In this document: positions 1 through 64,000 of the stretch, one piece after another
Numbering within the stretch: the first letter of the stretch is position 1
Layout: every line of letters begins with the position of its first letter
Assembly (NCBI GenBank): GCA_964532425.1
Contig: CAZHIA010000003.1
Coordinates: 117,365-181,364, forward strand
Length of the DNA stretch: 64,000 nt
From: an uncultured Candidatus Saccharibacteria bacterium
GTDB lineage: Bacteria > Patescibacteriota > Doudnabacteria > UBA920
Direction: 5' to 3'
Position numbers and translations under genes: made by a program
Notes under the pieces: model-generated
Seen by the model: the letters and a program-made list of their open reading frames with translations, nothing else
Told to the model about the DNA's origin: nothing
Databases searched by the model: none

Positions 1-16
1 ATGTAAGATTTTCTCT

Positions 17-2044
17 ATGGAAGAACTCGAAAGCCAAGTCGCCAAAATCCAAATCGGCAATTTCAAGACCACGACCAGCTATGTGCATATCGTGACCGAA
101 AAGGCAGTTGCCTCGGACGCGGAGCTGTATCTCGTGGTGGAATTGCCGTTATTCAATCCCGCAGCCGAGAGTTCTTGTGAAAAGATCGCTCTGGCTATTG
201 CCGGCACGCTCCGCCGCGCCTACCGCCGGAACGTCGGCCAGGCTTCGTTCGAGAGCGCCATCGCCCAAGTCAACGACGAGCTCGGCAAACTGGCTTCCAT
301 GGGCCAGACCCACTGGATTGACAAGCTCAATTGCATTATCGGAGTTAAAGACGGCACCACCTTTACCGTTGCCACGTGCGGCAAAATAGCAGCCTACATT
401 TACCGCAACGGGGAATTTACCGACATCTCCACTCCCACCCAACCCTCCCACCCGCTGAAGACTTTCGAAAACTATGCTTCGGGCAGGCTCCGCCTTGGCG
501 ATATCCTGATTCTTTCCACGACCCAGCTTTATAACCATATTTCGGTTGACCGATTCAAAAACATCCTGTCCGGTTCGGGATCGAATTTTCTGATTGCCAC
601 CCAGACAATCATCGAATTACTCAAAGAAAATGCCGGGCCGGAAGTGGCGTTCGGCACCATCCTGAACATGCAGGTCATGCCCGGCCAAACTCCGGACGGC
701 GAGATTGATCTGGAAAACTATGTGGCAGAACAGCCACGCCGGTTTAACTTGCTCTATAAAGCCTGGGGTTCGATAAAGTCCGTACTAGTTTTCGACAAAG
801 ATGCCCGCAAGCCGCAGGTGAGCTTGCCGAAAATTTCCCTGCCGAAATTCAAAAACCTTGGCGGCAGCTCCAAACGATGGGCCGGCAAGACCAGGCATGC
901 CATGAGCAGCGCCTGGAGCAGCTTAAAATCCGGTTCAGACAATCTCGGCGCAGCCAAAATTGCCTCCTATTCTCGCGAAAAGAAGATATTTCTTGCCGCC
1001 TTGGTTCTCATGCTCATTATGATCGGCGTAACTATTACGCTAGCCAGCCGCCACAAAAACTCCCAACAAACGCAAGCTACTGCATCGAGTACACTCAAAG
1101 AGATTCAAACCCTGTTGTCCAAAGCCAGCGATTCCTATTTGTACAAGGACGAACAGAACACCAGAACGTTCCTGTCCCAGGCCAAGGAAAAATTGCCCAC
1201 CAAGGACAGCATCCCCTCTTCCCAACAGGCACTCTATACGCAAATTACCGCACAGATTACTGACCTTCAGCAAAAGATAGATAGAACAAGCGAGGCCAAA
1301 GTACAGAACCTCGGCACGCTCGGTAACGCCGATTCACTTTTGAAGTTGCCCCAGTTCCTGGCTGTCCAGATTGGCAAAACCGTTGTTAGTTACAACCTGG
1401 CTAGCGGCCAAGTGCAAGACGGCGCGCTCCTGTCATCTGAAACCATCACTCGCGCGGTACCGCTCGGCGCCCAAACCGCGGTGGTTTACAACGGACAAGC
1501 GCTCATGGTGTGGGACTACCAAAAACACCAGTTTAGCGCTCCGTTCACACTCTCGGTCCCGCAGCAAAATGACAGTGTTGGCTTGGCGCTCTACCCCGTC
1601 AATAACCGGGTATACATGGTCAACAAGGCCACGCGCCAAGTAGTCAGCTACCTGGCAGGTTCGTCGTTGTCCAAGCCGGTCGTCTCGGTCGCAAACGCGC
1701 AGGACGCAAGCAACGCCATTGACCTTGCGGTCGACGGCAGCATTTATGTCCTGTCGTCCTCCGGCGTGGCCAAGTACCAATCCGGCAAGCCGGCCGATTT
1801 CCAACTGCCGTTTATGTACACGCCATTTTCCGGTAAAGGTAGGATTGCTACTGCAAAGGATTATAAGAATATTTACATTTTAGATGCCGGCAATAACCGC
1901 ATCATTATCGTGGACAAAAAAGGCACGCTGGTGCAGACCCTTGTCAGCAAGGACTTCACCAAGCTAAAAGACTTCACCGTCGATGAAGCAAATAAGACCA
2001 TGTATATTTTAAATGACAGCAGCTTGTTGAAAGTCAGTTATTAG
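17..2044 (+). CDS. PP2C/SpoIIE-like Ser/Thr phosphatase domain, one TM helix, then a C-terminal beta-propeller (NHL/YVTN-like repeats). The ORF is open to the window edge, so it may be 5'-truncated.
   Basis: PP2C-like motifs GKIAAYIYRNGEF and GDILILSTTQL; TM segment KIFLAALVLMLIMIGVTITLA; repeated YVLSSSG / NIYILDAGNNRIIIVDKKG propeller-like blades. Confidence 0.55.
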   Translation: MEELESQVAKIQIGNFKTTTSYVHIVTEKAVASDAELYLVVELPLFNPAAESSCEKIALAIAGTLRRAYRRNVGQASFESAIAQVNDELGKLASMGQTHWIDKLNCIIGVKDGTTFTVATCGKIAAYIYRNGEFTDISTPTQPSHPLKTFENYASGRLRLGDILILSTTQLYNHISVDRFKNILSGSGSNFLIATQTIIELLKENAGPEVAFGTILNMQVMPGQTPDGEIDLENYVAEQPRRFNLLYKAWGSIKSVLVFDKDARKPQVSLPKISLPKFKNLGGSSKRWAGKTRHAMSSAWSSLKSGSDNLGAAKIASYSREKKIFLAALVLMLIMIGVTITLASRHKNSQQTQATASSTLKEIQTLLSKASDSYLYKDEQNTRTFLSQAKEKLPTKDSIPSSQQALYTQITAQITDLQQKIDRTSEAKVQNLGTLGNADSLLKLPQFLAVQIGKTVVSYNLASGQVQDGALLSSETITRAVPLGAQTAVVYNGQALMVWDYQKHQFSAPFTLSVPQQNDSVGLALYPVNNRVYMVNKATRQVVSYLAGSSLSKPVVSVANAQDASNAIDLAVDGSIYVLSSSGVAKYQSGKPADFQLPFMYTPFSGKGRIATAKDYKNIYILDAGNNRIIIVDKKGTLVQTLVSKDFTKLKDFTVDEANKTMYILNDSSLLKVSY

Positions 2045-2045
2045 G

Positions 2046-2091
2046 AGTAATCTCGAATATAACGAATCAAGCACAAATATACGTATGCAGC
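2046..2091. repeat. Left inverted-repeat arm flanking the GxxExxY gene (agtaatctcgaatata...aatatacgtatgcagc).
   Basis: Reverse complement of 2501-2526 (gctgcattcgtatattcgagattact) matches agtaatctcgaatata-cgaat-gcagc here. A second nested inverted repeat (aatatacgtatgcagc) is also present. Confidence 0.7.
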
Positions 2092-2483
2092 ACTCCGGCT
2101 ATCTTCTTTACCCGGAACTGAGCTATCAGATTGTAGGAGCTGCTTTTACTGTCTTTAACAAGTGCGGTTATGGGATGCCTGAGAAATATTACCAGCACTG
2201 CTTTTCAGAAGAACTGAAAAAACTTCATATATCTCACCAGAGAGAAAAGTATGTAATGCTTAAATACGGAGATGTCCCACTGAGTAAATATTTTCTGGAC
2301 TTTATAATAGACGGCAAAATCGTCGTTGAGATAAAGGTGAGACCCCATACCGGATATATCCATATAAAACAAGTTACCGCATACTTAAAAGCAACCCAGT
2401 GCCCATTGGCTATTTTAATTTACTTTACGAGAGACGGAGTTAAATACCGAAGAATAATCAATACACCTAACAAGCTTACTTAA
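2085..2483 (+). CDS. GxxExxY family protein (PD-(D/E)XK-like fold).
   Basis: Motif YPELSYQIVGAAFTVFNKCGYGMPEKYYQHCF (G-x-x-E-x-x-Y), 132 aa. The gene is bracketed by about 22-bp inverted repeats. Confidence 0.7.
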   Translation: MQHSGYLLYPELSYQIVGAAFTVFNKCGYGMPEKYYQHCFSEELKKLHISHQREKYVMLKYGDVPLSKYFLDFIIDGKIVVEIKVRPHTGYIHIKQVTAYLKATQCPLAILIYFTRDGVKYRRIINTPNKLT

Positions 2484-2485
2484 AG

Positions 2486-2526
2486 CATTTGCATATTTGC
2501 GCTGCATTCGTATATTCGAGATTACT
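2486..2526. repeat. Right inverted-repeat arm flanking the GxxExxY gene.
   Basis: gcatttgcatatttgcgctgcattcgtatattcgagattact is the inverted partner of 2046-2091. Confidence 0.7.
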
Positions 2527-2528
2527 AT

Positions 2529-3092
2529 ATGAACGACAAAGAAATAGAGGCCAAATTTTTAGATATTGATAAGCCGGTGCTTGTAGCCAAATTGACGGCT
2601 CTTGGCGCCCAAGATTTCGGCGAGGAAACGTTCCAGGAAGCGATTTTTTATGACAAAGATCTGACCTGGAACAAGGTCGGACGGCCATTCGTGCGCATGC
2701 GCAAAAAGCACGACGAGATTATTTTAAGCTATAAAGACCACCAAGTCGTTTCCGTGGACGGCACGGTGGAATTGGAGACCAAGGTTTCCGACTGGGACCA
2801 GACTGTAAAAATTCTTGAACACATCGGCTTGGTCAAATTTCGCGTGCAGGAAAAGCGCTGCCATGAATTTCAGCTCGGCGAAGTTACCGTGGGCATCGAT
2901 ACCTGGCCAAAAGTACCGACCTATGTAGAATTAGAAGGGCCTTCCGAAGACTCGATAAAAGAGGCTGCCGATCGCTTAGGTCTGGACTGGTCCAAAGCCG
3001 TCTTCCTGGACGCTCGCAGCGTGATCAAGCAGTATTTGGGCGATGACGTGGGAAATTATAAGGTGTATACGTTCGACCGGATTGAGTTGTAA
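2529..3092 (+). CDS. CYTH-domain protein (class IV adenylyl cyclase / triphosphate tunnel metalloenzyme family).
   Basis: N-terminal EIEAKF (ExExK) motif; C-terminal VTVGIDTWPKVPTYVELEG block typical of CYTH. Confidence 0.8.
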   Translation: MNDKEIEAKFLDIDKPVLVAKLTALGAQDFGEETFQEAIFYDKDLTWNKVGRPFVRMRKKHDEIILSYKDHQVVSVDGTVELETKVSDWDQTVKILEHIGLVKFRVQEKRCHEFQLGEVTVGIDTWPKVPTYVELEGPSEDSIKEAADRLGLDWSKAVFLDARSVIKQYLGDDVGNYKVYTFDRIEL

Positions 3093-3195
3093 CACAAATT
3101 GACCCTGTACCACTCATCTGTCTTGGGTAGATTCGGATGCAGGACACAGCACGAATTACCCCGGACGCCTATCATCGGTAAAATGATAGATTGCT

Positions 3196-3221
3196 GTAGG
3201 GGCGGATACCATCCGCCCTCC
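3196..3221. repeat. REP-like palindromic unit (gtaggggcggataccatccgccctcc) immediately upstream of the RAYT gene.
   Basis: GTAGGG + inner palindrome GGCGGATACCATCCGCC. Same family as 11528-11558, 50480-50514 and others. Confidence 0.7.
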
Positions 3222-3234
3222 AGTGTTTTGAAAA

Positions 3235-3759
3235 ATGTCTAATTCTCGAAAACAAAATCGTCTTCATTGCTATGATTACTCTCAACCGGGGTTCTATTTT
3301 GTAACTGTGTGCACACAAGGTAGGATTTGCTGTTTAGGAGAGATCATAAATGGAAAAATGAATTTGAGTGAAAACGGAAAAATTGTTGAGGAGTGCTGGC
3401 TCGGCATTCCACTTCATTACGAGAATGTGAGCATTGATTCGGCGCATATTGTCATGCCCAATCACTTGCATGGAATAATCATAATAGAACCTGTAGGGGC
3501 GGTTACTAACCGCCCTAGGAACCGGGCGGATGATATCCGCCCCTACAATAACACCAATCTTTCTGCAGTGGTGGGTTCATTCAAAAAAGCAGCATCCAAG
3601 CTGATCCATGCTGAATATACAGCATTTGATTGGCAAAAGTCTTTTTATGACCACGTCATCCGCAAAGATGAATCACTCGATAAAATTCGCGAATATATTC
3701 GCAACAACCCATTAAAATGGGAATTGGACAGAAACAATCCTTCCAATATCTGGATGTAG
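3235..3759 (+). CDS. REP-associated tyrosine transposase (RAYT), IS200/IS605-like Y1 transposase.
   Basis: HuH motif HIVMPNHLHGII and Tyr motif DWQKSFYDHVIRKDE. A REP-like pair lies in frame between the two motifs. Confidence 0.8.
   Translation: MSNSRKQNRLHCYDYSQPGFYFVTVCTQGRICCLGEIINGKMNLSENGKIVEECWLGIPLHYENVSIDSAHIVMPNHLHGIIIIEPVGAVTNRPRNRADDIRPYNNTNLSAVVGSFKKAASKLIHAEYTAFDWQKSFYDHVIRKDESLDKIREYIRNNPLKWELDRNNPSNIWM
3491..3546. repeat. Two REP-like units lying in frame inside the RAYT coding sequence.
   Basis: ctgtaggggcggttactaaccgccctag and gggcggatgatatccgcccctac are translated as ...EPVGAVTNRPRNRADDIRPY... Confidence 0.7.
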
Positions 3760-3842
3760 CGCAGGCCCGTGGCCTGCTATTTTATTATTCTAAAACAAAA
3801 TTAAAAAATGGACACGCGAATCAAATTCGCGTGCCCTGTTGC

Positions 3843-4160
3843 TTACTTGGGTGCCACCGTGTAGACGATGGCCAGTTTGCCGAGCGGCCGGCTGCCGGCG
3901 CAAATGCGCTGCTTCGGCTGCTGGGGGCGCTCCGCCCAGAAAGTCCGCACGACCGTCACCTGATCGTCCATGATGGCCGAGGCGAAAAACTTTTCCTCGG
4001 TCATGTCAGGCGTCAACAAATGTTCATTCAGGTTAACTGCCACGGCTACAGCCAAATCGCGGAAACGTTCGTCGCCGTCATAGGCATTAATGACCATGAC
4101 TTTCTGGTCACCTTGCAACTGCGCGGCTTTTTCCACCAACGGGTCTACTCGTAACGACAT
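3843..4160 (-). CDS. Hypothetical protein (105 aa) co-transcribed downstream of the DHH phosphoesterase gene.
   Basis: SD AAGGAGGG 8 nt before the ATG; terminator hairpin cacgcgaat-caa-attcgcgtg plus a T-run downstream. Confidence 0.5.
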   Translation of the reverse strand: MSLRVDPLVEKAAQLQGDQKVMVINAYDGDERFRDLAVAVAVNLNEHLLTPDMTEEKFFASAIMDDQVTVVRTFWAERPQQPKQRICAGSRPLGKLAIVYTVAPK

Positions 4161-4170
4161 ACTCCCTCCT

Positions 4171-5211
4171 TTACACCGTAAACATGCTGTCTTCCATCCA
4201 AGCCTTGACCATTTCGAGAACCAGTGGCTCGGTGACCTTCTTGAGCCAGACTCCTAAGTCCAGTTCCATCATGGCCCCGCCCTCACCCCGACCATCGGGG
4301 GTTAACTTGGCGCCGGAATGCTTGGTGAAGTGCTTTTTAAGAAAATCACCCAGCGGCTCGCTGAGGTTGGACGACCGCGCGCTAATGCGCACGCGATTGC
4401 CAATAATGCCCCAGACCACGACGAGCGAGACCCCGTCCATGCGCAGGAATTCATCGGCCACTTCCGCGAGCTGGTCGCTGTCCTGTTCGCTAATGAATCC
4501 CATACCCGTCACCAGCCTGCTCCCCTGCTGCTTGCGCAGCTCAAGAGCTTTTTGGAGGTACACGAAGTACATGGGTGAGAGCTTGTAGGAAAGTAGCGGT
4601 GCCAATTCTTCGGCACTCAAGCCTTCCACGAGCTTTTGATAGGCGCTGATGTCGCGCTTGTCGCACGCAATGAGGCCTTTGGTGTCGGTGTAAATACCGA
4701 GGGCCATCACTACTTTCAGATAGCGGAATTCGAACGGGATAGTATACTGACACGCTTCGATCAGTTCGTGAACCAGCGTCGTGCCTGCACCCACCTCATC
4801 GACAAGGACGAAATTGTCACCATTTTGGGCAAATTCCCCATCGCGGTGATGGTCAATGATGATCGACGGCGGATATTCCTCAATCAGGTTGAGCCGTGCA
4901 TCGGTGAGCAGCGATGAGTCGACCAGGGCGGTGGGCACATTCTTGGCAAGAGTGACCATGGACGCTTCCCGCAGAAACCGGCCGAGGTCGTAACGATTCA
5001 CGATGGCGCGGTTCTGAGCATGGCCGATAGGTCCTCCGTAGACAATCCGGGAAGCCACATGGTTCTCCCCGCGAATTTTGTACGAATGAAAGTCCAGGCC
5101 TAAAGCCATGGCCAAAGCATCGGGATCGAGCTGTGCGAGGAAGATGGTCAACTGCCCTTGCAGTTCAGCCATAACCCGCTTGAATTTTTCCGCTTGTGCT
5201 TGCGTTACCAT
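4171..5211 (-). CDS. DHH-family phosphoesterase (NrnA-like oligoribonuclease / pAp phosphatase).
   Basis: DHH motif IIIDHHRD and DHHA1-like C-terminus (GGGH-like GEGGAMM). SD AGGAGG before the MVTQAQ start. Confidence 0.8.
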   Translation of the reverse strand: MVTQAQAEKFKRVMAELQGQLTIFLAQLDPDALAMALGLDFHSYKIRGENHVASRIVYGGPIGHAQNRAIVNRYDLGRFLREASMVTLAKNVPTALVDSSLLTDARLNLIEEYPPSIIIDHHRDGEFAQNGDNFVLVDEVGAGTTLVHELIEACQYTIPFEFRYLKVVMALGIYTDTKGLIACDKRDISAYQKLVEGLSAEELAPLLSYKLSPMYFVYLQKALELRKQQGSRLVTGMGFISEQDSDQLAEVADEFLRMDGVSLVVVWGIIGNRVRISARSSNLSEPLGDFLKKHFTKHSGAKLTPDGRGEGGAMMELDLGVWLKKVTEPLVLEMVKAWMEDSMFTV

Positions 5212-5307
5212 ATTGTTCCTCCTGAAATACACCCTACTATACACCTTTTGAAACAGCTTTACAAGGGCAATTTTTGGCAGTATACTGGCGGTGTTAAGGA
5301 GGGAACA

Positions 5308-5445
5308 ATGACCAGAAAAATGATATCGCTGCTCTTGCTGTTGCTCGCATTCCGCATTGTGATAGTAGTCGGCGGCTTAGAACTCCGGCCGAACCCCCCG
5401 CCGCCGCAAGTCCCAAATTTCGACTGGCATTGGGCACCGTACTAA
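5308..5445 (+). CDS. Small hydrophobic peptide (45 aa), hypothetical.
   Basis: AAGGAGGG SD 6 nt upstream; MTRKMISLLLLLLAFRIVIVVGG. Confidence 0.35.
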   Translation: MTRKMISLLLLLLAFRIVIVVGGLELRPNPPPPQVPNFDWHWAPY

Positions 5446-5464
5446 AGGCCCTAAGGAGCCACTC

Positions 5465-5689
5465 ATGCATTACACTTACCTGGAACTGCACGGACTTAAA
5501 TATGCCGAGGTTAACTCGCTCAAACTGTCAGACGACGATCTGGATATGAAGCGCCATCTCGAGCACTGCGAACTCTGCCGCGGGCGGTATGAGAATTTAA
5601 GCCATGCCGATACCGAAGAGATGAAGCGTTTTCACCAGGATTTCATGAAACCGCTGAGTTACGACTCGTCCCACAATTCAGCGCAGTAG
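5465..5689 (+). CDS. Small hypothetical protein (74 aa) with an HCELCRG motif.
   Basis: SD AAGGAG 8 nt before the ATG; followed by a terminator. Confidence 0.5.
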   Translation: MHYTYLELHGLKYAEVNSLKLSDDDLDMKRHLEHCELCRGRYENLSHADTEEMKRFHQDFMKPLSYDSSHNSAQ

Positions 5690-5700
5690 CAGCCAAACCC

Positions 5701-5735
5701 GCCACCGGATTCTCGTCCCCGGTGGCTTTTTGTAT
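5701..5735 (+). terminator. Rho-independent terminator.
   Basis: gccaccgg-attctcgtc-cccggtggc hairpin followed by TTTTTGT. Confidence 0.7.
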
Positions 5736-5973
5736 TCGCCCTGAGTCATTGCTATAAAAACAAAAACCGTCCCCACAGAGCCCCGATAACCGATACCTTC
5801 CCCCATGCTGTAATACGTGACAGCAATGCAGTGCAAAGTTCTTACTGCAGTACGGTGCAGTATTGCAGTGACTATCGTCTGCCTTAATCCCAAATCTTAA
5901 ATCATAAATCAGACCCCACCCTTTGCAACAAAGGGCGGGGTCATCCGGTCGAATGGCCGGGTCAAATGAAAAA

Positions 5974-5991
5974 GCAGCCCCGAAGGACTGC
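5974..5991. terminator. Hairpin terminator (gcagcc-ccgaa-ggactgc) serving the minus-strand gene 6012-6332.
   Basis: Stem-loop flanked by an A-run on the plus strand, which is a T-run on the minus strand. Confidence 0.6.
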
Positions 5992-6011
5992 TTGTGGTTT
6001 GTCTCGCGCCG

Positions 6012-6332
6012 CTACCCTCCAACAGCGGTACCGAGCGCGATGCTCCGGCCCGGCAACGTGAAGTGTTGCGAACCGAAGTCCAGCGGCCTTATAGCGCTGA
6101 CAGCCTGTCCGCCAGACGGCAGATCTTTGAGCGTAAAGATGACGAGTACGCCAGGCCGCAAACCGCCAGGAGAGAATCGCTTTAAGTCGCTCAACTTCTC
6201 CCCATGGTACTTGGCATACGCGTCGCAGGTAAAGGAATAATCTCCCCCTCCCGGACCCTCTTCCTTGATATAACCAAGGCCAGAATCCCCCACCATTCTG
6301 ACAACGATGCCTAACCGCTCATTCTGTTGCAT
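6012..6332 (-). CDS. Hypothetical protein (106 aa).
   Basis: SD AAGGAGG 7 nt before the ATG (MQQNERL); terminator just downstream. Confidence 0.55.
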   Translation of the reverse strand: MQQNERLGIVVRMVGDSGLGYIKEEGPGGGDYSFTCDAYAKYHGEKLSDLKRFSPGGLRPGVLVIFTLKDLPSGGQAVSAIRPLDFGSQHFTLPGRSIALGTAVGG

Positions 6333-6460
6333 AGTATTGCCTCCTTGTTGGTATCGAGCCCAGTATAAGACTCTTTATGGTAGCATGGTCAAATATTTTG
6401 CGAAAGATCCAATGATCAAGCAAACAGTATATTACAAAATTCTTTAATTGATGTTTATAT

Positions 6461-6488
6461 ACAAAAAAAGCAGTCCCAAAGGACTGCC
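6461..6488 (-). terminator. Rho-independent terminator (gcagtcc-caaa-ggactgc + T-run on the minus strand).
   Basis: Perfect 7-bp stem; aaaaaaa on the plus strand. Confidence 0.7.
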
Positions 6489-6502
6489 GAGAGGCGGCTT
6501 GG

Positions 6503-6817
6503 TTATTCCAAACCGCTCATACTTATGCTCTTGAGTTCGCGGCACCGTGCTTCCCACAGCGCATAGGCAGGGCTATATGCCGGATCCGGGGCAGAGGCCC
6601 TGGTGAGGTTACACAGTTCCAGCTCGTCTTGCCTGGTTGCGTTCAGGTTCGCGTTGCCCTCAAACACCATACCTGGCTCCAATCCGTCTAGGGGTATTGA
6701 AAACAGATCCCGGGAAACCCAGACGATCTCCAACTGTTTCCACTGCGGGATGACCACGCCGACCACTCCAAATTTTTTCAATACATCCTGGACACGAACA
6801 AAAACGTTGTATTCCAT
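6503..6817 (-). CDS. Hypothetical protein (about 104 aa).
   Basis: SD GGAGGG before the MEYNVFVRV start. Confidence 0.5.
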   Translation of the reverse strand: MEYNVFVRVQDVLKKFGVVGVVIPQWKQLEIVWVSRDLFSIPLDGLEPGMVFEGNANLNATRQDELELCNLTRASAPDPAYSPAYALWEARCRELKSISMSGLE

Positions 6818-7149
6818 TTTCCCTCCAATTAAGCAAACATCATACAATAGCACCAACTGGCACCTATGTCAATTCGCCCATTACCTGCCCTGCCTGCACT
6901 TTTTCATGCGGGATGATTGTCATAGTGGAAATAATCGACCTGTCCGCCGTAGGGGCAAGCGACAGCTGCCCACTCCCTATCGTGTTAACAGTTTCAGCAG
7001 GATGGGCACATTCCACCTTCGTTAAAACCCTGGCGGGCTGCTAAAGCACGCCCCTACAAAGCACAGCGCCGCTGACAGCGTGGGACGAGATTTATCCACA
7101 CCATCTGATGGTGCATTAAACTCGGGGTAACCCACTATTAATTAAAAAC

Positions 7150-7172
7150 TCTCCCAAAGGGAGAGTTTTTTA
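7150..7172. terminator. Bidirectional terminator hairpin ctctccc-aaa-gggagag flanked by an A-run and a T-run.
   Basis: Seen directly in the sequence; lies downstream of rplL. Confidence 0.7.
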
Positions 7173-7335
7173 AACCTTATTGAACGGAAGATCCTTCGTT
7201 CGCCAGAGGCGAACTCAGGATGACTTTGAAAACTAACAGATGCCGTTTTATTAAGACTACCCGCAATAAAGACAGCATGGATCCCCGCATTCGCGGGGAT
7301 GACCCCCTATTGTTTAAAAATCTGCTCCCTTGGGA

Positions 7336-7361
7336 GCAGATTTTTAAACCTTATTTGAGGG
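7336..7361. terminator. Terminator hairpin atctgctccc-ttg-ggagcagat + TTTT. This is a second copy of the module at 7150; both are followed by taaaccttatt.
   Basis: Seen directly in the sequence. Confidence 0.65.
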
Positions 7362-7412
7362 TCACTTTCGCGCCAGCCCTGAACTACTTTGAGTACAGGA
7401 CTTCCGCGAAGG

Positions 7413-7811
7413 TTACTTTAAAGTAACCTTCGCGCCAGCTTCTTCCAGTTTCTTCTTGAGTTCTTCGGCATCGGCCTTGGAGGCGTTTTCCTTGACTACC
7501 TTCGGAGCGCCGTCGACAATGTCCTTGGCTTCCTTAAGACCCAAACCGGTCACTTCGCGGACAACCTTGATGACATTGATCTTGTTGGCACCAGCTTCGG
7601 TGAGTTCTACATTGAACTCGGTCTTCTCTTCGACAGGAGCGCCGGCGGCCGGACCACCCATCATCATCATGGGAGCGGCAGCGGAAACACCAAACTTCTC
7701 TTCGAGCACTTTTACCAGCTCGGCAAGCTCGATAACGGAAAGCTTTTCGACCTGGTCAACGAGAGTCTTAAACTTCTCGGGGACTTCTACAGTCTTTACT
7801 TCGTCGGACAT
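7413..7811 (-). CDS. rplL: 50S ribosomal protein L7/L12.
   Basis: [42 protein letters not shown]...KVTLK, the canonical L7/L12 sequence. Confidence 0.97.
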
Positions 7812-7952
7812 AATATTCCTTTAGATGGCGTCATTCTGAATCGCGAGTGCATCCGAGCGGTGAAGAATCTCTGTAATACGATGAGACCCTTCAGTCGTCT
7901 GACTCCCTCAGGATGACGCCGGTATATATCAATACTAATTGTTAAATGTAAT

Positions 7953-8564
7953 CTACGCTGCTGCTGGAGCTTCCGCGGGAGCGGAGGTCTCGGCAGGGGC
8001 AGCTTCGGCTGCTTCCGCAACCGGAGCTGTAGCCTCTTCAACGGGCTTTTCAGCTGTGCCGGTAGAGCCGGAGCTCTCTCCAAGCTTCTTCGCATATGCA
8101 TTGAGCAAGCGGGCGAAAGCGGAAATCGGACCATTGAAGACGGACAGCAACTGGGCGCGGAGTTGGTCTTTGCCCGGCAGATCGCCCAAAGCTTCTACCT
8201 GGGCCTTCTGCATAATCTTGCCTTCGACAATACCTTCCAGAATGGAAAGGGTCTTAATGTCTTTGGCGAGATTCTTGATAACGCGGGCCGGAGCGGTCTC
8301 TTCTTCGGGAGAGATGGCAATAATGACCGGCGTCTTGTACTCGACAGATGCCGTGTCCAAGCCATTGGCCTGCATTGCCTTCTTGACCAAGGTCATCTTA
8401 TAGACTTTGGAAAAGACATTTTCCTTGCGCAAGCCTTTACGGACCTTATCCAGATCCTTCACGGTCGTACCGCGGTAATCGGCAAACACCACAGACTTGG
8501 CATCCTTGAGCTTACCGGTTAATTCTGCCAAATCCTGTTCTTTCTGTGATTTTAGTTTAGCCAT
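7953..8564 (-). CDS. rplJ: 50S ribosomal protein L10, with an extended Ala/Glu/Pro-rich C-terminal tail.
   Basis: L10 N-terminal and core sequence (VFADYRGTTVKDLDKVRKGLR...). It lies immediately upstream of rplL on the same strand. Confidence 0.95.
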   Translation of the reverse strand: MAKLKSQKEQDLAELTGKLKDAKSVVFADYRGTTVKDLDKVRKGLRKENVFSKVYKMTLVKKAMQANGLDTASVEYKTPVIIAISPEEETAPARVIKNLAKDIKTLSILEGIVEGKIMQKAQVEALGDLPGKDQLRAQLLSVFNGPISAFARLLNAYAKKLGESSGSTGTAEKPVEEATAPVAEAAEAAPAETSAPAEAPAAA

Positions 8565-8726
8565 ACTAATATTGTTATTATTTCCCTTCTATGATAATCA
8601 TCGAGTTTCGACCTTATTTACTACCGCTGAATGGACGCTGATTATTACGCTGATTCAACGCTAAAGCTAATCAGCCACCTTTCAACGGTACAAAAAAACT
8701 CGGTTTCCCGAGTACATCGTGCTCTT

Positions 8727-8753
8727 GTAGGGAACGGTCGAGACCGTTCCTAG
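8727..8753. repeat. REP-like unit gtagggaacggtcgagaccgttcctag in the rplJ upstream region.
   Basis: GTAGGG + palindrome AACGGTCGAGACCGTT; same family as 50480, 54771 and 59290. Confidence 0.65.
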
Positions 8754-8966
8754 ATGGGTTTAGATCCATCCCTACAAACACATGTCCTCGGTGGGCGCCT
8801 GCGCGATCTCGCAGTCATTAATCCGCCTCAGGCGGAACCAACTGTCATAGGAGTATTAACCCAGGCACTTATCTGCCTGGTGATTTTATTCGCCTCAACA
8901 CTTAAGTAATAAGTGCCGGGGTGAACTTGCTGAAATTATAGTAAATCCTGAGAAAAACGTCAAGTA

Positions 8967-8995
8967 TTGACAAAAAACAACAATTCTGATATAAT
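8967..8995 (+). promoter_or_regulatory. Consensus sigma70-type promoter: TTGACA-17-TATAAT.
   Basis: TTGACA at 8967-8972, a 17-nt spacer, TATAAT at 8990-8995, then an AGGAGG SD and the ATG at 9023. Confidence 0.7.
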
Positions 8996-9022
8996 AAGGT
9001 TTAACACAGGAGGAATTATACC

Positions 9023-9439
9023 ATGAAAGCTAGCCACAAGCTGGCTCGGTTCGTTCAGGCGAACCTAATTTTCGGGATCAGCATGCTCATTGCTATGCTG
9101 ATGACCCTCACGCCTCTCGTCCTTATCCCAAAGGTCCAGCACGCCGCATTCGTGTCGATCGCGTTTGGAGCCACCGTCGCAGGTCTTTGCGTGTATGCAA
9201 AATCATTCATCCCCGCACACAAGCAAAGCACTAACACGGCCAAGTGGTTTATCTGCATCGCATCGATATCGTTTCGGTCGCTGCTCGGCGTGTATCCCTG
9301 CCTGGTCGTGTCGTTCATTCGGCCAGACCTGGATGCATTTTCACGAGTCTGTATCTGGCTCTTCGTGTATTGGGTGACGGATGATTATCTACCAAGCATC
9401 CGCGAACGCGTTACGGTAGCTGCAAGAACTCAGAACTAG
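9023..9439 (+). CDS. Hypothetical integral membrane protein.
   Basis: Multiple hydrophobic helices; AGGAGG SD. Confidence 0.55.
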   Translation: MKASHKLARFVQANLIFGISMLIAMLMTLTPLVLIPKVQHAAFVSIAFGATVAGLCVYAKSFIPAHKQSTNTAKWFICIASISFRSLLGVYPCLVVSFIRPDLDAFSRVCIWLFVYWVTDDYLPSIRERVTVAARTQN

Positions 9440-9448
9440 GAGAAAATC

Positions 9449-9847
9449 ATGCCGATCAAATTCAATTGGGCAAACAAGTACGACCAGACCTTGTTCTGGG
9501 TCTCGGTCGTCCTGGCGGTGTATGCCGCTGCAACGTGGTACTTCTGGTCTTTCAAGGCCATGATTTTTCTCGGTGCGGTTGTTTGCACCACGCATGCGAT
9601 CAGCTACTACCGTGACAGCGTGCGGGATGTCGATGTGCATCGCATGAAGATGCATCAGTTCCTATCCCGGCTGTTTAAGGCAGCGGCTATCGGCTTTCTG
9701 ATTAGCCTGGGCACCACTATGCTCTGCGTGGCCTTCATGAGCCCCGAGATCTCTGAATGTTGGGGCATGCTTGCCGGTGCAGTGTATGCCTCGAGCAAGT
9801 TCACCAAGGCGCACCAGCACGCCGTATTGCACAAGAACTTCCTGTAG
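9449..9847 (+). CDS. Hypothetical integral membrane protein.
   Basis: SD GGAGAA; four predicted TM segments. Confidence 0.55.
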   Translation: MPIKFNWANKYDQTLFWVSVVLAVYAAATWYFWSFKAMIFLGAVVCTTHAISYYRDSVRDVDVHRMKMHQFLSRLFKAAAIGFLISLGTTMLCVAFMSPEISECWGMLAGAVYASSKFTKAHQHAVLHKNFL

Positions 9848-10002
9848 GAGGCAACAGTGCACGGTCCACTCCCCGCCCTCGGATTGACCATCGTAATCTG
9901 CGTTGGTGCGTGCATGACGTTCGACCGCGACCGGTCTCTCGTGACCCGGCTGGCGGGCATCGCCGTCATGCTTGCCGCTGTGAAGTTTCTTTTCTCCACG
10001 TA

Positions 10003-10035
10003 ACAATCGTGGACATCCGCGAACCTTGCAGGTTC
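10003..10035 (+). terminator. Rho-independent terminator ccgcgaacc-ttgca-ggttcgcgg + TTTTTTT.
   Basis: Seen directly in the sequence. Confidence 0.75.
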
Positions 10036-10119
10036 GCGGATTTTTTTATAATTTGAAATTCGCAATTGTATAATTAATCAGTAAAAAACCGCCCCAAACT
10101 TCGGGACGGTCTATTTTAT

Positions 10120-10566
10120 CTACGCGGCCAAACGGCGCTTGGCGGCGGCTGCAACACGGGCCGGCCATTGTTGAAGCTCAATCAGGCCCATAACCAATTC
10201 GCAGAGTTCCGATTCCGCCAGGCGAAGCGCTTCCAGCTCGTACGCCCGGTCAGGATCCTCGGCCAGGCACTGCGGCATGGTCTTCCCCAGCGGCCAGTCG
10301 GCCTGCTCGCGGGCAAAGAACCAGTTTTCCAGTTCAACTGGAATCCAATCCTCGCTCTGAAACTCCGCCAGCCGGGCTTCGCTCATAGTCATGAGCAGCA
10401 CGCGGTACAGCATTAGCTGCCCATACCGATCGGGATTGCTCCGCAATAGCGGCGCTGCGGCTTCCACGCCTTTTTTCCGAGAATACCACTGCCTTAGCAG
10501 ATCATTCAGGGCAAACACCCTAGCCATCACTTCATCGGGCTCGGTCCAATCGCGCTCGTTTTCCAT
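10120..10566 (-). CDS. Hypothetical protein (148 aa).
   Basis: ORF with a GGGGGAAG SD-like stretch; no recognisable motifs. Confidence 0.5.
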   Translation of the reverse strand: MENERDWTEPDEVMARVFALNDLLRQWYSRKKGVEAAAPLLRSNPDRYGQLMLYRVLLMTMSEARLAEFQSEDWIPVELENWFFAREQADWPLGKTMPQCLAEDPDRAYELEALRLAESELCELVMGLIELQQWPARVAAAAKRRLAA

Positions 10567-10814
10567 TCACTTCCCCCTTTGCTCAACACAGAGATCTGTC
10601 CCTGTACAGGCGGGTCGCGCCTGTCCGCCGAAAGCGGGACCCGCCCGTACAGGACTTACGCGCTTGCCCTAGCGCAAGGCATTTTGTGAGGATTGGCCGA
10701 GCCGTACTGGAGGTACGGTGAGGTCAACCGGAGCAAAATAACGAAGCGATCGGGCAAGCCCTTGTGGTTTCGACTATTATGGTTCCTTTCCGAGTCGAAA
10801 CGCGTAAGTCCTCC

Positions 10815-11414
10815 TCAACCAAAAATAAACTTCGGAATATACGTCACCATCGCTGCCATCTCGCGGATATAATAAAAGGCCAATTCTGATTTTTTGTAAT
10901 ATGAAGGCTTGGGCGAGCTCCAGTACACGGTATCGAACCCTGCCCGCTTGGCAAGAACCACGGCCCGTGCTAGGTGGTACTGATCACTGACAATAATCAC
11001 GCTTTTAACCCCAGGCAAGAGCTCCTTAGAGTCTTTAAGGTTTTCGTATGTATTATGGGAATTGGAATCAAGCAAAGTCGGCACGGACGAGGAAGCGTTC
11101 TTGCGAATGACTTTCTGCATGTATTCAGCTTCGGAAATGTCCTTGTCCGAGACCCGGCCACCGGAACAAACAATCATGTCCGCTTTCCCCTGCTGGTACA
11201 GCTTGAGTCCTTGCAGGCTCCGGTTGTACAGAGCCGGGGTATTAATAGCCGCCCCAAGGACAATAATGGCGTCGGACTTTTGCGGTTCCGGCCGGTAAAA
11301 AGAAAAAAAGAGCACTATGGCCGCATCAATTATGGCAAGGGTAAACAGGGTAACTGCAATATACTTATACAGTTGCCACCAGAATTTCAGTTTTAACCCT
11401 TTTTTGAAAGCCAT
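10815..11414 (-). CDS. DUF218 (YdcF/SanA/ElyC-like) membrane-anchored protein.
   Basis: N-terminal TM helix plus the DUF218 core AIIVLGAAINTP...MIVCSGG...SNSHNTYENL...IIVSDQYHLARA. Confidence 0.75.
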   Translation of the reverse strand: MAFKKGLKLKFWWQLYKYIAVTLFTLAIIDAAIVLFFSFYRPEPQKSDAIIVLGAAINTPALYNRSLQGLKLYQQGKADMIVCSGGRVSDKDISEAEYMQKVIRKNASSSVPTLLDSNSHNTYENLKDSKELLPGVKSVIIVSDQYHLARAVVLAKRAGFDTVYWSSPKPSYYKKSELAFYYIREMAAMVTYIPKFIFG

Positions 11415-11474
11415 GGGATTATTATACCTTACTCTGAAAATAATTTACACTTGAGGGAACCGAACTCCTTATTC

Positions 11475-11558
11475 GGGCGGGTCACGACCCACCCCTACAG
11501 AATTATGCTCCCTATGGGATTCATGTTCCCTGTAGGGGCGGTTATCAACCGCCCTGCA
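11475..11558. repeat. Cluster of two REP-like units (gggcgggtcacgacccacccctacag ... cctgtaggggcggttatcaaccgccctgcac).
   Basis: Inverted GTAGGG/CCCTAC ends with inner palindromes. Further hairpins follow at 11566-11590 and 11615-11650 (cctgcctgccggcaggcagg). Confidence 0.7.
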
Positions 11559-11751
11559 CCCCCTTCGTCCGCTTCGGCGGACAAGTCGGCAGTTCATTGA
11601 ACCACCCAACATCCGCCTTCGCATAAACCTGCCTGCCGGCAGGCAGGGCTACGGCGGATTGTTCTCTATAATTCTTTAGCCTTCGGCTAAATTTATCTAA
11701 GGAGAACAAAAAAGAACCCGCCAACGTGGGCAGGTTATAAAAGGGCCATCC

Positions 11752-12270
11752 TTAGTTGATCAGTTTCCGCTCGCGCAGGTGCGCATACAGTCTTTCGTAC
11801 TCCTCAGGATGAGGTTGGATGGTTTTCGGTTTTGCTTTTCGACGATGGCGTACAGTGTCCCCTGCTGGTTTTGGTTGGCTGTCCGGCTCACGGGCGCCGG
11901 CTGCAGTCTGAACAACACTCGGAGAGACTGGCGGGTGGACCGGAATAAACTTCTGTTCGGACGGAACCACGGCTTGTTGCTGATCCTTGCCATTCCCGGC
12001 TTTGACCAGCTTAATTTGCAATTCAGGAAAATCCTGGATTTGCCACAGAGACTGGCGGATAAGCTTCCAACTGTTCTCATTCAGCCGAGTGAACCTGGTC
12101 TGTGACCCGCGGATAACACCGCCGGGGATACCGCACAACCGATGGACCTCGGCAAAAATACTGTCTAAGGTATACTGCTTTTGTAGCTGGTCTATGAGTT
12201 GCCAGGCCTCTTGCTCAACCTTAGACCGCTCAGTCATAGGGGGAGGGCTGTAATCATCGAAATTACTCAT
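11752..12270 (-). CDS. Hypothetical protein (about 172 aa).
   Basis: SD GAAGGAGG 5 nt before the ATG (MSNFDDY). Confidence 0.5.
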   Translation of the reverse strand: MSNFDDYSPPPMTERSKVEQEAWQLIDQLQKQYTLDSIFAEVHRLCGIPGGVIRGSQTRFTRLNENSWKLIRQSLWQIQDFPELQIKLVKAGNGKDQQQAVVPSEQKFIPVHPPVSPSVVQTAAGAREPDSQPKPAGDTVRHRRKAKPKTIQPHPEEYERLYAHLRERKLIN

Positions 12271-12408
12271 ATATCCTCCTTCATAACTACCATAGCCGGA
12301 CTTATGGCTGATTGTCAATCGTTCCCCTCCATGGTCCCCATGGAGGGAAATAAAAACGCCCGCTCGGTGTTGCCTTGAGCGGGCGTTCGTTGTACTCGAG
12401 TGAGCGAG

Positions 12409-13035
12409 CTAGTCCCAGTACGCTCCGGGATTGCGCCAGTCGGGATAGTGGGCATCCAGCCATTCCACGGCCAGCTGGTTTGTCACCTCGCTGGTTTCCC
12501 AGCTCCGTTCCTTGTTTGTGGGGATCGGTTCCGTGCTGAAAATCACTTGGCCACAATCCGTGACATTGGAGACGCCGACGCCCTCCTTTTCGCTGCGGTT
12601 GTAGTCGAATGCCACGCCGTAACGGGTGTCGAGCCGCATGTGTGCACTGCGATCGTAGAAGGCTGCCTTGTAAAAGATGGCTGCGCGGACGCGGCCTTTG
12701 TCATCCACAAGGTTGGACCACATGGAATGGTCGGTTGGAACCTTCTTCCACCCGGCGGGAAGTTCGACATACTGGAACATGGGGTCGCCTTTGACCACAC
12801 TGCCGAATTTTACTCCGGCCGCTTCGAGGATTGCCTTCGCGTTATATTTGGAAACGCGACCCATGTCCGTGGGAAGGGTTGTGCTATTCACCAATTCGCG
12901 CTGGCCTTGTGCCTCCTGAAACTCGAGAGCGTCATTTGTTCCGACTAATAAGGCGTCCATGACCACCCCCAAAGCATCATCAGGTGTGAGACGCGCTGTA
13001 TTTTTTGGAGCACGCTTACCACTCTTTTCTTCCAT
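12409..13035 (-). CDS. Hypothetical protein (208 aa).
   Basis: SD GGGAGG before the MEEKSGK start. Confidence 0.55.
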   Translation of the reverse strand: MEEKSGKRAPKNTARLTPDDALGVVMDALLVGTNDALEFQEAQGQRELVNSTTLPTDMGRVSKYNAKAILEAAGVKFGSVVKGDPMFQYVELPAGWKKVPTDHSMWSNLVDDKGRVRAAIFYKAAFYDRSAHMRLDTRYGVAFDYNRSEKEGVGVSNVTDCGQVIFSTEPIPTNKERSWETSEVTNQLAVEWLDAHYPDWRNPGAYWD

Positions 13036-13214
13036 TCTATTACCTCCCTTCGGTTGTACCGCACTCTACTACATCCGGGTTCGTTCATTCAGCAGTCCAT
13101 TTCCCGGCACCAACACTGACCATATATAATCATATATTCGAAAGTACTTGTCAACAGCCACGAAAATACCACCGTGCAGGTGGTATTATTTATGACTGAT
13201 ATTATCGAACAATA

Positions 13215-13670
13215 TTAGTAAGCCTTTTTCTCAAGAATCTTTTTGAGCTGGTCAATGACTGCCTTTTCCCAGTACTTCATGGAATACCAGCGTATGAGCG
13301 GCACGGCAATTATACGGAGCCATTTTTTGTGGATGGTGACCTGGTAGGTGTAGTTGATCAGAGTTCCCTGTTCGTGTGGAGAAAGCAGTAGCTCTTCATG
13401 CCCGGAAGTCCCAAATTGGTAACTGTCGTTGTCTGAAACGAAACCTTTCCCCGGAAGAATGTGAGTCTTCATTCTCACCTGAAAGTTTCTACCGAATGAC
13501 CGCACCGTCGCTTCCATCTCCAAATAATCCCCTTCCCGCTTATCAACCCGTATCGACTCAGCCACCTTAGGAAAATTCTCCGGAAACTTTTCGAAGTCGG
13601 TCATTATATTAAACACATCAGCTAGAGGAGCCCTCACAACCCATTGTTTACGAAGCGTTATGTCGTGCAT
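13215..13670 (-). CDS. SRPBCC (START/polyketide cyclase-like) family protein.
   Basis: About 150 aa; WVVRAPLADVFNIMTDFEKFPENFPKV N-terminus typical of SRPBCC proteins. Confidence 0.55.
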   Translation of the reverse strand: MHDITLRKQWVVRAPLADVFNIMTDFEKFPENFPKVAESIRVDKREGDYLEMEATVRSFGRNFQVRMKTHILPGKGFVSDNDSYQFGTSGHEELLLSPHEQGTLINYTYQVTIHKKWLRIIAVPLIRWYSMKYWEKAVIDQLKKILEKKAY

Positions 13671-13834
13671 GATTTTATTCGGTCACAATACTCTTTTATT
13701 TCGCCTCAAATATACCACATTCGGCTAAAAACTACCACAGTATAAGAAGATTATCTTTGTATGATTTAATGCAGACAGCATTGACAAAAAACAAAATTTT
13801 TGATACTTTGTCGTGTTAAGGAGGAATAGGTATC

Positions 13835-14287
13835 ATGCCGAATACGGTCCACGTGAGCACAAAGACTTCCTTTTTTGATAACCTGGGAGGATCTTCTATC
13901 GAAGGGAATCCTCAATATCCATTTCGGCTGCGAGTCCTCGTCGCCGGTTACCGGGTCACCCCTCGCCACTCAATGTTCGAGTACTTCCGCGAGCTCGGAA
14001 TGAACCAGATCCCCGACATTCTGTACCACAAGAGGTTAAAAGGCAAGGATCTGAACTTCGATTTTGTTTTCCCAGAGCGCTGGATGTCGGTTCACGAGCA
14101 GTCACTATTCATTCACCGGCTCGAGACCCACCCGGACGTCGCTAAGATCAAAAGCGTCAGCATCATCACCCAAAACGCTCTCATCGTTGGCAATATCAAG
14201 CAAGGAAGTCTGGCCATGTTTCAGCTCCCAGAAGGTGACCCCGAAGCTGGAATTATGCAGCAGGACATCCCTGTGCCGACTCGCTAG
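13835..14287 (+). CDS. Hypothetical protein (150 aa).
   Basis: Promoter TTGACA-17-TACTTT at 13781-13809; AAGGAGG SD. Confidence 0.5.
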   Translation: MPNTVHVSTKTSFFDNLGGSSIEGNPQYPFRLRVLVAGYRVTPRHSMFEYFRELGMNQIPDILYHKRLKGKDLNFDFVFPERWMSVHEQSLFIHRLETHPDVAKIKSVSIITQNALIVGNIKQGSLAMFQLPEGDPEAGIMQQDIPVPTR

Positions 14288-14542
14288 TCATACACCCGCA
14301 CCGCGGCACCTTTTCTGGTGCCGCGGTCTTCTTATACCAAGACCATCTCCGATAACGACAATAATCGCTTATTTAAAAATAGATATTGTAGTTAAACTTG
14401 ACATTATTTATAAAATATGCTATACTTAGAAATTACCATAAACATGGTAACTCGGTAAGCATGGAAAGCCAGACACGCACTTCTCTTCGGCAAGCCTCTG
14501 ATTCCAAGTGGCAAAGCAGTAGCTTGGAACAAGCAGGAAGAG

Positions 14543-15211
14543 ATGAGGTTGGTAATGTTCACAGTTTTTCATTTGACTTCCGGCCACCACTTCGCTTTTT
14601 CAGCGAAGGAACTGGACGAGCTGAGAGAAAAGCTTGACACGTATGGCATGATCAACGATGGCGACACTTATGCCATCATGCAAGATGGCAAGCCCTATCA
14701 GCTCTGGGTCAAAGCCAGCTACGTGTCCATCCGCGACGATTACAAAGGCATGGATGGGTACCAGGGTTGGTTCCCGATGAGCCGCCGGAAGTGGGACACG
14801 CGCAAAGGTGAATTCACCACGGAAACCTACAAGGTGCCCGTGGCGATGTTCACCGGCAGTGTCGGCCACATCTACGGCACGTTCGGCGACGGAACTCCAC
14901 GCGAAGTCGAAGTGGATGGCATCCGTTACCGCATCGAGAATGTCTGCGGTAATCGGCACGTGTTCACGCTCGACGGGACGTGGCTCGGCGACTTCATCAC
15001 CCTATCGGATTCGGAGGGGTGGTACAAAGAAATCCACTCCGTTCGAAAGCCCACGCCGGCAACCTACACGTCGCCTAAGATAGAATTCTACCCCATTAGC
15101 TGGCGATATGGCAATCGCAGCAGTGAGGTCAAGTGGGCAAGCTCCGAGAAGGGTGCCGTTCGTCTGATTGTCAAACTCGTTAAGGAGTTTGCACAAGCCG
15201 CTGCGAAGTAA
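14543..15211 (+). CDS. Hypothetical protein (about 220 aa).
   Basis: ORF with an SD (AGGAAGAG); terminator at 15291-15339. Confidence 0.5.
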   Translation: MRLVMFTVFHLTSGHHFAFSAKELDELREKLDTYGMINDGDTYAIMQDGKPYQLWVKASYVSIRDDYKGMDGYQGWFPMSRRKWDTRKGEFTTETYKVPVAMFTGSVGHIYGTFGDGTPREVEVDGIRYRIENVCGNRHVFTLDGTWLGDFITLSDSEGWYKEIHSVRKPTPATYTSPKIEFYPISWRYGNRSSEVKWASSEKGAVRLIVKLVKEFAQAAAK

Positions 15212-15290
15212 ACTATTTCCGTTAGTCAGGCCGAGATAAACTGGCACATACTGTCAAAATAGACAGGAGGAAGTTTGAACAAAAACCTGA

Positions 15291-15339
15291 AGAGCACGAT
15301 GACCCGCACATTTACTGCGGTCTCGTGCTCTTTCTTTTT
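15291..15339 (+). terminator. Rho-independent terminator (agagcacga...tcgtgctct + TTTCTTTTTA).
   Basis: Long hairpin followed by a T-run. Confidence 0.65.
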
Positions 15340-15467
15340 ATGAAAATTTGTTTTACAAAGATTATCTTTGTAAATATTATTTTCGTAAAGCTCATAATAT
15401 ATGAAGTGACTCCCCGGTTGAAAAATTTGGTTACTTGTGTTAGTCATGTACGAAGATGTACGAAGAT

Positions 15468-15527
15468 AATCTTTGCATGGGGACCTTTGTAAATACAAAA
15501 TCACCAACCGACCGGTTGGTGATTTTG
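15468..15527. repeat. Uninterrupted copy of the 60-bp sequence (segments A+B) that is split by the tRNA-Gln gene at 17174-17366.
   Basis: atctttgcatggggacctttgtaaatacaaaa + tcaccaaccgaccggttggtgattttgt. It is 30/32 identical to 17174-17205 and 33/34 identical to 17333-17366. Confidence 0.75.
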
Positions 15528-15913
15528 TGGCTGGCCTTATGGGACGATGTTCGAACAGCTTTAACTTTAAAAATTACAGCGAAGTAACTGCAAGAATACA
15601 GTTAAGCCACGGTAATTAGTTGATTAGAGAGTCTTGCGAACTAACTTTGATTTCTGTTTCGATATTGTTTTCAGGGTTTGTGTTTTCACCAGACAAGAAG
15701 GTTATTCCAAGGTCAAGAAACTTTTGGATAACCTCTTTGCTAGGAAGACGCAATTTTGACCATTCAGAACAGTGTATTATCATTCTGAGCGGCTCTCCTA
15801 TGAGTTCGAAGGCTTTTGTTTCTTGCAGTTACTTCTTAATAATATTATACACCGATTTACATTTGTAATAAAAAATTACATGCTTAAACAAAAGGAATAT
15901 TAGCTTAGAATAT

Positions 15914-16432
15914 ATGTTATATGCTTTTTTGATCGTTTTAGTAATATTATTGATTTATATAATATTTCGCTACGGCCCTCTAATTGAAAAGTTTGCAAAT
16001 AAAGTCCTCAATAATACAGAGCCGACATTGTATCCTCTATTCGAGAAATGGAGAATTATTCAAGTTCAGCAACACTTAAATGACTTACAGACTAAGTATA
16101 ATTACTATTCCCAGGAATTAACAACTAATGATAATTTTCGCCAAGATACTCCTTACACACCAACAAAAGAGGAATTGGGAATTATCATAGGCTTCTTTGA
16201 AACGAAAGCAGCCTATGAATATGAAAAAGAATTTTATAATTTTATGATCGAATCTAATGCTTCGATAATAAATTCAAAATCTAAAATTACTGAAATAGAA
16301 AAACAATGGACCGATCTTTCTATCCAAGGTTCCATCTCAAGAGCTGTTAAAATTGAAAAAGATATTACCACTTTCGTTGATATGCTAAAGAACCCTGAAA
16401 AGAAGAATCGTGTCGAAGATGCATCAGTATAA
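15914..16432 (+). CDS. Hypothetical membrane-anchored protein in a low-GC segment.
   Basis: N-terminal TM helix; AT-rich codon usage distinct from the surrounding DNA. Confidence 0.45.
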   Translation: MLYAFLIVLVILLIYIIFRYGPLIEKFANKVLNNTEPTLYPLFEKWRIIQVQQHLNDLQTKYNYYSQELTTNDNFRQDTPYTPTKEELGIIIGFFETKAAYEYEKEFYNFMIESNASIINSKSKITEIEKQWTDLSIQGSISRAVKIEKDITTFVDMLKNPEKKNRVEDASV

Positions 16433-16591
16433 TACAAAAATTTCTACAGAACCCGCACAATTTACACTGTACACAATTGCTTCCAACTAGAGAAATTAAC
16501 CATGTAGAATGATTTTTAAACGAAGGTGACCTTTGCATGGGGATGGCAAATAAAAAAGGGACACCTTTTACAGTGCCCCGGGGGGTTTTGC

Positions 16592-17080
16592 TTACTTGAA
16601 CTCCCAAGCTTGCAGTCGAGCCGGCAGGTCGTCGACGCCGGCCAGGACGATATCACGGAGTTGTCCGAGCATAAGACTCAACTTGTGATCGAGAGTATTC
16701 GGCAAACGAACACCGAACATGTTCTCCCGCCCGTAATGATCAACGGAATGAAAGCCGATGGTGAGGTCGTTGTTTGTATTTCCGTTGTACCAAATGTCGA
16801 CCATTAAACCGTGCTTCTTTTTGTCATCGTGAGTCATTACTTGCACACCGAATCGTCCGCCGGGATAGAGCATGAGCTTGACGGGGTTGATGTGACAGAT
16901 GATCGTGTCCTCGTCACTTTCCACCATGACCGGATTTTTCCGAACGAACTCGGGCAGGTCATCTGCCAAGCCTCGAACCAGCAGCATGCCTAGATATGAA
17001 GTATCGAACGTTCGCTCGATTTCTGCGTAAAATCCAGGGTACAAAGCACCTCGCAAGTTTGCTTCTTGAACCAAGTTCAC
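16592..17080 (-). CDS. Hypothetical protein (about 162 aa).
   Basis: AAGGAGG SD before a GTG start (VNLVQEANL). Confidence 0.45.
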   Translation of the reverse strand: MNLVQEANLRGALYPGFYAEIERTFDTSYLGMLLVRGLADDLPEFVRKNPVMVESDEDTIICHINPVKLMLYPGGRFGVQVMTHDDKKKHGLMVDIWYNGNTNNDLTIGFHSVDHYGRENMFGVRLPNTLDHKLSLMLGQLRDIVLAGVDDLPARLQAWEFK

Positions 17081-17173
17081 AGCTTGCCTCCTTTTGTCTT
17101 GGTAGACAGCGTATAATATCAAGAATTGATAAAGTTATCAAGGGGTTGTTTTGCAGGGGGGCATACGATGATG

Positions 17174-17205
17174 TCCTTTGCATGGGGACCTTTGTAAATA
17201 CAAAA
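17174..17205. repeat. Segment A copy (tcctttgcatggggacctttgtaaatacaaaa) upstream of the tRNA-Gln.
   Basis: Direct repeat of 15468-15499; a partial third copy (cctttgcatgggga) lies at 16528-16541. Confidence 0.75.
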
Positions 17206-17214
17206 CCATCCTTG

Positions 17215-17243
17215 TTGAAAGATTTTGCTGGTTATGTTAGAAT
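17215..17243 (+). promoter_or_regulatory. Putative tRNA-Gln promoter TTGAAA-17-TAGAAT.
   Basis: -35 at 17215-17220, a 17-nt spacer, -10 at 17238-17243, about 15 nt before the mature tRNA 5' end. Confidence 0.5.
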
Positions 17244-17258
17244 TATCCTGCTGTCCGT

Positions 17259-17333
17259 TGGGGTGTAGCCAAGCGGTAAGGCAAGCGGCTCTGAACCGCT
17301 CATTCCTAGGTTCGAATCCTAGCACCCCAGCCA
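17259..17333 (+). tRNA. tRNA-Gln (anticodon CUG), 75 nt, with an encoded CCA.
   Basis: Cloverleaf with a 7-bp acceptor stem UGGGGUG/CACCCCA and an anticodon loop CUCUGAA. It is near-identical in layout to E. coli tRNA-Gln (GCCAAGCGGUAAGGC D-arm, GGUUCGAAUCC T-arm). Confidence 0.9.
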
Positions 17334-17381
17334 CAAAATCACCAACCGATCGGTTGGTGATTTTGTATTTGCAAAGGTCCC
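17333..17381. repeat. Segment B copy (34-bp perfect palindrome acaaaatcaccaaccgatcggttggtgattttgt) followed by an inverted copy of the segment A core (atttgcaaaggtccc).
   Basis: Matches 15494-15527. It may act as the tRNA terminator hairpin. Confidence 0.75.
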
Positions 17382-17430
17382 GTATTACTATAACGCACTC
17401 AAAAAATAAAAACCCTGCCCTCAGGCAAGG

Positions 17431-17892
17431 TTAGGCGGCGCGGCGTAAGGGTGCCGGGGCGCGCGAATGTTTTTTCTTCATTAGTACCAGCTCGCAGCGG
17501 CCATAGTCTTCGTCGAAGTCGTCAAATGGCAGCGGACAACTCGGGAAATGTTTGAAACGGATTTCTATGGCGGTTCTCCGCTCCCAATATTCCCCTACTG
17601 GAACTAGCCAGGTTTCACGCTCATACTCTTCGCCCGAAAAAATGTACGACTCCTCATATCCTTCACAGTAGTAGCAGCGGCGGTCTACCTCGCTTGTGGA
17701 AATTCGATTCCCTAAAAGACGGGGGTAATGGCTGGTATGAAATCTGACCTCGTCCTCCCATACCAGCGGAGCCGGGGCACTCATGGCTTTTGCATGCTCG
17801 CAGTCCGGCAACAAGTGATACCGGCCCCGTGCAACTCTCCTGCTCTTTTGGCCAGGGTAAATGAGGTTGCCGCACCGAATGCAGAAATGCAT
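17431..17892 (-). CDS. Cys-rich (2x CxxC) hypothetical protein, the second gene of a two-gene operon.
   Basis: SD CAGGAGG 7 nt before the ATG (MHFCIRCGN...CYYCEGY). Confidence 0.55.
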   Translation of the reverse strand: MHFCIRCGNLIYPGQKSRRVARGRYHLLPDCEHAKAMSAPAPLVWEDEVRFHTSHYPRLLGNRISTSEVDRRCYYCEGYEESYIFSGEEYERETWLVPVGEYWERRTAIEIRFKHFPSCPLPFDDFDEDYGRCELVLMKKKHSRAPAPLRRAA

Positions 17893-17983
17893 GATACAGT
17901 CCTCCTGTACTGGCACAACGGTAACATAAATAAATATTTTTGCCAAACAAAATGCGCCAGGCGGACCTGGCGCATACAGGACT

Positions 17984-19198
17984 TTATAAGCCCCAAGGAA
18001 TGCGGAGAAAATCATCCCTCGTGGACAAAACTCCGGGCAGCAGCCCGTCCCCCATCACCGCGGCAAAAATCATACCAAGGTTGGACCAATCAGTGATGGG
18101 CTTTTGGAGAAGGTCGCGAAGCCGGTAGACCTCTACGTATGTTTGCTCGGTCTCGCTAGCGTTCCCTTGCGGCAGGCCATTCTGCTGTTCCGCAATCCGC
18201 ATCTCTTCGTGGGTAAGTTCAACCGAAAAACAGTGAGCCTTGTGAGCGGTAGTCGTACCGGCGAGCTGACGGACGGGCATTTCATTGAGACGGTCCGGAT
18301 CAATTTTGATGCTGGTTTCTTCGAAAAATTCTTTTGCCGCCGTTACCTTGGGCTGTTCCGGCTTGAAACCGGAGCCGCCGGGCACCTCGCGGATAAAACC
18401 GTCAGGGGTCGACGCTGTCGAGCGGAACTCCTTGACCAAAAGAACTTTGGTGGCTAGAAGATCATTCCCGTTCCGGCAGTAAGCCACTATGTGCTTGATG
18501 TCCGGCCGGCCGATGACGATCTCGTTGGTCTTATTCCGATTTTCCGCAGTGACATGAATGTTGGCGTGGATAGCCCAATAGAGCAAGAAGCCTTTCTTCG
18601 GACCCACGCCGAATGCAAGTTCCACCTTGGCGCCGTCGAGCCTGTTGCCGGCGTTCTTCTGTGCCTGCAGCCAGGATTGGAAATGTGCGAGACGCCAAAT
18701 GTGCAGTGGCACCTGACACTCGCCACCGACACGTTCCGCACCCTTGCCGATCTTGGCAAGCGCGGTCTGAATAACCTGACCCATGTCGTTTGACCACTCG
18801 ACAAAATTCCGTTCTGCGAGATAGCTGAGAAACCTGGTCTTCGGCGCGCCTTTCGGAAAACCGAGAACGATGTTTCGGCCGGCGACGCGCTGTCCGAATT
18901 CCACATTCGTCGTAAAGCCGGGTAACTTCTCGAGCTCGCGCGGCACCCAGAATACGATGATGTCGCTCTGATCTTGTGCTTGCTGTTCCCAATCCGCTTG
19001 CGCTTGGTAGCCGGGCGGAAATTTCCCGTCGCGAGGCAGAGGGACAAACACATGGCCTTCAAAACCCGCTTGTTCTAAAGCGGCAAGAAATTCATCGCGC
19101 CACGACGCTGTCTCACTGTCGCGAGGGCTTGGGCCGGCGAGAAATATGGCGGCAGTTACTTTTGTCGGCAACGGTTCCTGCGCATAAATGACTTCCAT
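17984..19198 (-). CDS. Fusion protein: N-terminal nucleoside 2-deoxyribosyltransferase-like (LOG/NDT superfamily) domain plus a C-terminal Nudix-like domain.
   Basis: N-terminus AIFLAGPSPRD (cf. KIYLAGP) and catalytic-Glu block TNVEFGQ. The C-terminus has a degenerate Nudix box GSGFKPEQPKVTAAKEFFEETSI (Gx5Ex7[K]EUxEEx[S]U). SD AGGAGG/AAGGAG before MEVIYAQ. Confidence 0.6.
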   Translation of the reverse strand: MEVIYAQEPLPTKVTAAIFLAGPSPRDSETASWRDEFLAALEQAGFEGHVFVPLPRDGKFPPGYQAQADWEQQAQDQSDIIVFWVPRELEKLPGFTTNVEFGQRVAGRNIVLGFPKGAPKTRFLSYLAERNFVEWSNDMGQVIQTALAKIGKGAERVGGECQVPLHIWRLAHFQSWLQAQKNAGNRLDGAKVELAFGVGPKKGFLLYWAIHANIHVTAENRNKTNEIVIGRPDIKHIVAYCRNGNDLLATKVLLVKEFRSTASTPDGFIREVPGGSGFKPEQPKVTAAKEFFEETSIKIDPDRLNEMPVRQLAGTTTAHKAHCFSVELTHEEMRIAEQQNGLPQGNASETEQTYVEVYRLRDLLQKPITDWSNLGMIFAAVMGDGLLPGVLSTRDDFLRIPWGL

Positions 19199-19342
19199 TG
19201 CAATTCTCCTTTTCTGTTCCTCCTGCTGAGTATAGCTCACGATAATACTATATAATGGCTGCCAGGTCAAACTGGAACAGCTCCCACTCTTGACAAATTA
19301 GCCAGAATATGCTACTGTATAAAGTATATTTTTATTGATAGG

Positions 19343-19370
19343 AAATTGATCATGCGAGAGAATGATCAAT
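19343..19370. promoter_or_regulatory. Inverted repeat aattgatcat-N8-atgatcaatt upstream of a small membrane-protein gene; candidate operator.
   Basis: 10-bp perfect arms. Confidence 0.45.
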
Positions 19371-19421
19371 TTTCTCTCAGTAAAACAACAAGAATTACTG
19401 AGAAAGGTTAAGGAGGATTCC

Positions 19422-19637
19422 ATGATTATCAGACTTGCGTTCATGTTGCAGTATTTCTTTCTCTTTTTCCCGGAAGCGATACTGCGCTTCTGGTTCGTAC
19501 ACCTGATCCCGGTCCTCGTACTGACCGGAACCGCGTTGTATACCCACTCCTGGACTCCGTACATCTGGATCGCCCCGCTCGCCGTTCTGGCGAGTGCAGC
19601 GGTCTGCACGATCGTCGGTATTTTCAGCCGGCCATAA
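19422..19637 (+). CDS. Small membrane protein (72 aa).
   Basis: AAGGAGG SD; two hydrophobic helices; terminator hairpins at 19651-19733. Confidence 0.45.
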   Translation: MIIRLAFMLQYFFLFFPEAILRFWFVHLIPVLVLTGTALYTHSWTPYIWIAPLAVLASAAVCTIVGIFSRP

Positions 19638-19650
19638 TAACGCCGCAAAC

Positions 19651-19733
19651 TCGACCGACTCCGCCCGTTCAAGGTTTAAACCTTGCGGGCGCTTTCTTTT
19701 ATCTATAAAAAAGAACCTCGAACGTACGTTCGA
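19651..19733. terminator. Two adjacent terminator hairpins (cgcccgttcaaggtttaaaccttgcgggcg + T-run; aacctcgaacgtacgttcgaggtt).
   Basis: Convergent gene ends on both sides. Confidence 0.7.
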
Positions 19734-19753
19734 GGTTTGTTGGTTATTTGCGG

Positions 19754-19993
19754 TCACCCCCGACAGCGAGCCGGGCAATCCTTGTCGTGGGTTTCCCATA
19801 CTTTTGCCAGATGCGGAAGGGCGCACCTTCTCAAGAAAGCGGCATACCGGCCGTCAACACCGCACTCACAGGGTGGCGGCATGGGTTCTGGCCTGACGTT
19901 CCTTTTTTGCAAACGCTCCCGTAGCGAGTCGAGTTGAGCCCTTCTCTGTTCTTCCATCCTCTCGACCAGCAGGGTCATACTAAAGCATCCCAT
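19754..19993 (-). CDS. Small Cys-containing hypothetical protein.
   Basis: SD GGGGGAAAAG before MGCFSMTLL. Confidence 0.4.
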   Translation of the reverse strand: MGCFSMTLLVERMEEQRRAQLDSLRERLQKRNVRPEPMPPPCECGVDGRYAAFLRRCALPHLAKVWETHDKDCPARCRG

Positions 19994-20025
19994 ACTTTTC
20001 CCCCTTGCCGTATCAGGCAAAAGTT

Positions 20026-20292
20026 CTATTCCACCAGCACGTCCCCGTCCACGACCGGCAGGGCGAGGCCATTATGGGTATTGAAGAACTCGGCGAAGGC
20101 TTGCGGGTCTTCGATGGTAGGGCTTTTCTCGATTATGAAGCCGTGCGTGCCCCATTTATCTTTGACGAACTTGAGTGCGTCTTGAGCACTCATTTTCACG
20201 CCAGGACCAAGCCTGCACTTTTCCTGTCCGAGAGAATACGGAATGCATGGATGGTTGCAGACGAAACCAACATACTGATCTGTTCTGGTCAT
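20026..20292 (-). CDS. Hypothetical protein (88 aa).
   Basis: SD AAGGAGGAG directly before the ATG. Confidence 0.5.
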   Translation of the reverse strand: MTRTDQYVGFVCNHPCIPYSLGQEKCRLGPGVKMSAQDALKFVKDKWGTHGFIIEKSPTIEDPQAFAEFFNTHNGLALPVVDGDVLVE

Positions 20293-20456
20293 TACTCCTC
20301 CTTGTGGACCTCATACTTTCGCATGTAATTCAGATTTTGTCAAGAGAGCTCCTATAATAAATAAACATGTATAGATGACTTCCCTGCCCCCAAACTCTTC
20401 GGAGTCCGGAGTTTTTTAAATTCCGAACCGCCACTTCCTGATGATATAATAGAGTT

Positions 20457-21008
20457 ATGGTTTTCTTACGGAAACAAAAAGGATTCACGCTCATCGAATT
20501 ACTGGTTGTGATCAGCATTATTGGGCTGCTGGCCAGTGTCGTTTTAGTTTCCCTCAATTCCGCGCGCAAAAAGTCGCGATTGGCGAAACGAGCCACGGAT
20601 CTGACCCAAATTCGAAAAGCGTTGGAGCTCTACTATAACGAAAACAACAGTTACCCAGTAGCTGGCCCTTACTACTGGAGCGAATGCGCAGGCACATCAT
20701 GGAGTTGGGTGCAGAAACCGAAGAACCAATGGATCCCCGGTTTAGTCCCCACGTATGTTTCCGGCTTGCCGACAGACCCGAACATGGACGCAGTAAACAG
20801 CACATCGTGTTATGCATACTATTCAAACGGTACCGACTATTCGCTTATTGACCATGCCGTATCCGAATTTTCTTCGGCAGATTATTTATCCCATCCCGAA
20901 TTGGTGGACCAGGCTAGAGACGGGGGCAGCAATTGCACGTCCATTGACGGAACAGCCCCCTGGTCTTGGAAGCTTGCCACGCCAGGGGCCATCACTAACT
21001 GCTGGTAA
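20457..21008 (+). CDS. Type IV pilin / pseudopilin with a prepilin-type N-terminal cleavage/methylation domain.
   Basis: KGFTLIELLVVISIIGLLASVVLVSL class-III signal sequence. Confidence 0.85.
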   Translation: MVFLRKQKGFTLIELLVVISIIGLLASVVLVSLNSARKKSRLAKRATDLTQIRKALELYYNENNSYPVAGPYYWSECAGTSWSWVQKPKNQWIPGLVPTYVSGLPTDPNMDAVNSTSCYAYYSNGTDYSLIDHAVSEFSSADYLSHPELVDQARDGGSNCTSIDGTAPWSWKLATPGAITNCW

Positions 21009-21040
21009 ATCCTCCCAAAATGGAATGGGAGGATTTTTTG
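21009..21040 (+). terminator. Rho-independent terminator atcctccc-aaaatggaat-gggaggat + TTTTTTG.
   Basis: Seen directly in the sequence. Confidence 0.75.
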
Positions 21041-21253
21041 TCATTGGTTTTTGACTATTGCATTTTCTACAAAAAAGAGTTATATTTAAAACCAAAATTG
21101 TTCCTTGCCATATTTAAAAGAGGATATTTGCTACCGGCTGAGAGGCATAGAATTTATGAGGAGGTTATGCCCCTCAGCCGGTATCCATGCGCATGTATGG
21201 TGCTGCTGGGGCTCTTTTCGCATGAAAAGGGAAATCCAACAAAGAGAGAGTGT

Positions 21254-22144
21254 ATGAACTACAACACCTTGTTGTCGCAAGCACGACAGCTGATTCTGGA
21301 CCATTATCTGGCACTGGAGCATCCTCCTGCTGCAGCCGAAGGCTCGGCGGATGAATTCATCCGCAAGCTCAAAGCTGCGGGCGGGACCTCAGCCGATGCC
21401 CTGAAGATGGTCTCTTGGGAAGACCTGCGCGATCTCGGCTTGCCGCCGCTGCTCGCCAAATCCGTTGCGAAAGTATTTCGCGGCGGAGATGGCAGCGAAG
21501 AAAAGCCGCAGCATACCAGCGAGAAAAAGGCGCGTCGCATGCCGTTTAAGCAGTTGCTGGAACTTTACGATCCGGCGGATGCGGACAACGAGATCGGCAA
21601 GCGCCTGCGCGAGGTTTCCAACGGGCAGAGATTCATCATCTTCCAAAACGGAAAGGTGCTGGTCGAACCCTCGGCTACCCTGCTTGATGAAATTCGCCAA
21701 GGGTTTCCGGACCGTGAAGTCTTCATGGTCGAAGGACAGCCCCTCAAGACCTATCGAGTGGGAGAACGCCCCGGCAACTATGCGGATGAAAATCCGCTCT
21801 ACCCCGGACGCGCACTCCGCCCCAACGGCGACTGCGACCAGACCAATCGCAATTGGACTGGCGTGGACGACGAGATCCGTACTCTCCTGTACCTGGCTGT
21901 GAAAGATACGGGCGAACTGAAGATCTCCCGCCTCAAAGATGCGCACGACGCTTTAGACCTGGTCATCGGTAAGTCCAAGGAAGAAGCGCGCCGCGCCATC
22001 TGCACCTACTACCCGCATGCCTGCCAGCAATACAACGAGCTCAAGGAGATCGGCCAGCTGCCGAGCTTGAAGCTTGCCCGTACTCAGGCAGGAAGCAACC
22101 GCAGGAATGATCCGTTCGGTGTAGGAACGAATCGCACCTTCTAA
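21254..22144 (+). CDS. Hypothetical protein (about 297 aa). The start is uncertain because the upstream in-frame ATG at 21020 lies inside the pilin terminator.
   Basis: Long ORF with no recognisable motifs. Confidence 0.5.
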   Translation: MNYNTLLSQARQLILDHYLALEHPPAAAEGSADEFIRKLKAAGGTSADALKMVSWEDLRDLGLPPLLAKSVAKVFRGGDGSEEKPQHTSEKKARRMPFKQLLELYDPADADNEIGKRLREVSNGQRFIIFQNGKVLVEPSATLLDEIRQGFPDREVFMVEGQPLKTYRVGERPGNYADENPLYPGRALRPNGDCDQTNRNWTGVDDEIRTLLYLAVKDTGELKISRLKDAHDALDLVIGKSKEEARRAICTYYPHACQQYNELKEIGQLPSLKLARTQAGSNRRNDPFGVGTNRTF

Positions 22145-22216
22145 ACAGGCCGGTGGCGCCTTGGAAGTTTTTATAATTCCGGGCGCCTCTTATTTCATTT
22201 TCACAAGGAGAATTGT

Positions 22217-23377
22217 ATGTACAACCACTACACTTGCAACACCGAGAACGCCCTCATGAAGGTGAATGGCCTGTTCGCTGAATTCAACATGCCTAAGGCT
22301 CGCCCGCAGAAATTCCGTAAGTCGGACGGCATTGTTATCATTCCCACTCCCGAAACAGACCCTCAAGAGCTTGTCGGTGCGGTTGAAATGGAACAATCGC
22401 TGCCGGAATACAACCAGCAGCCGGTCTACATGGTGGACAATTATCCGGCCTGCCCGGATTCGTGGATGCGAGGCTCGGCCACGGCCAGTTCGTACTTTGT
22501 CGGCGTAGAAGCCGAACACGGCATGTGGCTGGACTTCAACCGCAATCGCAGCCACACCCACCATGTTGCCGTGCTCATTTCTGTCCAGGGCGTAAGTCCT
22601 CTTACCGCCCAGCCGACCCGCGACAATAAGCTGGAACAGTACAAGACCAACTGTCCGGTACACAACATACCGTTCGAGGCGGAGCGGTACTGTCCGGCCT
22701 GCAAATATAAGTGGCCGCCGCAAAACTACTTGGCGTCCAATGCCACACCCGGAGGGCTACTGTGGCTGGACGGTTTTTTGACCAAGGAAGGCGTGGTGCG
22801 CCAGTACGTGTTCACCAAAGACCAGGCGCGCGGGGTTGCCGCGCAAATTATCGGCAATCAGAGGGTGTTCGCTATCGGCATCAGTTTCTATTTGTCGAAG
22901 CAACCAAAACCCCTTCCGCGATTCGAACGACCCCGATATCGGTCGATGAGCTTTTTGTCCGATGCAACACTCGGCGAAAAGAGCATCGGGTGTTTGGGCG
23001 GAGATGACAACTGGGACGACATCGCCGTTGCTGACGGCGTAGCTGTCGAACCCCAATCATACACTTCGTTTGAAACGCTCGGTGTGCACGAACCGGTAAC
23101 TCGCGGTGCACTCCGAAGCCGCGGAGCCAGGAAAAGCCTGGCATCCAGGGAACGGCTCGAAGTCGCCGCTGGCGCGAAGATCAGCCAGCGCGTCTACGAA
23201 GACCCGGAGAGCCTGGATTTCTGGCAGAGCGAACCTGCCGGAACGCTGTACATCAATTATGCACCGGTCGAACTGGTGCAGGAGATCCTGGCTGCCGGCA
23301 TGGCAGACCGGGACCAAGGAGGAGAAGGACCATTAGCCGGCCTCAAAGTCGGCCATCCGGCCCACTATAACGAATAA
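22217..23377 (+). CDS. Hypothetical protein (386 aa), Cys-containing.
   Basis: AAGGAG SD; terminator at 23386-23417. Confidence 0.6.
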   Translation: MYNHYTCNTENALMKVNGLFAEFNMPKARPQKFRKSDGIVIIPTPETDPQELVGAVEMEQSLPEYNQQPVYMVDNYPACPDSWMRGSATASSYFVGVEAEHGMWLDFNRNRSHTHHVAVLISVQGVSPLTAQPTRDNKLEQYKTNCPVHNIPFEAERYCPACKYKWPPQNYLASNATPGGLLWLDGFLTKEGVVRQYVFTKDQARGVAAQIIGNQRVFAIGISFYLSKQPKPLPRFERPRYRSMSFLSDATLGEKSIGCLGGDDNWDDIAVADGVAVEPQSYTSFETLGVHEPVTRGALRSRGARKSLASRERLEVAAGAKISQRVYEDPESLDFWQSEPAGTLYINYAPVELVQEILAAGMADRDQGGEGPLAGLKVGHPAHYNE

Positions 23378-23385
23378 CCCTCAAC

Positions 23386-23417
23386 GGGCGCCGCTTCATT
23401 GCGGCGCCCGTTTTTTT
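23386..23417 (+). terminator. Rho-independent terminator gggcgccgc-ttcatt-gcggcgccc + TTTTTTT.
   Basis: Seen directly in the sequence. Confidence 0.8.
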
Positions 23418-23583
23418 GTTGTTATTATTTTTTTGTTTTGTAAAAATCCAAATTGTTCTACATTTTACTGCATATGCAGTAAAATGTAGAATAATTTAAT
23501 AGATAAATTTCATCACTGTTATGCTTTTCAAAAATTTATATACAAGTTAGAAAAACAGGCAGCGCGGAGCGCTGCCTGTAGTG

Positions 23584-24546
23584 TTAGGTGAACCGCTTGG
23601 TAAATGCCCCACTGCGGTCGATATGGTCGAGGTCCGGCCGCTCGCTCGAGATGCCGACACGATGCCGGCCCGGCGCAACCTGGAGTGATCCTTCGAGGAT
23701 CTTCAGGCTGTGGGGCGTACCGAACTTTTTCCTGCGTGCGAACGCAGCCAAATGTTCGTTATGAAAGACTTTGAGGTCTCTGTACACTTCGCCGGTCAGG
23801 CGCATCATTTTTGATGCGCAGTCATAGTGAGCTTCCAAAAGTTCCCGGGCTTGCCGGGAGTTCTCGGGAAAGCACGCTGCGATCTCATCCAATCTCTGGC
23901 CAACACCCAGATCCCCCATTGGCTGCACCGCGACCGGAACTGTTATGGGGGTACGAGGATTTTGCAACTGCGTCAACTGTATCAACTTTTTCCCAGCCGC
24001 ATTGCCGGACCGACCCACCGAATGGACTTTGTCCAGCCAGATGCGGGAGCTGACAAGCATATCGGCAATTCCCCCAAAACCTTCAATCACCACAACAGAT
24101 ACCCGCTGTGCAGGGGAAGCAATCTTCAGTGCAGTAAACACCTCAACTCCGGCACCCGGGCCGCCGCCGATGACAACCATCGCATCGGAAGCTTTCACAA
24201 AAACCTGTGTTTCATCGCCGTACCGGCTCTCCCCCATTTGCGGCGGCACGACAATGGCTAAATCCAACTCCGGATGCTGGTGCTTTTTCCCACACTCGGG
24301 CAGCACACCTATAACGCAGAAGCCCGCCTTTTTGGCCAAGCTTGCAACCGCATCTGAAAGATTCCATTTGGTTCCGCCGGTCATAATGGCGATACGCGAA
24401 GCATATTCTTTCAACTCTTCGAATAATTCGGCAAGGATGTCAAGAACCTTCTGTTCATCGCCATCGAGATAACCGCCGGAAAACGAGACCACCCACTCCA
24501 GCCCGTGCTGTTTCTTAAACCCCTGAAGCAATGTACCGTAGTCCAT
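23584..24546 (-). CDS. LOG/SLOG-like (TIGR00725/DprA-LOG superfamily) Rossmann-fold protein with an uncharacterised C-terminal extension of about 130 aa.
   Basis: Motifs VVSFSGGYLDGDEQ, GTKWNLSDAVASLAKKAGFCVIGVLPE and VVIGGGPGAGVEVFTALKIA (cf. LOG PGGxGTxEE). SD GAAGGAGG before MDYGTLL. Confidence 0.55.
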   Translation of the reverse strand: MDYGTLLQGFKKQHGLEWVVSFSGGYLDGDEQKVLDILAELFEELKEYASRIAIMTGGTKWNLSDAVASLAKKAGFCVIGVLPECGKKHQHPELDLAIVVPPQMGESRYGDETQVFVKASDAMVVIGGGPGAGVEVFTALKIASPAQRVSVVVIEGFGGIADMLVSSRIWLDKVHSVGRSGNAAGKKLIQLTQLQNPRTPITVPVAVQPMGDLGVGQRLDEIAACFPENSRQARELLEAHYDCASKMMRLTGEVYRDLKVFHNEHLAAFARRKKFGTPHSLKILEGSLQVAPGRHRVGISSERPDLDHIDRSGAFTKRFT

Positions 24547-24649
24547 ATTCCTCCTTCGTATTCCTGGTATTGAAACACATATTTCAAAGCCGGTCAATAC
24601 AAAATACCGCAGGTCCTTTCGGAGCCTGCGGTGTTGAAATGCTCAGGTG

Positions 24650-25675
24650 CTATTTCTCCAAAGTTCTTGCCGTGGCCAGCTGCCTGACCCGGAGCAACTC
24701 GGTTGTCCTGAGTACGAAATCGATGGCAATGCGATGCTCCTCGCTGAACGGTTCTTCGCCGCTCAGCGCTTTTTCCATTTTGGCGCAGCAGGCTTGGTAG
24801 AGCTCGAAGCTCAGTGATGTCTTACTCTCAAGCAAGGCTCTGACCTGGTTCTCGCTGCCAGGCTGGAGCGCTTTCATCATTGTGCTCTGATTCCACAACC
24901 GGCGCAATCGCGCCCCGCGCACATCTTCCAGATCCTTGCGAACCTGGTCAAATCCTGCTCCGGCCGAAGCGAGCCAGTGCAGCGAATGCATAGCCGCGTA
25001 GTCGGAAAATTCCCTGTCACCGGAACGATCAGCTTCATCCAGGTAATGGTGCAGGTCATCAGCCAGAAACGGCCGGTTATGACACTCGGCGCAGACCACG
25101 CTGTCGATGCTGTAGAGATGAAAGTTAACCGACACCTGCTTGCCGCAGATGGAGCACTTCTTCCCCCACAGCATTTTGTCGAAGTCCCAGTCCCCTGCCG
25201 GAGCCACGCCGCGCGCAGCCAATGTCTGCAGCTTTTCCTCACTGATGCCGCTTAAAAGATCCCACTGGTCGAACCGGCCCATATCGAGCAAGTCCTCGCA
25301 CTCGCGGTCGGCGTACAATTCCCAACGGACCGAAGTGCACAGGCGGCCGGCGCGCCAATTGGCAATAAGAATTTTGGCCGCATCCGGATCATTGAGCGTT
25401 TTGCCCACCAGGCGCTGGTGCTTGCCGTTGAAATCGAGCAAAAAGCGGACTATGGCAGTCTCGCCTGTTTTGCCCTGCGGCTGCATCCAGAACAGGCAGC
25501 GATACGGAGCCCGTTCCGCGGAATGCAAGCTGCGCCAATAAGCCATGGCTTGTTCAGCTGTGTGGCAATGCGGGTAAATGGGTTCCAGCTCGGATTTTAC
25601 CAAGCCGGTGCCGACCAGCGGATGCATCTGGACCGGAAGCTGAGGAAGTGGAGGAATAACAACAAGTTCATTCAT
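24650..25675 (-). CDS. Uncharacterised Zn-ribbon protein, paralog B of 25691-26767.
   Basis: Shares the core ...TSVRWELYAD...GDWDFD...CSICGK...CAEC with the upstream gene; 15-bp gap to the upstream stop. Confidence 0.6.
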   Translation of the reverse strand: MNELVVIPPLPQLPVQMHPLVGTGLVKSELEPIYPHCHTAEQAMAYWRSLHSAERAPYRCLFWMQPQGKTGETAIVRFLLDFNGKHQRLVGKTLNDPDAAKILIANWRAGRLCTSVRWELYADRECEDLLDMGRFDQWDLLSGISEEKLQTLAARGVAPAGDWDFDKMLWGKKCSICGKQVSVNFHLYSIDSVVCAECHNRPFLADDLHHYLDEADRSGDREFSDYAAMHSLHWLASAGAGFDQVRKDLEDVRGARLRRLWNQSTMMKALQPGSENQVRALLESKTSLSFELYQACCAKMEKALSGEEPFSEEHRIAIDFVLRTTELLRVRQLATARTLEK

Positions 25676-25690
25676 AGAGGTCCATCCTTT

Positions 25691-26767
25691 CTAGTTCTGT
25701 ATGACAGCGGCCCGGTCTTGAAACCTGCACGCATGGTTGAGTATGACTTCGTTGATGAGTTGGGGCAGTGCTATTTGCACGTATTGCGGTGAACAGCCAA
25801 GAAGCGCTTCGCGAGTGCGCTGCAAGCTTCCGCTTTGGAGCAACTCGCCGAATTTCCACACCTGCCCAATAAACATTGTCCAATCCTCCGTGCTGGTTTC
25901 CATCAGGAATTTCTTGAACCCTTCCCGGAGATAATGGATGGTCATGAACTTGAACAAGCTCTGGCGCACAATCGCGTGCAGCATTTCCTGCTGACCGCCG
26001 TAGAATGCCGCCTTCTCGTCATCCATGGCCGCACCGGCCTGGACCGTAATCCACCAGTACGCTACGGAATTCGGGGCCGGATCGACGAACTGCTGAATAG
26101 AGAACGCCCCACTCTCTTCACCTGCCGGGTAAAGCGCAAGCCGTTCCTGGCGCTGCCGAAACTTCAGCAGCAAGCGGTTAATGATTCTGCCGCTTTGATC
26201 CCTGCCTGCCGGCTCGCCACACTGCTCGCACGGGAAATGTGGAACGTAAAGGACTGAGGTGCGGTTGCACACTCCCTTGCAGTTCGGACATTTATGGGTC
26301 AGGATGATGTTATCAAAATCCCAGTCCCCGTTTAAGGCCAAGCCTTTGCGGGTCAGGACCGAGAGATCATCGATTGTGGGCAAAAGATCACGCAGATCGA
26401 ACCGGCCGCGTTCAACGAGATTGGTCAGGGCAAAGTCCGCGTACAGTTCCCAGCGCACGGAAGTCAGACTACTCCCTGCCGCAAAGTTGCCGATCAGGAC
26501 CCGAATGGCATCCAAGTCGCATGTTATTTTGCCGACCAGCAAATCATCGCTCTTCCGCGTGCGTTTGCGGTTGACCACATGGCGCAAGAAGGCTTGCCCG
26601 CGGGATTCCTCTATCCAAAAAATAGCCCGTTCCGGCTGGTTTTCCGCTGAGAAGACATCGCGGAAGCTGGCGAACAACTGACGGGTAAAATCGCTTGATT
26701 GCCCAGCCGGCACCACCCTATGTAAGGAGGTACTAGCTGCAACCAGCGATTGGGCATCGTTTTCCAT
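25691..26767 (-). CDS. Uncharacterised Zn-ribbon protein, paralog A and first gene of the three-gene operon.
   Basis: SD CAGGAGG before MENDAQS; motifs TSVRWELYAD, GDWDFD and CPNCKG...CEQCG. Confidence 0.6.
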   Translation of the reverse strand: MENDAQSLVAASTSLHRVVPAGQSSDFTRQLFASFRDVFSAENQPERAIFWIEESRGQAFLRHVVNRKRTRKSDDLLVGKITCDLDAIRVLIGNFAAGSSLTSVRWELYADFALTNLVERGRFDLRDLLPTIDDLSVLTRKGLALNGDWDFDNIILTHKCPNCKGVCNRTSVLYVPHFPCEQCGEPAGRDQSGRIINRLLLKFRQRQERLALYPAGEESGAFSIQQFVDPAPNSVAYWWITVQAGAAMDDEKAAFYGGQQEMLHAIVRQSLFKFMTIHYLREGFKKFLMETSTEDWTMFIGQVWKFGELLQSGSLQRTREALLGCSPQYVQIALPQLINEVILNHACRFQDRAAVIQN

Positions 26768-26915
26768 GATTTCAAATTCCTCCTGTCATGTCTTTGATTA
26801 AGACGTTTGAAATCTGCCAGACCCGCAGCCTGAGGCTGTCAGGTTCCCTTAACAATTTCATAATCCTGACGTTCCGTCAAGCTCTAAAAAAAACTCATTG
26901 TGGTATAATAACCGC

Positions 26916-27593
26916 ATGAATGAACGCAATTACTTTATCCCAAAAAACCGCCCGGACTTGGAAGAATCAGAACCGTCGGTCGAAACCCGCGAAGTTAATG
27001 GCTTGGCCGAACTAGCCGAACTTGTGTATCAAGAGCGGCCAGCATACATCCACATTCCCGATGCACATTTCGTACCCGACCCCCAGCAGCTTTCCCTCGC
27101 CCTCCTAAAAGCCCTCAAAAGCAACCCCCGCTACCTGCCCGGCGAGGTCGGATTTTACGTGGAAGCCCTCTTTTCCGATGCCAACCCGCAGGAGGGCAAT
27201 TATTCCAGCGGGCTGATAGCATATGATGAAAACGGTCAGACCAAGTACCGCGAAACGCTGGAACAGGCAACTGCTCTGGACATTCCGCCGCACGGTATTG
27301 ATCTCAATAAGCGCATTGACCAGGAAGGCGAAGAACGCATGAGCCACTGGGTCCGGCAGATTGAGAAAGGGACGGAACCTATTAAAGTACTCCTCATAGG
27401 AGCTGGGCACATTTGGAACAACCCGAAAAAAACACCGGACCTTATGTACCGGCTTGATGGCAAACAGTGGGTTATCGAAAACACCAGAGCTTACAAAGCC
27501 CCCGGGTATTCCGGCGAGATGAGCCTGCATTTGAACGATCCAAGCATATCAAAAGCAGATTTCGTAGTGCTCACTTACGAAAAAGCCGAATAA
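26916..27593 (+). CDS. Hypothetical protein. The alternative start at 26898 would add 6 aa.
   Basis: A TATAAT box lies 6 nt before the ATG at 26916, so the transcript may be leaderless. Confidence 0.45.
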   Translation: MNERNYFIPKNRPDLEESEPSVETREVNGLAELAELVYQERPAYIHIPDAHFVPDPQQLSLALLKALKSNPRYLPGEVGFYVEALFSDANPQEGNYSSGLIAYDENGQTKYRETLEQATALDIPPHGIDLNKRIDQEGEERMSHWVRQIEKGTEPIKVLLIGAGHIWNNPKKTPDLMYRLDGKQWVIENTRAYKAPGYSGEMSLHLNDPSISKADFVVLTYEKAE

Positions 27594-27630
27594 AATACCC
27601 CTCGCACAGCCATTTACATATATCCCATTC

Positions 27631-28299
27631 ATGGAAAACCTGACCAACTTCTCCGCTTTTGCTGCCAGCCTCGGCGCGGCTCTTATCGCAATCTCTGCCC
27701 TTGGCTCTGTTAGCAACTGGATCAATGGCAGGTTTTTAAATTATAAGATCGTGTTCCTGCTCTACTACGTGGGCGCGTTAGTCCACGAAGCCTCTCACGC
27801 GATAGTGTGCTTGTTCACCGGCGCTAAAATACAGGAGTTCTCCGTGCTGGCCCGGCAACCGCACGTTACCTACCTCAAGCCAAAGCTGCCGATTGTCAGC
27901 AATATACTTATTTCGCTTGCTCCCATTGTGGGCGGCATCGGCTTTTTATATCTCGTCAACCGGTTCTGGCTAACAGGCGCATTTACCCTGCCTGAGCTTA
28001 ATTCAGTATCAGACCTGTGGCTTGCCCTCGGAAAACTCCTGGCACAGATCCGCATTTTCCATTGGCAAAGCTGGGTCATGATCCTGCTCTTTCTGAATGC
28101 CGGGGCTATGATCGGCCCTTCTGCGCGCGACCTCAAGAACATTTGGCCGGCACTCATTATACTACTCTTTGTCAGTCCGCCGTTCCTGGTTCACCTGGCC
28201 TTGCTCGCCATTCTGCTCATTCTGGCAAATATCGCAGTACAAATTATTCTAGGAACCGTTCTCGCGCTGCTCGGCCGTATGCACAGGGTACAGGCTTAA
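27631..28299 (+). CDS. Polytopic membrane protein with an intramembrane HExxH motif (M50/site-2-protease-like metalloprotease candidate).
   Basis: LVHEASHAIV within a TM helix; six or more hydrophobic segments. Confidence 0.45.
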   Translation: MENLTNFSAFAASLGAALIAISALGSVSNWINGRFLNYKIVFLLYYVGALVHEASHAIVCLFTGAKIQEFSVLARQPHVTYLKPKLPIVSNILISLAPIVGGIGFLYLVNRFWLTGAFTLPELNSVSDLWLALGKLLAQIRIFHWQSWVMILLFLNAGAMIGPSARDLKNIWPALIILLFVSPPFLVHLALLAILLILANIAVQIILGTVLALLGRMHRVQA

Positions 28300-28372
28300 C
28301 ATCGCAAGGCTCCCTGCATTCACAGGTTACACCAAAACTGCTACCATACCATTATGCAAAGGGGGATCTATA

Positions 28373-28822
28373 ATGAAACTGCACAGTTCGCTCGTGGCGA
28401 AAGGCATGCCGATAGAAATCGACCTGAACGATGTCAGTTTGAATGTTTGGAACAAGGTTACTGGGATCATTGCGGAATTCAACCTTGATACTGGTGATAA
28501 CTATCTGATCCTGCACCTGCCGGTAGCCAGACAATGCAAAATCCCAACCACCTCCCTTGAACCCGGCTCCTACACGCTCGTTTTGAACCTCAACGGTACT
28601 TCGCTTTGCTTTATCGAGGGAATCCTCATTGGAGTGTCGGACATGGAAAACCGCATCGATACATTTTCCGAGGCCATCCGCCTGCGCTCGCAGGCCGCTC
28701 ACTTGCCGCCGCACGAAAAAGCGGAAAAACTGCGCCAGGTCGAAACACTCTATCGATCGCTCGACCTCGAAGACCTCGCTGACATAGTCAGAGACGAGAT
28801 AGCAGAACTTGCCTGCAGCTAA
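28373..28822 (+). CDS. Hypothetical protein (149 aa).
   Basis: SD AAAGGGGGA; terminator at 28826-28856. Confidence 0.5.
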   Translation: MKLHSSLVAKGMPIEIDLNDVSLNVWNKVTGIIAEFNLDTGDNYLILHLPVARQCKIPTTSLEPGSYTLVLNLNGTSLCFIEGILIGVSDMENRIDTFSEAIRLRSQAAHLPPHEKAEKLRQVETLYRSLDLEDLADIVRDEIAELACS

Positions 28823-28825
28823 GCA

Positions 28826-28856
28826 GCGGCCCGGCTCATGCCCGGGCCGCTTTTTT
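28826..28856 (+). terminator. Rho-independent terminator gcggcccgg-ctcatgc-ccgggccgc + TTTTTTA.
   Basis: Seen directly in the sequence. Confidence 0.8.
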
Positions 28857-28863
28857 ATTTACT

Positions 28864-28908
28864 TGACAGCGGAAGTTAATTGATATATATTTGATATATC
28901 AATTAACT
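28864..28908 (+). promoter_or_regulatory. MarR promoter (TTGACA-17-TATATT) overlapped by a 15-bp-arm inverted repeat; putative autoregulatory operator.
   Basis: agttaattgatatat-atttg-atatatcaattaact. Confidence 0.6.
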
Positions 28909-28917
28909 ATCAAATTT

Positions 28918-29346
28918 ATGGAACCTTTCAGCCCCCAAGTAAAATTCTTTATTAACCTTGCCACGGTCCAATCGCAGGTTACCCGGCGCTTTGATCGCGG
29001 CCTGGGCGGTCTCGGCCTTTCGGAATTCATTATCCTACACGCAATCAGCTTGGCTCCAGCACAGCGGATGAGCCGGGTTGAATTGGCTGTAAAGGTCGGC
29101 CTGACGCCTTCCGGCGTTACCCGCCTGCTGCTGCCCATGGAAAAGATCGGACTCGTCAAGCGGGAAAATGACCCCCAAGACGCCCGCATTAGCCTGGTAG
29201 CAATGGCTCCGGGAGGACGGCGCAAACTCGAAGAATCTGCTGAGCGTGCCGAACTGCTGGCTGCAGAACTACTCCCCGCTTCCGCTATGAAGCAGCTGAA
29301 AGCTTTTTCATCCCTCCTGTCCGAAATGGGCGGCAAGATAGCATAA
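28918..29346 (+). CDS. MarR-family transcriptional regulator.
   Basis: Winged-helix block MSRVELAVKVGLTPSGVTRLLLPMEKIGLVKRENDPQDARISLVAM. Confidence 0.85.
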   Translation: MEPFSPQVKFFINLATVQSQVTRRFDRGLGGLGLSEFIILHAISLAPAQRMSRVELAVKVGLTPSGVTRLLLPMEKIGLVKRENDPQDARISLVAMAPGGRRKLEESAERAELLAAELLPASAMKQLKAFSSLLSEMGGKIA

Positions 29347-29399
29347 ATCCTTATACGTTTGAGGAAAAACTGCTATACTGGGAGCGCAAGGAGGATGCG

Positions 29400-29792
29400 G
29401 TGAGCAAAACTGCGCAAAAGACAATAGTCGATTTCGTCGTCGCAGTTCCGGAAAGCCAGGTCGGACAAAAATTGTACCCCGGCTACCGCTACACCCTCTT
29501 CATTCATGGACTGGACCAGGCTCCATTCCTCACACCGCCTTACCCCCGGCACAAAGACCCGGTCTGGATCAAAGATTTTGAGATCAGGCTGTGCTCTAGC
29601 CACATACAATTTGAATGCCAATCATTCACTTTAGCCCGGCAGCCCGACAGAAGGCCGCCGGTCATCAAAACATGGTTCGAGCTGCTCGACGGCAATGGCG
29701 AGACTGAGGTCCGCCTCTACGCTCTCCCTGAGCAGGAACTGACTCAGAAACTGCGAGTCGACTTTTCCCAGCCAGTACCGGTCCTTAACTGA
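29400..29792 (+). CDS. Hypothetical protein (copy 1 of a tandemly duplicated gene), GTG start.
   Basis: Shares the RBS context gcgcaaggaggatgcggtg and a cctgacagc...gctgtcagg terminator with copy 2. Paralogous over about 80 aa (YPGYRYTLFIHGLDQAPF vs LGRRYGLTIQGVDQTPF). Confidence 0.55.
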   Translation: MSKTAQKTIVDFVVAVPESQVGQKLYPGYRYTLFIHGLDQAPFLTPPYPRHKDPVWIKDFEIRLCSSHIQFECQSFTLARQPDRRPPVIKTWFELLDGNGETEVRLYALPEQELTQKLRVDFSQPVPVLN

Positions 29793-29863
29793 CAGCCACG
29801 GCTGTCAGTTTTTCTTTGCGCTGAGCTAGATAAGGTATATAATGGAGGCGCAAGGAGGATGCG

Positions 29864-30241
29864 GTGGAAGGGACTATCTTTGAACTTTTCCTGGATGTTC
29901 CCGATGACGAATCGGGTCAACCGCTTCAATTAGGACGAAGATACGGATTGACCATTCAAGGAGTGGATCAAACCCCGTTTTTCGACCAACCGTATCCAAA
30001 CGCAACACCTCCTGCCTGGATCAGAGACTATCAGATAAATTTTTTTTCGCCAGATATCATATTCGGTCTCCCAGCAGTCGTTCTCACCCGCCAGTCCGAT
30101 GGCGGCCTCCCCTTCATTGAAACGTGGTGTGAGCTCGTTAAACCTCGGGGCTTGGTTGAAATCCTTGTCTTCCAACTGCCGGAGTTCAAGCTCGTGCAAG
30201 TCCTCCGCTTCCATTTCAGGACCAACTGTGGTCCTGCCTGA
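29864..30241 (+). CDS. Hypothetical protein (copy 2 of the tandem duplication), GTG start.
   Basis: See copy 1. Terminator cctgacagc-gcaa-gctgtcagg at 30238-30262. Confidence 0.55.
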   Translation: MEGTIFELFLDVPDDESGQPLQLGRRYGLTIQGVDQTPFFDQPYPNATPPAWIRDYQINFFSPDIIFGLPAVVLTRQSDGGLPFIETWCELVKPRGLVEILVFQLPEFKLVQVLRFHFRTNCGPA

Positions 30242-30391
30242 CAGCGCAAGCTGTCAGGTTTATTAGTTTATTACTCCAGAATGCGTTCGTGCTACAATAG
30301 CATTAACGGCGTTCGCAAAATTCCGTTCAAGGATCCCGCTCCGGGATATTACGCTCACGGATAACGCCTACTCTATATTTGCGGAGGACGC

Positions 30392-31153
30392 ATGTACCGC
30401 TCTTATTTTTTTATACTCTGCCTCATGCCCGCTGCGGCAATGCAGGCGGATTCTGATAAGACCGAAGCAAAGGTTCGCACAGAGATCGATGTCGCACGCT
30501 ATCTCATCAACCATCCCAGACCGGAACATCTGTTCTCCAGCCCCTACCTGGTTTCCGCGCTGTATTATCGCGCAAACTTTGCGGCAGAGCACCGTACCTG
30601 CACGGCAACCGGTTCCACCTGCCGCATTATCCTGGCAATCAAGCAAATGATAACACCGGCATACCGGGACTGGTTCATGCAGACGCTCCGCTCCATGGCC
30701 ACAGCGCAAGAACAACAATTCCAGCTTACCCCGCCGCTCCAATCGATGTATTACAAAAAGAGCAGGCGGAGCCATCCGAATGCAGCTGATTTGTTCAGCC
30801 CCGAAGGTTCACCCGTAACCGCAGCGGCTGGCGGCATCATCGTACTGGCGGAAGACGGCTGGACGGAACAGGACCAGTTCTCAACCAGCTCTCCGAATGG
30901 CGGGAATACGGTCATCGAATTCGTGCCGCATAAAAATCTTTTTATCCGGTATGCGCATTTAGGCTCGGTTGCCGTACGCCCGGGAAGTTTTGTTTCCCGG
31001 GGAGATACTCTGGGTACTGTTGGTCACTCCGGACTCAACGCCTGCCGCCGCGGACACGGCGGCCACCTGCATCTGGAGATAAACCAATATAACCAGGTGC
31101 AGCGGTCAATCAGCGCCTTCAGCGCCGGACAAATCATCGCCGCGCTTCGATAA
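30392..31153 (+). CDS. M23-family (LytM-domain) metallopeptidase with a signal peptide.
   Basis: HPNAADLF...YAHLGSVAVRPGSFVSRGDTLGTVGHSG...HLHLEI (HxxxD / HxH). Confidence 0.85.
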   Translation: MYRSYFFILCLMPAAAMQADSDKTEAKVRTEIDVARYLINHPRPEHLFSSPYLVSALYYRANFAAEHRTCTATGSTCRIILAIKQMITPAYRDWFMQTLRSMATAQEQQFQLTPPLQSMYYKKSRRSHPNAADLFSPEGSPVTAAAGGIIVLAEDGWTEQDQFSTSSPNGGNTVIEFVPHKNLFIRYAHLGSVAVRPGSFVSRGDTLGTVGHSGLNACRRGHGGHLHLEINQYNQVQRSISAFSAGQIIAALR

Positions 31154-31171
31154 TTCTCTTGTCAGAACACA

Positions 31172-31199
31172 ACAGGCACCTTCGCGGTGCCTGTTTTTA
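31172..31199 (+). terminator. Rho-independent terminator acaggcacc-ttcgc-ggtgcctgt + TTTTT.
   Basis: Seen directly in the sequence. Confidence 0.8.
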
Positions 31200-31245
31200 G
31201 TATACTGCCCAGATCATGAAAAATCAGGTATACTCCCTATAGCAA

Positions 31246-31869
31246 ATGAAAACAGCGCCAAAACCAATCATCGATCGCATTTTTTCCTCCTCCACCGACG
31301 TCCTGCTGGTGTTTCTTTCGTTTTGGGTCACAGTCCTGGCTGTACGCGGAATAATCTTCTGGTCGGTCAGGCGCGGCACGATTCCCGCAATCTTCATCAA
31401 CGGCTGGCACGTGCACCACTTTATTACCGGGTTCGTACTGCTGATCATTGCCCTGGTTCTCTACTATAAAAAAATTTGGTCGCACCATATACCGTTGGTT
31501 CTGCTCGGATGCGGTCTGGCATTAGTCTTTGACGAATGCCTGTTCTGGACGAGAGGCCACTTCAATTATTGGAGCATGATCAACCTGTTTGCCGTAGCCC
31601 TTACCGGCCTGTTACTTGCTGGATCATACCAATATTCACGCCAGTCGCAGCTTCTCCACCCCCTACCCATCCGGTCAGAGGTCAAGCAGTGGTCAATAGT
31701 CCTCTTGCCCGTTGTTTTGGCCAGCCTGTTGCTGCTCAACTGGTTCTCTTTCCACAATTTGACCGCAGCCAGCGCCGCAAACCGTCTCATACCTCGCGTG
31801 CTGCGGGTCGCTCGACCCGCACAGCAATTCGCGCCGAACACCCAAGCGAGCGGGAACTATCCACGATAA
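31246..31869 (+). CDS. Hypothetical polytopic membrane protein.
   Basis: Five to six TM helices. Confidence 0.5.
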   Translation: MKTAPKPIIDRIFSSSTDVLLVFLSFWVTVLAVRGIIFWSVRRGTIPAIFINGWHVHHFITGFVLLIIALVLYYKKIWSHHIPLVLLGCGLALVFDECLFWTRGHFNYWSMINLFAVALTGLLLAGSYQYSRQSQLLHPLPIRSEVKQWSIVLLPVVLASLLLLNWFSFHNLTAASAANRLIPRVLRVARPAQQFAPNTQASGNYPR

Positions 31870-31938
31870 CTATCTGTCCGACTACCCAACCAAGCAACTG
31901 CGCAATGGTATACTAGTATTAAAGTAAGCCTCAAGACT

Positions 31939-32325
31939 ATGGACTCTTCTGGACAGAAACAACAAAACACGGGAGATCGTCCGTTTGCGGTCATCGTACT
32001 GCTCGCCATTGCCTGCATAGCTGCGCTGTGGTGGTTTTTGACTGACCTTCACCAAACCTACCGGATTGTCCGGCTGCACGAAACCATAGGCTCAAGGGCC
32101 CAACACCTCACTCCGTCTGACATCCAACCCTGGATGACCTTTGAATACGTCAATAGGGTCTTCAAACTGCCGCCTGAATACCTCAAGGCCCGCCTGAGCA
32201 TAAAAGACCGGCACTATCCCCGCCTACAGATCAACCATTACGCAAACACAAACCGGCTCGACGTACACCAGGCCATTCAAAGCGTACGCACCGCAGTCGA
32301 AGAGTACCAATCAATAAAAAAATAG
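31939..32325 (+). CDS. Hypothetical membrane-anchored protein.
   Basis: Single N-terminal TM helix. Confidence 0.5.
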   Translation: MDSSGQKQQNTGDRPFAVIVLLAIACIAALWWFLTDLHQTYRIVRLHETIGSRAQHLTPSDIQPWMTFEYVNRVFKLPPEYLKARLSIKDRHYPRLQINHYANTNRLDVHQAIQSVRTAVEEYQSIKK

Positions 32326-32339
32326 AAAATTTAGGCATG

Positions 32340-32415
32340 GTATCATAATCTTTTTATTTTTCTATTTTCTATTTTTTTATCTGGTTTCTATCTTTTTATC
32401 TTTCTATCATTATCG
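32340..32415. repeat. A/T-rich 7-bp-periodic tandem repeats (ttttcta ttttcta ttttttt atctggt ttctatc tttttat ctttcta).
   Basis: Seen in the sequence. Related in composition to 58505-58572. Confidence 0.55.
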
Positions 32416-32420
32416 TCTCC

Positions 32421-33056
32421 ATGGATTTCCTTCTCCAGCCGATCCTGGCTTACCTTCTCCTCTACAAATACTGGGCACTGTTCCTGGTCACGTTTCTGTC
32501 CGCTATCGCCCTCCCACTCCCTTCCGCTCCCAGCCTCATGGCTGCGGCGGCATTTGCCGGACAGGGCTACTTCAACATTGCCGCAGTCGTGCTGGTCGCA
32601 ACTGCAGGCAACATTGCAGGAGACCTGATCTGCTACCTCCTCGCCCGTAAGTACGGCCGGCCGGTTTTGGTTCGTCTGGGATTTAAGCGCTTCCTGGAGT
32701 CCCCCACCTACGACTGGATACAGGATGAATTTCGGGAGTACCGTTTTTGGGCGGTGTTTTTGAGCCGTATCAATGTCCTGACCACCATTACCGTCAATAT
32801 TGTTGCTGGATTGACCCGCATGCCGTTAAAGACGTTTTTTTATTACGCTTTGCTTGGCGAAACGGTTCAGGTGCTATTCTATACAGCTATCGGGTACGCC
32901 TTTGGCAGCAACTGGCAGGCCATTTACGGCATCTTCGGCCGGTTTACGGTAGTGCTGATATTAGCCATTCTGCTGCTCATGACCATGGCTTCCAACAAAA
33001 TCCAAAAACGGCTGGCTCGTCGAAGGCGGGCGCATATTGCAGCAAGACAACGATAA
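32421..33056 (+). CDS. DedA/TVP38-family membrane protein.
   Basis: LFLVTFLSAIALPLPS...GNIAGDLICYLLARKYGRP...FLSRINVLTTITVNIVAG. Confidence 0.75.
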   Translation: MDFLLQPILAYLLLYKYWALFLVTFLSAIALPLPSAPSLMAAAAFAGQGYFNIAAVVLVATAGNIAGDLICYLLARKYGRPVLVRLGFKRFLESPTYDWIQDEFREYRFWAVFLSRINVLTTITVNIVAGLTRMPLKTFFYYALLGETVQVLFYTAIGYAFGSNWQAIYGIFGRFTVVLILAILLLMTMASNKIQKRLARRRRAHIAARQR

Positions 33057-33160
33057 TCCTACACAAGCACGCCGCAATGTCCTTGCAGGCATCGCCAAAG
33101 AGCCTTTGAAAGTTTTTCATCTTTATTTTGTATTAATGTAAGCAGCCCCCGTTTTCCACT

Positions 33161-33733
33161 ATGCAAGACCTTAACCAAGACAAAACCGACGAAGAATTGG
33201 TCAGCCTTGTAAAGGAAGGTGACATTGACCGGTTCGGCGAGCTGGTGGAACGGTATGAAAAAAAGATCCAACGGTACGGCAACCGCTTTCTTTCCGGAAG
33301 CAACAGCCTCGAAGACATCGTCCAGGAAATCTTCCTAAAAGCCTACCGTAATATCCAGAGTTTTGATGTTTCGAGGAAATTCTCGTCCTGGCTCTACCGC
33401 ATCGCACACAATGAGTTCATCAATGAGTGGAAAAAGAACAGCAGGAGCCACTTCACTTTTATGGACCCCGAGCTGCTGGCAATACATCCGGCTCCAGAAA
33501 ATCCCCCCGGCGAATACGAGCGGCAAGAAATTGCCCGCATGCTCGAACACTCTCTCAGCCGCGTGGAAGAGAAGTACCGTGAAATTCTGATCCTGTATTT
33601 CCAAGAGGATTTTTCGTACAAGGAGATCGCCGATATTCTCCAGATTCCCGTCGCCACGGTCGGCGTGCGCCTGCAGCGCGGAAAAGTACGTCTCAAAAAA
33701 GCATTTGATTCATTCGATAATTCAAAAATTTAA
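33161..33733 (+). CDS. ECF-subfamily RNA polymerase sigma-70 factor.
   Basis: Region 2 (FGELVERYEKKIQRYGNRFL...EDIVQEIFLKAYRNIQSF...FSSWLYRIAHNEFIN) and region 4 (YKEIADILQIPVATVGVRLQRGKVRLK). Confidence 0.85.
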   Translation: MQDLNQDKTDEELVSLVKEGDIDRFGELVERYEKKIQRYGNRFLSGSNSLEDIVQEIFLKAYRNIQSFDVSRKFSSWLYRIAHNEFINEWKKNSRSHFTFMDPELLAIHPAPENPPGEYERQEIARMLEHSLSRVEEKYREILILYFQEDFSYKEIADILQIPVATVGVRLQRGKVRLKKAFDSFDNSKI

Positions 33734-33769
33734 TATTTAAATTTTTAATTTAAATTTTTAAATACTTTT

Positions 33770-34495
33770 ATGGCTTCAGAACCGGCCACCCAAAATTCGC
33801 TGAAAGACTCTATCTTAAGCAAGATCAAGCACGGGGACGTGAAAATGCACTCCCGCGGGTATTTTGCCGCGCAACTGGCCGCCATTGTTACAGTCGTCAG
33901 TTTAGTGCTCCTGCTGACCATCCTTGCTACCAGTTTTCTGGTGTTCACATTGCGGTCGAGCGGACGACTGTTCCTGCCGGGCTTTGGTTGGTCAGGCATA
34001 GGCATTTTCCTCACCACCTTCCCCTGGCTGATACTGTTTGCCGTCCTGGTATTTGCGGTTGCCACGGAATTGCTGATCAAGCGGTTTTCCTACCGCCGCC
34101 CGTTCGTCTATTCGTTCCTGGGCTTGCTGGCCGGAGCAGCAGTGTTCGGTACGCTCATTGCACTCACCTCTGTCCATCCGTACATCTCACGCCAGGCTCG
34201 TGAGCACCAGTTTCCCGTAGCTGGCGATCTCTATCGCAGGTACGAGCATGAGCCGCGGGCGGATTTCCACCATGGGATCATTAAAAAAATGGAAGCTGGG
34301 CAATTTGTCATTCACACCGACGAAGGAGAATGCATTGTCATCCCGAACCCCAAGCAGCAGACAGCCAACCTGGATGTGGGAGACGAGGTATTCGTCATGG
34401 GTCCGGAAAACGACCGGATCATCCGGGCTTCCGATATCCGCAATGTCAGCGACGATTCCTGGTTCCAAAAAGTCTTCCCGTTTGACCTGAAATAA
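33770..34495 (+). CDS. Membrane protein directly downstream of the ECF sigma factor; putative anti-sigma factor.
   Basis: Called by position plus TM helices; there is no diagnostic motif. Confidence 0.4.
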   Translation: MASEPATQNSLKDSILSKIKHGDVKMHSRGYFAAQLAAIVTVVSLVLLLTILATSFLVFTLRSSGRLFLPGFGWSGIGIFLTTFPWLILFAVLVFAVATELLIKRFSYRRPFVYSFLGLLAGAAVFGTLIALTSVHPYISRQAREHQFPVAGDLYRRYEHEPRADFHHGIIKKMEAGQFVIHTDEGECIVIPNPKQQTANLDVGDEVFVMGPENDRIIRASDIRNVSDDSWFQKVFPFDLK

Positions 34496-34613
34496 AAACC
34501 CAAAAACATTGTATTACTCAGTGAATCCCATATAATGCCGGATTTCCGGCATTTTTAAGCATTTACTTTCATTTAGCATTCTTACTGCCCTCGCGGACTT
34601 TGATACATAAAAC

Positions 34614-34655
34614 ACACATTCCATTTTTGTCCGGTCGGACAAAAATGGAATGTGT
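34614..34655. promoter_or_regulatory. 42-bp near-perfect palindrome (20-bp arms) acacattccatttttgtccg-gt-cggacaaaaatggaatgtgt upstream of the FMN-binding protein gene.
   Basis: Seen in the sequence; no T-run follows, so it is not a canonical terminator. Confidence 0.55.
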
Positions 34656-34680
34656 AACTCTCACCGCGTACATCTCACGT

Positions 34681-35235
34681 ATGAAAAAATATATTCTCTC
34701 CATTTCTATTACCGTGCTATTCATCGCCTATATATTCTGGCAGCGCCAGGCAGATTCGAACAGTCCAAGCCTGCCGCCAGCTGTTATTCCCGGCACGCAG
34801 TCTCCGATCTCGCAGTCGAACCAAGTGGCAAGCAGCAGAAGCAGCACTCCCAGTACCGACACCGGCGCACCAGCCCAGCAGCCAGCGGCCCAGCAAGCGC
34901 CAAGCCAGCAGCCGGCGGGCCAACCCGCCCAAGCACCAACCGCCACTTCCGGGGCATTTAAAGACGGCACGTATACCGGTCCGAGCGTGGATGCCTACTA
35001 CGGGTATGTCCAGGTTCAGGCCATCGTCTCCGGCGGCAAGCTGACCAACGTACAATTCCTCAGTTACCCGAATGACCGGCGGACTTCGCAGCAGATCAAC
35101 GGCCAGGCTATGCCGCTGTTGACCCAAGAAGCCATTTCCGCGCAAAGTGCCAATGTCGATGCAGTCTCCGGCGCCTCAGACACGAGCGCAGCCTTTGTCC
35201 AATCACTCGGCGCGGCGTTGGCACAAGCCAAGTAA
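34681..35235 (+). CDS. Extracytoplasmic FMN-binding domain protein (NqrC/RnfG-like), a likely flavinylation substrate.
   Basis: Signal/TM helix, a Pro/Gln/Ala-rich linker, then DGTYTG...YYGYVQVQAIVSGGKLTNVQFL...DAVSGASDTS (FMN_bind). Confidence 0.7.
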   Translation: MKKYILSISITVLFIAYIFWQRQADSNSPSLPPAVIPGTQSPISQSNQVASSRSSTPSTDTGAPAQQPAAQQAPSQQPAGQPAQAPTATSGAFKDGTYTGPSVDAYYGYVQVQAIVSGGKLTNVQFLSYPNDRRTSQQINGQAMPLLTQEAISAQSANVDAVSGASDTSAAFVQSLGAALAQAK

Positions 35236-35409
35236 ATGACAAAAAATAAGTAAAACCACTGCAAACGGTCAACGGTTTTCGGTAGCGCCGCGCGTATCGG
35301 CAATCGTTATTCGGCAAGCGGCCGCTCCTCACTTCGCATACCGAATACCGAAACGCGCCGCCCCGCCGAATAACGAGTTATGAGGTATTCTATTTTTATC
35401 ATTTCCCCT

Positions 35410-36156
35410 ATGAAGATTCTTCGCCTTACCATGGGCATGCCGGCGACGGTAGAAATTCGCGATACAGATGGAGCACGTGCAGACGCAGCCATCGGCAAAG
35501 TATTTGAATATTTCTCCGAAATAGACCAGCGGTTCAGCACTTACAAACCGGACAGCGAGATTAGCCGTATCAACCGCGGAGAACTCGAATGGGCAGACAT
35601 CAGTCCGGAAACGAAGGATATTCTTGCCCGGTCGCAGCAGACCAAGGAAGAAACGGCTGGTTACTTTAATATCCGGCGTCCGGACGGCTCTTTGGATCCT
35701 TCCGGCTTGGTAAAAGGCTGGGCTATTTGGCAAGCAGCCAAGCTGCTTGAGAATCTCGGGTTCCAACAGTTCATTGTCGACATCGGCGGAGACATTCAGG
35801 CCAAATCCCTTACCGCCGGTAGCTGGAAAATTGGCGTCCGCAATCCGTTCAATCGCGAACAAAACGTGAAGATTCTCACCCTCGGTAACGAAGGAATCGC
35901 TACGTCCGGCACTGCTATCCGCGGGCAACACATTTATAATCCTCACGAGCCAAAACAGCCCATTACCGACATTGCCAGCTTGACCGTAGTCGGCCCGAAC
36001 GTCTACGAGGCCGACCGATTTGCCACCGCCGCTTTTGCCATGGGCGCGGACGGAATCCGGTTTATCGAATCCGTTCCGGGCCTGGAAGCGTATATGATCG
36101 ACAAGGACGGCATAGCGACGATGACAACGGGGTTCGGGAAATACGTCCAAGAATAA
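35410..36156 (+). CDS. apbE: FAD:protein FMN transferase (ApbE family).
   Basis: ApbE signature blocks MPATVEI, SRINRGE, DPSGLVKGWA and IGGDI. The upstream in-frame ATG at 35380 is an alternative start. Confidence 0.85.
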   Translation: MKILRLTMGMPATVEIRDTDGARADAAIGKVFEYFSEIDQRFSTYKPDSEISRINRGELEWADISPETKDILARSQQTKEETAGYFNIRRPDGSLDPSGLVKGWAIWQAAKLLENLGFQQFIVDIGGDIQAKSLTAGSWKIGVRNPFNREQNVKILTLGNEGIATSGTAIRGQHIYNPHEPKQPITDIASLTVVGPNVYEADRFATAAFAMGADGIRFIESVPGLEAYMIDKDGIATMTTGFGKYVQE

Positions 36157-36268
36157 CAAATATCAAATCTCAAATAACCAATCAATAACAAATCTTTAAA
36201 TTTCAAATTCAGGGAATTGTCATTAAATATTCATTTGAAATTTGATATTTGATATTTGAAATTCATTT
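36157..36268. repeat. Inverted heptamer-array element: tatcaaa-type 7-mers (left) and tttgata/tttgaaa 7-mers (right) in the same 7-bp phase.
   Basis: caaatat caaatct caaataa ccaatca ... tttgaaa tttgata tttgata tttgaaa; the right units are the reverse complement of the left units. Confidence 0.65.
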
Positions 36269-36300
36269 CTAACCAAACTCCTGCGGGACAACATTGATAC

Positions 36301-37827
36301 ATGCTATTTTACGTTGATAATCTCTTAAACCGAATTACCATGTACCGCCTTGTGCTGTACTATCTCATATTCCTGCTGGCCGCTGCCATGGTCCTGGGTT
36401 TTTTTGGCATACTCCCCTACAACCCGATTTCCATTCTCTCTTCGACGCTCGTCCTCGTAGCAGCCGGCTGGATCAGCAACCGGATCATCGCCGCTATCTT
36501 GAACGTACCAACCAATATAGAATCCTCCTACATAACCGCTCTGATTCTCGCACTTATTATCACACCCCCGCAGACCCACCTTCCCGCTGTCTCGCTTCCA
36601 TTCCTGCTCTGGGCTTCGGTCTGGGCCAATGCTTCCAAATATATCATCAACTTCAAAAACAAGCACATCTTTAACCCGGCCGCGTTTGCGGTAGCACTGA
36701 CTGCCCTGACCTTGAACCAAAGCGCAAGCTGGTGGGTTGGCACCGCTGTCATGCTGCCGTTTACACTGATCGGCGGCATCCTCATGATCCGCAAAGTCAG
36801 GCGCTGGGATGCGGTCATAGGATTTATAGCTGCAGCCGTCTTGACTATGCTCGTTCTAACTATTGGTCACGGTAGTATTGTCGTCACTATGCAACGCGCC
36901 ATTCTCGCTTCACCACTGGTCTTCTTTGCCGCAGTTATGCTGACCGAGCCGCTGACCATGCCGCCAACACGCGACGGGCGCATTGCGTATGGTATTCTGG
37001 TCGGTTGGCTGTTTGCGCCGCAGACGCATATCGCCAGCCTGTCCTTTACACCGGAACTGGCTTTACTGGCCGGTAATATTTTTTCCTACGCCATTAGCCC
37101 GAAGGAGCGCTATACCCTCAAGCTGAAAGAAATACAACAGTCTGCGGCCGGCGTGCTCGACTTCGTCTTCTCAACTCCCCGCCAGCTGCAATTCGCGCCG
37201 GGCCAATATATGGAATGGACGCTTGGCCATAACCGGCCGGACAACCGCGGCAATAGGCGATACTTAACCATTGCCTCTTCCCCCACCGAGCAGGACGTAC
37301 GTATTGGCGTAAAATTCTACGAGAATCCCAGCAGCTTTAAACAGAGGCTGGCAAAGCTTAAACCCGGCGATGAGATCATTGCCTCCCAGCTAGCAGGCGA
37401 CTTTGTCCTTCCGGAAGACCAAAAGGAAAAGCTGGTCTTCATCGCAGGAGGCATTGGGGTCACCCCGTTCCGAAGCATGATCAAAGATTTGCTAGACAGA
37501 AAGGAGCAGCGGGACATTGTCGTCTTCTATTCCAACAGGACAGCTGACGAGATTGCGTATACCGATGTGTTCGATGAGGCCAGCCGGCAGCTTGGCATCA
37601 AGACCGTATATACCCTGACTGACCGGAACAGCATTCCTGCAGGCTGGCACGGCGATATTGGTTACTTTACTTCTGAAAAAATAATCCGCCATGTGCCTGA
37701 CTATACGGAACGCACCTTCTACATTTCCGGCTCGCACATTATGGTGGAAGCATTCAAAGAACAACTGCTCGCTATGGGAGTTGGCAGGACGAAAATAGTC
37801 ACTGACTTCTTCCCCGGACTGGCATAA
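36301..37827 (+). CDS. Fusion of an RnfD/NqrB-like polytopic membrane domain with a C-terminal ferredoxin-NADP-reductase-like FAD/NAD(P)-binding domain.
   Basis: HIFNPAAF and MLTEPLTMPPTR (RnfD/NqrB-like); RRYLTIASSP (RxYS FAD motif) and FIAGGIGVTPF (NAD motif). Confidence 0.6.
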   Translation: MLFYVDNLLNRITMYRLVLYYLIFLLAAAMVLGFFGILPYNPISILSSTLVLVAAGWISNRIIAAILNVPTNIESSYITALILALIITPPQTHLPAVSLPFLLWASVWANASKYIINFKNKHIFNPAAFAVALTALTLNQSASWWVGTAVMLPFTLIGGILMIRKVRRWDAVIGFIAAAVLTMLVLTIGHGSIVVTMQRAILASPLVFFAAVMLTEPLTMPPTRDGRIAYGILVGWLFAPQTHIASLSFTPELALLAGNIFSYAISPKERYTLKLKEIQQSAAGVLDFVFSTPRQLQFAPGQYMEWTLGHNRPDNRGNRRYLTIASSPTEQDVRIGVKFYENPSSFKQRLAKLKPGDEIIASQLAGDFVLPEDQKEKLVFIAGGIGVTPFRSMIKDLLDRKEQRDIVVFYSNRTADEIAYTDVFDEASRQLGIKTVYTLTDRNSIPAGWHGDIGYFTSEKIIRHVPDYTERTFYISGSHIMVEAFKEQLLAMGVGRTKIVTDFFPGLA

Positions 37828-37830
37828 CAA

Positions 37831-37958
37831 ACACAACATTTAACCATTAACAATTAACATTTGACTGTAGTCGCCTCATCGGCGACCGCCGATAGGGTGG
37901 GAGGAGACCCTTGGTCTTCCCTATCCGGTCAAATGTCACATGTCAAAGGTCAAAGGTA
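37831..37958. repeat. Inverted heptamer-array element: ttaacaa/ttaacat 7-mers, a 60-bp spacer with a hairpin, then gtcaaat gtcacat gtcaaag gtcaaag.
   Basis: Same architecture as 57771-57837 and 63495-63558. Confidence 0.6.
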
Positions 37959-37967
37959 TATTTATCT

Positions 37968-38210
37968 ATGTATCATTATGGTTTCCCCTGGTTTGGGTTC
38001 GGAGGATTATTAGGCATGATACTCTTCTGGGTGTTCGTCGTTATTCTTATCGCCTGGGTTGTCCGCAGGCCATATCATTACTCCGGTCCGTCTGCTGGGC
38101 CCAACCCGCAATCCAGCCGTAGCGCGCTGGACGTTTTGAACGAGCGCTACGCCAAAGGCGAGATCAACAAACAAGAATATGACCAAAAGAAAAAAGACAT
38201 TATGGCATAA
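37968..38210 (+). CDS. SHOCT-domain small membrane protein.
   Basis: TM helix plus the C-terminal ALDVLNERYAKGEINKQEYDQKKKDIMA (SHOCT). Confidence 0.6.
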   Translation: MYHYGFPWFGFGGLLGMILFWVFVVILIAWVVRRPYHYSGPSAGPNPQSSRSALDVLNERYAKGEINKQEYDQKKKDIMA

Positions 38211-38269
38211 GCCAAGATCAAAAACTTTGATATTTACTTTCGTGATATAATGGAAGTAATCAAACTTCC

Positions 38270-38452
38270 ATGATTCGACTTTTTAAATTGACTTTGTATC
38301 TGCTCTTAGCAGCCGCAGCCCTGTTTTTGTACTGGTTCCTGCCTAAGTACTCGTTTATCAGCAAAAATCCGGGATACTGCGTCAAACTCAGCCAACACTT
38401 GTTCTATTGCGGCAACGACAGCAGGCTGGACAAGATGTTCAACGCTAAATAG
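38270..38452 (+). CDS. Small hypothetical membrane protein (60 aa).
   Basis: ORF only. Confidence 0.3.
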   Translation: MIRLFKLTLYLLLAAAALFLYWFLPKYSFISKNPGYCVKLSQHLFYCGNDSRLDKMFNAK

Positions 38453-38517
38453 GCATGGGATTTGACATTCGGCGAGATGCTTCGTATAATAAAGTAAATC
38501 ATCTCATTTGAAACAAA

Positions 38518-39126
38518 ATGGATAGAAAAATATCTCCCCAATCGAAAAGTTTTATAGTGCTTTTCAGCGTGGCGGTGGTGGGAACTGTCGTGTGCGCCGG
38601 ACTGGCCAGATACCTGACCATCAGGTACCAGGACGATGGGTATACTTTGTATCCGTATCCTCCAAAGTACCTGGTAAACAAACCTATGGTTAAGCAGCCG
38701 CCCACCACCCCGCCTCCCCCACAAAGCGAACCGGTAGTGCCTACCGTAGATACTTCCGACTGGAAAGTGTACACCGCCTCCAAATACAATTTTCAATTCC
38801 GATACGATCCCAGCTGGAATATCAAAAACGGCGGAAAAAAGGATGGGTACGATATCTTAGAGGTCGACCCGGGCAAAAAGTACTACAATTTCAAAATCTA
38901 TGTCAGCCCCACGGATTACTATATTGTTGACGGGCTCCCGGCAACCGACCAGACCATCGGCGGCAAGCAAGCGAAAAACATCCAGAACATGCTGTATGCC
39001 ATCCAAGATGACAACCTTCGCCTGACCTTTGACCTCGGCATGTCGTTGAGCCTGCGGCCGCAGTTCAAAGCCATGGTGGAATCCTTGAAGTTCACAGACT
39101 CCGCTCAGGCAAAAGGCGTCCAGTAA
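38518..39126 (+). CDS. Hypothetical membrane-anchored, Pro-rich protein.
   Basis: N-terminal TM helix, PPTTPPPPQSEP linker; terminator at 39141-39166. Confidence 0.5.
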   Translation: MDRKISPQSKSFIVLFSVAVVGTVVCAGLARYLTIRYQDDGYTLYPYPPKYLVNKPMVKQPPTTPPPPQSEPVVPTVDTSDWKVYTASKYNFQFRYDPSWNIKNGGKKDGYDILEVDPGKKYYNFKIYVSPTDYYIVDGLPATDQTIGGKQAKNIQNMLYAIQDDNLRLTFDLGMSLSLRPQFKAMVESLKFTDSAQAKGVQ

Positions 39127-39140
39127 CCCCGACATCATAA

Positions 39141-39166
39141 AACCCCGCGTGTGCGGGGTTTTCTTA
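39141..39166 (+). terminator. Rho-independent terminator aaccccgcg-tg-tgcggggtt + TTCTTATT.
   Basis: Seen directly in the sequence. Confidence 0.75.
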
Positions 39167-39531
39167 TTGGCTGATTTATGTGCCGTGTGATCTGAACCCT
39201 ACAACGACTCCCCAAAAACCCAAAATCAGGCTGAGTACCAGGTATTTGTCGGCCAGATCGAAACTCTGGCGGAAAGCGAACCCAACGACACCGAACAAGA
39301 ACAAGACCGAACCGGTAACGAGCGCGTATGAGCGGTGGCTATTTAAAAACATGTAATTTTTACTGCTTTTTCGACCTAGGCCGAAAAAGGTTGAAAAAAT
39401 TGTTAAAACCCGTATAATTATAGCAGCTTAAACCTCCTAAGGAAAGCACCGGAAAAGCTTTCCGAGGGACAAAGAGATATCACTAAATCCTTAATTGGAT
39501 ACGGCTATTGTGCCGTTATCCACACCAACCT

Positions 39532-41541
39532 ATGACCGAAAACTCTTTGCTCGTTGCTGCCCTCGTGGCCAGCCTGATAGCCCTGCTCTATGGGGTCTTT
39601 TTAATTTTTAAAATCCTCCGCCAGCCGCAAGGTTCGGGCAAGATGCTCGAAATTGCCAAAGCCGTCCAAGACGGAGCCAAGGCCTACCTGAACCGCCAGT
39701 ACCGCACCGTCGGCATTGTCGCGGTCGTCATTGTCCTCCTGATGTGGATCGCGCACTTTTCCGGCCATACGATCGTCGGGTTCATTATTGGCGCCGTGCT
39801 CTCCGCGGTTGCCGGATTCATTGGCATGAATATTTCCGTACGCGCCAATGTCCGCACCGCTGAAGCGGCTAAAAAAGGATTATCCGCCGCATTGTCTTTG
39901 GCTTTTGAAGGCGGCACTGTCACCGGCTTGTTCGTTGCCGGGCTCGGACTGCTCTCTGTGACCGTCTTTTACATGACCACCCGTGACCTGCCCGCACTGG
40001 CAGGATTAGCCTTCGGTGCTTCTTTGATCTCCGTTTTTGCCAGACTCGGCGGTGGCATCTTCACTAAAGGTGCTGACGTCGGTACCGACATGGTTGGCAA
40101 GGTCGAAGCTTCCATTCCGGAAGACGATCCGCGCAATCCGGGCGTCATTGCCGATAACGTCGGCGATAACGTCGGTGACTGCGCCGGCATGGCCGCGGAC
40201 CTGTTTGAAACCTATGTTGTGTCCGCTGTCGCCGTTATTTTGCTCGGCAACGTAGTCTTCCCTGGTTTCCTGAATGCCATCTTGTTCCCACTGCTCATCG
40301 GCGCGGCTTCTATTATTACCACCATCATCGGCACCTGGTTTGTCCGCCTGGGCAAGAGCAAGAACATCATGGGCGCCATGTACAAAGGCTTTGCCGTGAC
40401 TGGCGTACTCTCTGCCATAGTCTTCTACCCCCTGACCCAGAAACTCATGGCCGACAACCCGGGCAACATCAGCTGGCAGAATCTCTTCTATTCCTCTTTG
40501 ATCGGTCTTGTCGTCACCGGCCTTATAGTTCTGATCACCGAATTCTACACTTCCAAGTCCTTTAAGCCGGTGCGCGATATTGCCGCAGCTTCCACCACCG
40601 GACATGGTACCAACATCATCAAAGGGCTCGCCGTGGGCATGCAGTCCACCGCCTTACCGGTCATTGTCATCGTCATTGCCATTCTGGCAGCATACAAGCT
40701 AGCCGGATTATATGGCATTGCTTTGTCGGTTATGAGCATGCTTTCCCTGACCGGCATTGTCGTGGCCATTGATGCTTTCGGTCCCATCACTGACAACGCG
40801 GGCGGGATTGCCGAAATGGCTGAACTGGATAAGAGCGTGCGCGATGTGACCGACCCGCTCGATGCGGTCGGCAACACCACCAAAGCCGTCACCAAGGGCT
40901 ATGCCATCGCTTCGGCAGGACTTGCTGCCATGGTACTGTTTGCAGCATACACTCAGGAACTTGCAGCCAATAATATTTCCACTGTCTTCGATCTTTCCAA
41001 TAGCAAAGTCCTGGTTGGATTGCTCATTGGCGGACTGCTCCCCTACTTATTCGCTTCGATTGCCATGTCCGCCGTCGGAAATGCAGCCAAGGCTGTCGTT
41101 GAAGAAGTCCGCCGCCAGTTCCGCGAAATAAAGGGTATTATGGAAGGCACTGCCAAACCGGATTACTCCCGTGCGGTTGACATTGTAACCAAAGCTGCCA
41201 TTAAAGAAATGATCATTCCGGCTCTCATTCCGGTCATCATTCCCATCCTGGTCGGCTGGCTGCTTGGCGCTGCTGCCTTGGGCGGTTTGCTCGTCGGTAC
41301 TATCGTCACCGGACTGTTCGTGGGTATTTCCATGACCACCGGCGGCGCAGCCTGGGACAATGCCAAGAAGTATATTGAAGAAGGCCAGTTTGGCGGCAAA
41401 GGTTCGGACGCTCACAAGGCAGCCGTGACCGGCGACACCGTCGGCGACCCGTACAAGGATACTGCCGGCCCCGCGATTAATCCTATGATTAAAATTATCA
41501 ATATAGTCGCTCTCTTGCTAGTCAAATTCTTAAAGGGCTAA
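39532..41541 (+). CDS. hppA: Membrane-bound proton/sodium-translocating pyrophosphatase (V-type H+-PPase).
   Basis: [40 protein letters not shown] and [11 protein letters not shown] signature blocks; about 16 TM helices. Confidence 0.92.
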
Positions 41542-41547
41542 ATCACT

Positions 41548-41636
41548 GTGCCCTGCACCGGAGTCCGCCTGAGGCGGATGACTGGTACAGGGTCAACATT
41601 GTAGCTCTGCTCCTCGTCAAATTCCTGAAAGGCTAA
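41548..41636. repeat. REP-like palindrome followed by a diverged duplicate of the last roughly 45 nt of hppA.
   Basis: ccctgcaccggagtccgcctgaggcggatgactggtacaggg, then aacattgtagctctgctcctcgtcaaattcctgaaaggctaa (compare the gene end aatatagtcgctctcttgctagtcaaattcttaaagggctaa). Confidence 0.65.
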
Positions 41637-41647
41637 TGAGAAAGTTA

Positions 41648-41680
41648 AAACGTCCGTGCGATATCGCACGGACGTTTTTG
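41648..41680. terminator. Terminator hairpin aacgtccgtgcgatatcgcacggacgtt + TTTTG.
   Basis: Seen directly in the sequence. Confidence 0.75.
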
Positions 41681-41694
41681 ATTATCTCCCTGTC

Positions 41695-42228
41695 TTACAT
41701 ATGGGAATGAAGTGTCAGGCGGTCCAGCTCCCAACCGGTGTCAAATCCCTGTTGGTTCTCCACGCGCGGAAACAGGTCCCGCGCGGTGGCGTGCCGATAC
41801 AACAGCTCCTCCACGCCCAGCGGCTTGGCAATGCCGTACTGCCGCAGATCGTAACCTGACCTGCGCTGCGCATAAAAGAATCTTTTGTACGCCACCTGTG
41901 CTGCTTCGAATGGTAATTTCGGATCGCGTAGCAGTTCCAGCTGCCTGCCTGCTTCACGATGGTATGCATTACGGATCAACTGCGCATTCCCAGGCTCGTT
42001 TGCGGTGCAAACCGGGAACAAGCTTCCCAGCCTGTCACAAATTCGCAGCAACTGCTTATAACAGTCTTCCGCCTCGCTGCCGCTTTGCTGCCATTGCAGT
42101 TCGGCTTGCTTTACCAACGCTTCATTGAGCTGCTGATTTTCCGCCACCAGCCATCGTTCGTCTTGTGACGCACTGCAGGCTGCAAGCAGCAGTATAGAAA
42201 CCGCAACAAGCAACACCCCATATTTCAT
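41695..42228 (-). CDS. Hypothetical lipoprotein.
   Basis: Signal peptide with lipobox LLAAC; SD GGGAGGAAC. Confidence 0.55.
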   Translation of the reverse strand: MKYGVLLVAVSILLLAACSASQDERWLVAENQQLNEALVKQAELQWQQSGSEAEDCYKQLLRICDRLGSLFPVCTANEPGNAQLIRNAYHREAGRQLELLRDPKLPFEAAQVAYKRFFYAQRRSGYDLRQYGIAKPLGVEELLYRHATARDLFPRVENQQGFDTGWELDRLTLHSHM

Positions 42229-42320
42229 ATTGTTCCTCCCTTACCAACTTCGGCCGATTTCGCTTTCACAGTAAAGTAAAACACCTGCTTCGTCAACAAC
42301 CTCGTACGAGTTGTTTAAAG

Positions 42321-42354
42321 ACGTTAATCGTTCGCGGCCGCGAACGATTAACGT
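42321..42354. promoter_or_regulatory. Perfect 34-bp palindrome acgttaatcgttcgcggccgcgaacgattaacgt.
   Basis: Seen in the sequence; lies in the promoter region of the lipoprotein gene. Confidence 0.5.
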
Positions 42355-42384
42355 TAACTGGCTCTGCTAGCAATACTACAAAAA

Positions 42385-42412
42385 TAGTCCAATAGTTTAG
42401 ACTATTGGACTA
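42385..42412. promoter_or_regulatory. Palindrome tagtccaatagt-ttag-actattggacta (12-bp arms).
   Basis: Seen directly in the sequence. Confidence 0.5.
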
Positions 42413-42482
42413 TTCGCGAATTAAAAAATTCCGGAACTACAAGCAGTTCCGGAGGGCGACGAATCGCCAAGGCACTCTCATA

Positions 42483-43236
42483 CTACACGGCCATGGCCTT
42501 TTCTATACCGGTAATCTCCCGGTATTTCTCAGGCATCCACTCCGGCAACGTTTTCATGCCAGGGCCATAGACATATTCGAGCTGTTCGGGCCAGCTCGAA
42601 CCGAGTCGGCGCACCGCGTCCTCGCCTTCGAAGAACCGGTCAAGATGCGGGACGAAAAGATCTTCCCGCTTTACAGGTGAGCAGAACTTCACAAGCTCAT
42701 CGAACCCCGAATACGAACCCGAAGTGTTTTGTTCACTAAGCTTGGTTCCCTTGCGGGTGTACACGCCTCCCCGTACCGGTTTAATGAGCGAGCCCTGTTT
42801 TAAGAGACCATCCCTCACTTTCCTTTTGTGAAGTTCTACGGCTTGTTTCATCCCCTCTTCATTGAGCATGACGATGACGCTCTTGTACTCGTTCCAGAAT
42901 ACGATAGGAGGTGTCCAGGACTCACGAAGCCTTCGCGATTCTTCCGCATGCTGCTCAAGCCGTCTCTGATTCTCGCGGCGTTGTCGTCTCCGACGAACAG
43001 CCTTTACCGGCATCCCAACGAACAGATCCAAAAGCATCAGACCGCACAGTGACACCAACAAGGTGATGGCGAATTCCCGTTTGTGGTACCAGGTCGCCTT
43101 GAAAAAATTTACAGGCCGGCGAATTCCAGTGAGAACGCAGCTGGCATAGAAATAGGCAGAGCCCAAGTAAACGATCATCCCCACAATAGAGATGACTAAG
43201 TGGTTGACTACAAACGCCCACAGAGTGTGGAGCATA
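42483..43236 (-). CDS. Hypothetical membrane protein with an Arg-rich juxtamembrane segment.
   Basis: SD AAGGAGG before MLHTLWAF; two TM helices. Confidence 0.5.
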
Positions 43237-43472
43237 CCACCATCCTCCTTAAGGATAAATTTCCTCCCGCTCCCGCAAGCCGTCCCCGCCGAAAAGGTCA
43301 CGGTCAGGCTTTATTGGGTTTGGGTAGGAACAAATTAGCGACGTGCCAATTTGCCCTATATTAAAGCAGTTTTACCGGCATTTGTCCATACCCCGTAAAC
43401 TGACCTGGTAAATTCGAATAATCCACAAATAAGAAGAGACGGTCCGACAATGTCGGACCGTCTCATGATTGT

Positions 43473-44801
43473 TTACTGCTGCTTAACCGGCGTCAGCAGC
43501 TGCATACGCTTGGCCGCGTCGGCCTTGCCGAGTTTGGCGTAGAGTTTGGCGGCTTCGGCGTATTCTTTGCCCTGCTTTGCCCGCTCCGCCGCTTTCTCAA
43601 CCGCTTGGCGAATGCGCAGTTCGACTGCCTGCTTACCCAGTCCCTGCGCCTCGAGCCACCGCTGTGCCCCGTCCAAAATTTCCTGCTGGTACGCTGGGAA
43701 AACGGTTTTACCCGAGGCTTCGGAAAACTCGCCATAGTGATAGATCTGCAGATAGTGCCCGGCGGCCCTGCGGCTGCACGCTTGCATACCGGCTGGATCG
43801 TTCATGGCCTTGTACACCGCGTATGCTTTGTCATACGCCTCATCCATGAGACCGACCAGGGATGGCCCCTCGCTTTCATCACAGTGGTGATGGGTGATGG
43901 TTTGGTCCACTGACCGTAGCGTCCAAAAGCGGGTTTCTTCCCGGTTCCCGAGCGCCTGGTACAATTTGACCAAATTATTGACCCGGCCGTAAATGTCACT
44001 CGCACAATAATACGGACTCGGGTAATCATCATTCTGCAGGTACCGTTTTGTAAGGTCAAGCTTGTCGTCATGCACCACACGGTACTTGAGCTTGGAGATG
44101 AGACCTTCTAGCAGTGGCTGATAGATTGGGTCATGATTGCTCTTTTCCCAAAGATCTATCGTATGGTTGACCGCAGCGTTTTCCTGATGGTCATACGAAC
44201 CACGACGCATCAGAATAGCCAACCCAGTCTTTACATCCTCGAGGATCTCAGGGTGCTTGACCGCGAAATCACATAGTGTGTCGTATGCGGCAGCAACGTC
44301 CGGCTCCTGGCGATAGGCAACCTGATGGCCACGCCTGGAGTCTTCCTGCTCCCGTTGATACTCGGCCCAGTCTTCCAATGTTTCGTGGGCCCTTTGATAG
44401 AGAGCCTTTTCCTCAGCAGCTTCCCGCTCGGCTTGACGGACCTTTTCCCGTGCTTCGATCTCCGCAGTTGAAGGTGCCTCCACCTCGGCAGTAACCGGGA
44501 AAGTTTGGGCAGTTGGCTCCTGCTTATGACACGCTGACAGCAAGACAACGGCGGCAAGCAGACACGTTGTGAATACGCTGCGCAACCACCCCTTCAGCGA
44601 AGCCTTCAACAGATCATAGGCCATTCCGCCAAAAAAGGATTTGCACATCTGCATGAAAGCCCGTCGGCGCGTAGTATGATCAGCACTGGCAAGGAATTTC
44701 GGCCAGTCCCAATGATCATATCCAAGCTTCACCGCGATATGCGTGTAGACGCAAAAAAGGTATGCCGCAACAAACACCAAAAACCAAACATTATTAACCA
44801 C
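43473..44801 (-). CDS. Hypothetical membrane/lipoprotein-like protein (about 440 aa) with an acidic coiled-coil region.
   Basis: SD AGGAGG before a GTG start; TM helix plus an LLSAC lipobox-like segment. Confidence 0.45.
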   Translation of the reverse strand: MVNNVWFLVFVAAYLFCVYTHIAVKLGYDHWDWPKFLASADHTTRRRAFMQMCKSFFGGMAYDLLKASLKGWLRSVFTTCLLAAVVLLSACHKQEPTAQTFPVTAEVEAPSTAEIEAREKVRQAEREAAEEKALYQRAHETLEDWAEYQREQEDSRRGHQVAYRQEPDVAAAYDTLCDFAVKHPEILEDVKTGLAILMRRGSYDHQENAAVNHTIDLWEKSNHDPIYQPLLEGLISKLKYRVVHDDKLDLTKRYLQNDDYPSPYYCASDIYGRVNNLVKLYQALGNREETRFWTLRSVDQTITHHHCDESEGPSLVGLMDEAYDKAYAVYKAMNDPAGMQACSRRAAGHYLQIYHYGEFSEASGKTVFPAYQQEILDGAQRWLEAQGLGKQAVELRIRQAVEKAAERAKQGKEYAEAAKLYAKLGKADAAKRMQLLTPVKQQ

Positions 44802-44989
44802 AGTATCCTCCTGAGGGTTGTGATAAGCCGTATCTCGCGCGCAAACCAAAGATAGATGGTATGCGCAATTTCACGAACGGTTCACCAAACGATTTTTTTG
44901 AATCACTTGGCGGATGATTCACAAAATACCTCTTATTAAAGCACAATTTATACAATTTGTCAACAGCTAAAAATATGCATATAAAAAGG

Positions 44990-45012
44990 GACGGGCGGAT
45001 TGCCCGTCCCTG
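44990..45012 (-). terminator. Terminator hairpin gggacgggc-ggatt-gcccgtccc.
   Basis: Directly downstream of ppa. Confidence 0.7.
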
Positions 45013-45017
45013 AAATA

Positions 45018-45524
45018 TTATTTGCCGAATTCCAACGTCCTGAGGAGTTCTTTTACGGCTGCGGATTTGTCCTGAATGCCGGTCAAGGTGATATCACGGC
45101 TCCAGGCAACAGGCAGCTCTTTATAAAAAGCTTTGAGCTGCTCCATGTCCGCTTCCGGGATATCCCCCACGTCCTGCAAGTGTTCATACTTCTCCTCATG
45201 GAGAGGTACGGCTAGGATTTTGTGGTCGCTCCGGCCGCGATCAACCACCTCCAGCATGCCAATAGCCCGGCACTCTACCACTGTTCCGGTTGTAATCGGA
45301 TACGTGCTGAACACAAAGGCATCAAGCGGCGCGCCGTCATCTGCCACCGTCTTGGCAACATGGCCGTAGTTAAACGGAAAACGAAGCTCGCCATACAGGA
45401 CTTTATCTAATTTGATAGCATCCAGCTCGACATCATATTCGTATTTTTTCTGGCCACCCGCCGGTACTTCCACGATGACATTGAAGGCTTTCGGGTCACC
45501 AAACGGAACTTTTGCAAAAGGCAT
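45018..45524 (-). CDS. ppa: Family I inorganic pyrophosphatase.
   Basis: VIVEVPAGGQKKYEYD, DGAPLDAFV and HKILAVP blocks. Confidence 0.9.
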   Translation of the reverse strand: MPFAKVPFGDPKAFNVIVEVPAGGQKKYEYDVELDAIKLDKVLYGELRFPFNYGHVAKTVADDGAPLDAFVFSTYPITTGTVVECRAIGMLEVVDRGRSDHKILAVPLHEEKYEHLQDVGDIPEADMEQLKAFYKELPVAWSRDITLTGIQDKSAAVKELLRTLEFGK

Positions 45525-45632
45525 ACGGTAAGAATAATAATCTGAACAATTAAAAAGACGTCTGCTGCAGATGTCTATTATGGATTGTTCCGTAAATAAT
45601 TATAGCAAAAAACCGGTTATTTTTCAACCGGT

Positions 45633-46784
45633 TTAAGCTATGATTCCCCCGCCCACGCATATCTTGCCATCGTATAAGACCAAGCTCTGGCCGGACGCGA
45701 TAGACTTTTGGGGAGTTTTGAAATGAACCAGGTACGTACCGCCATCTTTTTGTTCGATCGTGAGCGGGACTAAATCACCCTGATGACGGAAGCGGCCTGC
45801 CAGCTGCCAGCTTTTAGCTTCTAGCTTATAGGCTATAGCTTCAGGCTGCGCAATCCAGTTCAAAGAATGTAAGGTAATATCCAGGACTTGCAGCGCTTTG
45901 TCGTCCGGGTCATTGGTCACGTACAGGGTGTTGTCATTCAGGTCCTTGCGCACGACAAAATACGGCCCGCTGGCACCAACCTTAATACCCTGACGTTGGC
46001 CAATGGTATAGTTATGAAGGCCTTCATGCTGACCGATGGCATTACCATGCTGGTCGATAATCGGCCCCGGCTTGGGTTTGAGCTTTTGTTCCAAAAAATC
46101 CTTCAGGCGAATCTTACCGACAAAGCACAGCCCCATGCTTTCCTGGCGACTTGCGTTCGGCAATCCGATCTTTGCCGCCAGCTTTTTCACTTCGGCTTTC
46201 TTCATCTCGCCAATCGGAAACAGCAGATGCGGTAACTGTTCGGGCTTGATGTTGTAAATGAAATAGGTCTGATCTTTGAATTCGTCAACGCTACGCTCAA
46301 GTTGAAAATGCAAAGTTAAAAATTCAAAATTACGTGGTGTGTTATCACTTTTAACTTTTAACTTTTCACTTTTCACTATCCTTGCATAATGCCCGGTCGC
46401 CAAATAGTCAAACCCATGCTCCATGGCCCAGTTATAGAGCAGCTTGAACTTGATCTCCTTATTGCACATGACATCCGGATTCGGCGTACGCCCGGCTTCG
46501 TACTCGCGAAAAAAATACTCCATCACCGTGTCCTGGTACTGCCTTTCGAAATCGAGCGTGTAGAGCGGAATCTTCAAAAACGCGGCTACGCGCAGCGCTT
46601 CCTGCCGGTCAGCCAGCCAAGGGCACTCACTCTTTAAAAGACCTTCGGTCAAAGACCAGTTTTTCATAAAAGCTGCTTCAACTTCGTATCCAGCCCGAAT
46701 GAGCAGGTATGCCGAAACAGCAGAATCAATTCCGCCGGAAAGGGCGACGAGCACCTTATTTTTTTGGCCGCTCTTGCGTTTCAT
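45633..46784 (-). CDS. mnmA: tRNA-specific 2-thiouridylase MnmA.
   Basis: PP-loop VLVALSGGIDSAV, ATGHYAR, and C-terminal GKICVGGGII. Contains an in-frame insert of about 16 aa that coincides with the heptamer-array element at 46301-46377. Confidence 0.9.
   Translation of the reverse strand: MKRKSGQKNKVLVALSGGIDSAVSAYLLIRAGYEVEAAFMKNWSLTEGLLKSECPWLADRQEALRVAAFLKIPLYTLDFERQYQDTVMEYFFREYEAGRTPNPDVMCNKEIKFKLLYNWAMEHGFDYLATGHYARIVKSEKLKVKSDNTPRNFEFLTLHFQLERSVDEFKDQTYFIYNIKPEQLPHLLFPIGEMKKAEVKKLAAKIGLPNASRQESMGLCFVGKIRLKDFLEQKLKPKPGPIIDQHGNAIGQHEGLHNYTIGQRQGIKVGASGPYFVVRKDLNDNTLYVTNDPDDKALQVLDITLHSLNWIAQPEAIAYKLEAKSWQLAGRFRHQGDLVPLTIEQKDGGTYLVHFKTPQKSIASGQSLVLYDGKICVGGGIIA
46301..46377. repeat. 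Inverted heptamer-array element lying in frame inside mnmA (gttgaaa atgcaaa gttaaaa attcaaa ... actttta actttta acttttc acttttc).
   Basis: 4x perfect/near-perfect 7-mers. Encodes the extra segment ...KSEKLKVKSDNTPRNFEFLTLHFQ... which is absent from E. coli MnmA at this position. Confidence 0.65.
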
Positions 46785-46842
46785 GGTATTATATTTTACC
46801 AGAATTTGATATAATTGAAAAGTCCAATAATTATTTCAACAT

Positions 46843-47403
46843 ATGAGAGATCGCCTTACATTCAGTTTTGACACGCATGCTGAAATGCCAAAACAGCGCG
46901 AAGTCGAGACATTTATAACTCCGGACATGCAGCCGCGGGAGTTTAAACAAATCAGCGAGGCAGACTTAGAAGCTGGAAATGAAATGATGGTATCAGAAAT
47001 CGCTACCCGGCAGGTAGAAAAAGGGGTGGATGCTCATGGCGAAACACTTATCGACATGGTACCCGAATTTAACCATGCAAAAAAAATCCGAGTAAAAATC
47101 CTCAACCCTCACCACAATACGGACGGGATGGATGTTGTTCTTTACGAAGAATCCCACCCAATTTTCAAGCAAAAACCCGGCTCAAAAGCAGATAAGCCTG
47201 AATACGAACTCGGTCAAGACGGTTATCCGGTCCCAGAGATAGATGCCGCTACGAAAAATTTTAAATATACCGCTCCCCGAACAGTATGGGGAAGCCGTTC
47301 ACGTTTTACCACCTATGTCCAAAATACTGGTGAGATTACAGCTGAAAAGCGACGAGCTGCGGAACAGGCAGCGGAAGCCGAGTCGCGGAAAAAGGCAGCA
47401 TAG
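46843..47403 (+). CDS. Hypothetical protein (186 aa).
   Basis: ORF plus the terminator at 47407-47435. Confidence 0.5.
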   Translation: MRDRLTFSFDTHAEMPKQREVETFITPDMQPREFKQISEADLEAGNEMMVSEIATRQVEKGVDAHGETLIDMVPEFNHAKKIRVKILNPHHNTDGMDVVLYEESHPIFKQKPGSKADKPEYELGQDGYPVPEIDAATKNFKYTAPRTVWGSRSRFTTYVQNTGEITAEKRRAAEQAAEAESRKKAA

Positions 47404-47406
47404 CAA

Positions 47407-47435
47407 AATCCCGGGATACCCCGGGATTTTCATTT
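47407..47435. terminator. Bidirectional terminator aatcccggg-atac-cccgggatt.
   Basis: Seen directly in the sequence. Confidence 0.75.
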
Positions 47436-47852
47436 TACCAGTACTGTTATTAAAATTCCTGCCGTGACCAACACTCCGCCAAGCACATTGCCTAATGTCG
47501 GACGCTCGCCCAGGAACAAGAAGGCCAAGACGATAGTTAAAGCTACAGAGAGCTTATCGATGGGCGCTACACGGCTGGCTTGACCAAGTTGCAAGGCTTT
47601 GTAATAGAACAGCCAGGAAAGGCCGGTGGCCAGGGCAGACAAGACGATGAACAACATTGAGTGCCGCGAAATGAATTTCACCTGCCCTGCTGTCCCCTCC
47701 AGCCAGACTATTCCCCAGGCAAAGAACACGATAATCAGAGTTCGGATTGCCACTGCCAGATTACTGTTGACACCTTTAATGCCGATCTTGCCGAATATCG
47801 CCACTAATGAAGCAAAGAAAGCGGACAATACGGCATATATCACCCAATTCAT
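47430..47852 (-). CDS. EamA-like (DMT superfamily) small transporter.
   Basis: 4-TM EamA domain: FGKIGIKG, LGQASRVAPIDKLSVALTIVLAFLFLGE. Confidence 0.7.
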   Translation of the reverse strand: MNWVIYAVLSAFFASLVAIFGKIGIKGVNSNLAVAIRTLIIVFFAWGIVWLEGTAGQVKFISRHSMLFIVLSALATGLSWLFYYKALQLGQASRVAPIDKLSVALTIVLAFLFLGERPTLGNVLGGVLVTAGILITVLVK

Positions 47853-48346
47853 TTCTTAGTTAGATAATGTTTATAAAACAAGAAAAGCAGTTCTGGATGG
47901 AATTTCTCCCCATTCTCTATCATAGTTTGGATTTCAGGTACAGTAAAATACACGGCTTCGGCCACTTCGTTCGGATCCAGCCGCAATGTACCACTGTACG
48001 AACCTTCGAAAGTTTCCAATATTTTTGGTATCTGCTGTTCAACGCTTATGTACTGGTCTTTGAACTTCATCTCAAGGGGAATTGAAACTCCAATCTCTTC
48101 TGACATCTCACGCAATGCGGCTTGCTCAAACGATTCTCCGCTACGAACATGCCCCCCAGCAGAAGTAACCCAATGACCGGGTTTAAAAGATACCTCCCCG
48201 CTTCGCTTTTGCAATAAAAGCTTGCCATTGGAATCTCGCAACATAACATGAACAATCCGGTGGCGAAGCTTCTGAGCGTACACCTCGTCCCGTGTCGCAC
48301 TCCCGACAACCTCATCATTTTCATTAATGATATCGAGAGATTCCAT
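47849..48346 (-). CDS. Nudix hydrolase.
   Basis: Canonical Nudix box GGHVRSGESFEQAALREMSEEIGV. Confidence 0.85.
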   Translation of the reverse strand: MESLDIINENDEVVGSATRDEVYAQKLRHRIVHVMLRDSNGKLLLQKRSGEVSFKPGHWVTSAGGHVRSGESFEQAALREMSEEIGVSIPLEMKFKDQYISVEQQIPKILETFEGSYSGTLRLDPNEVAEAVYFTVPEIQTMIENGEKFHPELLFLFYKHYLTKK

Positions 48347-48394
48347 GGTTTTCTGATTCCAATTTTATTTAATTTTAATTAATCTTACTTAATT

Positions 48395-49072
48395 TTACTT
48401 ATTCAAGTATTGTTCTATCTGCTTCTTCATCCCGTCCAGCGCCTGATTCTGCAGTTCGTGACCATTAAAGTAGAAGGTCGGTGTACCGCGGACACCTAAG
48501 GCTATGGACTGGTTATACTGTTGCTGGAGGTACGGCTTGTACTTGTCGGAGTTCATGTCCTGTTCGAATTTTGCAATATTCGAAACACCGACGGTCTGGG
48601 CATACTGGATAAACGCCTGGCGCGGATCGATCATGTTCTCCCAAGCTTGCTGGTTGGAGAACAATTGATCATGCATTTCCCAAAACTTACCCTGCTCCCC
48701 TGCCGCTTCAGCCGCATAAGAAGCAATGACGGAATTCTTATGAATCTGGAATATTGGGTAGTAACGGAATACTAGCACCGTATCCGGCTCCTGGTCGACA
48801 AGCTGCTTAATTACCGGATTGAATGCCGCGCAGGCTGGACACTGAAAGTCCTCGTAGGTAACCAGAACATTCTTAGCCTGGGGATTACCGAGCACATGAT
48901 CGGCCTTTGCATCAACCGGCGGCACGGTTTGGATAGGCTGCAGGTCTTTCGGATCATCCAGCTTGGTCGTAAAACTGACCTGCTGATTGTTTTGCGGAGA
49001 CAGGCTATAGAGATAGTATCCCAAACCTACGGCCACAAGGACGATCACGATTATAGTGATGGTTTTTTTCAT
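48395..49072 (-). CDS. DsbA-like thioredoxin-fold thiol:disulfide oxidoreductase, membrane-anchored.
   Basis: N-terminal TM helix; FQCPACAAF CxxC active site. Confidence 0.7.
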   Translation of the reverse strand: MKKTITIIVIVLVAVGLGYYLYSLSPQNNQQVSFTTKLDDPKDLQPIQTVPPVDAKADHVLGNPQAKNVLVTYEDFQCPACAAFNPVIKQLVDQEPDTVLVFRYYPIFQIHKNSVIASYAAEAAGEQGKFWEMHDQLFSNQQAWENMIDPRQAFIQYAQTVGVSNIAKFEQDMNSDKYKPYLQQQYNQSIALGVRGTPTFYFNGHELQNQALDGMKKQIEQYLNK

Positions 49073-49090
49073 ACTGGTCTATAATGATTA

Positions 49091-50008
49091 TTAAGGTAAA
49101 GATAGTACAGTTGAGGTACCGAGCACAGAACCGACCGGACCAAAGGCCTTGGCCAGGCTCCCGAGCATGGTCAGCTGCTTTGTCTCGGAGAATTGTGTGC
49201 TCGAGCTGCGGCTGCCAAATACGACGACAATGAACCGGTTGTCATACCGGTCAGCAAGCACGCTCGCAAAATTATACTGGGACTCTTCCAAGTATCCAGT
49301 CTTGCCGCCGATGACGGTCACATCCCCATCAGCCAACAATTTGTCGGTATTCTTAACGTTATGCGAGTACTTCTTGCTATTGGTCGCACGGAACGAGTAC
49401 GCGGGAGTCGTTGCGATTTTATGAATGAGATCATTGCCGAAGGCGGCGCTTGCCACCTTGGCGTAATCGGATGCGGTAGTTACGTTGTCAGGAGACATGC
49501 CGGTCGGTTCAACAAAATGGGTATCCGTCGCACCGAGCGCTTTAGCTTTGGCATTCATGCGCCGGACGAACTCATCTTGAGAAAGCCCTGTCGACCGTGC
49601 GACGGCCATGGTCGCATTGTTGGCTGAGGCAATCAGAGAAGCATGGAACAGGTCATCAAGGCGGTAGGAAATGCCAGGCTTAGTAGCGATGCATGCACCG
49701 CCTGAACTGCAGCCGCCGCCTGTCTGGTCAGAGGCCTTCATCACTACGGACTTTTTCAGATTCGGCTTGGTATCCAAAAAGACCAAAGCAGTCACCAGCT
49801 TGGTCAAGCTGGCTGGTGTCCAGGCCTGGGAGGCATTCTTTTCCAAAAGTACGCTGCCCGAAATCCGGTCAACAACAATATACGAATTGGCCGTAACATT
49901 CGCCTGCTCGACCATGTTGATCACCGGAGGCATTTCCAAAGCTGAAGCTGCCAGCGGAGCCAGCACCATTCCCGCAGCAAGTACTATCAGTTGTATTTTT
50001 CTGTTCAT
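49091..50008 (-). CDS. Serine-type D-Ala-D-Ala carboxypeptidase (PBP5/S11 family). The start is uncertain; the ORF extends in frame to 50119.
   Basis: SxxK (ASLTK), SxN (ASANN) and KTG (GGKTGY) motifs; signal peptide. Confidence 0.85.
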   Translation of the reverse strand: MNRKIQLIVLAAGMVLAPLAASALEMPPVINMVEQANVTANSYIVVDRISGSVLLEKNASQAWTPASLTKLVTALVFLDTKPNLKKSVVMKASDQTGGGCSSGGACIATKPGISYRLDDLFHASLIASANNATMAVARSTGLSQDEFVRRMNAKAKALGATDTHFVEPTGMSPDNVTTASDYAKVASAAFGNDLIHKIATTPAYSFRATNSKKYSHNVKNTDKLLADGDVTVIGGKTGYLEESQYNFASVLADRYDNRFIVVVFGSRSSSTQFSETKQLTMLGSLAKAFGPVGSVLGTSTVLSLP

Positions 50009-50160
50009 CAATACTATTTGAATTACGGTTATTCTAAGAAGATAATGAATCCCTTTAGCACCCTCTGCTTCAGCGTAATATCCGCGTTCCGCCTCCGCCA
50101 GCAGGCGGATGGCGGACATCAGCGCCTGCCCCGTCGGATGACGGGGACAGATCAGCGGTA

Positions 50161-50442
50161 TTATTGCTGCATCATATTCCCGAACTTCGACTGCAACATT
50201 TTCTTATGCTGCTTATTAAGGTCCTCGAGAGCCGCGCGAATATGGCGCGCAATCTCGCTTTTGTCGCCGACTACTGCCGCATCAACCTCAACGCTTTTAA
50301 CATTCTGGTTGCCATCCATCGTGATCTTAATCAGACCACCACTGCTCGAACCGGTGACTGTTTCCTGGGCTAGCATTAACTCGATCTGCTTAGCCTGCTT
50401 GCGCATCTCATTGATATCTTTGAGCTTGTCTAAAAATCCCAT
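50161..50442 (-). CDS. ybaB: Nucleoid-associated protein YbaB/EbfC.
   Basis: GSSSGGLIKITMDGNQNVKSVEVD, typical of the YbaB family. Confidence 0.9.
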   Translation of the reverse strand: MGFLDKLKDINEMRKQAKQIELMLAQETVTGSSSGGLIKITMDGNQNVKSVEVDAAVVGDKSEIARHIRAALEDLNKQHKKMLQSKFGNMMQQ

Positions 50443-50479
50443 AGTAGTTTCTTCCTTTCTCGAGGCTTGTTTGAAATAT

Positions 50480-50514
50480 CCCCGTAGGGGACGGTCGCGA
50501 CCGTCCCCTACAAG
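50480..50514. repeat. REP-like unit cccgtaggggacggtcgcgaccgtcccctacaagg.
   Basis: GTAGGG-GACGGTCGCGACCGTC-CCCTAC. Confidence 0.75.
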
Positions 50515-50597
50515 GACAGGGAACGTTGCATATCAATCCAAGCACCACATCCGATTCACACCGGACATCAATAATAATTTTTTGATTAATATGTATC

Positions 50598-51731
50598 TTA
50601 CTGAGGGTTCTGTCTCATTCGCTGCCAGATGACCAACCACCACGCGCCAAGTGTCATTAGGAAGACCACAAATACTACAAGCCAACCGATGACCGGAATG
50701 AGCCGTAAAATGGTCCACGCCAGCACCCCAACCAGCACAATCTGCCAGTCCCGGGGCTGGGGCCGCTTGCCCACCCGTTTCATCAGCCAGCTGCCGGCCA
50801 GCAAAGCACTCTGTAATCCCGCTATGAGCAGCATAAGGATATACGCAAGCAGCACGACTGCGGCAACATAATACCCAATTAAGGTAGCAAACAGTATGAC
50901 AATCGCAATCGGGACCGCAACAAGCAGCAGTAGTCCCGTCCCAAGGGCAACCCACGGCCTGCGCCAAACAGTTTCCTCAAGTTCCTGGAAGCTGCCGCGG
51001 CGCAGTCTAAGCAGTAAGAACGAGGCGATCAGCCATGCCAACAAGGTAATGAAGAATGAAGCCGTGGTAAGCCCTGCCCGCTTATGCCAGGAGCGCGGCT
51101 GCTGCTGGGTGAAATTGATGGATGAAATTTTAGCAGACGGATCAACGCTGGCTGGACGAGGGCCTTTGTACGTTATAGTTCCCGAAGCCGCTGCTTTCGG
51201 TCCGAAGACCAGGTCTTGGGAAGCTTGCACATCTATTCTGCCTCCCACCGTGCTATTGATGGCAATCCTTCCGCCCGCGGCTTTGATATTGCCGGTCACT
51301 GGACCGTTCAACTCTACCATGCCACCACCGATAACAAGATCGCCCCCAACCGTAGCAGTATCAGAAATAACCACCGTACCCCCGGCTACCACCAGATCGC
51401 CTGCCACCGGGCCGTTGATCGTAATATTGCCGCCGGCGATGCGAGCATTGGAACCAACCTTGCCGGACGCGACAATGGTGCCACCGGCTGCCAGCAAATC
51501 CTGATCAACCGTACCAGTAACCGTGATGGTCCCACCTGCCACGGTGAGATCGCTTTGTACCGGCCCGTTAATGACCACGGTATTTCCTGCTGTATACAAA
51601 TTTTTATGGGTCTCGCCGGCCGCGGTAGTTATCTGGCCGGATTGGCCGGGCATCACAAACTCGGCCGCTTGGGCGCTGGGAGCCAGAACAAACATGGACA
51701 CCAGCCCCGCAACCCAAAATAGTTTTTTCAT
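50598..51731 (-). CDS. Secreted protein with bactofilin-like (polymer-forming cytoskeletal / DUF583) beta-helical repeats and a C-terminal multi-TM anchor.
   Basis: Signal peptide; repeats GDLVVAGGTVVISDTATVGGDLVIGGGMVELNGPVTGNIKAAGGRIAIN; C-terminal hydrophobic helices. Confidence 0.55.
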   Translation of the reverse strand: MKKLFWVAGLVSMFVLAPSAQAAEFVMPGQSGQITTAAGETHKNLYTAGNTVVINGPVQSDLTVAGGTITVTGTVDQDLLAAGGTIVASGKVGSNARIAGGNITINGPVAGDLVVAGGTVVISDTATVGGDLVIGGGMVELNGPVTGNIKAAGGRIAINSTVGGRIDVQASQDLVFGPKAAASGTITYKGPRPASVDPSAKISSINFTQQQPRSWHKRAGLTTASFFITLLAWLIASFLLLRLRRGSFQELEETVWRRPWVALGTGLLLLVAVPIAIVILFATLIGYYVAAVVLLAYILMLLIAGLQSALLAGSWLMKRVGKRPQPRDWQIVLVGVLAWTILRLIPVIGWLVVFVVFLMTLGAWWLVIWQRMRQNPQ

Positions 51732-51823
51732 ACATGTATGGCTTAATATATGTCACATTATACCATTTTTAAAAGATTTTCGCACGTTCTGTGCGAAAAT
51801 CAACCGTGACACTTCCTCATAAC

Positions 51824-52549
51824 CTAGGAGGCAGGTGTCGCGGGTTGCGGCGGTGTAAAAATTTCCAGCTTGACCTTGTCCTGGGGATGACCCTTGCGCG
51901 CCAGAAGTGACCGCAGGTCTTTGACCGCTTCAATACCGCCGCACAGAAAGAACGTATGATCGGTGTAATACTCGTAGGCCACGTCTAAGTATGTGGTCAC
52001 GCGACCCATTTCACCAGGCCAGTGGCTTTTTGGCCGGCTGAGTATGGGAATGAATTTGAAATTCTTATAGAGATTGGCCAGATGACTGAAACGATCAAAG
52101 TAAAACACATCTTCTTCTGACCTGACGCCGAACAGCAGATGCAGGTCATGTTCATAGCCGCGCGCAAGCGCATCCGGGATCATTGACGCGAACGGCGCCA
52201 CGCCCACGCCAGTGGCGACCATAAAATAATTTTGCGATAGATCTCGAATGGTAAAATTACCGCTCGGTCCCACCATGTCGACCACCGCACCCGGCTCTGC
52301 CGCTCGAAAAAATTCAGAAGCCACGCCGTGGTTCAAGAGTTCGGCGCAAAACTTCAGATGTCGAGCGTCAACTCCTGGACCCGGCACGGAAACGATGGAA
52401 TACGACCGCAGGACCTTTCCGAACTTGAATTGCATGAACTGACCGGCTGCAAATTGCACCGGCTTATCCGAAACAATCTCCACGTCCAATTCAACGACGT
52501 TTTGGGTTAAAAACTTTTTTGCAGTAATGCGGCCGGAATATTCGGACAT
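51824..52549 (-). CDS. Ferredoxin-NADP reductase-like FAD/NAD(P)-binding oxidoreductase.
   Basis: RSYSI (RxYS) and GVGVAPF motifs. Confidence 0.75.
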   Translation of the reverse strand: MSEYSGRITAKKFLTQNVVELDVEIVSDKPVQFAAGQFMQFKFGKVLRSYSIVSVPGPGVDARHLKFCAELLNHGVASEFFRAAEPGAVVDMVGPSGNFTIRDLSQNYFMVATGVGVAPFASMIPDALARGYEHDLHLLFGVRSEEDVFYFDRFSHLANLYKNFKFIPILSRPKSHWPGEMGRVTTYLDVAYEYYTDHTFFLCGGIEAVKDLRSLLARKGHPQDKVKLEIFTPPQPATPAS

Positions 52550-52768
52550 AAATCACCAGTTAATACACCATGCTTTATAAAAGTATATCACTTCTTGAAA
52601 TCTATTGACAAAAAATGATTTTTATGATAAAATCCTGTCCATGGTGCGGCTGGGAGATTCTGCTCAGTCTGCCATGACGCCAAAGGCGTGAACGACCATT
52701 ATCACTTTCTTATTTCTAAGTGGCATTGATCGCACGTAAACCTTCTGGCGGACAACCAGGAGGAATGT

Positions 52769-52999
52769 GTGAGCGACTGCTACTACTGCAAGTGGAGAAA
52801 CGGGCACCATGACCCGGATTGCCCCAACCTGACCCCGGCCAACTCACCCGAGCGCAAGCTCTATGAGAAAGGTTGGGAGGATGGGCGGCAGGCCAAACCC
52901 GAAACCTCGGATCATCCGGCGTACAAACTGGGCTACGGCAACGGAATGTGCGCTTTGGAAGAATACGAGAACGGATTCGATCCGCGGTTCATGGAATAG
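52769..52999 (+). CDS. Small Cys-containing hypothetical protein, GTG start.
   Basis: AGGAGG SD; terminator at 53018-53048. Confidence 0.4.
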   Translation: MSDCYYCKWRNGHHDPDCPNLTPANSPERKLYEKGWEDGRQAKPETSDHPAYKLGYGNGMCALEEYENGFDPRFME

Positions 53000-53017
53000 C
53001 CAGGCAGATACAACAAC

Positions 53018-53048
53018 CCGGAGAGGAGCAATCCTCTCCGGTTTTTTT
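53018..53048 (+). terminator. Rho-independent terminator ccggagagga-gcaat-cctctccgg + TTTTTTT.
   Basis: Seen directly in the sequence. Confidence 0.8.
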
Positions 53049-53055
53049 ATTTCCT

Positions 53056-53925
53056 TTATTTATTCGCGCAGGCATCGAAGTTTTCAACCTGCTGGTTGTA
53101 GGCTGCGATGAGCGACTGGAGCTGGCCGAGGCGGGTATCGTAGGAAATAACCAAATCATTGAACTGCCGCACCTGCTCATTGTATGCATCAGCTTCCTGC
53201 TTGGTCGTCGGCGTCTGACTGCTGAGCCAGGCTTTCCATTCCTCAATTTTCTTGAGCGTGGTCTGCAGCTCGGTCCGCTGGCTATCAATGCTCGCTTTCG
53301 CTGACTGGTCCACAGTAGGACAATCCGAAAGCGGCCTGCCGAACTCCTGGACTGCCAGCCAGACCGTCTGGCCCTCATACTGGCCTTTCCCGACCGCTAC
53401 CCCAATTTCCGTATACCGATCATTTAAAATATTGGCCCTATGGCCCGGGCTGTTCATCCAAGCATCTACGAGCGCTGCGTCATTTTTAAAGTCGCCTAAA
53501 GCCAGATTTTCGCCTTCTACAATGAATTGATACCCGACCTGGGTAGCCAAGCCATCCGGACCGACCCCCTGGGGGGAAACATGCTCGAAGTACTGTTTGG
53601 CGAACATGTCTTTAACTTTCAGTTGGGCGGCTTGGTCCAGCTTGCTGTTTTCTTTCAGCGCCGGCAAGTTACCATTAGCCCGGCGTTGCTGATTCGTCGC
53701 CGCAACCGTTCCAGTCACAGTCAATTTACCTACTGCGGAAGGTGTAGAAGGGGGTGCCTTGAGCGGCGGCGGGGTCGAGATATCTTTTTGAACATCCTTA
53801 ACCAGCTGCCCTACGGTCTGGATCTGGCGCGTGCTGGGAAGACGGTGCAAATATTTCTCTATTGCAAACCGGTAATTCCAGGCAACAGCAGCAAGGAGTA
53901 TGACAATGATGACGGATTTTTTCAT
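53056..53925 (-). CDS. CAP-domain (SCP/YkwD-like) secreted protein with an N-terminal anchor and a C-terminal coiled-coil.
   Basis: HVSPQG...WMNSPGHRANIL...YTEIGVAV (CAP motifs). Confidence 0.8.
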   Translation of the reverse strand: MKKSVIIVILLAAVAWNYRFAIEKYLHRLPSTRQIQTVGQLVKDVQKDISTPPPLKAPPSTPSAVGKLTVTGTVAATNQQRRANGNLPALKENSKLDQAAQLKVKDMFAKQYFEHVSPQGVGPDGLATQVGYQFIVEGENLALGDFKNDAALVDAWMNSPGHRANILNDRYTEIGVAVGKGQYEGQTVWLAVQEFGRPLSDCPTVDQSAKASIDSQRTELQTTLKKIEEWKAWLSSQTPTTKQEADAYNEQVRQFNDLVISYDTRLGQLQSLIAAYNQQVENFDACANK

Positions 53926-54000
53926 ATTTATAAATTTCTTTCAACCTCAGTTCTAACTAAATTTCGCGGGGTGGCCCGCCGAGGGAATAACTGCGGATAA

Positions 54001-54140
54001 AATTCGAATATCGAAATACTAAATCCGAAACAAACTCTAAATTATAAACTCTAAATAACAAACTTTCTGCTTCGAATTTGAAATATTAGAATTTGGAATT
54101 TGTTTCGAATTTCGGGATTCGAATTTAGAATTTATTTTCG
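54001..54140. repeat. A/T-rich 7-bp-periodic repeat region (aattcga atatcga ... aacaaac tctaaat ... cgaattt cgggatt cgaattt agaattt).
   Basis: 7-bp phase is maintained over about 140 bp; the left units (aattcga) are inverted relative to the right units (cgaattt). Confidence 0.5.
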
Positions 54141-54177
54141 GACACCAAAAAATGCCATTAACAATATCAAAACCGCA

Positions 54178-54744
54178 TCATAACCCCAATATCCCCGAGA
54201 TAGGCCGCAATGCCCCAATAACAAAATTAATATGTTCGTCCTTATCGACGCCTAACTCCGCTATCCCCTGCTCAATGTCATCGCGGCTGACTTTGGCGGC
54301 AAAACTTTTATCTTTGAGCTTCTTTTTTACCGACGGCGCTTCCAGAGTCAACAAATGGTCGGGCCGCATGTAAGCACAGGCAGTAATAAAGCCGCACAGC
54401 TCATCCACGGCAAACAGAACTTTGGCCATTTGCAATTTCCGCGGCACGCCGCTGTAGGTGGCGTGACCTAAAATTGCCTCGATCATTTCCGCGGGGTAGC
54501 CCAAATGTTCCAGCTCTTTGACTCCTTCGAACGGGTGGCCAGTCTTTGCAACAGGATCCACCGTTGGAAACCGCTCGTAATCAAAGTCATGCAGCAAGCC
54601 GGTAATCCCCCACAGCTCTTCGTCCTCACCAAACTTTTTAGCATACGCCCGCATAGCTGCCTCAACTGCATACATATGCCGGCGCAGGCTTTCGGACTGT
54701 ACCCAGTCATGCAATAGAAGGTTGGATTGTTCTCTGGTGATCAT
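54178..54744 (-). CDS. HD-domain phosphohydrolase.
   Basis: H...HD motif (LLHDWVQ ... GLLHDFDYE). Confidence 0.75.
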   Translation of the reverse strand: MITREQSNLLLHDWVQSESLRRHMYAVEAAMRAYAKKFGEDEELWGITGLLHDFDYERFPTVDPVAKTGHPFEGVKELEHLGYPAEMIEAILGHATYSGVPRKLQMAKVLFAVDELCGFITACAYMRPDHLLTLEAPSVKKKLKDKSFAAKVSRDDIEQGIAELGVDKDEHINFVIGALRPISGILGL

Positions 54745-54770
54745 AGTACGATTGGCTTGGTACGGGCCGG

Positions 54771-54799
54771 TCGCGACCGGCCCCTACGACACTAAATTT
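54771..54799. repeat. REP-like unit gtacgggccggtcgcgaccggcccctacg.
   Basis: Same family as 50480-50514. Confidence 0.7.
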
Positions 54800-54816
54800 T
54801 TCTATATTTAAATTTT

Positions 54817-56328
54817 TTACCCCAAACTCCGGCGGAGCTTGCCGGTTTCAGTGATCAGTTCAGTGGCAGCCTTTTGGTCTTCCATAAGCAAGAGCAGGTT
54901 CGATGACAAATTCTTGTGCAAATAGTCGTCTTTGGACTGCGGACCAAGGGTGATCCCCAAATGCTTTTCTGTCAGCGCGATATCTTCCTGGATGCTGTGC
55001 CAAGCCGGATGGCTCACTGCCAGACGTTCAAGGTTCTCGCGGTTCACGTACCGGCCGGCACGAACCAGATCGGAGTGCAAATTATGGTAATAGGTCTGAA
55101 CCACGTCCATCTCGGCATTGGACAGCTGCTTAAACGCGCGTCCGAGTCCGATAAATTCCGGCGGCAGGCCGATGGAATACAGGGCCGCGGTAAAATTAAT
55201 GGCGCGCGGCAGCTGCAGCTTGCCGGCACTGCGCTGATACGCTAAAAAGCCGATATGCTGGCGGCGTTCGCGCCTTCTGGGTACGGCGGCAAACAGCGGT
55301 TGAACATCTTTCAAAATTTTGCCGAGCGCCTGCTGGTAACTCTTCTCACACTTGGCGATTGCTGACTTGACCGCTCCCCGATCGCGCGCCGACACCGGCT
55401 GCACTTGGGTCTTAGGCAACTCTTCTTGTAGGCGCAGAATGGCTTTTTTGACTTTTACCAAAGGATAGTCGTACCGGAAGGCGGACTGGATAGTGACCGT
55501 ACGTACGCCGCCGTATTCGGCCAAAAAGCCGTCCACATTCTCGGGACTCAAACCGCCGCGGAAGATCAGGCTCCCGACGCCGATAATCGGATGCGCCGAG
55601 ATGCCACTCTGTTCCGAAAATTGCGCAATGTCCGAAAGCGCGACTTTATTGGCAAGCATGGTGGCAAGAAGCCCCGAAACCAGTGCCGGATCACTGCGGG
55701 CCAAAAAGGGACGGATGTAGTCCGGCTTGCCGCGGAATTGCTTCTTGTGCATATCCAAATATTCGCGTAGCAGCTTTCCGATGCCCAACTGGCTTTCCAC
55801 GCCTTCCACCAGCGGAATAATCTCCATGTAATCGGTATTGGCCACCGTACGATGGTCGAACGTCTTGCTCTTAAAGCGCGCCAGCTGGCGGAACGAGCGC
55901 TGAATGTACATGAGCTGCTCAGCTTTTTCCGTCATGGGTAAAATAGCTTCAAACAGAGGCGGGCTGTGGAATTTCAGATCTACGGCAAAATCCTCGCTCG
56001 TTAAAATGACCATAAGCGCGCGAATGAGACTATACCCCTGCTCCTTCCAGATGTTTGGCAGCCGGAACGTCAAAAAATGCTCTTTGCCGATATGGAAGTC
56101 TTTAAAGAATTCGTAGTGATTGGAGAACAGTTTGTCGATGACCGCTTCGTCTGCGTACTTTCCTTCCCAGTCCCACATAAACTCTTCCACACCAAGGTCT
56201 TTGTAACAGGCCATGCACTCGCGCAGTTCTTCATAAATATTTACAAAACCGTTCCCGTCCGTTTCCCAGAACGGCGCACAGGCATTGTCCGGGTGCTGAG
56301 TAGCCATTGTAGAAGGAATTTTTCGCAT
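54817..56328 (-). CDS. Archaeal-type phosphoenolpyruvate carboxylase (PepcA-like).
   Basis: N-terminal IPSTMATQHPDNA signature; about 500 aa, much shorter than bacterial Ppc. Confidence 0.85.
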   Translation of the reverse strand: MRKIPSTMATQHPDNACAPFWETDGNGFVNIYEELRECMACYKDLGVEEFMWDWEGKYADEAVIDKLFSNHYEFFKDFHIGKEHFLTFRLPNIWKEQGYSLIRALMVILTSEDFAVDLKFHSPPLFEAILPMTEKAEQLMYIQRSFRQLARFKSKTFDHRTVANTDYMEIIPLVEGVESQLGIGKLLREYLDMHKKQFRGKPDYIRPFLARSDPALVSGLLATMLANKVALSDIAQFSEQSGISAHPIIGVGSLIFRGGLSPENVDGFLAEYGGVRTVTIQSAFRYDYPLVKVKKAILRLQEELPKTQVQPVSARDRGAVKSAIAKCEKSYQQALGKILKDVQPLFAAVPRRRERRQHIGFLAYQRSAGKLQLPRAINFTAALYSIGLPPEFIGLGRAFKQLSNAEMDVVQTYYHNLHSDLVRAGRYVNRENLERLAVSHPAWHSIQEDIALTEKHLGITLGPQSKDDYLHKNLSSNLLLLMEDQKAATELITETGKLRRSLG

Positions 56329-56379
56329 AAAAAGTGACGGGCTTACACGTTTAAAATTTAGACTTTTCCCATACGGGAC

Positions 56380-56560
56380 GACTCGCCTCGCTTTCGCTTT
56401 GACCTGCCTCGCTTGACGCGAGTCAAGGCGGGCGAAGCGGGTCGCGACCCGTTCGATTGACTCAGGGCCGTCCCGAGCCTGTCGAGGGGCGACCGTCCCC
56501 TACATAAAATTACATCAAAGCTCAGGTGAGCCTGCCTGCCGACAGGCAAGCGCGTAAGTC
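56380..56560. repeat. Cluster of REP-like palindromes (cttgac-gcga-gtcaag; gggtcgcgaccc; gaggggcgaccgtcccctac; gcctgcctgccgacaggcaagc).
   Basis: Several hairpins of the same families as 11475-11650 and 50480. Confidence 0.65.
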
Positions 56561-56598
56561 CTTTTCGTTAAAAATAGATGTACATACCTACTATCTGA

Positions 56599-57744
56599 TC
56601 ATCGAAAGCCCTTACAAAAATCCACAAACTCTCCATACCCTTCCTTCAACGTCTTCGTGTCCGCAGCAAAAGACAGTCGGACGAATCCCGGGCTGCCAAA
56701 CGCCTCGCCCGGTACCGCAGCGACCCCCGCTTCAAGCAGCAAGCGCCGGCAAAAATTCGCCGAGTCCTTGGTAATTTTCCTGATATCGATAAAAAAGTAA
56801 AATGCACCCTGCGGTTCTGTAAAAGAAATTTTTCTCGATTTTTTCAAGATCACCGTACACAGTTTGCGCCGCTTTTTCAGTTCAGTCACGAAACCCGCGG
56901 TCACTGTTCCGTCCTTTAAGCTCGCCAAAGCTGCGTACTGGCTTGGGACCGCCGCATTACCGCTCGTGTGGCTAACGAACTTGTTGAGGGCGCCAATTAT
57001 ATTTTTGTTTGCGGCCACATACCCAATACGCCAGCCGGTCAACGCATGACTCTTGGAAAACCCGTTCACAATCGCGACGAAGTCCAAGCTCTTGGCAAAC
57101 TTCGTGGCTGGCGCAGGCTTGGTCCCGTAGACGAGCTGGTTGTAAATATCATCCGCAATGACCATTATGCCCCGCTGCTCGCAGAGCTTTACAACCTTCT
57201 CTGTCTCATCATCGGAAAATACCGCTCCAGTCGGATTATGTGGCGAATTAATAATAACGGCTTTGGTCCGCCCGGTCACTGCGCTGGCAATCCTGGCCGC
57301 ATCAAGGTCAAAGTTCTTTTTCAGAGGCACATGAACCGGCACGCCGCCTGCTAATTTGATCTGAAAATCATAACTCACCCATCCTGGAAGCGGAACAATA
57401 ACCTCGTCACCCGGATCCAGCAGGACCTGAAACAAGCAATACAATACTTGTTTCGCACCGGCCATTACCGCAATATTCTGCTGGGAGACCTGAATACGGT
57501 ATTGTTTCTGTACAGAGACGGCCAATTCTTCGCGCAATTCCCCCATACCAAGCGCCGGGGTATACCGGTTTTTATCCAATACACGAGAAACCGCTTTGCG
57601 TACCGGCGCTGGAGTTTCGAAATCGAGCTCGCCGGCGGTCAAATTCCAAACCCGCTCTCCCTGGGCTTGCAGCGCTTCCGCTTCGGCGTTCAGCTGAAGC
57701 GTCAGGCTTTCTGAAATGGAATCGAGACGAGAACTTAATTGCAT
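56599..57744 (-). CDS. Class I/II pyridoxal-phosphate-dependent aminotransferase (aspartate aminotransferase-like).
   Basis: PLP-lysine block FSKSHALTGWRIGY; the upstream in-frame Met at 57792 lies inside the repeat element. Confidence 0.85.
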   Translation of the reverse strand: MQLSSRLDSISESLTLQLNAEAEALQAQGERVWNLTAGELDFETPAPVRKAVSRVLDKNRYTPALGMGELREELAVSVQKQYRIQVSQQNIAVMAGAKQVLYCLFQVLLDPGDEVIVPLPGWVSYDFQIKLAGGVPVHVPLKKNFDLDAARIASAVTGRTKAVIINSPHNPTGAVFSDDETEKVVKLCEQRGIMVIADDIYNQLVYGTKPAPATKFAKSLDFVAIVNGFSKSHALTGWRIGYVAANKNIIGALNKFVSHTSGNAAVPSQYAALASLKDGTVTAGFVTELKKRRKLCTVILKKSRKISFTEPQGAFYFFIDIRKITKDSANFCRRLLLEAGVAAVPGEAFGSPGFVRLSFAADTKTLKEGYGEFVDFCKGFR

Positions 57745-57770
57745 AATTTGAATCTTAATGCACAAGAACA

Positions 57771-57837
57771 TTTGACATTTGACCTGTGACATGTGACCGA
57801 ATGCAGTCGGTCAATTGTTAAATGTCAATTGTCAATT
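57771..57837. repeat. Inverted heptamer-array element: tttgaca tttgacc tgtgaca tgtgacc, an 11-bp spacer, then gtcaatt gttaaat gtcaatt gtcaatt.
   Basis: Seen in the sequence; the left block is 29/33 identical to 63495-63527. Confidence 0.7.
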
Positions 57838-57839
57838 GT

Positions 57840-58493
57840 TTATTTCACCCCTTCCCACTCGCTAAAAAATTCTTCTAAAAATTTTTCCATATATGCATGC
57901 CGGTTGCGGGCAAGCTGTTTGGCGGTTTTTGTGTTCAGCCGATCCTTGATGAGCAGCAGCTTTTCGTGGAAATGATGGATAGCTGCGGCTTCATGCTGCC
58001 TAAACTGTTCGACAGAAGAGATCTTTCTCGGCTTTGCTCCGGGAATGTACGGCGGTATGCCGTGAGCGCCTGCATATGTAAAACAGCGGACAACTCCCAT
58101 AGCCCCAATGGCATCGAGCCGGTCAGCATCCTGCACCACCTTCCCTTCTAATGATATCTTCTGCGCCTGTATGACATTCTTGCTAAAAGACATACGAGCA
58201 ACTATATGCAGAATCCGCTCCCGATCACCGGGCGCTACCCGCATCCGATTAAGCCATGCCCCCGCCTTTTCTTCCAGCCGATCCACTCGATCCGGTTCCA
58301 GCTTATAATCACCAAGATCATGCAGCAACGCCGCCATTTCGACTACGAACATGTCCGCGTGCTCAGCCTTGCCGATCCGCTTGGCCAATTGCCAGACGCG
58401 CCAAATATGCCACCAGTCGTGGCCGCTGCGGTCACCGGAAAACTCCTTTTTGATAAAATCTTCCGTTTGTTTAATAATCTGGCGCTTGGTCAT
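57840..58493 (-). CDS. HD-domain phosphohydrolase.
   Basis: HDWWHIWRV ... AALLHDLGD ... DADRLDAIG. Confidence 0.75.
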   Translation of the reverse strand: MTKRQIIKQTEDFIKKEFSGDRSGHDWWHIWRVWQLAKRIGKAEHADMFVVEMAALLHDLGDYKLEPDRVDRLEEKAGAWLNRMRVAPGDRERILHIVARMSFSKNVIQAQKISLEGKVVQDADRLDAIGAMGVVRCFTYAGAHGIPPYIPGAKPRKISSVEQFRQHEAAAIHHFHEKLLLIKDRLNTKTAKQLARNRHAYMEKFLEEFFSEWEGVK

Positions 58494-58504
58494 ATAAAAT
58501 TTAA

Positions 58505-58572
58505 AAATAGAAAGATAGAAAAATAGAAAATTAATTGCACTTAATTTTTAAATCTTTTTATTTTCTATTTTT
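58505..58572. repeat. Inverted heptamer-array element: agaaaga tagaaaa atagaaa, a spacer, then cttttta ttttcta ttttttt.
   Basis: Seen directly in the sequence. Confidence 0.6.
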
Positions 58573-59778
58573 TTATTGCGTCCCCCTGCCTACCGCTTCG
58601 CTGATATTCTTATATCCGTCTTGCTCGAGTAATCTGACCAGTCCGCGATTGATATCACTGATCGCTTCGGGACCTTCGAAGATCATGCCGGTGATCAACT
58701 GAATCAGACTCGCGCCGAGCTTGATCTTTCTATAGGCATCCTCAGCCGTAAACACGCCGCCGCACCCGATGATCACGAATTCTCCGCGCGTCTTTTGATA
58801 CAGATAGGCAATTTGCCGGTCAGACAACGCCTGTACTACCTTGCCCGACATGCTGCCACTTTGAGGCAAATCGGATTCCTTAATGTTCGGGTTAGACCGG
58901 TCTTTGGCCAGATTGGTACTGATAAACCCCGTGATTTTATGCTTGCGCGCAACTTCGATCATGCCATCCAAAACTTGTTCAGGCATCTCGGCCGGCATTT
59001 TGATGAAGACTGGTTTTTGGTTCGGTACCTGGCGTAAAGCTGTCATAAGGCGGTCGAACTTCTCCGGGGTAGTGAACGGCTCGCCGCCAAAGGCATTCGG
59101 ACAGGAAATATTGACCGTAAAATAATCGCCGGTGTTCGCATCCACGAAGGTCTTGTACGCCTTCACGTAATCCGCAATACCAGCTTGTTCCTCGACCGTG
59201 TCGGCACTGTTAGTCTTGGCAATAGATATCCCGATCGGTATTCGACTGACGGTGTAAGGACGGGCCTGCGCCTTACCGGCGGGCAGGTCGACCCGTTCAG
59301 AAGCGGAACGGTCTCGACCGTTCCCTACAGACTGTAGTCTCTTCACGATTGCTTTACATCCGTCATTTTTAAGTCCGTAATACACGACCAGGCTCCCCGA
59401 CCGCTTCAACCGCCACAGTCGCGGCTTGGGATTGCCCGCACACGGGTTGCCAGTAACCGAGCCAATCTCTTCAAATCCAAATCCCACTTCGGGCAGGATC
59501 TGCGTCAAATGCGCGTCCTTGTCAAATCCGGCCGCAAGGCCTATGGGATTTTCAAAACGGATGCCGGCAACGGTTTGGGCCAACATAGGACTATCATAAC
59601 CGAACATGACTCTCGTCAATCCGCGGGTTGCTGCCGTTTTGCCGAGCATGGAGCCGACGAATGTCATACGGTCATGCACCGCTTCCGGATCGGCAAGAAA
59701 AAACAACGGCTTCAGCACGCCTTTATACGCAACCCGGATAACTGCATTGCGCGCAATAATAAGAGAATCTTTAAGCAT
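58573..59778 (-). CDS. pyrD: Dihydroorotate dehydrogenase (quinone), class 2.
   Basis: N-terminal membrane-association helix; GNPKPRLWRL, IGSVT and GGV blocks; contains an in-frame REP-like insert. Confidence 0.85.
   Translation of the reverse strand: MLKDSLIIARNAVIRVAYKGVLKPLFFLADPEAVHDRMTFVGSMLGKTAATRGLTRVMFGYDSPMLAQTVAGIRFENPIGLAAGFDKDAHLTQILPEVGFGFEEIGSVTGNPCAGNPKPRLWRLKRSGSLVVYYGLKNDGCKAIVKRLQSVGNGRDRSASERVDLPAGKAQARPYTVSRIPIGISIAKTNSADTVEEQAGIADYVKAYKTFVDANTGDYFTVNISCPNAFGGEPFTTPEKFDRLMTALRQVPNQKPVFIKMPAEMPEQVLDGMIEVARKHKITGFISTNLAKDRSNPNIKESDLPQSGSMSGKVVQALSDRQIAYLYQKTRGEFVIIGCGGVFTAEDAYRKIKLGASLIQLITGMIFEGPEAISDINRGLVRLLEQDGYKNISEAVGRGTQ
59290..59330. repeat. REP-like unit (ggaacggtctcgaccgttccctacag) lying in frame inside pyrD.
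   Basis: Translated on the minus strand as ...QSVGNGRDRSASERVDLP... Confidence 0.65.
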
Positions 59779-60688
59779 TGGCTCGTTTGGATTTAATAAA
59801 GAAGAAAGCGACGATAACGAATGTGATGACCGGAGAAGTCCACTCCGGTATTTCGGCACCGAAACTGTCGGCGAGCATAATAAGACCGAGCGCGAGAATG
59901 GAATACATGGCCCCGTTCTTCAAAAATATGTACTGTTTGATGCGGTCGACATTATGCACGGTCAGCTGCCGGACCACGAGCGCCCCCAGGCTGTTCCCCA
60001 CCAAAATGAGTGGTACCGACAATGTAAAAGCAAACGCGCCGAGCACGCCATCAACAGAAAAGGTCGTGTCAATTATTTCAAGATACAAGATTTTGCTCAA
60101 ATCAGACAAACTACCGCTTTTGTCACGCAGCAAGGTCTCTTCGCTCTTGGCAGCGTTCTCTTTAAAACCGTGGGTAATAAAAAATGCGGTCGAGCCGGCT
60201 ACGGCTGCCAGGGCCATGTACGGATTCACGGCAAGCGCCTTCCAGACAATGCCGAGCAACAGGACAGAGATGACCGCAAAAAACCACACGCCTTGCCGTG
60301 CGATAAAACGTTCGCCTGGCAAGCCAAATTCCTTTTCTTCCAAAAATAACCAGTGAAAAAACAGAAAGATCAAAAAGACTCCGCCGGCCAGCAGAAGCAG
60401 CGGGGCCGAACGGTGCACCGCCTCCAGTACTTTCGGGTCGGAACTGAAGGTGGCGGTCAGTGCCCCAATAGGACCGAGAGACGGCGTTGCCAGCCAGACA
60501 ATGAGCCACGGCAGCAGACCTCTGACCACGAACACGGCAAACAGCATTCCCCACAGCAAAAACCACTTGCGGGCTTTCTGGCCCATGCCGGACAGGACTT
60601 CCGCGTTAATGATCGCGTTATCGATGCTGGACACCGTTTCAAACAGGCAAAGCCCGGCAACGGTAATGGCAATGGTAATGAAAGACAT
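59771..60688 (-). CDS. TerC-family / DUF475 integral membrane protein.
   Basis: ETVSSIDNAII and DTTFSVDGVLGAFA blocks; multiple TM helices. Confidence 0.7.
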   Translation of the reverse strand: MSFITIAITVAGLCLFETVSSIDNAIINAEVLSGMGQKARKWFLLWGMLFAVFVVRGLLPWLIVWLATPSLGPIGALTATFSSDPKVLEAVHRSAPLLLLAGGVFLIFLFFHWLFLEEKEFGLPGERFIARQGVWFFAVISVLLLGIVWKALAVNPYMALAAVAGSTAFFITHGFKENAAKSEETLLRDKSGSLSDLSKILYLEIIDTTFSVDGVLGAFAFTLSVPLILVGNSLGALVVRQLTVHNVDRIKQYIFLKNGAMYSILALGLIMLADSFGAEIPEWTSPVITFVIVAFFFIKSKRANA

Positions 60689-60738
60689 AGAGGGATCGTC
60701 TCCCCTCACTTTTCCAAAGAGAGGGGTCGGGGGTGAGT

Positions 60739-61107
60739 TCAAGGGGTGAACTTCACCGATGCAACCTGATAAATTTTCAAATATACACCTTCGATACTGC
60801 AGTTAACTTCGTTATTCCAAAAACGTAGTATGGTAACCCCCAACGAGCCTAGATAGTTGGCCCTATTTTCATCGTGCGATCGATCTGCAGGCCGGTTATA
60901 CTGACCACCATCTATTTCAAGGCATAATTTTATTTGGGGACAATAGAAATCCAAAATATATTTCCCGATGCTGTATTGCCTAAAGAACTTAAGGTTAAGA
61001 ATATTTCTATTGCGAACAATATTCCAGATTTTTCTTTCTTCTTTAGTCGATTCTTTTCTCAATTTCCTGCGAAATTGTTTGGTTCGGAGGGTATTGTAAA
61101 GTTTCAT
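60739..61107 (-). CDS. DUF559 (Vsr-like endonuclease domain) protein.
   Basis: ERKIWNIVRNR...YILDFYCPQIKLCLEIDGGQY...GVTILRFWNNEV. Confidence 0.75.
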   Translation of the reverse strand: MKLYNTLRTKQFRRKLRKESTKEERKIWNIVRNRNILNLKFFRQYSIGKYILDFYCPQIKLCLEIDGGQYNRPADRSHDENRANYLGSLGVTILRFWNNEVNCSIEGVYLKIYQVASVKFTP

Positions 61108-61179
61108 GGATTCTCTATTAACTTTCCCCTAGCCCCTCCCTTTGAAAAAGGGAGGGGGAACTGCATACCCACCCTTTCA

Positions 61180-61605
61180 TCAACTCATCAACCCTTTCTC
61201 CAACAGCTCTTGAAAAAATGCATCAATTTCGCCTGAAGCGGACATGGCTTTTATCTCTTCCATGGTAAACCACTGCGCCTCTGTGTGGTCTTGATCAATA
61301 ACGGGTTCACCTTCAATTTCACCGACATACGTGAGCCGAACCACATGTTTGTCAGGCCGCATGATATCTTGGGCCGCAATCAGTTTCGGTACTTTGATGA
61401 GCTCAAGACTAACCTCTTCTTTAATTTCCCGTTTAAGATTTTCGATCAGTGGAAAATCCGTATCAATCCTGCCGCCAACAATGTCCCAAGCTTGCGGCAC
61501 GTCTGGGTACTTGGCAGGATTTCTCCGCACTAATAAAAATTTCCCTTCCGGATTTTTTAGAAATGCCTTGACCCCCACTTGAAGCGGAAAATTTGAAGAA
61601 TCCAT
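61180..61605 (-). CDS. Nudix-family hydrolase with a variant Nudix box.
   Basis: GGRIDTDFPLIENLKREIKEEVSL (Gx5[D]x7[K]EIxEEx[S]L). Confidence 0.6.
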   Translation of the reverse strand: MDSSNFPLQVGVKAFLKNPEGKFLLVRRNPAKYPDVPQAWDIVGGRIDTDFPLIENLKREIKEEVSLELIKVPKLIAAQDIMRPDKHVVRLTYVGEIEGEPVIDQDHTEAQWFTMEEIKAMSASGEIDAFFQELLEKGLMS

Positions 61606-61609
61606 ACCT

Positions 61610-62911
61610 CTACATCCTATTAATCAACGCCTCTATTTCGCTGCTTTTTACTTCGTATTCTTTGCTTTCTTTTAAGTGCTTAACCTTGTAGGAATCCGTG
61701 TCCAATTCCTGCTGGCCAATGACCACAACCCAGGGGATCTGTTCGCGGTCTGCGGTTTTGACCTTGGCGGCGATTTTTCGATCGGTCAAATCCACCGCCA
61801 CATTCAGCCCCTGCAAGCGCAAATCGCGCGCGAGTTTATTGGCAGGCTCCACGAACGAAATATCGAATGGACAAATATATAGGTCGGTCGCCGGACGGTA
61901 CGGTGGAAGCAGATTGTAGGTTTCCAGGAAATCGCGAATGGTCACATCGCCCATACCAAACCCGACACCGGGAACTTTGTCCACGCCGAAAATGCCGACC
62001 AGATCGTCATACCTGCCGCCGCCGAACAAGGCGCGGGGGTTGACCGGAGACGTATCGTTCACTTCAAAAACAATGCCGGTATAATAGTCGAACCCGCGGA
62101 CCAGGCTGATATCGAATTCCGCATTTTCCACGCCGAGATTCTTGAGGCGGTCCAAGAAGACCTGCAATTCAAACACACTCTCATGCGTTTTCAGCTCATC
62201 AGGAAGCTGGTCAATATTCCCGGCGCGGACCACCTCGAGAATTTTTCGTTCCTGGTCTTCCTTTTCAACAATCCCGTGCAATTGCACAGCGAACTCCTCG
62301 CCGCTAATCTTGTGCATGCGATCGATCAACTTTGATAGCTTGTAAGCCTGCTCGCCGGTCAGCATTAAATACTCGTGCATGAGGTAGTTAAGCAGCTTGC
62401 GGCTGTTCAGCTTGATCTTGAACTGGTCGTCAGTGGCGCCAAAGGCTTTCATGATGTCAGATGAAACCCGAACCACTTCCAAATCCGCCTCAGTCGATTC
62501 CACTCCGAACATGTCCACATTCAACTGCCAATGCTCGCGCAGGCGGCCGCGCTGGGGCCGCTCGTACCGGAACAGATTGGGTATGGAAAACCAGCGCAAG
62601 GGGAACGAAAGCTCTTTGCGCTTCTGCGCGACCATGCGCGCTACAGTAGGCGTCATTTCCGGCCGGATGGTCACTTCCCTGCCCCCACGATCCGTAAAGC
62701 TGTAGGTCTGCTCGTTAACAATCTCTTCACCGGATTTAGCTTTGTACAACTCAGTCTCCTCAAGAATAGAGGCGTTATATTCCAAATAGCCATACTTCTG
62801 CGCTACGGAGCGCCAAACGGAAAAAATATAGTTCTGGATAAACTGGTCGTGGGGATAAAAATCCCGCGTACCCTTATACGGTTCTACGGAAAGTTTTTTG
62901 CTTTCAGGCAT
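61610..62911 (-). CDS. hisS: Histidine--tRNA ligase.
   Basis: Class II motifs, including FRYERPQRGRLREHWQLNVDMFG. Confidence 0.9.
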   Translation of the reverse strand: MPESKKLSVEPYKGTRDFYPHDQFIQNYIFSVWRSVAQKYGYLEYNASILEETELYKAKSGEEIVNEQTYSFTDRGGREVTIRPEMTPTVARMVAQKRKELSFPLRWFSIPNLFRYERPQRGRLREHWQLNVDMFGVESTEADLEVVRVSSDIMKAFGATDDQFKIKLNSRKLLNYLMHEYLMLTGEQAYKLSKLIDRMHKISGEEFAVQLHGIVEKEDQERKILEVVRAGNIDQLPDELKTHESVFELQVFLDRLKNLGVENAEFDISLVRGFDYYTGIVFEVNDTSPVNPRALFGGGRYDDLVGIFGVDKVPGVGFGMGDVTIRDFLETYNLLPPYRPATDLYICPFDISFVEPANKLARDLRLQGLNVAVDLTDRKIAAKVKTADREQIPWVVVIGQQELDTDSYKVKHLKESKEYEVKSSEIEALINRM

Positions 62912-62989
62912 GTAATTGGTGATAATATCCTTTTTATTATACAGAAAAATCACGTTTTTTACAAAAATACCAAGCCGGCAGGCTTGGCA

Positions 62990-63484
62990 TCAGGAATTCC
63001 TAGTTTCATTCGTTTTCCACGTTCGCGTCTTGTTGTATTCCATCTTCTTTTCCGCCTCGGCAGCCAGATCGAACTGATATGCGTGAGACAGGCCGACCAC
63101 CGCGAAAGCAATGTCAGCAAGCGCCAGCTTGAACTCCTCTTCCCTGTGCTGCCGATAATGTTCGTACGCTATCGAAGCCAGCTTATGCAGTCCGGCGATC
63201 TGCGCATCGATGGAGGCCGCTGGTTCAGGCGCGGAAAACTCCGCAGGAAACACCACGCCGTATGCGCCGGCCAAATGCAAAGTCCTCAGCAGGACGTCGG
63301 CCAATTCCTCATAAAAACCGTCTTTGCCCGTCAGGTTCTGCTTTTGATGCGCATCATATGCTTCGGAAATTTCGGAATGAATGAGTGCGATCTTTTCCGC
63401 CACGACCAGCTGGTCCGGCGCTATGCCGAAGCCTTTGCTGGCTGCTATCTCTAGGTTTTTTTGTTTGATGAGTTCGAGATTCAT
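62990..63484 (-). CDS. MazG-like all-alpha nucleotide pyrophosphohydrolase.
   Basis: EELADVLLRTLHLA motif; the upstream in-frame Met at 63517 lies inside the repeat element. Confidence 0.55.
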   Translation of the reverse strand: MNLELIKQKNLEIAASKGFGIAPDQLVVAEKIALIHSEISEAYDAHQKQNLTGKDGFYEELADVLLRTLHLAGAYGVVFPAEFSAPEPAASIDAQIAGLHKLASIAYEHYRQHREEEFKLALADIAFAVVGLSHAYQFDLAAEAEKKMEYNKTRTWKTNETRNS

Positions 63485-63494
63485 AATTAGGAAC

Positions 63495-63558
63495 ATTTGA
63501 CAATTGACCTTTAACATGGGACCGGTTGCAGAAAGTCAAAAGTCAAATGTTACATGTT
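63495..63558. repeat. Inverted heptamer-array element: tttgaca attgacc tttaaca tgggacc, an 8-bp spacer, then aaagtca aaagtca aatgtta catgtta.
   Basis: Seen in the sequence; homologous to 57771-57837. Confidence 0.7.
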
Positions 63559-63976
63559 AATTGTTGTTCTGTGATATCAAATCCTTCCAATGTTCAATAT
63601 ACTGTCGCTCTTTATTTTCGTATTCTTCCCGAGAACTGAGCGGGATATGCAACATCTGCATCCGCTGTTTCAGCTCTGCCATAGCCAGTTGTCGGTCGCG
63701 TTCATCCGCCATTTTTTCCAGTTGGACAATATAGCCGCAACCTTTGAGGAAATCCAGAGTGACCCCAATCCCATTCCAAATAAAAACATTCCTGACCCTG
63801 TGCCATTTGACGCGGACCGGATACCCCAGAGACACAAACAACTCGATCATTTTGTTGAAATCAGCCAATCCGAATTTTATTTCAGCGCCATCGGTAACCA
63901 ACAGTGCTTGCGAAGTATTGCGCTGTATGGATATCCGGCTCGGCGCCTCAAGCTGCACAATCTCCTGCCGGTCCAC
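63557..63976 (-). CDS. CYTH-like domain protein. The start is uncertain because the ORF is open toward the window edge.
   Basis: C-terminal block GIGVTLDFLKGCGYIVQLEKM resembles the CYTH C-terminus (cf. VTVGIDTWPKVPTYVELE in 2529-3092). Confidence 0.45.
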   Translation of the reverse strand: MDRQEIVQLEAPSRISIQRNTSQALLVTDGAEIKFGLADFNKMIELFVSLGYPVRVKWHRVRNVFIWNGIGVTLDFLKGCGYIVQLEKMADERDRQLAMAELKQRMQMLHIPLSSREEYENKERQYIEHWKDLISQNNN

Positions 63977-64000
63977 GCTTAAAAATTTGGCATATCGCTT

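What the first reader, a model, noticed from the sequence alone, without database searches (positions are those of the whole stretch)
46301..46377. Heptamer-array element inserted in frame inside mnmA
Seen in the sequence: gttgaaa atgcaaa gttaaaa attcaaa ... actttta actttta acttttc acttttc lies inside the MnmA ORF and is translated as ...KSEKLKVKSDNTPRNFEFLTLHFQ... Established knowledge: E. coli MnmA has a shorter segment, about 16 aa less, between the ATGHY block and the KDQSYFLY block. Inference: a repeat element of the family above has inserted into a surface loop of an essential tRNA-modification enzyme and is tolerated as a peptide insertion. This supports the view that these arrays are (or were) mobile.
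Basis: partly seen in the sequence, partly recalled or inferred. Interest (0 to 1): 0.6.

Follow-up and report, generated by a model that had tools for sequence, protein, structure and literature searches.

The report
Translated heptamer-repeat hairpin inside mnmA
A 78-base hairpin-forming stretch made of 7-base repeats sits in frame in a surface loop of the tRNA-modifying enzyme MnmA of a tiny-genome (CPR) bacterium. In related species the same loop holds other repeat elements or nothing, much like the "protein-coding palindromes" known from Rickettsia.

Summary
Confirmed. Window 46300-46377 is a 78-bp quasi-palindrome: 29-nt arms, 79% complementary, 20-nt spacer, built from period-7 units. 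It lies in frame in an intact mnmA (45633-46784, minus strand).

It adds 16 aa relative to solved MnmA structures and 21 aa relative to empty-site orthologs of the same Doudnabacteria-like CPR clade. It sits at the tip of a beta-hairpin that AlphaFold models as a low-confidence coil. Catalytic residues are intact.

In 32 orthologs with DNA, this codon position holds heptamer-array hairpins of at least 4 unit classes, direct heptamer arrays, GTAG-type REP palindromes, other inserts, or nothing. Two other MnmA loops are similar hot spots. The window's gene also carries a second, direct heptamer array (45809-45841).

The window's element aligns in register with those of seven other species and has no second copy in the 64 kb. 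It is therefore an old, inherited insert kept open by stop-avoiding unit mosaics, not a recent transposition.

Mobility of the class is supported only indirectly:
- dispersed related hairpins, including one 29/29-nt match in another species;
- a RAYT-like gene with REPs in the window;
- in-frame palindromes in pyrD and in the RAYT-like gene.

The closest analogue is the Rickettsia palindromic element. Verdict: new variant of a known kind.

The parts
45633..46784 (-). mnmA (tRNA 2-thiouridine(34) synthase): intact 383-aa ORF that hosts the element
   Evidence: ORF listed. E = 4e-81 to solved MnmA structures. Fold match TM 0.73-0.80 to 2hma/2der. PP-loop S16-S21, D104, C107 and C220 are invariant in 65 orthologs.
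46349..46377 (-). 5' arm on the coding strand: heptamer units GTGAAAA GTGAAAA GTTAAAA GTTAAAA (a fifth, unpaired unit GTGATAA extends to 46342). Encodes VKSEKLKVKS(D).
   Evidence: period 7, 95% matches. The unit mosaic avoids the in-frame stops that a homogeneous array would create.
46329..46348 (-). Spacer (loop) between the two arms. Encodes about DNTPRN. Not conserved among orthologs.
   Evidence: 20 nt between arms; alignment of 8 orthologs.
46300..46328 (-). 3' arm on the coding strand: units of TTTNNAC type (TTTTGAA TTTTTAA CTTTGCA TTTTCAA C). Encodes FEFLTLHFQL.
   Evidence: 79% complementary to the other arm; hairpin fold.
45809..45841 (-). Second in-frame heptamer array in the same gene: direct, no inverted partner, AGCTTNT x4.7 on + (NAAGCTA on the coding strand). 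Residues about 315-326, EAIAYKLEAKSW. This loop is 7 aa longer than in solved MnmA.
   Evidence: array; gaps of 2+5 residues versus 2hma; pLDDT < 50 at 318-320; the same loop carries heptamer arrays in most orthologs; L166 and L081 share the AAGCTA unit.
37836..37957 (.). Context: intergenic heptamer-array hairpin of the TTGAC/GTCAA family, with a GTAG-type REP hairpin (37867-37886) nested in its loop
   Evidence: Its 3' arm is 29/29 identical to L007 1282-1310 in another species, in a different gene context.
57768..57839 (.). Context: intergenic heptamer-array hairpin, TTGAC/GTCAA family
   Evidence: 88-92% identity to the 63492 element, 90% to the 37926-37954 arm.
63492..63551 (.). Context: intergenic heptamer-array hairpin, TTGAC/GTCAA family. 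It is the only other place in the window resembling the mnmA unit pattern (1 mismatch).
36151..36264 (.). Context: intergenic hairpin of inverted heptamer arrays (AAATNTC / GANATTT)
   Evidence: A related array lies at L166 468-492.
54000..54137 (.). Context: intergenic hairpin of inverted heptamer arrays (AAATTCG / CGAATTT)
58498..58577 (.). Context: intergenic hairpin of 7-8-nt arrays (AAAATAG / CTATTTT), with a second family member at 32312-32408
3235..3759 (+). Context: RAYT-like (REP-associated tyrosine transposase-like) ORF. It is flanked by GTAG-type REP hairpins (3196-3218, 3756-3777) and itself carries an in-frame REP doublet (3493-3546). Candidate trans-acting mobiliser of hairpin DNA.
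   Evidence: NF047646 E = 1.5e-12, 47.6 bits, below the curated cut-off of 80. PF01797 22.9 bits against a cut-off of 23. HLH (HUH-type) motif and SFYDHVIR tyrosine. REPs.
59253..59330 (-). Context: in-frame GTAG-type REP palindrome insert (about 25 aa) inside pyrD (dihydroorotate dehydrogenase, 58573-59859)
   Evidence: The alignment to 8ofw breaks into two blocks, leaving 30 query residues opposite 5.

Best explanation
SHOWN. The segment is a quasi-palindromic pair of inverted heptamer arrays that lies in frame in mnmA. It is translated as a poorly ordered extension of about 21-24 aa at the tip of a beta-hairpin in the catalytic domain. The catalytic residues are untouched.

SHOWN. The insert is shared, in register, with at least seven other Doudnabacteria-like (CPR) species.

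INFERRED from that. It entered (or arose in) a common ancestor, has been inherited vertically, and is not a recent transposition.

SHOWN. The arrays are mosaics of unit variants (GTG/GTT/GTGAT...) placed so that no frame of the 7-nt period yields a stop. Arrays are homogeneous only where the unit is stop-free in all three frames.

INFERRED from that. Repeat homogenisation (slippage or conversion) is opposed by selection to keep MnmA open.

SHOWN. The same codon position is a hot spot. In other species it holds heptamer hairpins of other unit classes, direct heptamer arrays, GTAG-type REP palindromes, other inserts, or nothing. Two further loops of MnmA behave the same way.

INFERRED, on origin. 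Hairpin-forming selfish DNA of this clade (heptamer-array hairpins and RAYT-associated REPs) repeatedly lands in, or nests into, the few loops of housekeeping proteins that tolerate extra residues. It is then remodelled locally by slippage. The peptide itself is most likely a tolerated passenger, not an adaptation.
For: - Structure of the element.
- Insertion: 16 aa more than solved structures. Empty-site orthologs read HYAQIK(D/N/K)GKLLRS, with a classical DG/NG turn.
- Loop location: coil with pLDDT < 50 at residues 144-157, between strands 135-139 and 159-163. Fold match to MnmA. Invariant catalytic residues.
- Shared ancestry: eight inserts align in register; element identity is 58-78% against 64-67% for the rest of the gene. 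The GTNNAAA x3 pattern is found in the fetched loci only at this mnmA site, plus one distant intergenic array.
- Stop avoidance.
- Hot spot and turnover. Empty-site P0097 is the nearest relative (83% core identity) of insert-bearing P0002. P0012/P0023's next-nearest relative, P0091 (86%), carries an unrelated insert.
- Arm classes: 5' and 3' arms match their own class (permutation p = 0.0002).
- Clade-wide process: period-7 runs at 28 per 100 kb in Doudna-like loci against 3 per 100 kb in other loci. Flanks of empty-site loci have 0 in 25 kb, against 11.6 per 100 kb for occupied ones.
- Dispersed hairpin families, including a 29/29-nt match between species.
- RAYT-like gene with flanking REPs; 13 GTAG-REPs against 1.1 in shuffles.
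- In-frame REP inserts in pyrD and in the RAYT-like gene.
- GTAG-type palindromes occupy MnmA loops in L007 and L082.
Against: - No second copy of the mnmA-type element in the 64 kb, and no recognisable target-site duplication or conserved termini beyond GT...AC.
- Its arm order is opposite to that of the intergenic TTGAC/GTCAA hairpins.
- Every element has its own unit, which fits local slippage as well as transposition.
- The NJ tree of the orthologs is star-like, so one ancestral insertion with losses cannot be separated rigorously from repeated insertion of one family.
- The low-complexity skeleton inflates alignment identity.
- There is no fine-scale compensatory covariation within the GTNNAAA subgroup (p = 0.31) and no consistent strand bias in folding. 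Nothing therefore shows that the hairpin itself is under selection.
- The low pLDDT may reflect the hypervariable alignment columns, not true disorder.
- The RAYT-like ORF scores below NCBIfam's cut-off, and its REP core (GTAGGGGCGG...) is absent from the mnmA element.
- The empty site of L168 contains one GTAAAAA, a possible seed for in-situ expansion.
Confidence: 0.6

Rival explanations
1. In-situ origin with no mobile element. A short A-rich codon stretch at the hairpin turn expanded by replication slippage of a 7-nt unit. A fold-back (template-switch) event then copied the array in inverted orientation. The different unit classes in different species are independent local expansions in a clade whose replication or repair machinery favours heptamer slippage.
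For: - Each element has its own unit, and the mnmA unit has no second copy in the window.
- Direct-only arrays occur at the same site (L004, L085).
- At the third loop, arrays replace roughly the ancestral length, only +3 aa in many orthologs.
- The empty site of L168 reads GTAAAAA-ATGGT, a single proto-unit.
- Heptamers are the commonest long simple-sequence repeat in many bacteria, and polymerase slippage was proposed as the cause (Mrazek 2007, as summarised in PMC4679880).
- Array density is a lineage property.
Against: - It does not explain why non-heptamer palindromes (GTAG REPs, the 'RHSE'-type element) occupy the same codon in other species.
- It does not explain the dispersed, near-identical copies of other heptamer hairpins within and between genomes.
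- A fold-back should give initially perfect arms around a minimal loop. Here the spacers are 13-30 nt and unrelated to each other.
Confidence: 0.27
2. Adaptive feature. Either the Lys/Ser-rich then Phe/Leu-rich peptide is a selected extension of the beta-hairpin (for example an extra tRNA- or partner-binding arm). Or the mRNA/DNA hairpin is a selected regulatory structure inside mnmA (translation pausing, mRNA stability, or heptamer slippage giving phase-variable frameshifts).
For: - About 85% of 120 orthologs keep an insert of at least 13 aa at this site.
- The WIN-L161 5' arm is the most conserved 36-nt stretch of the gene, at 93%.
- 17 of 28 inserts fold with z < -2.
- A one-unit slip of a heptamer array would shift the frame, which is the basis of known phase variation.
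Against: - The peptide sequence, length and even the element class are not conserved.
- Empty-site orthologs exist.
- There is no compensatory covariation and no sense-strand bias.
- K/E/Q, the codons read by MnmA-modified tRNAs, are not enriched; only Ser is, at 2.8x, as expected from the AGT skeleton.
- pLDDT is low.
- The window's array has only 2+2 identical units, which is poor for slippage.
- No Rfam family matches.
Confidence: 0.1
3. Artefact: a chimeric or mis-assembled contig, or a pseudogene, so that the repeat is not really translated.
For: The source is a metagenome-assembled genome, and repeats are error-prone in assembly. The exact protein could not be found in the contig index.
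Against: - The ORF is uninterrupted with all catalytic motifs.
- The identical protein is recorded from NCBI and Logan.
- Homologous inserts occur at the same codon in seven independent assemblies with conserved synteny: dsbA-like gene, mnmA, pyrophosphatase.
Confidence: 0.02

Closest known systems
Rickettsia palindromic elements (RPEs; Ogata et al. 2000 and 2002, as summarised in PMC10969869)
   Same: Palindromic, hairpin-forming repeat DNA inserted in frame in unrelated housekeeping genes and translated as a peptide insert compatible with the fold. Present or absent among orthologs. Found in a reduced-genome bacterium. Several genes are affected here too (mnmA, pyrD, RAYT-like ORF).
   Different: RPEs are about 100-150 bp, belong to families with a conserved sequence and peptide, and have tens of copies per genome. 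The mnmA element is 78 bp, is built from 7-nt units, has no second copy in the 64 kb, and its sequence class differs between species. The host phylum also differs (CPR/Patescibacteria, not Alphaproteobacteria).
REP/REPIN elements mobilised by RAYT (IS200-like Y1) transposases (PMC3116915)
   Same: Inverted doublets that fold into a hairpin in ssDNA. Clusters form by insertion into or next to existing elements. The window has a RAYT-like ORF flanked by GTAG-type REP hairpins and 13 such REPs. GTAG-type palindromes occupy the same MnmA loops in other species (L007, L082).
   Different: The mnmA element lacks the GTAG + GC-rich REP core found beside the RAYT-like gene. REPINs are by definition extragenic and highly conserved within a genome. 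The RAYT-like ORF scores below the family's curated threshold.
Tandem heptanucleotide repeats of bacteria: long simple-sequence repeats (Mrazek 2007), TAACTGA arrays of Beggiatoaceae, Cyanobacteria and Bacteroidetes (PMC4679880), and cyanobacterial STRR heptamers (my own knowledge)
   Same: 7-nt unit. Strong excess over other periods. Mostly intergenic and often next to start codons. Occasionally inside ORFs in the orientation that is free of stop codons, usually at the periphery of the protein.
   Different: Those are direct arrays dominated by one unit per genome. Here most elements are inverted pairs of arrays forming a hairpin, with many different units, and they sit in the middle of a conserved enzyme at a recurrent position.
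MITEs in general (PMC10969869)
   Same: Short, non-coding-capacity elements with inverted ends that can create in-frame fusions.
   Different: No target-site duplication, no related autonomous IS and no multi-copy family could be shown for the mnmA element.

Membership tests
MnmA (tRNA 2-thiouridine(34) synthase), the host gene | PP-loop SGGxDS, catalytic Asp/Cys/Cys (E. coli D99, C102, C199; PMC11784392), and the three-domain architecture | tested here: met
   S16-G17-G18-D20-S21, D104, C107 and C220 are invariant. Pfam PF03054/PF20259/PF20258. E = 4e-81 to solved MnmA structures. TM 0.73-0.80.
Protein-coding palindromes of the RPE kind | Hairpin-forming (palindromic) DNA segment | tested here: met
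   29-nt arms, 79% complementary. MFE -21.9 kcal/mol, z = -2.6.
Protein-coding palindromes of the RPE kind | Inserted in frame in a conserved gene that stays open; orthologs without the insert exist | tested here: met
   Intact ORF. 16 aa more than solved structures. Empty sites in L009, L087, L089, L168.
Protein-coding palindromes of the RPE kind | Many homologous copies dispersed in the same genome, with a conserved element sequence and peptide | tested here: not met
   No second copy in the 64-kb window. Only the window was available, so copies elsewhere in the genome are not excluded.
Protein-coding palindromes of the RPE kind | Insert lies on the protein surface, away from the active site | tested here: inconclusive
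   Tip of a beta-hairpin, coil, pLDDT < 50. The distance to tRNA or ATP in 2DER/2DEU could not be measured because no coordinates were available.
REPIN / RAYT system | A RAYT gene in the genome, flanked by its REPs | tested here: inconclusive
   ORF 3235-3759: NF047646 47.6 bits (cut-off 80), PF01797 22.9 bits (cut-off 23), HUH-type motif and Tyr present. GTAG REPs at 3196-3218 and 3756-3777.
REPIN / RAYT system | The element contains the same REP core as the one next to the RAYT, and is extragenic | tested here: not met
   The mnmA element has no GTAGGGGCGG-type core and is intragenic.
MITE | Terminal inverted repeats plus target-site duplication, and a related autonomous IS | tested here: not met
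   The arms are inverted repeats. No direct duplication flanks them when compared with empty sites. No matching IS was seen among the 43 window ORFs scanned (40 against Pfam, 3 against NCBIfam).
Heptanucleotide simple-sequence repeats (LSSR/STRR type) | Tandem 7-nt units (3 or more) with a genome-wide excess of period 7 | tested here: met
   TRF period 7, 4.4 copies, 95% matches. 12 period-7 runs against 0-3 for other periods. 28 against 3 per 100 kb in clade versus non-clade loci.
Heptanucleotide simple-sequence repeats (LSSR/STRR type) | One dominant unit per genome, in direct arrays | tested here: not met
   At least 6 different units in the window, most arranged as inverted pairs.

The most novel reading that the evidence does not exclude
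Heptamer-array hairpins are a previously undescribed class of small non-autonomous mobile DNA in Doudnabacteria-like CPR bacteria. Together with RAYT-associated REPs, they are targeted to pre-existing hairpin DNA (nested, hairpin-into-hairpin insertion on single-stranded DNA). This would create hereditary hot spots at a few beta-hairpin loops of housekeeping enzymes (three in MnmA, one in PyrD), where element classes replace one another over evolutionary time. If so, CPR would be a second, independent and much more diverse case of the 'protein-coding palindromes' so far regarded as peculiar to Rickettsia.
Probability: 0.22. Interest if true: 0.75.

Novelty: new variant of a known kind. Interest (0 to 1): 0.55.

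Why it matters
In-frame selfish palindromes in essential-type genes have been treated as a Rickettsia peculiarity. Here the same outcome appears in an ultra-small-genome CPR lineage, with a different kind of element (inverted heptamer arrays) and a striking recurrence. One codon position of MnmA holds at least five element classes across species.

This gives a natural experiment on which protein loops tolerate insertions, and on how repeat homogenisation is balanced against selection for an open frame. It may also bear on how hairpin DNA is targeted.

Practically, it warns annotators that length variation (352-469 aa) and odd low-complexity peptides in CPR orthologs are repeat-derived, and that such loops should be masked in phylogenies and structure predictions.

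Tried and rejected
1. RNA-only structure. Sense versus antisense folding of 15 orthologous inserts shows no consistent bias, so an mRNA-specific hairpin is not supported.
2. Compensatory covariation within the GTNNAAA subgroup. Cognate arms pair no better than non-cognate ones (p = 0.31).
3. Autoregulation through Lys/Glu/Gln codons read by MnmA-modified tRNAs. K is 1.4x, E 0.85x and Q 1.06x in inserts; only Ser is enriched, at 2.8x. Rejected.
4. Known RNA family. Rfam finds only a tRNA, at 17259-17330.
5. Phylogenetic mapping of insert types. The NJ tree of 120 orthologs is star-like and uninformative, so only nearest-neighbour identities were used.
6. The mnmA element as a copy of an intergenic family. 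No match beyond a 1-mismatch unit pattern at 63532.
7. Retrieving the source contig by exact protein look-up failed.
8. P0067 and P0094 had no retrievable DNA.
9. The Elhai 2008 and Ogata 2002 papers are not held, so they are cited only from memory or through reviews.
10. A literature search for heptamer hairpins in Patescibacteria found nothing relevant.
11. The solved-structure search with the RAYT-like ORF gave only spurious hits.
Full report
OBSERVATION. On the + strand, four units GTTGAAA ATGCAAA GTTAAAA ATTCAAA are followed by a 20-nt spacer and four units ACTTTTA ACTTTTA ACTTTTC ACTTTTC. The repeat finder reports arms 46300-46328 and 46349-46377, 29 nt long and 79% complementary. TRF reports a period-7 array of 4.4 copies with 95% matches at 46347-46377. 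The segment lies in a continuous 383-aa ORF on the minus strand (45633-46784) and is read as ...IVKSEKLKVKSDNTPRNFEFLTLHFQLERS....

The pattern exceeds chance. The arm pattern has no match in 100 shuffles. The sense strand folds at -21.9 kcal/mol with z = -2.6. Period-7 runs number 12 in the window, against 0-3 for periods 4-6 and 8-12.

THE HOST GENE. The ORF is MnmA. It matches solved MnmA structures at E = 4e-81, and its AlphaFold model matches 2hma and the E. coli MnmA-tRNA complexes 2der/2det/2deu with TM 0.73-0.80. The PP-loop and the residues equivalent to E. coli D99/C102/C199 (their role: PMC11784392) are invariant in 65 orthologs, as D104, C107 and C220.

The alignment to 2hma/9hlv has exactly 16 extra residues in the query between ATGHYAR and LxRxxD. 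In the model these residues form a coil with pLDDT < 50 (144-146, 148-157) between strands 135-139 and 159-163, which is the tip of a beta-hairpin.

The organism is a Patescibacteria (CPR) bacterium close to Candidatus Doudnabacteria, judging by the names of the best hits and loci.

WHAT ORTHOLOGS SHOW. The 120 best homologues are 57-72% identical and range from 352 to 469 aa. Almost all length variation falls in three loops: this one, one after residue about 243, and one at residues about 313-325.

I obtained DNA for 32 orthologs of the clade.
- Four have an empty site, reading HYAQ(I/V)K(D/N/K)G(K/Q)LLRS: L009, L087, L089, L168.
- 28 are occupied. Of these, 15 have lag-7 identity of at least 0.5 (other lags about 0.27), and 17 fold with z < -2.

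The occupants of this site are diverse:
- heptamer-array hairpins with a GTNNAAA/TTTNNAC skeleton: the window, L161, L162, L163, L164, L165, L167, L083;
- hairpins with other units: L081 GTGGGCA/CACTNNT, L091 AGGGTGT/CACCCTT, L005 AGTATTA/TAATACT, and also L166 and L095;
- direct-only arrays: L004, L085;
- GTAG-type palindromes: L007, L082;
- a long 'GCGTCATTCTGAGC...' palindrome: L001 and L084, with dG of -58 and -82;
- a GC-rich multi-hairpin: L006;
- inserts of unclear type.

Turnover is fast relative to the protein. The empty-site P0097 is the closest relative of insert-bearing P0002 (83% core identity). P0012/P0023's next-closest relative, P0091 (86%), carries an unrelated insert.

AGE OF THE WINDOW'S ELEMENT. 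The eight GTNNAAA-type inserts align in register, with the same start after the Ile codon and the same end before the Leu codon. Their identity to the window's element is 58-78%, against 64-67% for the rest of the gene. The 5' arm shared by the window and L161 is the most conserved 36-nt stretch of the whole gene, at 93%. Low complexity inflates these numbers.

Across 1.1 Mb of fetched loci, the GTNNAAA x3 pattern occurs only at this mnmA site, plus one intergenic array in a distant CPR locus. In the window it occurs only in mnmA, with a 1-mismatch hit at 63532. I therefore read the window's element as an old insert inherited with the gene. It is not a recent hop, and it is not a copy of the intergenic elements nearby.

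CONSTRAINTS ACTING ON IT. A 7-nt array is read in all three frames in turn. Homogeneous arrays of the consensus unit would create in-frame stops in 6 of 8 orthologs. In the window, for example, a third GTGAAAA unit gives AAG-TGA, and a second or fifth GTTAAAA unit gives AGT-TAA. The real arrays are mosaics that place each variant only where it is harmless. Units that are stop-free in all frames (GTCGAAA in L083, GTGGGCA in L081) form homogeneous arrays of 3-4 copies. This fits homogenisation by slippage or conversion, checked by selection for an open mnmA.

I found no evidence that the hairpin itself is selected:
- cognate arms pair no better than non-cognate arms within the subgroup (p = 0.31), although arms do match by class across classes (p = 0.0002);
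- sense and antisense strands fold equally well on average;
- no Rfam family matches.

The peptide is not conserved and is enriched only in Ser (2.8x), as expected from the AGT skeleton. It is not enriched in the Lys/Glu/Gln codons that depend on MnmA.

THE WIDER PHENOMENON. The window has at least six intergenic hairpins made of inverted heptamer arrays: 36151-36264, 37836-37957, 54000-54137, 57768-57839, 58498-58577 and 63492-63551. They lie in short spacers between co-directional genes.

Three of them (37836, 57768, 63492) are true homologues, with TTGAC/GTCAA units, 88-92% identity and similar loops. The 3' arm of one is 29/29 identical to an element in another species (L007 1282-1310), in a different gene context. 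The AAATAGA-type element has two copies.

Period-7 runs are ten times denser in Doudna-like loci than in the other loci fetched, 28 against 3 per 100 kb. They are absent from 25 kb flanking the four empty-site genes, against 11.6 per 100 kb for occupied ones. That is only suggestive (Poisson p about 0.05).

The window's mnmA also carries a second, direct heptamer array (45809-45841, AGCTTNT x4.7) in the third hot-spot loop. That loop is 7 aa longer than in 2hma, has low pLDDT, and holds heptamer arrays in most orthologs.

A SECOND CLASS OF HAIRPIN DNA. ORF 3235-3759 resembles REP-associated tyrosine transposases. It scores 47.6 bits against NF047646, below the cut-off of 80, and 22.9 bits against PF01797. 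It has an HLH motif and a C-terminal Tyr helix. It is flanked by GTAG + GC-rich hairpins, and a doublet of the same REP lies in frame inside it.

Thirteen such GTAG-REPs occur in the window, against 1.1 in shuffles. One is nested in the loop of the heptamer hairpin at 37836-37957. Another forms an in-frame insert of about 25 aa in pyrD. The same REP type (GTAGGGAACGGTC...) occupies the third MnmA loop in L007. [quoted passage not shown] That offers a rationale for hot spots, but I could not test it.

INTERPRETATION. The following is shown:
- an in-frame, translated, quasi-palindromic heptamer-array insert at a beta-hairpin tip of an otherwise intact MnmA;
- shared in register with seven species;
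- located at a site that is a clade-wide hot spot with fast turnover.

The following is inferred. Hairpin-forming selfish DNA repeatedly colonises the few permissive loops and is then remodelled by slippage under selection for an open frame. The peptide is a passenger.

The main rival is purely local origin by slippage plus fold-back. It explains the unit diversity and the direct-only arrays. It does not explain the non-heptamer palindromes at the same codon, nor the dispersed identical copies of other hairpins. Adaptive and artefact readings have little support.

COMPARISON WITH KNOWN SYSTEMS. The closest analogue is the Rickettsia palindromic element, with in-frame palindromes in housekeeping genes (PMC10969869). 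The present element differs in size, in its heptamer construction, in the absence of a demonstrated multi-copy family, and in host phylum.

It shares the 7-nt unit and the intergenic preference with the heptamer arrays of Beggiatoaceae and Cyanobacteria (PMC4679880). It differs from them in being an inverted pair with many unit types.

It shares hairpin architecture with REPINs but lacks their REP core and is intragenic.

I found no report of such elements in Patescibacteria in the held literature. I rate it a new variant of a known kind.

Noticed in passing
window 3196-3777: RAYT-like (REP-associated tyrosine transposase-like) ORF at 3235-3759. It is flanked by GTAG-type REP hairpins (3196-3218, 3756-3777) and has an inverted REP doublet (3493-3546) in frame inside it, encoding about PVGAVTNRPRNRADDIRPYN.
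   Followed up: partly
window 59253-59330 (inside pyrD, 58573-59859, minus strand): Dihydroorotate dehydrogenase carries an in-frame GTAG-type palindromic insert of about 25 aa (QSVGNGRDRSASERVDLPAGKAQARPYTVS). The alignment to 8ofw splits into two blocks around it.
   Followed up: partly
window 3196, 3493, 3524, 3756, 8727, 11532, 11628, 21782, 37867, 50484, 54764, 59305: Thirteen GTAG + GC-rich stem REP-like hairpins (12 positions listed; the palindrome at 50484-50511 scores on both strands), against 1.1 expected from shuffles. Sub-families are GTAGGGGCGG..CCGCCC (4 copies), GTAGGGAACGGTCGAGACCGTTCC (2 copies) and GTAGGGGACGGTCGCGACCGTCCCC.
   Followed up: partly
window 37929-37957 and L007 1282-1310: A 29-nt heptamer array (AAATGTCACATGTCAAAGGTCAAAGGT...) is identical in two species at non-homologous positions. 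In L007 it ends 8 nt before the start codon of an EamA-like gene, and its AAAGG may serve as a ribosome-binding site.
   Followed up: partly
window 37867-37927: The loop of the heptamer hairpin at 37836-37957 contains a 62-nt insert with a GTAG-type hairpin (GTAGTCGCCTCATCGGCGAC) and a second stem (GATAGGG...CCCTATC). This is nesting of one hairpin class inside the other.
   Followed up: no
L008, L011, L086 (mnmA site-1 inserts): These long inserts contain CCTGTGGATAACTTT (peptide PVDNF), twice in L086. TGTGGATAA is the reverse complement of the DnaA-box consensus TTATCCACA (my own knowledge).
   Followed up: no
orthologs P0044, P0045, P0053, P0057, P0067, P0107 and others; after query residue about 243 (KPGPII^D): A further hot spot in MnmA holds inserts of up to 48 aa. 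Peptides such as SLRG..(T)KQS..GIATS.SQSPALLAMT look like translations of another widespread palindromic repeat.
   Followed up: no
window 48361-48401: A 10-nt tandem array (AATTTTACTT x4.1) lies between the DsbA-like gene and the Nudix gene. In related genomes the corresponding spacer holds heptamer hairpins.
   Followed up: no
window 44768-44788: A period-7 run (CAACAAACACCAAAAACCAAA) lies inside the N-terminal, probably transmembrane, part of ORF 43473-44849 (no Pfam hit). It may be chance.
   Followed up: no
L102 6772-6790: A direct GTNNAAA array (GTCAAAA GTCCAAA GTGTAAA) lies just upstream of a gene in a distant CPR genome whose MnmA is only 42% identical. This shows that the unit type is not confined to mnmA.
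   Followed up: no
window 17259-17330: A tRNA gene; the only Rfam hit in the window.
   Followed up: no

What the first reader, a model, noticed from the sequence alone, without database searches (positions are those of the whole stretch)
57771..57837. Family of intergenic elements built from two mutually inverted arrays of 7-bp tandem repeats (iteron-like), at six or more loci
Seen in the sequence: at 57771-57837, four direct heptamers (tttgaca tttgacc tgtgaca tgtgacc), an 11-bp spacer, then four heptamers of the inverse type (gtcaatt gttaaat gtcaatt gtcaatt). The same architecture recurs at 63495-63558 (left block 29/33 identical), 37831-37958 (60-bp spacer containing a hairpin), 36157-36268 (tatcaaa vs tttgata units, in phase over 11 periods), 58505-58572 (atagaaa vs tttctat), 54001-54140 and 32340-32415 (partial, same A/T-rich unit type), and 46301-46377 inside mnmA. 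The unit sequence differs between loci but the layout is constant: array, spacer, reverse-complement array, 7-bp period. All intergenic copies lie between two genes on the same strand, immediately upstream of the downstream gene's start. 7-bp tandem arrays are too short for CRISPR and do not match the 10-11-bp spacing of typical response-regulator boxes. Inference: candidate binding platforms for an oligomeric DNA-binding protein, or a MITE-like mobile element family. The TTGAC-type units contain sigma70 -35-like hexamers, but the two arms are convergent, which argues against simple promoters.
Basis: seen in the sequence. Interest (0 to 1): 0.7.

Follow-up and report, generated by a model that had tools for sequence, protein, structure and literature searches.

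The report
Heptamer-repeat hairpins between genes (STRR-like)
The window, from an uncultivated Patescibacteria (CPR) genome, holds long imperfect hairpins whose two arms are mutually inverted runs of 7-base repeats; these match the poorly understood heptamer "STRR" hairpins of cyanobacteria and Xanthomonas, here in a new phylum and also inserted in frame in a housekeeping gene.

Summary
At 57771-57837 there are 4 heptamers, an 11-nt loop and 4 inverse heptamers, exactly as described. Lag-7 arrays are about 40-200 times more frequent than in locally shuffled sequence (12 against 0.06-0.32), and about half have a reverse-complement partner nearby. The genome is a Doudnabacteria-like CPR genome. 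Its relatives carry the same architecture with other units, both intergenic and in frame inside mnmA; more distant CPR loci almost lack it. The elements are not canonical promoters or terminators, which exist separately in the window. They match no Rfam family. They share no common unit, so a single sequence-specific binding protein is unlikely. Each arm is homogenised on its own. RNA pairing shows no consistent sense-strand advantage (better antisense at two loci, sense at one). Orthologous spacers carry unrelated sequences. Whole hairpin modules recur within a genome: a GTCA type with 3 copies, an ATAGAAA type with 2 copies, and two sites within one mnmA gene. Best reading: STRR-type heptanucleotide-repeat hairpins that grow by 7-nt slippage, are copied as modules, and are largely neutral or selfish. 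The same architecture is published for cyanobacteria (hupS-hupL hairpins) and Xanthomonas (convergent GGGAATC arrays). This is a new member of a known, unexplained kind. The in-frame, RPE-like coding copies are the most interesting part.

The parts
57810..57837 (-). Focal element, 5' arm on the transcribed (-) strand: CAATTGA CAATTGA CATTTAA CAATTGA. It starts 2 nt after the TAA stop (57840-57842) of the HD-domain gene 57840-58493.
57799..57809 (-). Focal element, 11-nt spacer. The inner arm ends pair, leaving a 6-nt hairpin loop.
57771..57798 (-). Focal element, 3' arm on the transcribed strand: GGTCACA TGTCACA GGTCAAA TGTCAAA. It ends about 22 nt before the likely ATG (57743-57745) of the aminotransferase gene.
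63495..63558 (-). GTCA-type paralogue, in the same orientation relative to its genes. The TAA stop of ORF 63557-63976 lies in its first heptamer. It ends about 7 nt before the likely ATG (63482-63484) of the MazG-like gene.
37831..37958 (+). GTCA-type paralogue with an insert of about 58 nt in its loop (37869-37926). The insert starts GTAG plus a GC hairpin (REP-like).
36150..36265 (+). TATCAAA/TTTGATA-type hairpin between ApbE (35380-36156) and the 36301-37827 gene. Arms are 37-52 nt and 77-81% complementary.
58498..58577 (-). ATAGAAA-type hairpin with a 7/8-nt period. Its 5' end, CAATAAAAAAATAGAAAAT, contains the TAA stop of the DHODH-like gene 58573-59859.
32312..32412 (+). ATAGAAA-type paralogue. 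The same 19-nt 5' end supplies the last codons and the TAG stop of ORF 31939-32325, in a different frame. A 17-bp perfect inverted repeat is followed by further T-rich heptamers.
54000..54137 (-). TTCGAAT/AAACTCT-type hairpin between an HD gene (54178-54744) and the CAP-domain gene (53056-53925). Arms are 36-48 nt and 72-77% complementary.
46299..46381 (-). Heptamer hairpin in frame inside mnmA (45633-46784). It adds about 16 residues relative to solved MnmA structures and is modelled as a beta-hairpin extension with a low-confidence tip.
45792..45842 (-). Single heptamer array (AAGCTNN units with an AGCT palindromic core) in frame at the third variable site of mnmA. The same unit occurs at the orthologous site of L015.
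5881..5919 (-). Single T-rich heptamer array (TGATTTA units on the - strand) directly after a GC-rich terminator-like hairpin. It shows 7-nt repetition without an inverse arm.

Best explanation
These are STRR-type heptanucleotide-repeat hairpins: non-coding (occasionally coding) palindromic modules whose two arms are degenerate tandem arrays of a 7-nt unit and of its reverse complement.

Shown:
- They are a lineage-wide trait of this Doudnabacteria-like CPR clade.
- Unit sequences are arbitrary and differ between loci and between genomes.
- Each arm is homogenised on its own.
- Orthologous spacers are replaced wholesale between relatives.
- Complete modules (arms plus loop) recur at other sites of the same genome, including in-frame positions in mnmA.

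Inferred mechanism:
- The lineage has a strong bias towards 7-nt replication slippage. The same bias also duplicates a -35 box and extends terminator T-tracts.
- Slippage expands and homogenises each arm.
- Fold-back or template switching, or copying of whole modules, creates and spreads the inverted arrangement.
- Imperfect AT-rich palindromes are tolerated in spacers, and in surface loops of proteins when no stop codon falls in frame.

The intergenic copies lie between co-directional genes with no promoter or terminator motif, so they are probably transcribed inside polycistronic mRNAs, where they can form long AU-rich stem-loops. Any effect there (3'-end protection, insulation or coupling of cistrons) is secondary and unproven. 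They are best seen as largely neutral or selfish DNA, not as dedicated regulatory sites.
For: Periodicity and inverse pairing are far above chance.

Clade-wide distribution:
- Lag-7 segments number 12 in 64 kb in the window and 17 in 69 kb in relatives L013-L015 and L136, against 1 in 171 kb in other CPR loci.
- Units differ at every locus and in every genome.

Arms evolve separately:
- Within-arm unit identity is 5.27/7 against 4.95/7 between arms.
- Some arms are perfectly homogeneous yet mismatched to their partner in every heptad: L037 (CATTTGA)4 against (CCATTGA)4, L021, and L136 site 1.

No consistent sense-strand RNA advantage: sense/antisense energies are -27.8/-35.2 kcal/mol for 57771, -23.4/-38.6 for 36157 and -22/-18 for 63495.

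The orthologous ybaB-to-peptidase spacer holds unrelated hairpin or heptamer sequences in five genomes.

Heptamer repetition also occurs outside hairpins:
- A T-rich array follows a terminator hairpin in the window and in L384.
- TTGACAATTGACA occurs in a consensus promoter.

Module copying is shown.

Coding copies deviate from the unit exactly where TAA would fall in frame (and reading of L013 10400-10480).

Canonical GC-rich hairpin plus T-run terminators and TTGAAA-17-TATAAT promoters exist elsewhere and do not coincide with the elements. No Rfam family overlaps them.

Published precedent:
- Hairpins built of 7-bp STRR repeats lie between hupS and hupL in several cyanobacteria (PMC2670836).
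- Xanthomonas genomes carry 70-75 convergent GGGAATC array pairs each, with the heptamer excess attributed to polymerase slippage (PMC4692102).
Against: - No direct evidence of slippage was obtained. The only multi-sample contigs were 100% identical.
- Why the period is 7 remains unexplained.
- Slippage alone does not create an inverse arm, and the copying route for whole modules is unknown.
- The five members of the two multi-copy families all have the same orientation relative to their genes (chance 1/8). This hints at a transcription-related constraint or function.
- Some hairpin of one kind or another is kept at the same spacer or codon position in most relatives. That could reflect selection for a structure.
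Confidence: 0.6

Rival explanations
1. A true non-autonomous mobile element family (MITE/REPIN/RPE-like). The hairpins are moved by an enzyme acting on single-stranded hairpin DNA, for example a Y1/HUH transposase such as the RAYT-like protein at 3235-3759. The heptamer periodicity would be a secondary decoration or part of the recognition sites.
For: - Paralogous copies occur at unrelated loci.
- Two copies sit in one gene, with conserved loops, in L013 and L014.
- The same peptide recurs at two sites of MnmA in P0021, P0060 and P0093.
- Elements are present or absent at orthologous spacers.
- In-frame insertions resemble RPEs (PMC10969869).
- A RAYT-like gene with cognate GTAG hairpins lies in the window.
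- A REP-like insert sits in the loop of 37831.
Against: - There are no target-site duplications and no shared termini across unit types.
- Most elements have unique units.
- The RAYT's own GC-rich GTAG repeats are a different sequence class, and the heptamer hairpins lack GTAG at their foot.
- The site-1 insert in MnmA shows residual homology across many relatives (SxKLKVxS...N..L.T.H[YF]). This indicates vertical descent, not repeated insertion.
Confidence: 0.2
2. Selected RNA stem-loops within operons. They would act as 3'-end stabilisers, RNase III processing sites, or devices that couple or insulate translation of neighbouring cistrons, with the sequence free to drift.
For: - The hairpins start at or overlap the upstream stop codon and end 7-36 nt before the next start in most cases.
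- Genes downstream of them lack Shine-Dalgarno motifs.
- Some structured element is kept in the same spacer in all relatives.
- Stems of 25 bp or more are typical RNase III substrates (general knowledge).
- The cyanobacterial literature proposes transcript stability or translational coupling for STRR hairpins (PMC2670836).
Against: - For 57771 and 36157 the antisense strand folds much better than the sense strand.
- Systematic mismatches recur in every heptad.
- The distance to the start codon varies from 7 to 74 nt.
- Single-arm arrays and coding copies exist.
- Shine-Dalgarno motifs are rare genome-wide, in 14 of 53 genes, so their absence here is not specific.
Confidence: 0.15
3. Operator arrays for a protein that binds one 7-bp box per dimer and polymerises along DNA, as the omega repressor of inc18 plasmids does on WATCACW heptads. 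Convergent arrays would be the preferred arrangement.
For: - The 7-bp period and the mix of direct and inverted heptads match omega operators (own knowledge, not tested).
- GTCA-type arms keep a TTGAC/GTCAA core with two variable positions.
- The unit TGTCACA resembles AATCACA.
Against: - Unit types at other loci share no core.
- The arrays are not at promoters.
- They occur inside mnmA.
- The flanking genes have unrelated functions.
- GTCA-type arrays are no more common than control units in a large collection: 29, 29 and at least 120 loci.
Confidence: 0.05

Closest known systems
STRR (short tandemly repeated repetitive) heptanucleotide sequences of heterocystous cyanobacteria, including the hupS-hupL intergenic hairpin
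   Same: 7-bp tandem units; several unit sequences per genome; intergenic position between co-transcribed genes; ability to form a hairpin; function unknown, with stability or translational coupling proposed (PMC2670836). They also occur inside a functional gene, RNase P RNA (title of Vioque 1997, cited in PMC2858038).
   Different: A different phylum (CPR, not cyanobacteria), different units, much smaller genomes, in-frame copies inside a protein-coding gene, and dispersed paralogous modules.
Xanthomonas GGGAATC and Nostoc GGGGAYT heptamer repeats (Rehm et al. 2015, PMC4692102)
   Same: Heptamer SSRs are strongly over-represented in intergenic DNA. Each Xanthomonas genome has 70-75 pairs in convergent orientation that can form stem-loops. 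Length and sequence vary between close relatives while the position is kept.
   Different: Those are one G-rich unit family per genome with G-quadruplex potential. Here the units are many, mostly AT-rich, and have no G4 potential.
Rickettsia palindromic elements (RPE)
   Same: Palindromic repeats inserted in frame into housekeeping genes at structurally tolerated positions, in a reduced genome (PMC10969869).
   Different: RPEs are about 150 bp, form conserved sequence families that encode a conserved peptide, and have no 7-nt periodicity.
REP/REPIN elements with RAYT transposases
   Same: Intergenic hairpin repeats, often between co-directional genes. A RAYT-like gene and GTAG-footed GC hairpins are present in this very window. 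REPINs are described as miniature mobile DNA (PMC3116915, title and abstract only).
   Different: REPs are short, GC-rich, conserved genome-wide and carry a 5' GTAG. The heptamer hairpins have none of these features.
Omega-repressor heptad operators of inc18 plasmids / iterons
   Same: Arrays of 7-bp boxes in direct and inverted orientation (own knowledge).
   Different: Operators share one conserved box and sit on promoters. These arrays differ in unit from locus to locus, are intercistronic or coding, and have no identified binding protein.

Membership tests
STRR / heptamer-SSR hairpins | Tandem units of 7 nt, at least 3-4 copies, degenerate | tested here: met
   TRF period 7 at 57768-57839, 37835-37957, 36152-36263, 46305-46377 and 54032-54133. 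Lag-7 excess.
STRR / heptamer-SSR hairpins | Several different unit sequences within one genome | tested here: met
   GTCA, TATCAAA, ATAGAAA, TTCGAAT, AAAAGTT and AAGCT units in 64 kb.
STRR / heptamer-SSR hairpins | Convergent array pairs able to form a stem-loop, in intergenic spacers of operons | tested here: met
   All seven intergenic copies lie between co-directional genes.
STRR / heptamer-SSR hairpins | Transcribed with the flanking genes | not testable with these tools
   No expression data. The absence of promoter and terminator motifs at the elements is only indirect.
STRR / heptamer-SSR hairpins | Host lineage is cyanobacteria or xanthomonads | tested here: not met
   Nearest relatives are Cand. 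Doudnabacteria / Patescibacteria MAGs. This is a taxonomic criterion, not a structural one.
MITE | Target-site duplications flanking the element | tested here: not met
   No consistent flanking direct repeats at five elements. Element boundaries are uncertain.
MITE | Terminal inverted repeats matching an autonomous IS in the genome | not tested
   Only 64 kb plus 7 kb of the genome are available, and no IS was seen in the genes scanned.
MITE | Multiple near-identical dispersed copies | tested here: inconclusive
   Two families with 3 and 2 copies, 88-100% identical over 19-34 nt only. The other loci are unique within the window.
REP/REPIN-RAYT | Short GC-rich hairpin with a conserved 5' GTAG, repeated genome-wide | tested here: not met
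   The heptamer hairpins are AT-rich with no GTAG foot. A separate class in the window does meet this: GTAGGGGCGG, 12 matches against 3.4 expected.
REP/REPIN-RAYT | Cognate RAYT gene present | tested here: inconclusive
   Window 3235-3759 hits NF047646 at E 1.5e-12 and 47.6 bits (cut-off 80), and PF01797 at 22.9 bits (cut-off 23). HUH and Tyr motifs are present.
Rickettsia palindromic elements | Palindromic element inserted in frame in housekeeping genes | tested here: met
   mnmA insert in the window and in relatives.
Rickettsia palindromic elements | Membership of the conserved RPE sequence families / conserved encoded peptide | tested here: not met
   Insert sequences differ wholesale between related genomes. 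No sequence comparison with the RPE families themselves was run, and the host is not Rickettsia.
Iterons / heptad operators | One conserved box shared by all sites of the regulon | tested here: not met
   Units differ between loci.
Iterons / heptad operators | Overlap with a promoter or an origin | tested here: not met
   No promoter-like site coincides with the elements scanned (44-64 kb). GC skew is monotonic across the window, so no origin is indicated.
Intrinsic terminators | GC-rich stem followed by a T run | tested here: not met
   None of the 25 terminator-like calls lies in an element. Canonical terminators occur elsewhere, for example 45011-44987 and 53018-53041.

The most novel reading that the evidence does not exclude
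A CPR clade carries an actively propagating population of heptad-periodic palindromic modules. They use existing hairpins as landing pads, replace one another at fixed positions, and insert in frame into essential genes (three recurrent sites in MnmA). Within a genome they are homogenised by an unknown copy mechanism, possibly a Y1/HUH enzyme or a polymerase-specific 7-nt template switch. This would be a new mode of selfish-DNA spread and of protein-loop innovation in ultra-small genomes.
Probability: 0.2. Interest if true: 0.65.

Novelty: new member of a known kind. Interest (0 to 1): 0.42.

Why it matters
Heptamer repeats are the one class of longer simple repeats known to be over-represented in prokaryotes, and nobody knows why the period is 7 or what the paired arrays do. 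Finding the same architecture at high density in tiny, streamlined CPR genomes, where little DNA is expected to be tolerated without cost, gives a compact system for asking two questions: whether the cause is mutational (a polymerase property) or functional, and how palindromic DNA enters essential proteins. Practically, these elements mislead gene callers. Start codons were called inside the arms at 57792 and 63517. The elements also create lineage-specific low-confidence loops in conserved enzymes.

Tried and rejected
- Promoter reading rejected. The TTGACA boxes in the arms have no -10 partner at 16-18 nt, and the scan finds none in the elements (manual check of 57745 and 63484 upstream regions).
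- Terminator reading rejected.
- Known RNA family: none at gathering threshold or at E of 0.1 or less.
- CRISPR and TIGR arrays: wrong period; considered only from the literature listing.
- GTCA as a special, widely conserved motif: rejected. The metagenome scan gave at least 120 loci from unrelated taxa, GC 0.32-0.68. Permuted control units are equally or more common in viral contigs: 29, 29 and at least 120.
- Period 7 against 6 or 8 in viral contigs gave 29, 48 and 19 loci, which is uninformative.
- Strain polymorphism: contigs carrying identical MnmA were 100% identical in DNA, so there was no test of 7-nt indels.
- A-rich 5' arm / T-rich 3' arm polarity holds in 7 of 8 window elements but is reversed in relatives, so it is not a rule.
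- The global lag-7 excess in pooled intergenic DNA is small. Only the local test is decisive.
- The source contig beyond the window was only partly retrievable: L012 is identical to the window and L384 adds 7.4 kb. One look-up failed and one returned no DNA.
- Elhai 2008 and Vioque 1997 could not be read.

Full report
**Observation.** The sequence at 57771-57837 reads exactly as reported: four direct heptamers, an 11-nt spacer and four inverse heptamers. The longest inverted repeats in the whole window are these elements, with arms of 23-52 nt that are 72-81% complementary. A sliding test (at least 16 of 21 self-matches) gives 12 segments at lag 7. Other lags give 0-3, and the harmonic lag 14 gives 6. 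Shuffling within 50- or 100-nt blocks, which keeps the local A/T richness, gives 0.32 or 0.06 segments on average. Pooling the window with four related loci, 15 of 29 lag-7 segments have a 12/14 or better reverse-complement match within 130 nt. Reverse-only and complement-only controls give 1 and 3 of 29. The hairpins fold better than dinucleotide shuffles, with z-scores from -2.3 to -6.0 on the transcribed strand. The pooled intergenic excess is small, so the signal is local.

**Context.** Protein relatives place the window in Patescibacteria (CPR), close to Candidatus Doudnabacteria. The DHODH-like protein is 50-74% identical to proteins encoded in CPR MAG loci. MnmA is 60-72% identical to proteins named Doudnabacteria or Patescibacteria. 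An identical 14.4-kb stretch exists in an independent assembly, so the elements are not assembly artefacts.

The focal element lies between an HD-domain gene (57840-58493) and an aminotransferase gene, both on the minus strand. The ORF finder's start at 57792 lies inside the element; the likely start is the ATG at 57745. The same applies to 63517, where the likely start is 63484.

The genome has ordinary GC-rich hairpin plus T-run terminators and TTGAAA-17-TATAAT promoters, often abutting the start codon. None coincides with a heptamer element. Only 14 of 53 genes have a Shine-Dalgarno-like motif. No Rfam family matches the elements.

**Anatomy.** Each element is a long imperfect hairpin. On the transcribed strand it starts at or overlaps the upstream stop codon and ends 7-74 nt before the next start.

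Five of the eight window elements fall into two multi-copy families:
- GTCA type: 57771, 63495 and 37831, 88-90% identical over 29-34 nt.
- ATAGAAA type: 58505 and 32340. These share a 19-nt 5' end, CAATAAAAAAATAGAAAAT, which supplies the stop codon of the upstream ORF in two different frames.

All five have the same orientation relative to their genes even though the genes lie on different strands. GC skew does not change sign across the window, so orientation follows transcription and not replication. The chance probability is only 1/8.

No target-site duplications were found. The 37831 copy carries an insert of about 58 nt in its loop that begins GTAG followed by a GC hairpin.

**Relatives.** Contigs encoding MnmA homologues (L013, L014, L015, L136) show the same architecture with entirely different units. 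It occurs in spacers (L013 8441-8535; L015 13397-13472, which lies between divergent genes; L015 5053-5085) and inside mnmA. Lag-7 segment density is 12 per 64 kb in the window and 17 per 69 kb in these relatives, against 1 per 171 kb in eleven more distant CPR loci. The spacer after ybaB is orthologous in five genomes and holds five unrelated hairpin or heptamer sequences.

**Coding copies.** The element at 46299-46381 is in frame in mnmA and adds about 16 residues relative to solved MnmA structures. AlphaFold models it as a beta-hairpin extension with a tip below pLDDT 50. The third variable site, residues 314-322, is also low.

An alignment of 24 homologues shows three hypervariable sites with 'protein palindromes'. 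Two homologues have no insert. In L013 the modules at sites 1 and 3 are 87% identical, loop included. In L014 the modules at sites 1 and 2 are 79% identical. Where a perfect unit would put TAA in frame, the unit is altered: GGGTACA replaces GGGCTAA at L013 10412-10418.

Many relatives keep a recognisable site-1 peptide pattern (SxKLKVxS...N..L.T.H[YF]), which indicates vertical descent. A subclade (P0021, P0060, P0093, P0100) and L136 have wholly different inserts at the same position.

**Tests of function.**

RNA level:
- For 57771 the antisense strand folds better than the sense strand (-35.2 against -27.8 kcal/mol).
- The same holds for 36157 (-38.6 against -23.4 kcal/mol).
- For 63495 the order is reversed (-18 against -22 kcal/mol).
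- Sense-strand pairing is therefore not optimised.

Arms:
- Unit identity within an arm (5.27/7) is at least as high as between arms (4.95/7).
- In several cases an arm is perfectly homogeneous yet mismatched to its partner at the same positions in every heptad: L037, L021 and L136 site 1.
- This is the signature of within-array homogenisation, not of selection for pairing.

Heptamer repetition also occurs without hairpins. T-rich arrays directly follow terminator hairpins (window 5881-5919; L384 6588-6636). A tandem TTGACAA sits in a consensus promoter at L384 5614-5650.

DNA-binding platform: the units share no core across loci, and the arrays do not sit on promoters.

GTCA motif:
- A scan of metagenomes for GTCA-type arrays returned at least 120 loci from unrelated taxa. 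These contigs are themselves rich in other heptamer arrays: 295 lag-7 segments against 5-40 at other lags in 735 kb.
- Permuted control units are as common or more common in viral contigs. The GTCA unit is therefore not special.

**Comparison with the literature.**
- In filamentous cyanobacteria, STRR sequences 'usually made up of 7 bp repeats' form hairpins between hupS and hupL in several species. Their function is unknown, with transcript stability or translational coupling suggested (PMC2670836).
- In Xanthomonas, 70-75 pairs of GGGAATC arrays per genome lie in convergent orientation and can form stem-loops. Their positions are conserved between species while length and sequence vary. The general heptamer excess in bacteria has been attributed to polymerase slippage (PMC4692102).
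- RPEs are the precedent for palindromic elements inserted in frame in housekeeping genes (PMC10969869).
- I found no paper describing such elements in CPR bacteria. That absence is limited to the library searched.

**Mechanism.** Shown: the periodicity, the inverse pairing, the clade distribution, independent homogenisation of the arms, wholesale turnover at fixed positions, module duplication within genomes, and in-frame tolerance. Inferred: a lineage-specific bias to 7-nt slippage expands the arms. Fold-back or template switching, or module copying, generates and spreads the inverted layout. The elements are mostly neutral or selfish, and any RNA-level effect is secondary. I give this 0.6. 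The rivals are enzymatic transposition (0.2), selected RNA stem-loops (0.15) and heptad operators (0.05).

**Verdict.** It is best filed as a new member of the known but unexplained heptamer-repeat (STRR-like) hairpin class, in a new phylum. The RPE-like in-frame copies, and a co-resident REP/RAYT-like system, are the points most worth following.

Noticed in passing
window 3190-3760: A RAYT-like Y1/HUH transposase gene (3235-3759) hits NF047646 at E 1.5e-12, below the cut-off, and has NHLHG and SFYDH motifs. A GTAG-footed GC hairpin lies upstream (3196-3222). Two more lie inside its own ORF, in frame (3492-3515 and 3524-3547). GTAGGGGCGG-like sites number 12 in the window against 3.4 expected.
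   Followed up: partly
window 37869-37926: The '60-bp spacer with a hairpin' of element 37831-37958 looks like a nested insertion into the loop of a GTCA-type hairpin. It consists of GTAG plus the stem TCGCC/GGCGA, followed by a second hairpin, GATAGGG...CCCTATC. The loops of 57771 and 63495 (GAC..CTGCA..GGTC) look like the empty state.
   Followed up: partly
window 45633-46784 and alignment A1; L013 10400-11165; L014 10412-10851; L136 6380-7110: MnmA of this clade has three hypervariable insertion sites: after GHYA, after KPKPGPI and after HSVNWI. Protein lengths range from 352 to 469 aa. In several genomes the same module or peptide occupies two sites of the one gene, and two homologues have no insert.
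   Followed up: partly
window, upstream of many genes (e.g. 46785-46825, 20430-20456, 50598-51731 start): -10-like boxes lie only 4-12 nt before the ATG, and Shine-Dalgarno motifs occur in only 14 of 53 genes. This suggests widespread leaderless or near-leaderless mRNAs in this organism.
   Followed up: no
window 23450-23497: A near-perfect 48-nt AT-rich palindrome (24-nt arms, 96% complementary) lies between convergent genes and is flanked by two canonical terminators. A weak Rfam SprD hit at 23386-23508 (29.7 bits against a cut-off of 100) is probably chance.
   Followed up: no
window 48361-48401: A tandem array of period 10 (AATTTTACTT, 4 copies) lies in the 48-nt spacer between the DsbA-like and NUDIX genes.
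   Followed up: no
L384 5614-5650 and 6575-6636 (7.4 kb upstream of the window): A consensus promoter, TTGACA-17-TATAAT, has its -35 box tandemly duplicated as TTGACAATTGACA. A terminator hairpin is followed by a T-rich heptamer array, as at window 5881-5919.
   Followed up: partly
L016-L135 (metagenome loci): (GTCAAAN)n arrays occur in contigs of GC 0.32-0.68 from unrelated organisms. Contigs with one heptamer array tend to carry several with other units. Some copy the focal layout closely: L037 2565-2653, (CCATTGA)5-CCGATGCT-(GTCAAAT)4 on the minus strand, and L118 8026-8102.
   Followed up: partly
window 57792 and 63517: The first in-frame start codons of the aminotransferase and MazG-like ORFs fall inside the heptamer arms (ATG within CACATGT / CCCATGT). 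Automatic gene calls here are likely about 11-16 codons too long.
   Followed up: partly

What the first reader, a model, noticed from the sequence alone, without database searches (positions are those of the whole stretch)
59290..59330. REP-like palindrome embedded in frame within pyrD
Seen in the sequence: ggaacggtctcgaccgttccctacag (same REP subtype as 8727, 50480 and 54771) lies inside the class-2 dihydroorotate dehydrogenase ORF and is translated as ...VKRLQSVGNGRDRSASERVDLPAGKA... With the RAYT and mnmA cases, this is the third example in the window of a repeat element tolerated inside a coding sequence. Inference: in-frame or loop-targeted insertions of small palindromic elements are a recurring feature of this genome.
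Basis: partly seen in the sequence, partly recalled or inferred. Interest (0 to 1): 0.5.

Follow-up and report, generated by a model that had tools for sequence, protein, structure and literature searches.

The report
REP hairpin repeat inserted inside pyrD

Summary
GGAACGGTCTCGACCGTTCC (59305-59324) lies inside pyrD (58573-59781, minus strand). On the coding strand it reads TGTAGGGAACGGTCGAGACCGTTCC, 25 nt identical to the intergenic REP at 8727, including the GTAG head typical of REPs. Variants at 50484 and 54760 keep the stem through compensatory changes.

The insertion is 25 aa (75 nt, 59254-59328), not about 12. Between G141 and P182, 109 of 120 homologs have 15 residues and this protein has 40. 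The extra 75 nt run from GTAGGG to CCTTAC. AlphaFold gives pLDDT below 50 only for residues 154-178, between a helix and a barrel strand. All 121 sequences keep the core motifs.

Only the first 25-27 nt are demonstrably REP. The other 50 nt are GC-rich and may be a decayed inverted partner, but that is not significant.

This loop is the main insertion site in the family (11 of 14 insertions of 4 aa or more). The same REP, in the same frame (SVGNGRDRS), sits in purA of another Doudnabacteria genome.

Intragenic GTAG REPs and Rickettsia RPEs are published (PMC3733652). This is a new member of a known kind, most likely a tolerated selfish insertion.

The parts
58573..59781 (-). pyrD coding sequence (402 codons including the stop; class-2-type dihydroorotate dehydrogenase), intact and carrying the insertion
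   Evidence: Pfam DHO_dh 1.4e-60. NCBIfam NF003652 scores 319 bits against a cut-off of 267, and TIGR01036 scores 250 against 200. An identical protein, P0001, is also present in an independent Logan assembly. AF2 gives mean pLDDT 85.8.
59254..59328 (-). 75-nt (25-codon) lineage-specific insertion V152..Y176: GTAGGGAACGGTCGAGACCGTTCCGCTTCTGAACGGGTCGACCTGCCCGCCGGTAAGGCGCAGGCCCGTCCTTAC
   Evidence: The loop G141..P182 is 40 aa here and 15 aa in 109 of 120 homologs (alignment A1). The PDB alignment breaks at residues 149/180. AF2 pLDDT below 50 covers exactly residues 154-178. GC is 66.7% against 51.6% for the rest of the gene. The termini GUAGGGA and UCCUUAC pair in the fold, with z = -2.0.
59305..59329 (-). 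Intact GTAG-type REP unit: TGTAG head plus the palindrome GGAACGGTCGAGACCGTTCC (9-bp stem)
   Evidence: 25 nt are identical to the intergenic copy at 8726-8750, and 27 nt are identical to the purA copy in L050. None is expected in shuffles.
59254..59304 (-). Remaining 51 nt of the insert: GC-rich, with REP-like fragments (GAACGGGTCGACC; GCCCGTCCTTAC). Possibly a decayed inverted REP partner, that is, a REPIN remnant.
   Evidence: GC is 68%, and only 1.8% of 50-nt windows in the rest of pyrD are as high. Similarity to the REP consensus is not significant (P about 0.11). There is no other copy in the sequence held.
8727..8775 (+). Intergenic REP of the same subtype (GTAGGGAACGGTCGAGACCGTTCC...CCCTAC), upstream of rplJ
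50484..50511 (+). Intergenic REP variant GTAGGGGACGGTCGCGACCGTCCCCTAC (a full palindrome with GTAG/CTAC on both ends)
54760..54787 (+). Intergenic REP variant GTACGGGCCGGTCGCGACCGGCCCCTAC, between the PEP carboxylase gene and the HD-domain gene. The stem differs from the pyrD copy by compensatory pairs.
3235..3759 (+). RAYT-like Y1 (HUH) transposase gene, the candidate mobilising enzyme for GTAG REPs in this genome. It is preceded by a type-A REP (3196-3218) and has an inverted type-A REP doublet (3493-3546) in its own reading frame.
   Evidence: Pfam Y1_Tnp 9.9e-5. NCBIfam REP_Tyr_transpos scores 47.6 bits, rising to 62.9 after the doublet-coded residues are removed; the cut-off is 80. Sequence; REP positions.

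Best explanation
A GTAG-type REP element became inserted in frame into pyrD. It was most likely a REP pair (REPIN-like, GTAG ends outward) whose right-hand partner has since decayed. The 75 nt lie in the loop between helix 142-153 and barrel strand 183-188. They add exactly 25 codons and contain no stop codon in the frame used. They encode a hydrophilic, disordered peptide (VGNGRDRSASERVDLPAGKAQARPY). In a TIM barrel a helix-to-strand loop lies on the face opposite the catalytic side, so the enzyme probably stays functional and the insertion persists as a tolerated, essentially neutral piece of selfish DNA. Three things are shown: the REP identity of the first 25-27 nt, the size and position of the insertion, and the disordered loop context with conserved catalytic motifs. 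Three things are inferred: mobilisation by a RAYT-type Y1 transposase through a single-strand hairpin intermediate without target duplication, the REP origin of the remaining 50 nt, and the retained enzyme activity. Insertions accumulate at this site because it is the one permissive loop of the protein. That is a selection filter, and site-specific targeting does not need to be assumed.
For: The coding strand is identical over 25 nt, including the GTAG head, to the intergenic REP at 8727; none is expected in shuffles. Family variants keep the stem through compensatory pairs (GGAACGG, GGGACGG, GGGCCGG). Across 133 copies from many phyla the core is preceded by YGTA[G/C]. In other genomes it forms head-out dimers of 73-112 nt, GTAGGG..REP..spacer..REP..CCCTAC, the same layout and size as the 75-nt insert. 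The loop is 40 aa here against 15 aa in 109 of 120 homologs, and the excess equals the distance from GTAGGG to CCTTAC. The only low-confidence segment in the AF2 model is 154-178, between a helix and a strand. The motifs NISCPN, K189 and N191 are kept as in all 121 sequences. GRAVY of the insert is -1.09. No terminator-like site is present. Eleven of 14 internal insertions of 4 aa or more in the family are at this loop, and several of them are hairpins. The same REP in the same frame is in purA of L050, and 80-82% identical homologs lack it. A RAYT-like gene is in the window. An independent assembly has the same sequence. Intragenic GTAG REPs, mostly dimers encoding 20-30 aa, are documented (PMC3733652).
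Against: The right-hand 50 nt are not significantly similar to the REP consensus (P about 0.11) and have no second copy in the 64 kb or the fetched loci. The 'decayed REPIN' reading therefore rests on GC content, terminal complementarity (z = -2.0, 7 of 200 shuffles as good) and the length match. The window's RAYT is flanked by type-A REPs (GGGCGG stem), not the type-B REP found in pyrD, and it scores below NCBIfam's equivalog cut-off. No closely related genome (nearest PyrD is 69-72% identical) is available to show an empty site. Enzyme activity and expression are untested.
Confidence: 0.8

Rival explanations
1. Only a single REP unit of about 27-33 nt inserted, into a loop that had already been lengthened in this lineage by about 15 residues of unrelated origin. 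On this reading the 75 nt are two events rather than one REPIN.
For: The right-hand 50 nt show no significant REP similarity and no other copy. The purA insertion of the same REP is a singleton of only about 11 aa. Other PyrD homologs carry non-REP extensions of 4-14 aa at this loop.
Against: The excess over the canonical loop is exactly the GTAGGG..CCTTAC span. The remainder is as GC-rich as the REP itself, 68% against 51.6% for the gene. The ends pair with each other. Head-out dimers of 73-112 nt are the usual form of this REP type elsewhere.
Confidence: 0.15
2. The embedded hairpin has been kept because it does something. It could be an intragenic DNA or RNA structure, for example an mRNA stability or translation-pausing element or a RAYT binding site, or the added peptide could have a function.
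For: At the orthologous purA site two genomes carry REPs whose stems differ by a compensatory A/T swap, GGGAACGG..CCGTTCCC against GGGTACGG..CCGTACCC. The REP unit in pyrD is still a perfect palindrome, while the rest of the insert looks decayed.
Against: The compensatory difference may only reflect each genome's own master REP copy. A third purA homolog has a decayed version and most have none. The peptide is predicted to be disordered and is not conserved. No terminator or promoter signal is present. Published surveys find intragenic REPs in unrelated proteins and argue against functional constraint (PMC3733652).
Confidence: 0.07
3. The insertion has inactivated pyrD, leaving a young pseudogene that is still an open frame, or the segment is an assembly artefact at a repeat.
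For: Patescibacteria often lack complete nucleotide biosynthesis, and repeats can mis-join contigs.
Against: The frame is open on both sides, within the same gene. All 48+ invariant family positions are kept. The AF2 fold is confident outside the insert. The 75 nt are identical in an independent Logan assembly. Neighbouring genes are the same in both assemblies.
Confidence: 0.05

Closest known systems
Intragenic GTAG-tagged REPs (Di Nocera, De Gregorio and Rocco 2013, BMC Genomics 14:522; PMC3733652)
   Same: Both are short GTAG-headed palindromes that are mostly intergenic but sometimes lie wholly inside ORFs of known proteins, in frame. More than half of the published inserts are dimers or groups encoding 20-30 aa, and the authors suggest they sit in flexible loops. 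Our insert is 25 aa, and its host gene is otherwise intact.
   Different: The host here is a Patescibacteria (Doudnabacteria-like) genome, a group not covered in that survey. The target is pyrD; the paper emphasises replication and repair genes. The right-hand partner here is unrecognisably decayed.
Rickettsia palindromic elements (RPE; Ogata et al. 2000, as cited in PMC3733652)
   Same: Both are selfish palindromic repeats inserted in frame into housekeeping genes. They add surface peptide segments without destroying the protein, and they recur in many genes of one lineage.
   Different: RPE-1 elements are longer (about 100-150 nt) and belong to other sequence families. RPE-4 and RPE-6 are CGTC-type, not GTAG-type, and have no RAYT association.
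REPIN-RAYT systems (Bertels and Rainey 2011, PMC3116915; Nunvar et al.)
   Same: Both show a GTAG head, a hairpin, an inverted doublet architecture with GTAG outward, and a single-copy Y1 HUH transposase gene flanked by REPs. The same core forms 73-112-nt doublets in other genomes.
   Different: Classical REPINs are extragenic. Here the doublet nature of the pyrD insert is not proven. The RAYT in the window is flanked by a different REP subtype and falls below the curated family cut-off.
IS200/IS605 'peel-and-paste' single-strand transposition
   Same: It is the likely mechanistic relative: a Y1 HUH enzyme, hairpin recognition, seamless insertion and excision without target duplication. That would fit the clean in-frame junction and the patchy presence or absence at the purA site.
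   Different: No transposase lies inside the element. The mechanism is inferred and was not tested here.

Membership tests
GTAG-type REP | Short (20-40 nt) palindrome able to form a stem-loop | tested here: met
   GGAACGGTCGAGACCGTTCC has a perfect 8-9 bp stem.
GTAG-type REP | Conserved GTAG tetranucleotide at one end | tested here: met
   The coding strand reads TCTGTAGGGAACGG. All 10 REP units or strands in the window start YGTA[G/C]GG. The same head is conserved in 133 copies from many phyla.
GTAG-type REP | Repeated in the genome, predominantly extragenic | tested here: met
   There are four type-B and four type-A units in 64 kb. Five units are intergenic and three are intragenic at two loci. 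The whole-genome count was not available.
GTAG-type REP | Associated RAYT (Y1 HUH transposase) gene flanked by the REPs | tested here: inconclusive
   A RAYT-like gene lies at 3235-3759 (Pfam Y1_Tnp 22.9 bits against 23; NCBIfam REP_Tyr_transpos 47.6-62.9 bits against 80). It is flanked by and carries type-A REPs, not the type-B REP of pyrD.
REPIN (inverted REP doublet) | Two REPs in inverted orientation separated by a short spacer, folding into one long hairpin | tested here: inconclusive
   The left REP is intact. The right end, GCCCGTCCTTAC, only resembles GACCGTTCCCTAC, and overall similarity has P about 0.11. The terminal pairing gives z = -2.0. Clean doublets of the same core exist elsewhere.
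Intragenic REP / RPE-like in-frame insertion | Length is a multiple of three, there is no stop in the host frame, and the host ORF is intact on both sides | tested here: met
   The insert is 75 nt and the ORF has 402 codons.
Intragenic REP / RPE-like in-frame insertion | Orthologs lack the segment (lineage-specific) | tested here: met
   109 of 120 homologs have the 15-aa loop and none shares the 25 aa.
Intragenic REP / RPE-like in-frame insertion | Located in a surface loop, away from the catalytic site | tested here: met
   AF2 pLDDT below 50 covers 154-178, between helix 142-153 and strand 183-188, which is a helix-to-strand loop. Rat and human DHODH have their own extension there. Distance to the active site was not measured.
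Intragenic REP / RPE-like in-frame insertion | The decorated protein is expressed and active | not testable with these tools
   This needs proteomics or complementation.
Class 2 (quinone-dependent) dihydroorotate dehydrogenase | Family-level sequence membership and an N-terminal helical extension | tested here: met
   NF003652 scores 319 bits against 267 and TIGR01036 scores 250 against 200. Helices 2-29, 32-46 and 50-60 precede the barrel. The best PDB hits are class 2 enzymes.
Class 2 (quinone-dependent) dihydroorotate dehydrogenase | Serine as catalytic base (N-x-S-S-P-N). This criterion is from my own knowledge of the family. | tested here: not met
   The motif is NISCPN. Cys227 aligns with the Ser of rat and mycobacterial enzymes and is Cys in 121 of 121 sequences of this clade.

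The most novel reading that the evidence does not exclude
In Patescibacteria, GTAG REPs may be repeatedly gained, exchanged or kept at particular intragenic sites, rather than being merely tolerated in genes. Two sites suggest this: the helix-to-strand loop of PyrD, and one site of PurA where two genomes carry stems that differ by a compensatory change. This would imply either site-specific integration into coding DNA by the Y1 transposase or selection for the hairpin itself inside the coding sequence.
Probability: 0.1. Interest if true: 0.6.

Novelty: new member of a known kind. Interest (0 to 1): 0.33.

Why it matters
The finding documents that REP/RAYT-type selfish repeats are active in small Patescibacteria genomes and can lengthen loops of core metabolic enzymes without breaking them. 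This has three uses. For annotation, such inserts can look like frameshifts, assembly errors or novel domains. For protein engineering, it points to a naturally permissive loop in DHODH. It also adds to the picture of how repeats create protein length variation. It does not change what is known about REPs, because in-frame intragenic REPs and RPEs are established.

Tried and rejected
- **Chance resemblance.** Rejected: none is expected in shuffles, and 25-27 nt are identical to other copies.
- **Intrinsic terminator or promoter inside pyrD.** No terminator-like site was found, and promoter-like hits are at background level.
- **Assembly artefact.** The same 75 nt are in an independent Logan contig.
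- **REP origin of the right-hand 50 nt.** Tests by Smith-Waterman against REP consensi and by blastn-short against the window and 129 loci were not significant and found no second copy.
- **PDB sequence search for the RAYT.** It gave only spurious hits.
- **mnmA as a third example.** mnmA was located at 45633-46784, but no GTAG REP or strong hairpin was found there.
- **purA in the window.** None was found for a direct comparison.
- **Search for an empty-site allele.** Not attempted, because the nearest PyrD in 5.8 billion proteins is only 69-72% identical.

Full report
**What is at the coordinates.** The window is 50.5% G+C. The ORF 58573-59781 on the minus strand encodes a 401-residue dihydroorotate dehydrogenase. 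Pfam DHO_dh scores 1.4e-60. NCBIfam quinone-dependent PyrD models NF003652 and TIGR01036 are above their curated cut-offs. The best solved relatives are class 2 enzymes. The palindrome GGAACGGTCTCGACCGTTCC is at 59305-59324. Its reverse complement is at 8731-8750 and a close variant is at 50488-50507, with none expected in 100 shuffles. A perfect-hairpin scan adds GGGCCGGTCGCGACCGGCCC at 54764-54783.

**It is a GTAG-type REP.** On the pyrD coding strand the element reads TCTGTAGGGAACGGTCGAGACCGTTCC. Twenty-five of these bases, including the GTAG head, are identical to the intergenic copy at 8727.

- Every REP unit in the window begins YGTA[G/C]GG.
- There are two subtypes. Type A has stem GGGCGG and lies at 3196, 3493/3546 and 11532. 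Type B has stem GG(A/G)(A/C)CGG and lies at 8727, 50484, 54760 and in pyrD.
- Type-B variants differ by paired changes that keep the stem: GGAACGG..CCGTTCC, GGGACGG..CCGTCCC and GGGCCGG..CCGGCCC.
- A scan of one genome per species found the core in more than 120 loci from many phyla. Across 133 copies the flanks show a conserved YGTA[G/C] head.
- In several genomes two inverted copies form head-out doublets of 73-112 nt: GTAGGG-REP-spacer-REP-CCCTAC.
- A RAYT-like Y1 transposase gene lies at 3235-3759. Pfam Y1_Tnp scores 22.9 bits. NCBIfam REP_Tyr_transpos scores 47.6 bits, and 62.9 bits when 19 REP-coded residues are deleted. Both are below the equivalog cut-off of 80.
- That gene is preceded by a type-A REP and carries a type-A doublet in its own frame, between the HUH and Tyr motifs.

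**Size and boundaries of the insertion.** The 120 best homologs are Patescibacteria and Doudnabacteria, at most 72% identical. Between the invariant G141 and P182, 109 of them have 15 residues and the window protein has 40. The excess of 25 codons equals the distance from the G of GTAGGG (V152, position 59328) to the C of CCTTAC (Y176, position 59254). Removing exactly that span restores the canonical loop length. The gap placement in a protein alignment is not base-precise, so this is a consistency argument and not proof of the junctions. The phmmer alignment to a mycobacterial DHODH breaks at 149/180, and rat and human enzymes have their own extension of about 12 residues here.

**Structure context.** An AlphaFold2 model built from alignment A1 has mean pLDDT 85.8. 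Its only segment below 50 is residues 154-178, lying between helix 142-153 and strand 183-188. In a (beta/alpha)8 barrel a helix-to-strand loop is on the face opposite the catalytic face; this is established knowledge, and I did not measure distances. The insert is hydrophilic, with GRAVY -1.09 against -0.16 for the protein. NISCPN, K189 and N191 are conserved as in all 121 sequences.

**What the other 50 nt are.** They are 68% G+C against 51.6% for the rest of pyrD, and only 1.8% of 50-nt windows in the gene are as high. They contain REP-like fragments. The 75 nt fold with GUAGGGA pairing to UCCUUAC, at -34.3 kcal/mol, z = -2.0, with 7 of 200 shuffles as good. However, similarity to REP consensi is not significant (P about 0.11), and no second copy exists in the sequence I hold. 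I therefore call it a probable decayed REPIN partner, with a single REP in a previously lengthened loop as the main rival.

**Recurrence.** Within the PyrD family, internal insertions of 4 aa or more occur almost only at this loop: 11 sequences, against 3 sequences at two other sites, and those 3 are all only 4 aa. Three of the other inserts are hairpins of different sequence:

| Locus | Hairpin |
|---|---|
| L126 | CCGAAGGGTAATCACCCTTCGG |
| L124 | GACGGGGTACCCCCGTC |
| L122 | CCAAAGCTTTGCTTTGG |

- In Candidatus Doudnabacteria MAG_CO250 (L050) the identical REP lies in frame in purA. It is translated in the same frame (IVSVGNGRDRSLQG).
- PurA homologs that are 80-82% identical have the short site LISGSIP.
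- Another homolog (L127) carries GTAGGGTACGGTCGCGACCGTACCCTAC at the same site, with a compensatory A/T swap. A third (L128) carries a decayed version. L129 shows the empty site.
- A crude NJ tree places the insert-bearing PurA sequences in two separate groups. This requires several gains or precise losses.
- A further copy is in frame, in the other open frame (RERSRPFP), in a 451-aa membrane-protein ORF of L040.
- Overall, 16 of 138 scanned copies lie at least 60 codons inside an open frame. This is a rough proxy, not an annotation.

**Mechanism.** The most likely history is RAYT-type single-strand transposition of a REP or REPIN. That process is seamless, so it leaves no target duplication. 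Selection then retains only events that are a multiple of three, free of stop codons and located in a permissive loop. In this REP two of the three frames on each strand are open; the third contains the TAG of GTAG. There is no terminator-like signal at the site. The transposition step and the retained enzyme activity are inferred.

**Comparison with what is known.** Di Nocera et al. 2013 (PMC3733652) describe GTAG and CGTC REPs located entirely within ORFs in several species. More than half of those are dimers or groups encoding 20-30 aa, and the authors equate the Rickettsia cases with the RPE elements. The present case fits that description closely. I found no paper in the held library on REPs or RAYTs in the Candidate Phyla Radiation. 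The host lineage and the pyrD and purA targets are therefore new instances, but the kind is not new.

**Verdict.** It is a new member of a known kind and of modest interest.

Noticed in passing
window 3235-3759 (REP doublet at 3493-3546; upstream REP at 3196-3218): The RAYT-like transposase gene carries an inverted doublet of type-A GTAG REPs inside its own reading frame, translated EPVGAVTNRPRNRADDIRPY, between the HUH motif (PNHLHGII) and the Tyr motif. Deleting these residues raises the NCBIfam REP_Tyr_transpos score from 47.6 to 62.9 bits.
   Followed up: partly
window 58573-59781, residue C227 (motif NISCPN): This PyrD passes the curated cut-offs of quinone-dependent (class 2) models and has the N-terminal helical extension. 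However, the catalytic-base position holds Cys, as in class 1 enzymes, not Ser, and this is so in all 121 sequences of the Patescibacteria clade. It is odd for organisms generally thought to lack quinones.
   Followed up: partly
L050 3199-4740 (-), REP at 4071-4098; L127, L128, L129: purA of another Doudnabacteria MAG has the identical REP in frame (SVGNGRDRS). At the same site L127 has a variant with a compensatory stem change, L128 has a decayed copy, and L129 has the empty site. The distribution on a crude tree is patchy.
   Followed up: partly
L128 4462-4818: A Y1_Tnp (IS200/RAYT-like) gene lies directly upstream of the purA that carries the decayed REP-like insert.
   Followed up: no
L040 2664-4019 (-), REP at 3161-3180: A 451-aa multi-pass membrane ORF that looks like an O-antigen ligase, in a Patescibacteria MAG, carries the same REP core in the other open frame (LIRRERSRPFPCPASGG).
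   Followed up: no
L126 1781-1802; L124 594-610; L122 3449-3465: Other PyrD homologs have their own unrelated hairpin-forming insertions at the same helix-to-strand loop, for example the 9-bp-stem palindrome CCGAAGGGTAATCACCCTTCGG. No second copies were seen in their short contigs.
   Followed up: partly
window 45633-46784 (-): This is mnmA. The Pfam HUP domain covers 215 residues against 202 profile positions, so a small insert (around KSEKLKVKSDNTPRNFEFLTLHFQL) may exist.
   Followed up: partly
window 3759-3770 and 59262-59273: A 12-nt exact match, GCGCAGGCCCGT, links the hairpin just after the RAYT stop codon to the right-hand part of the pyrD insert. It is at chance level by E-value (1.7).
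   Followed up: no
window 15495-15528 and 17333-17366; 7312-7349; 34614-34655; 42321-42354: Several long perfect palindromes (16-20 bp stems) of other sequence families occur in the window, including a near-identical pair about 1.8 kb apart (ACAAAATCACCAACCGA(C/T)CGGTTGGTGATTTTGT).
   Followed up: no
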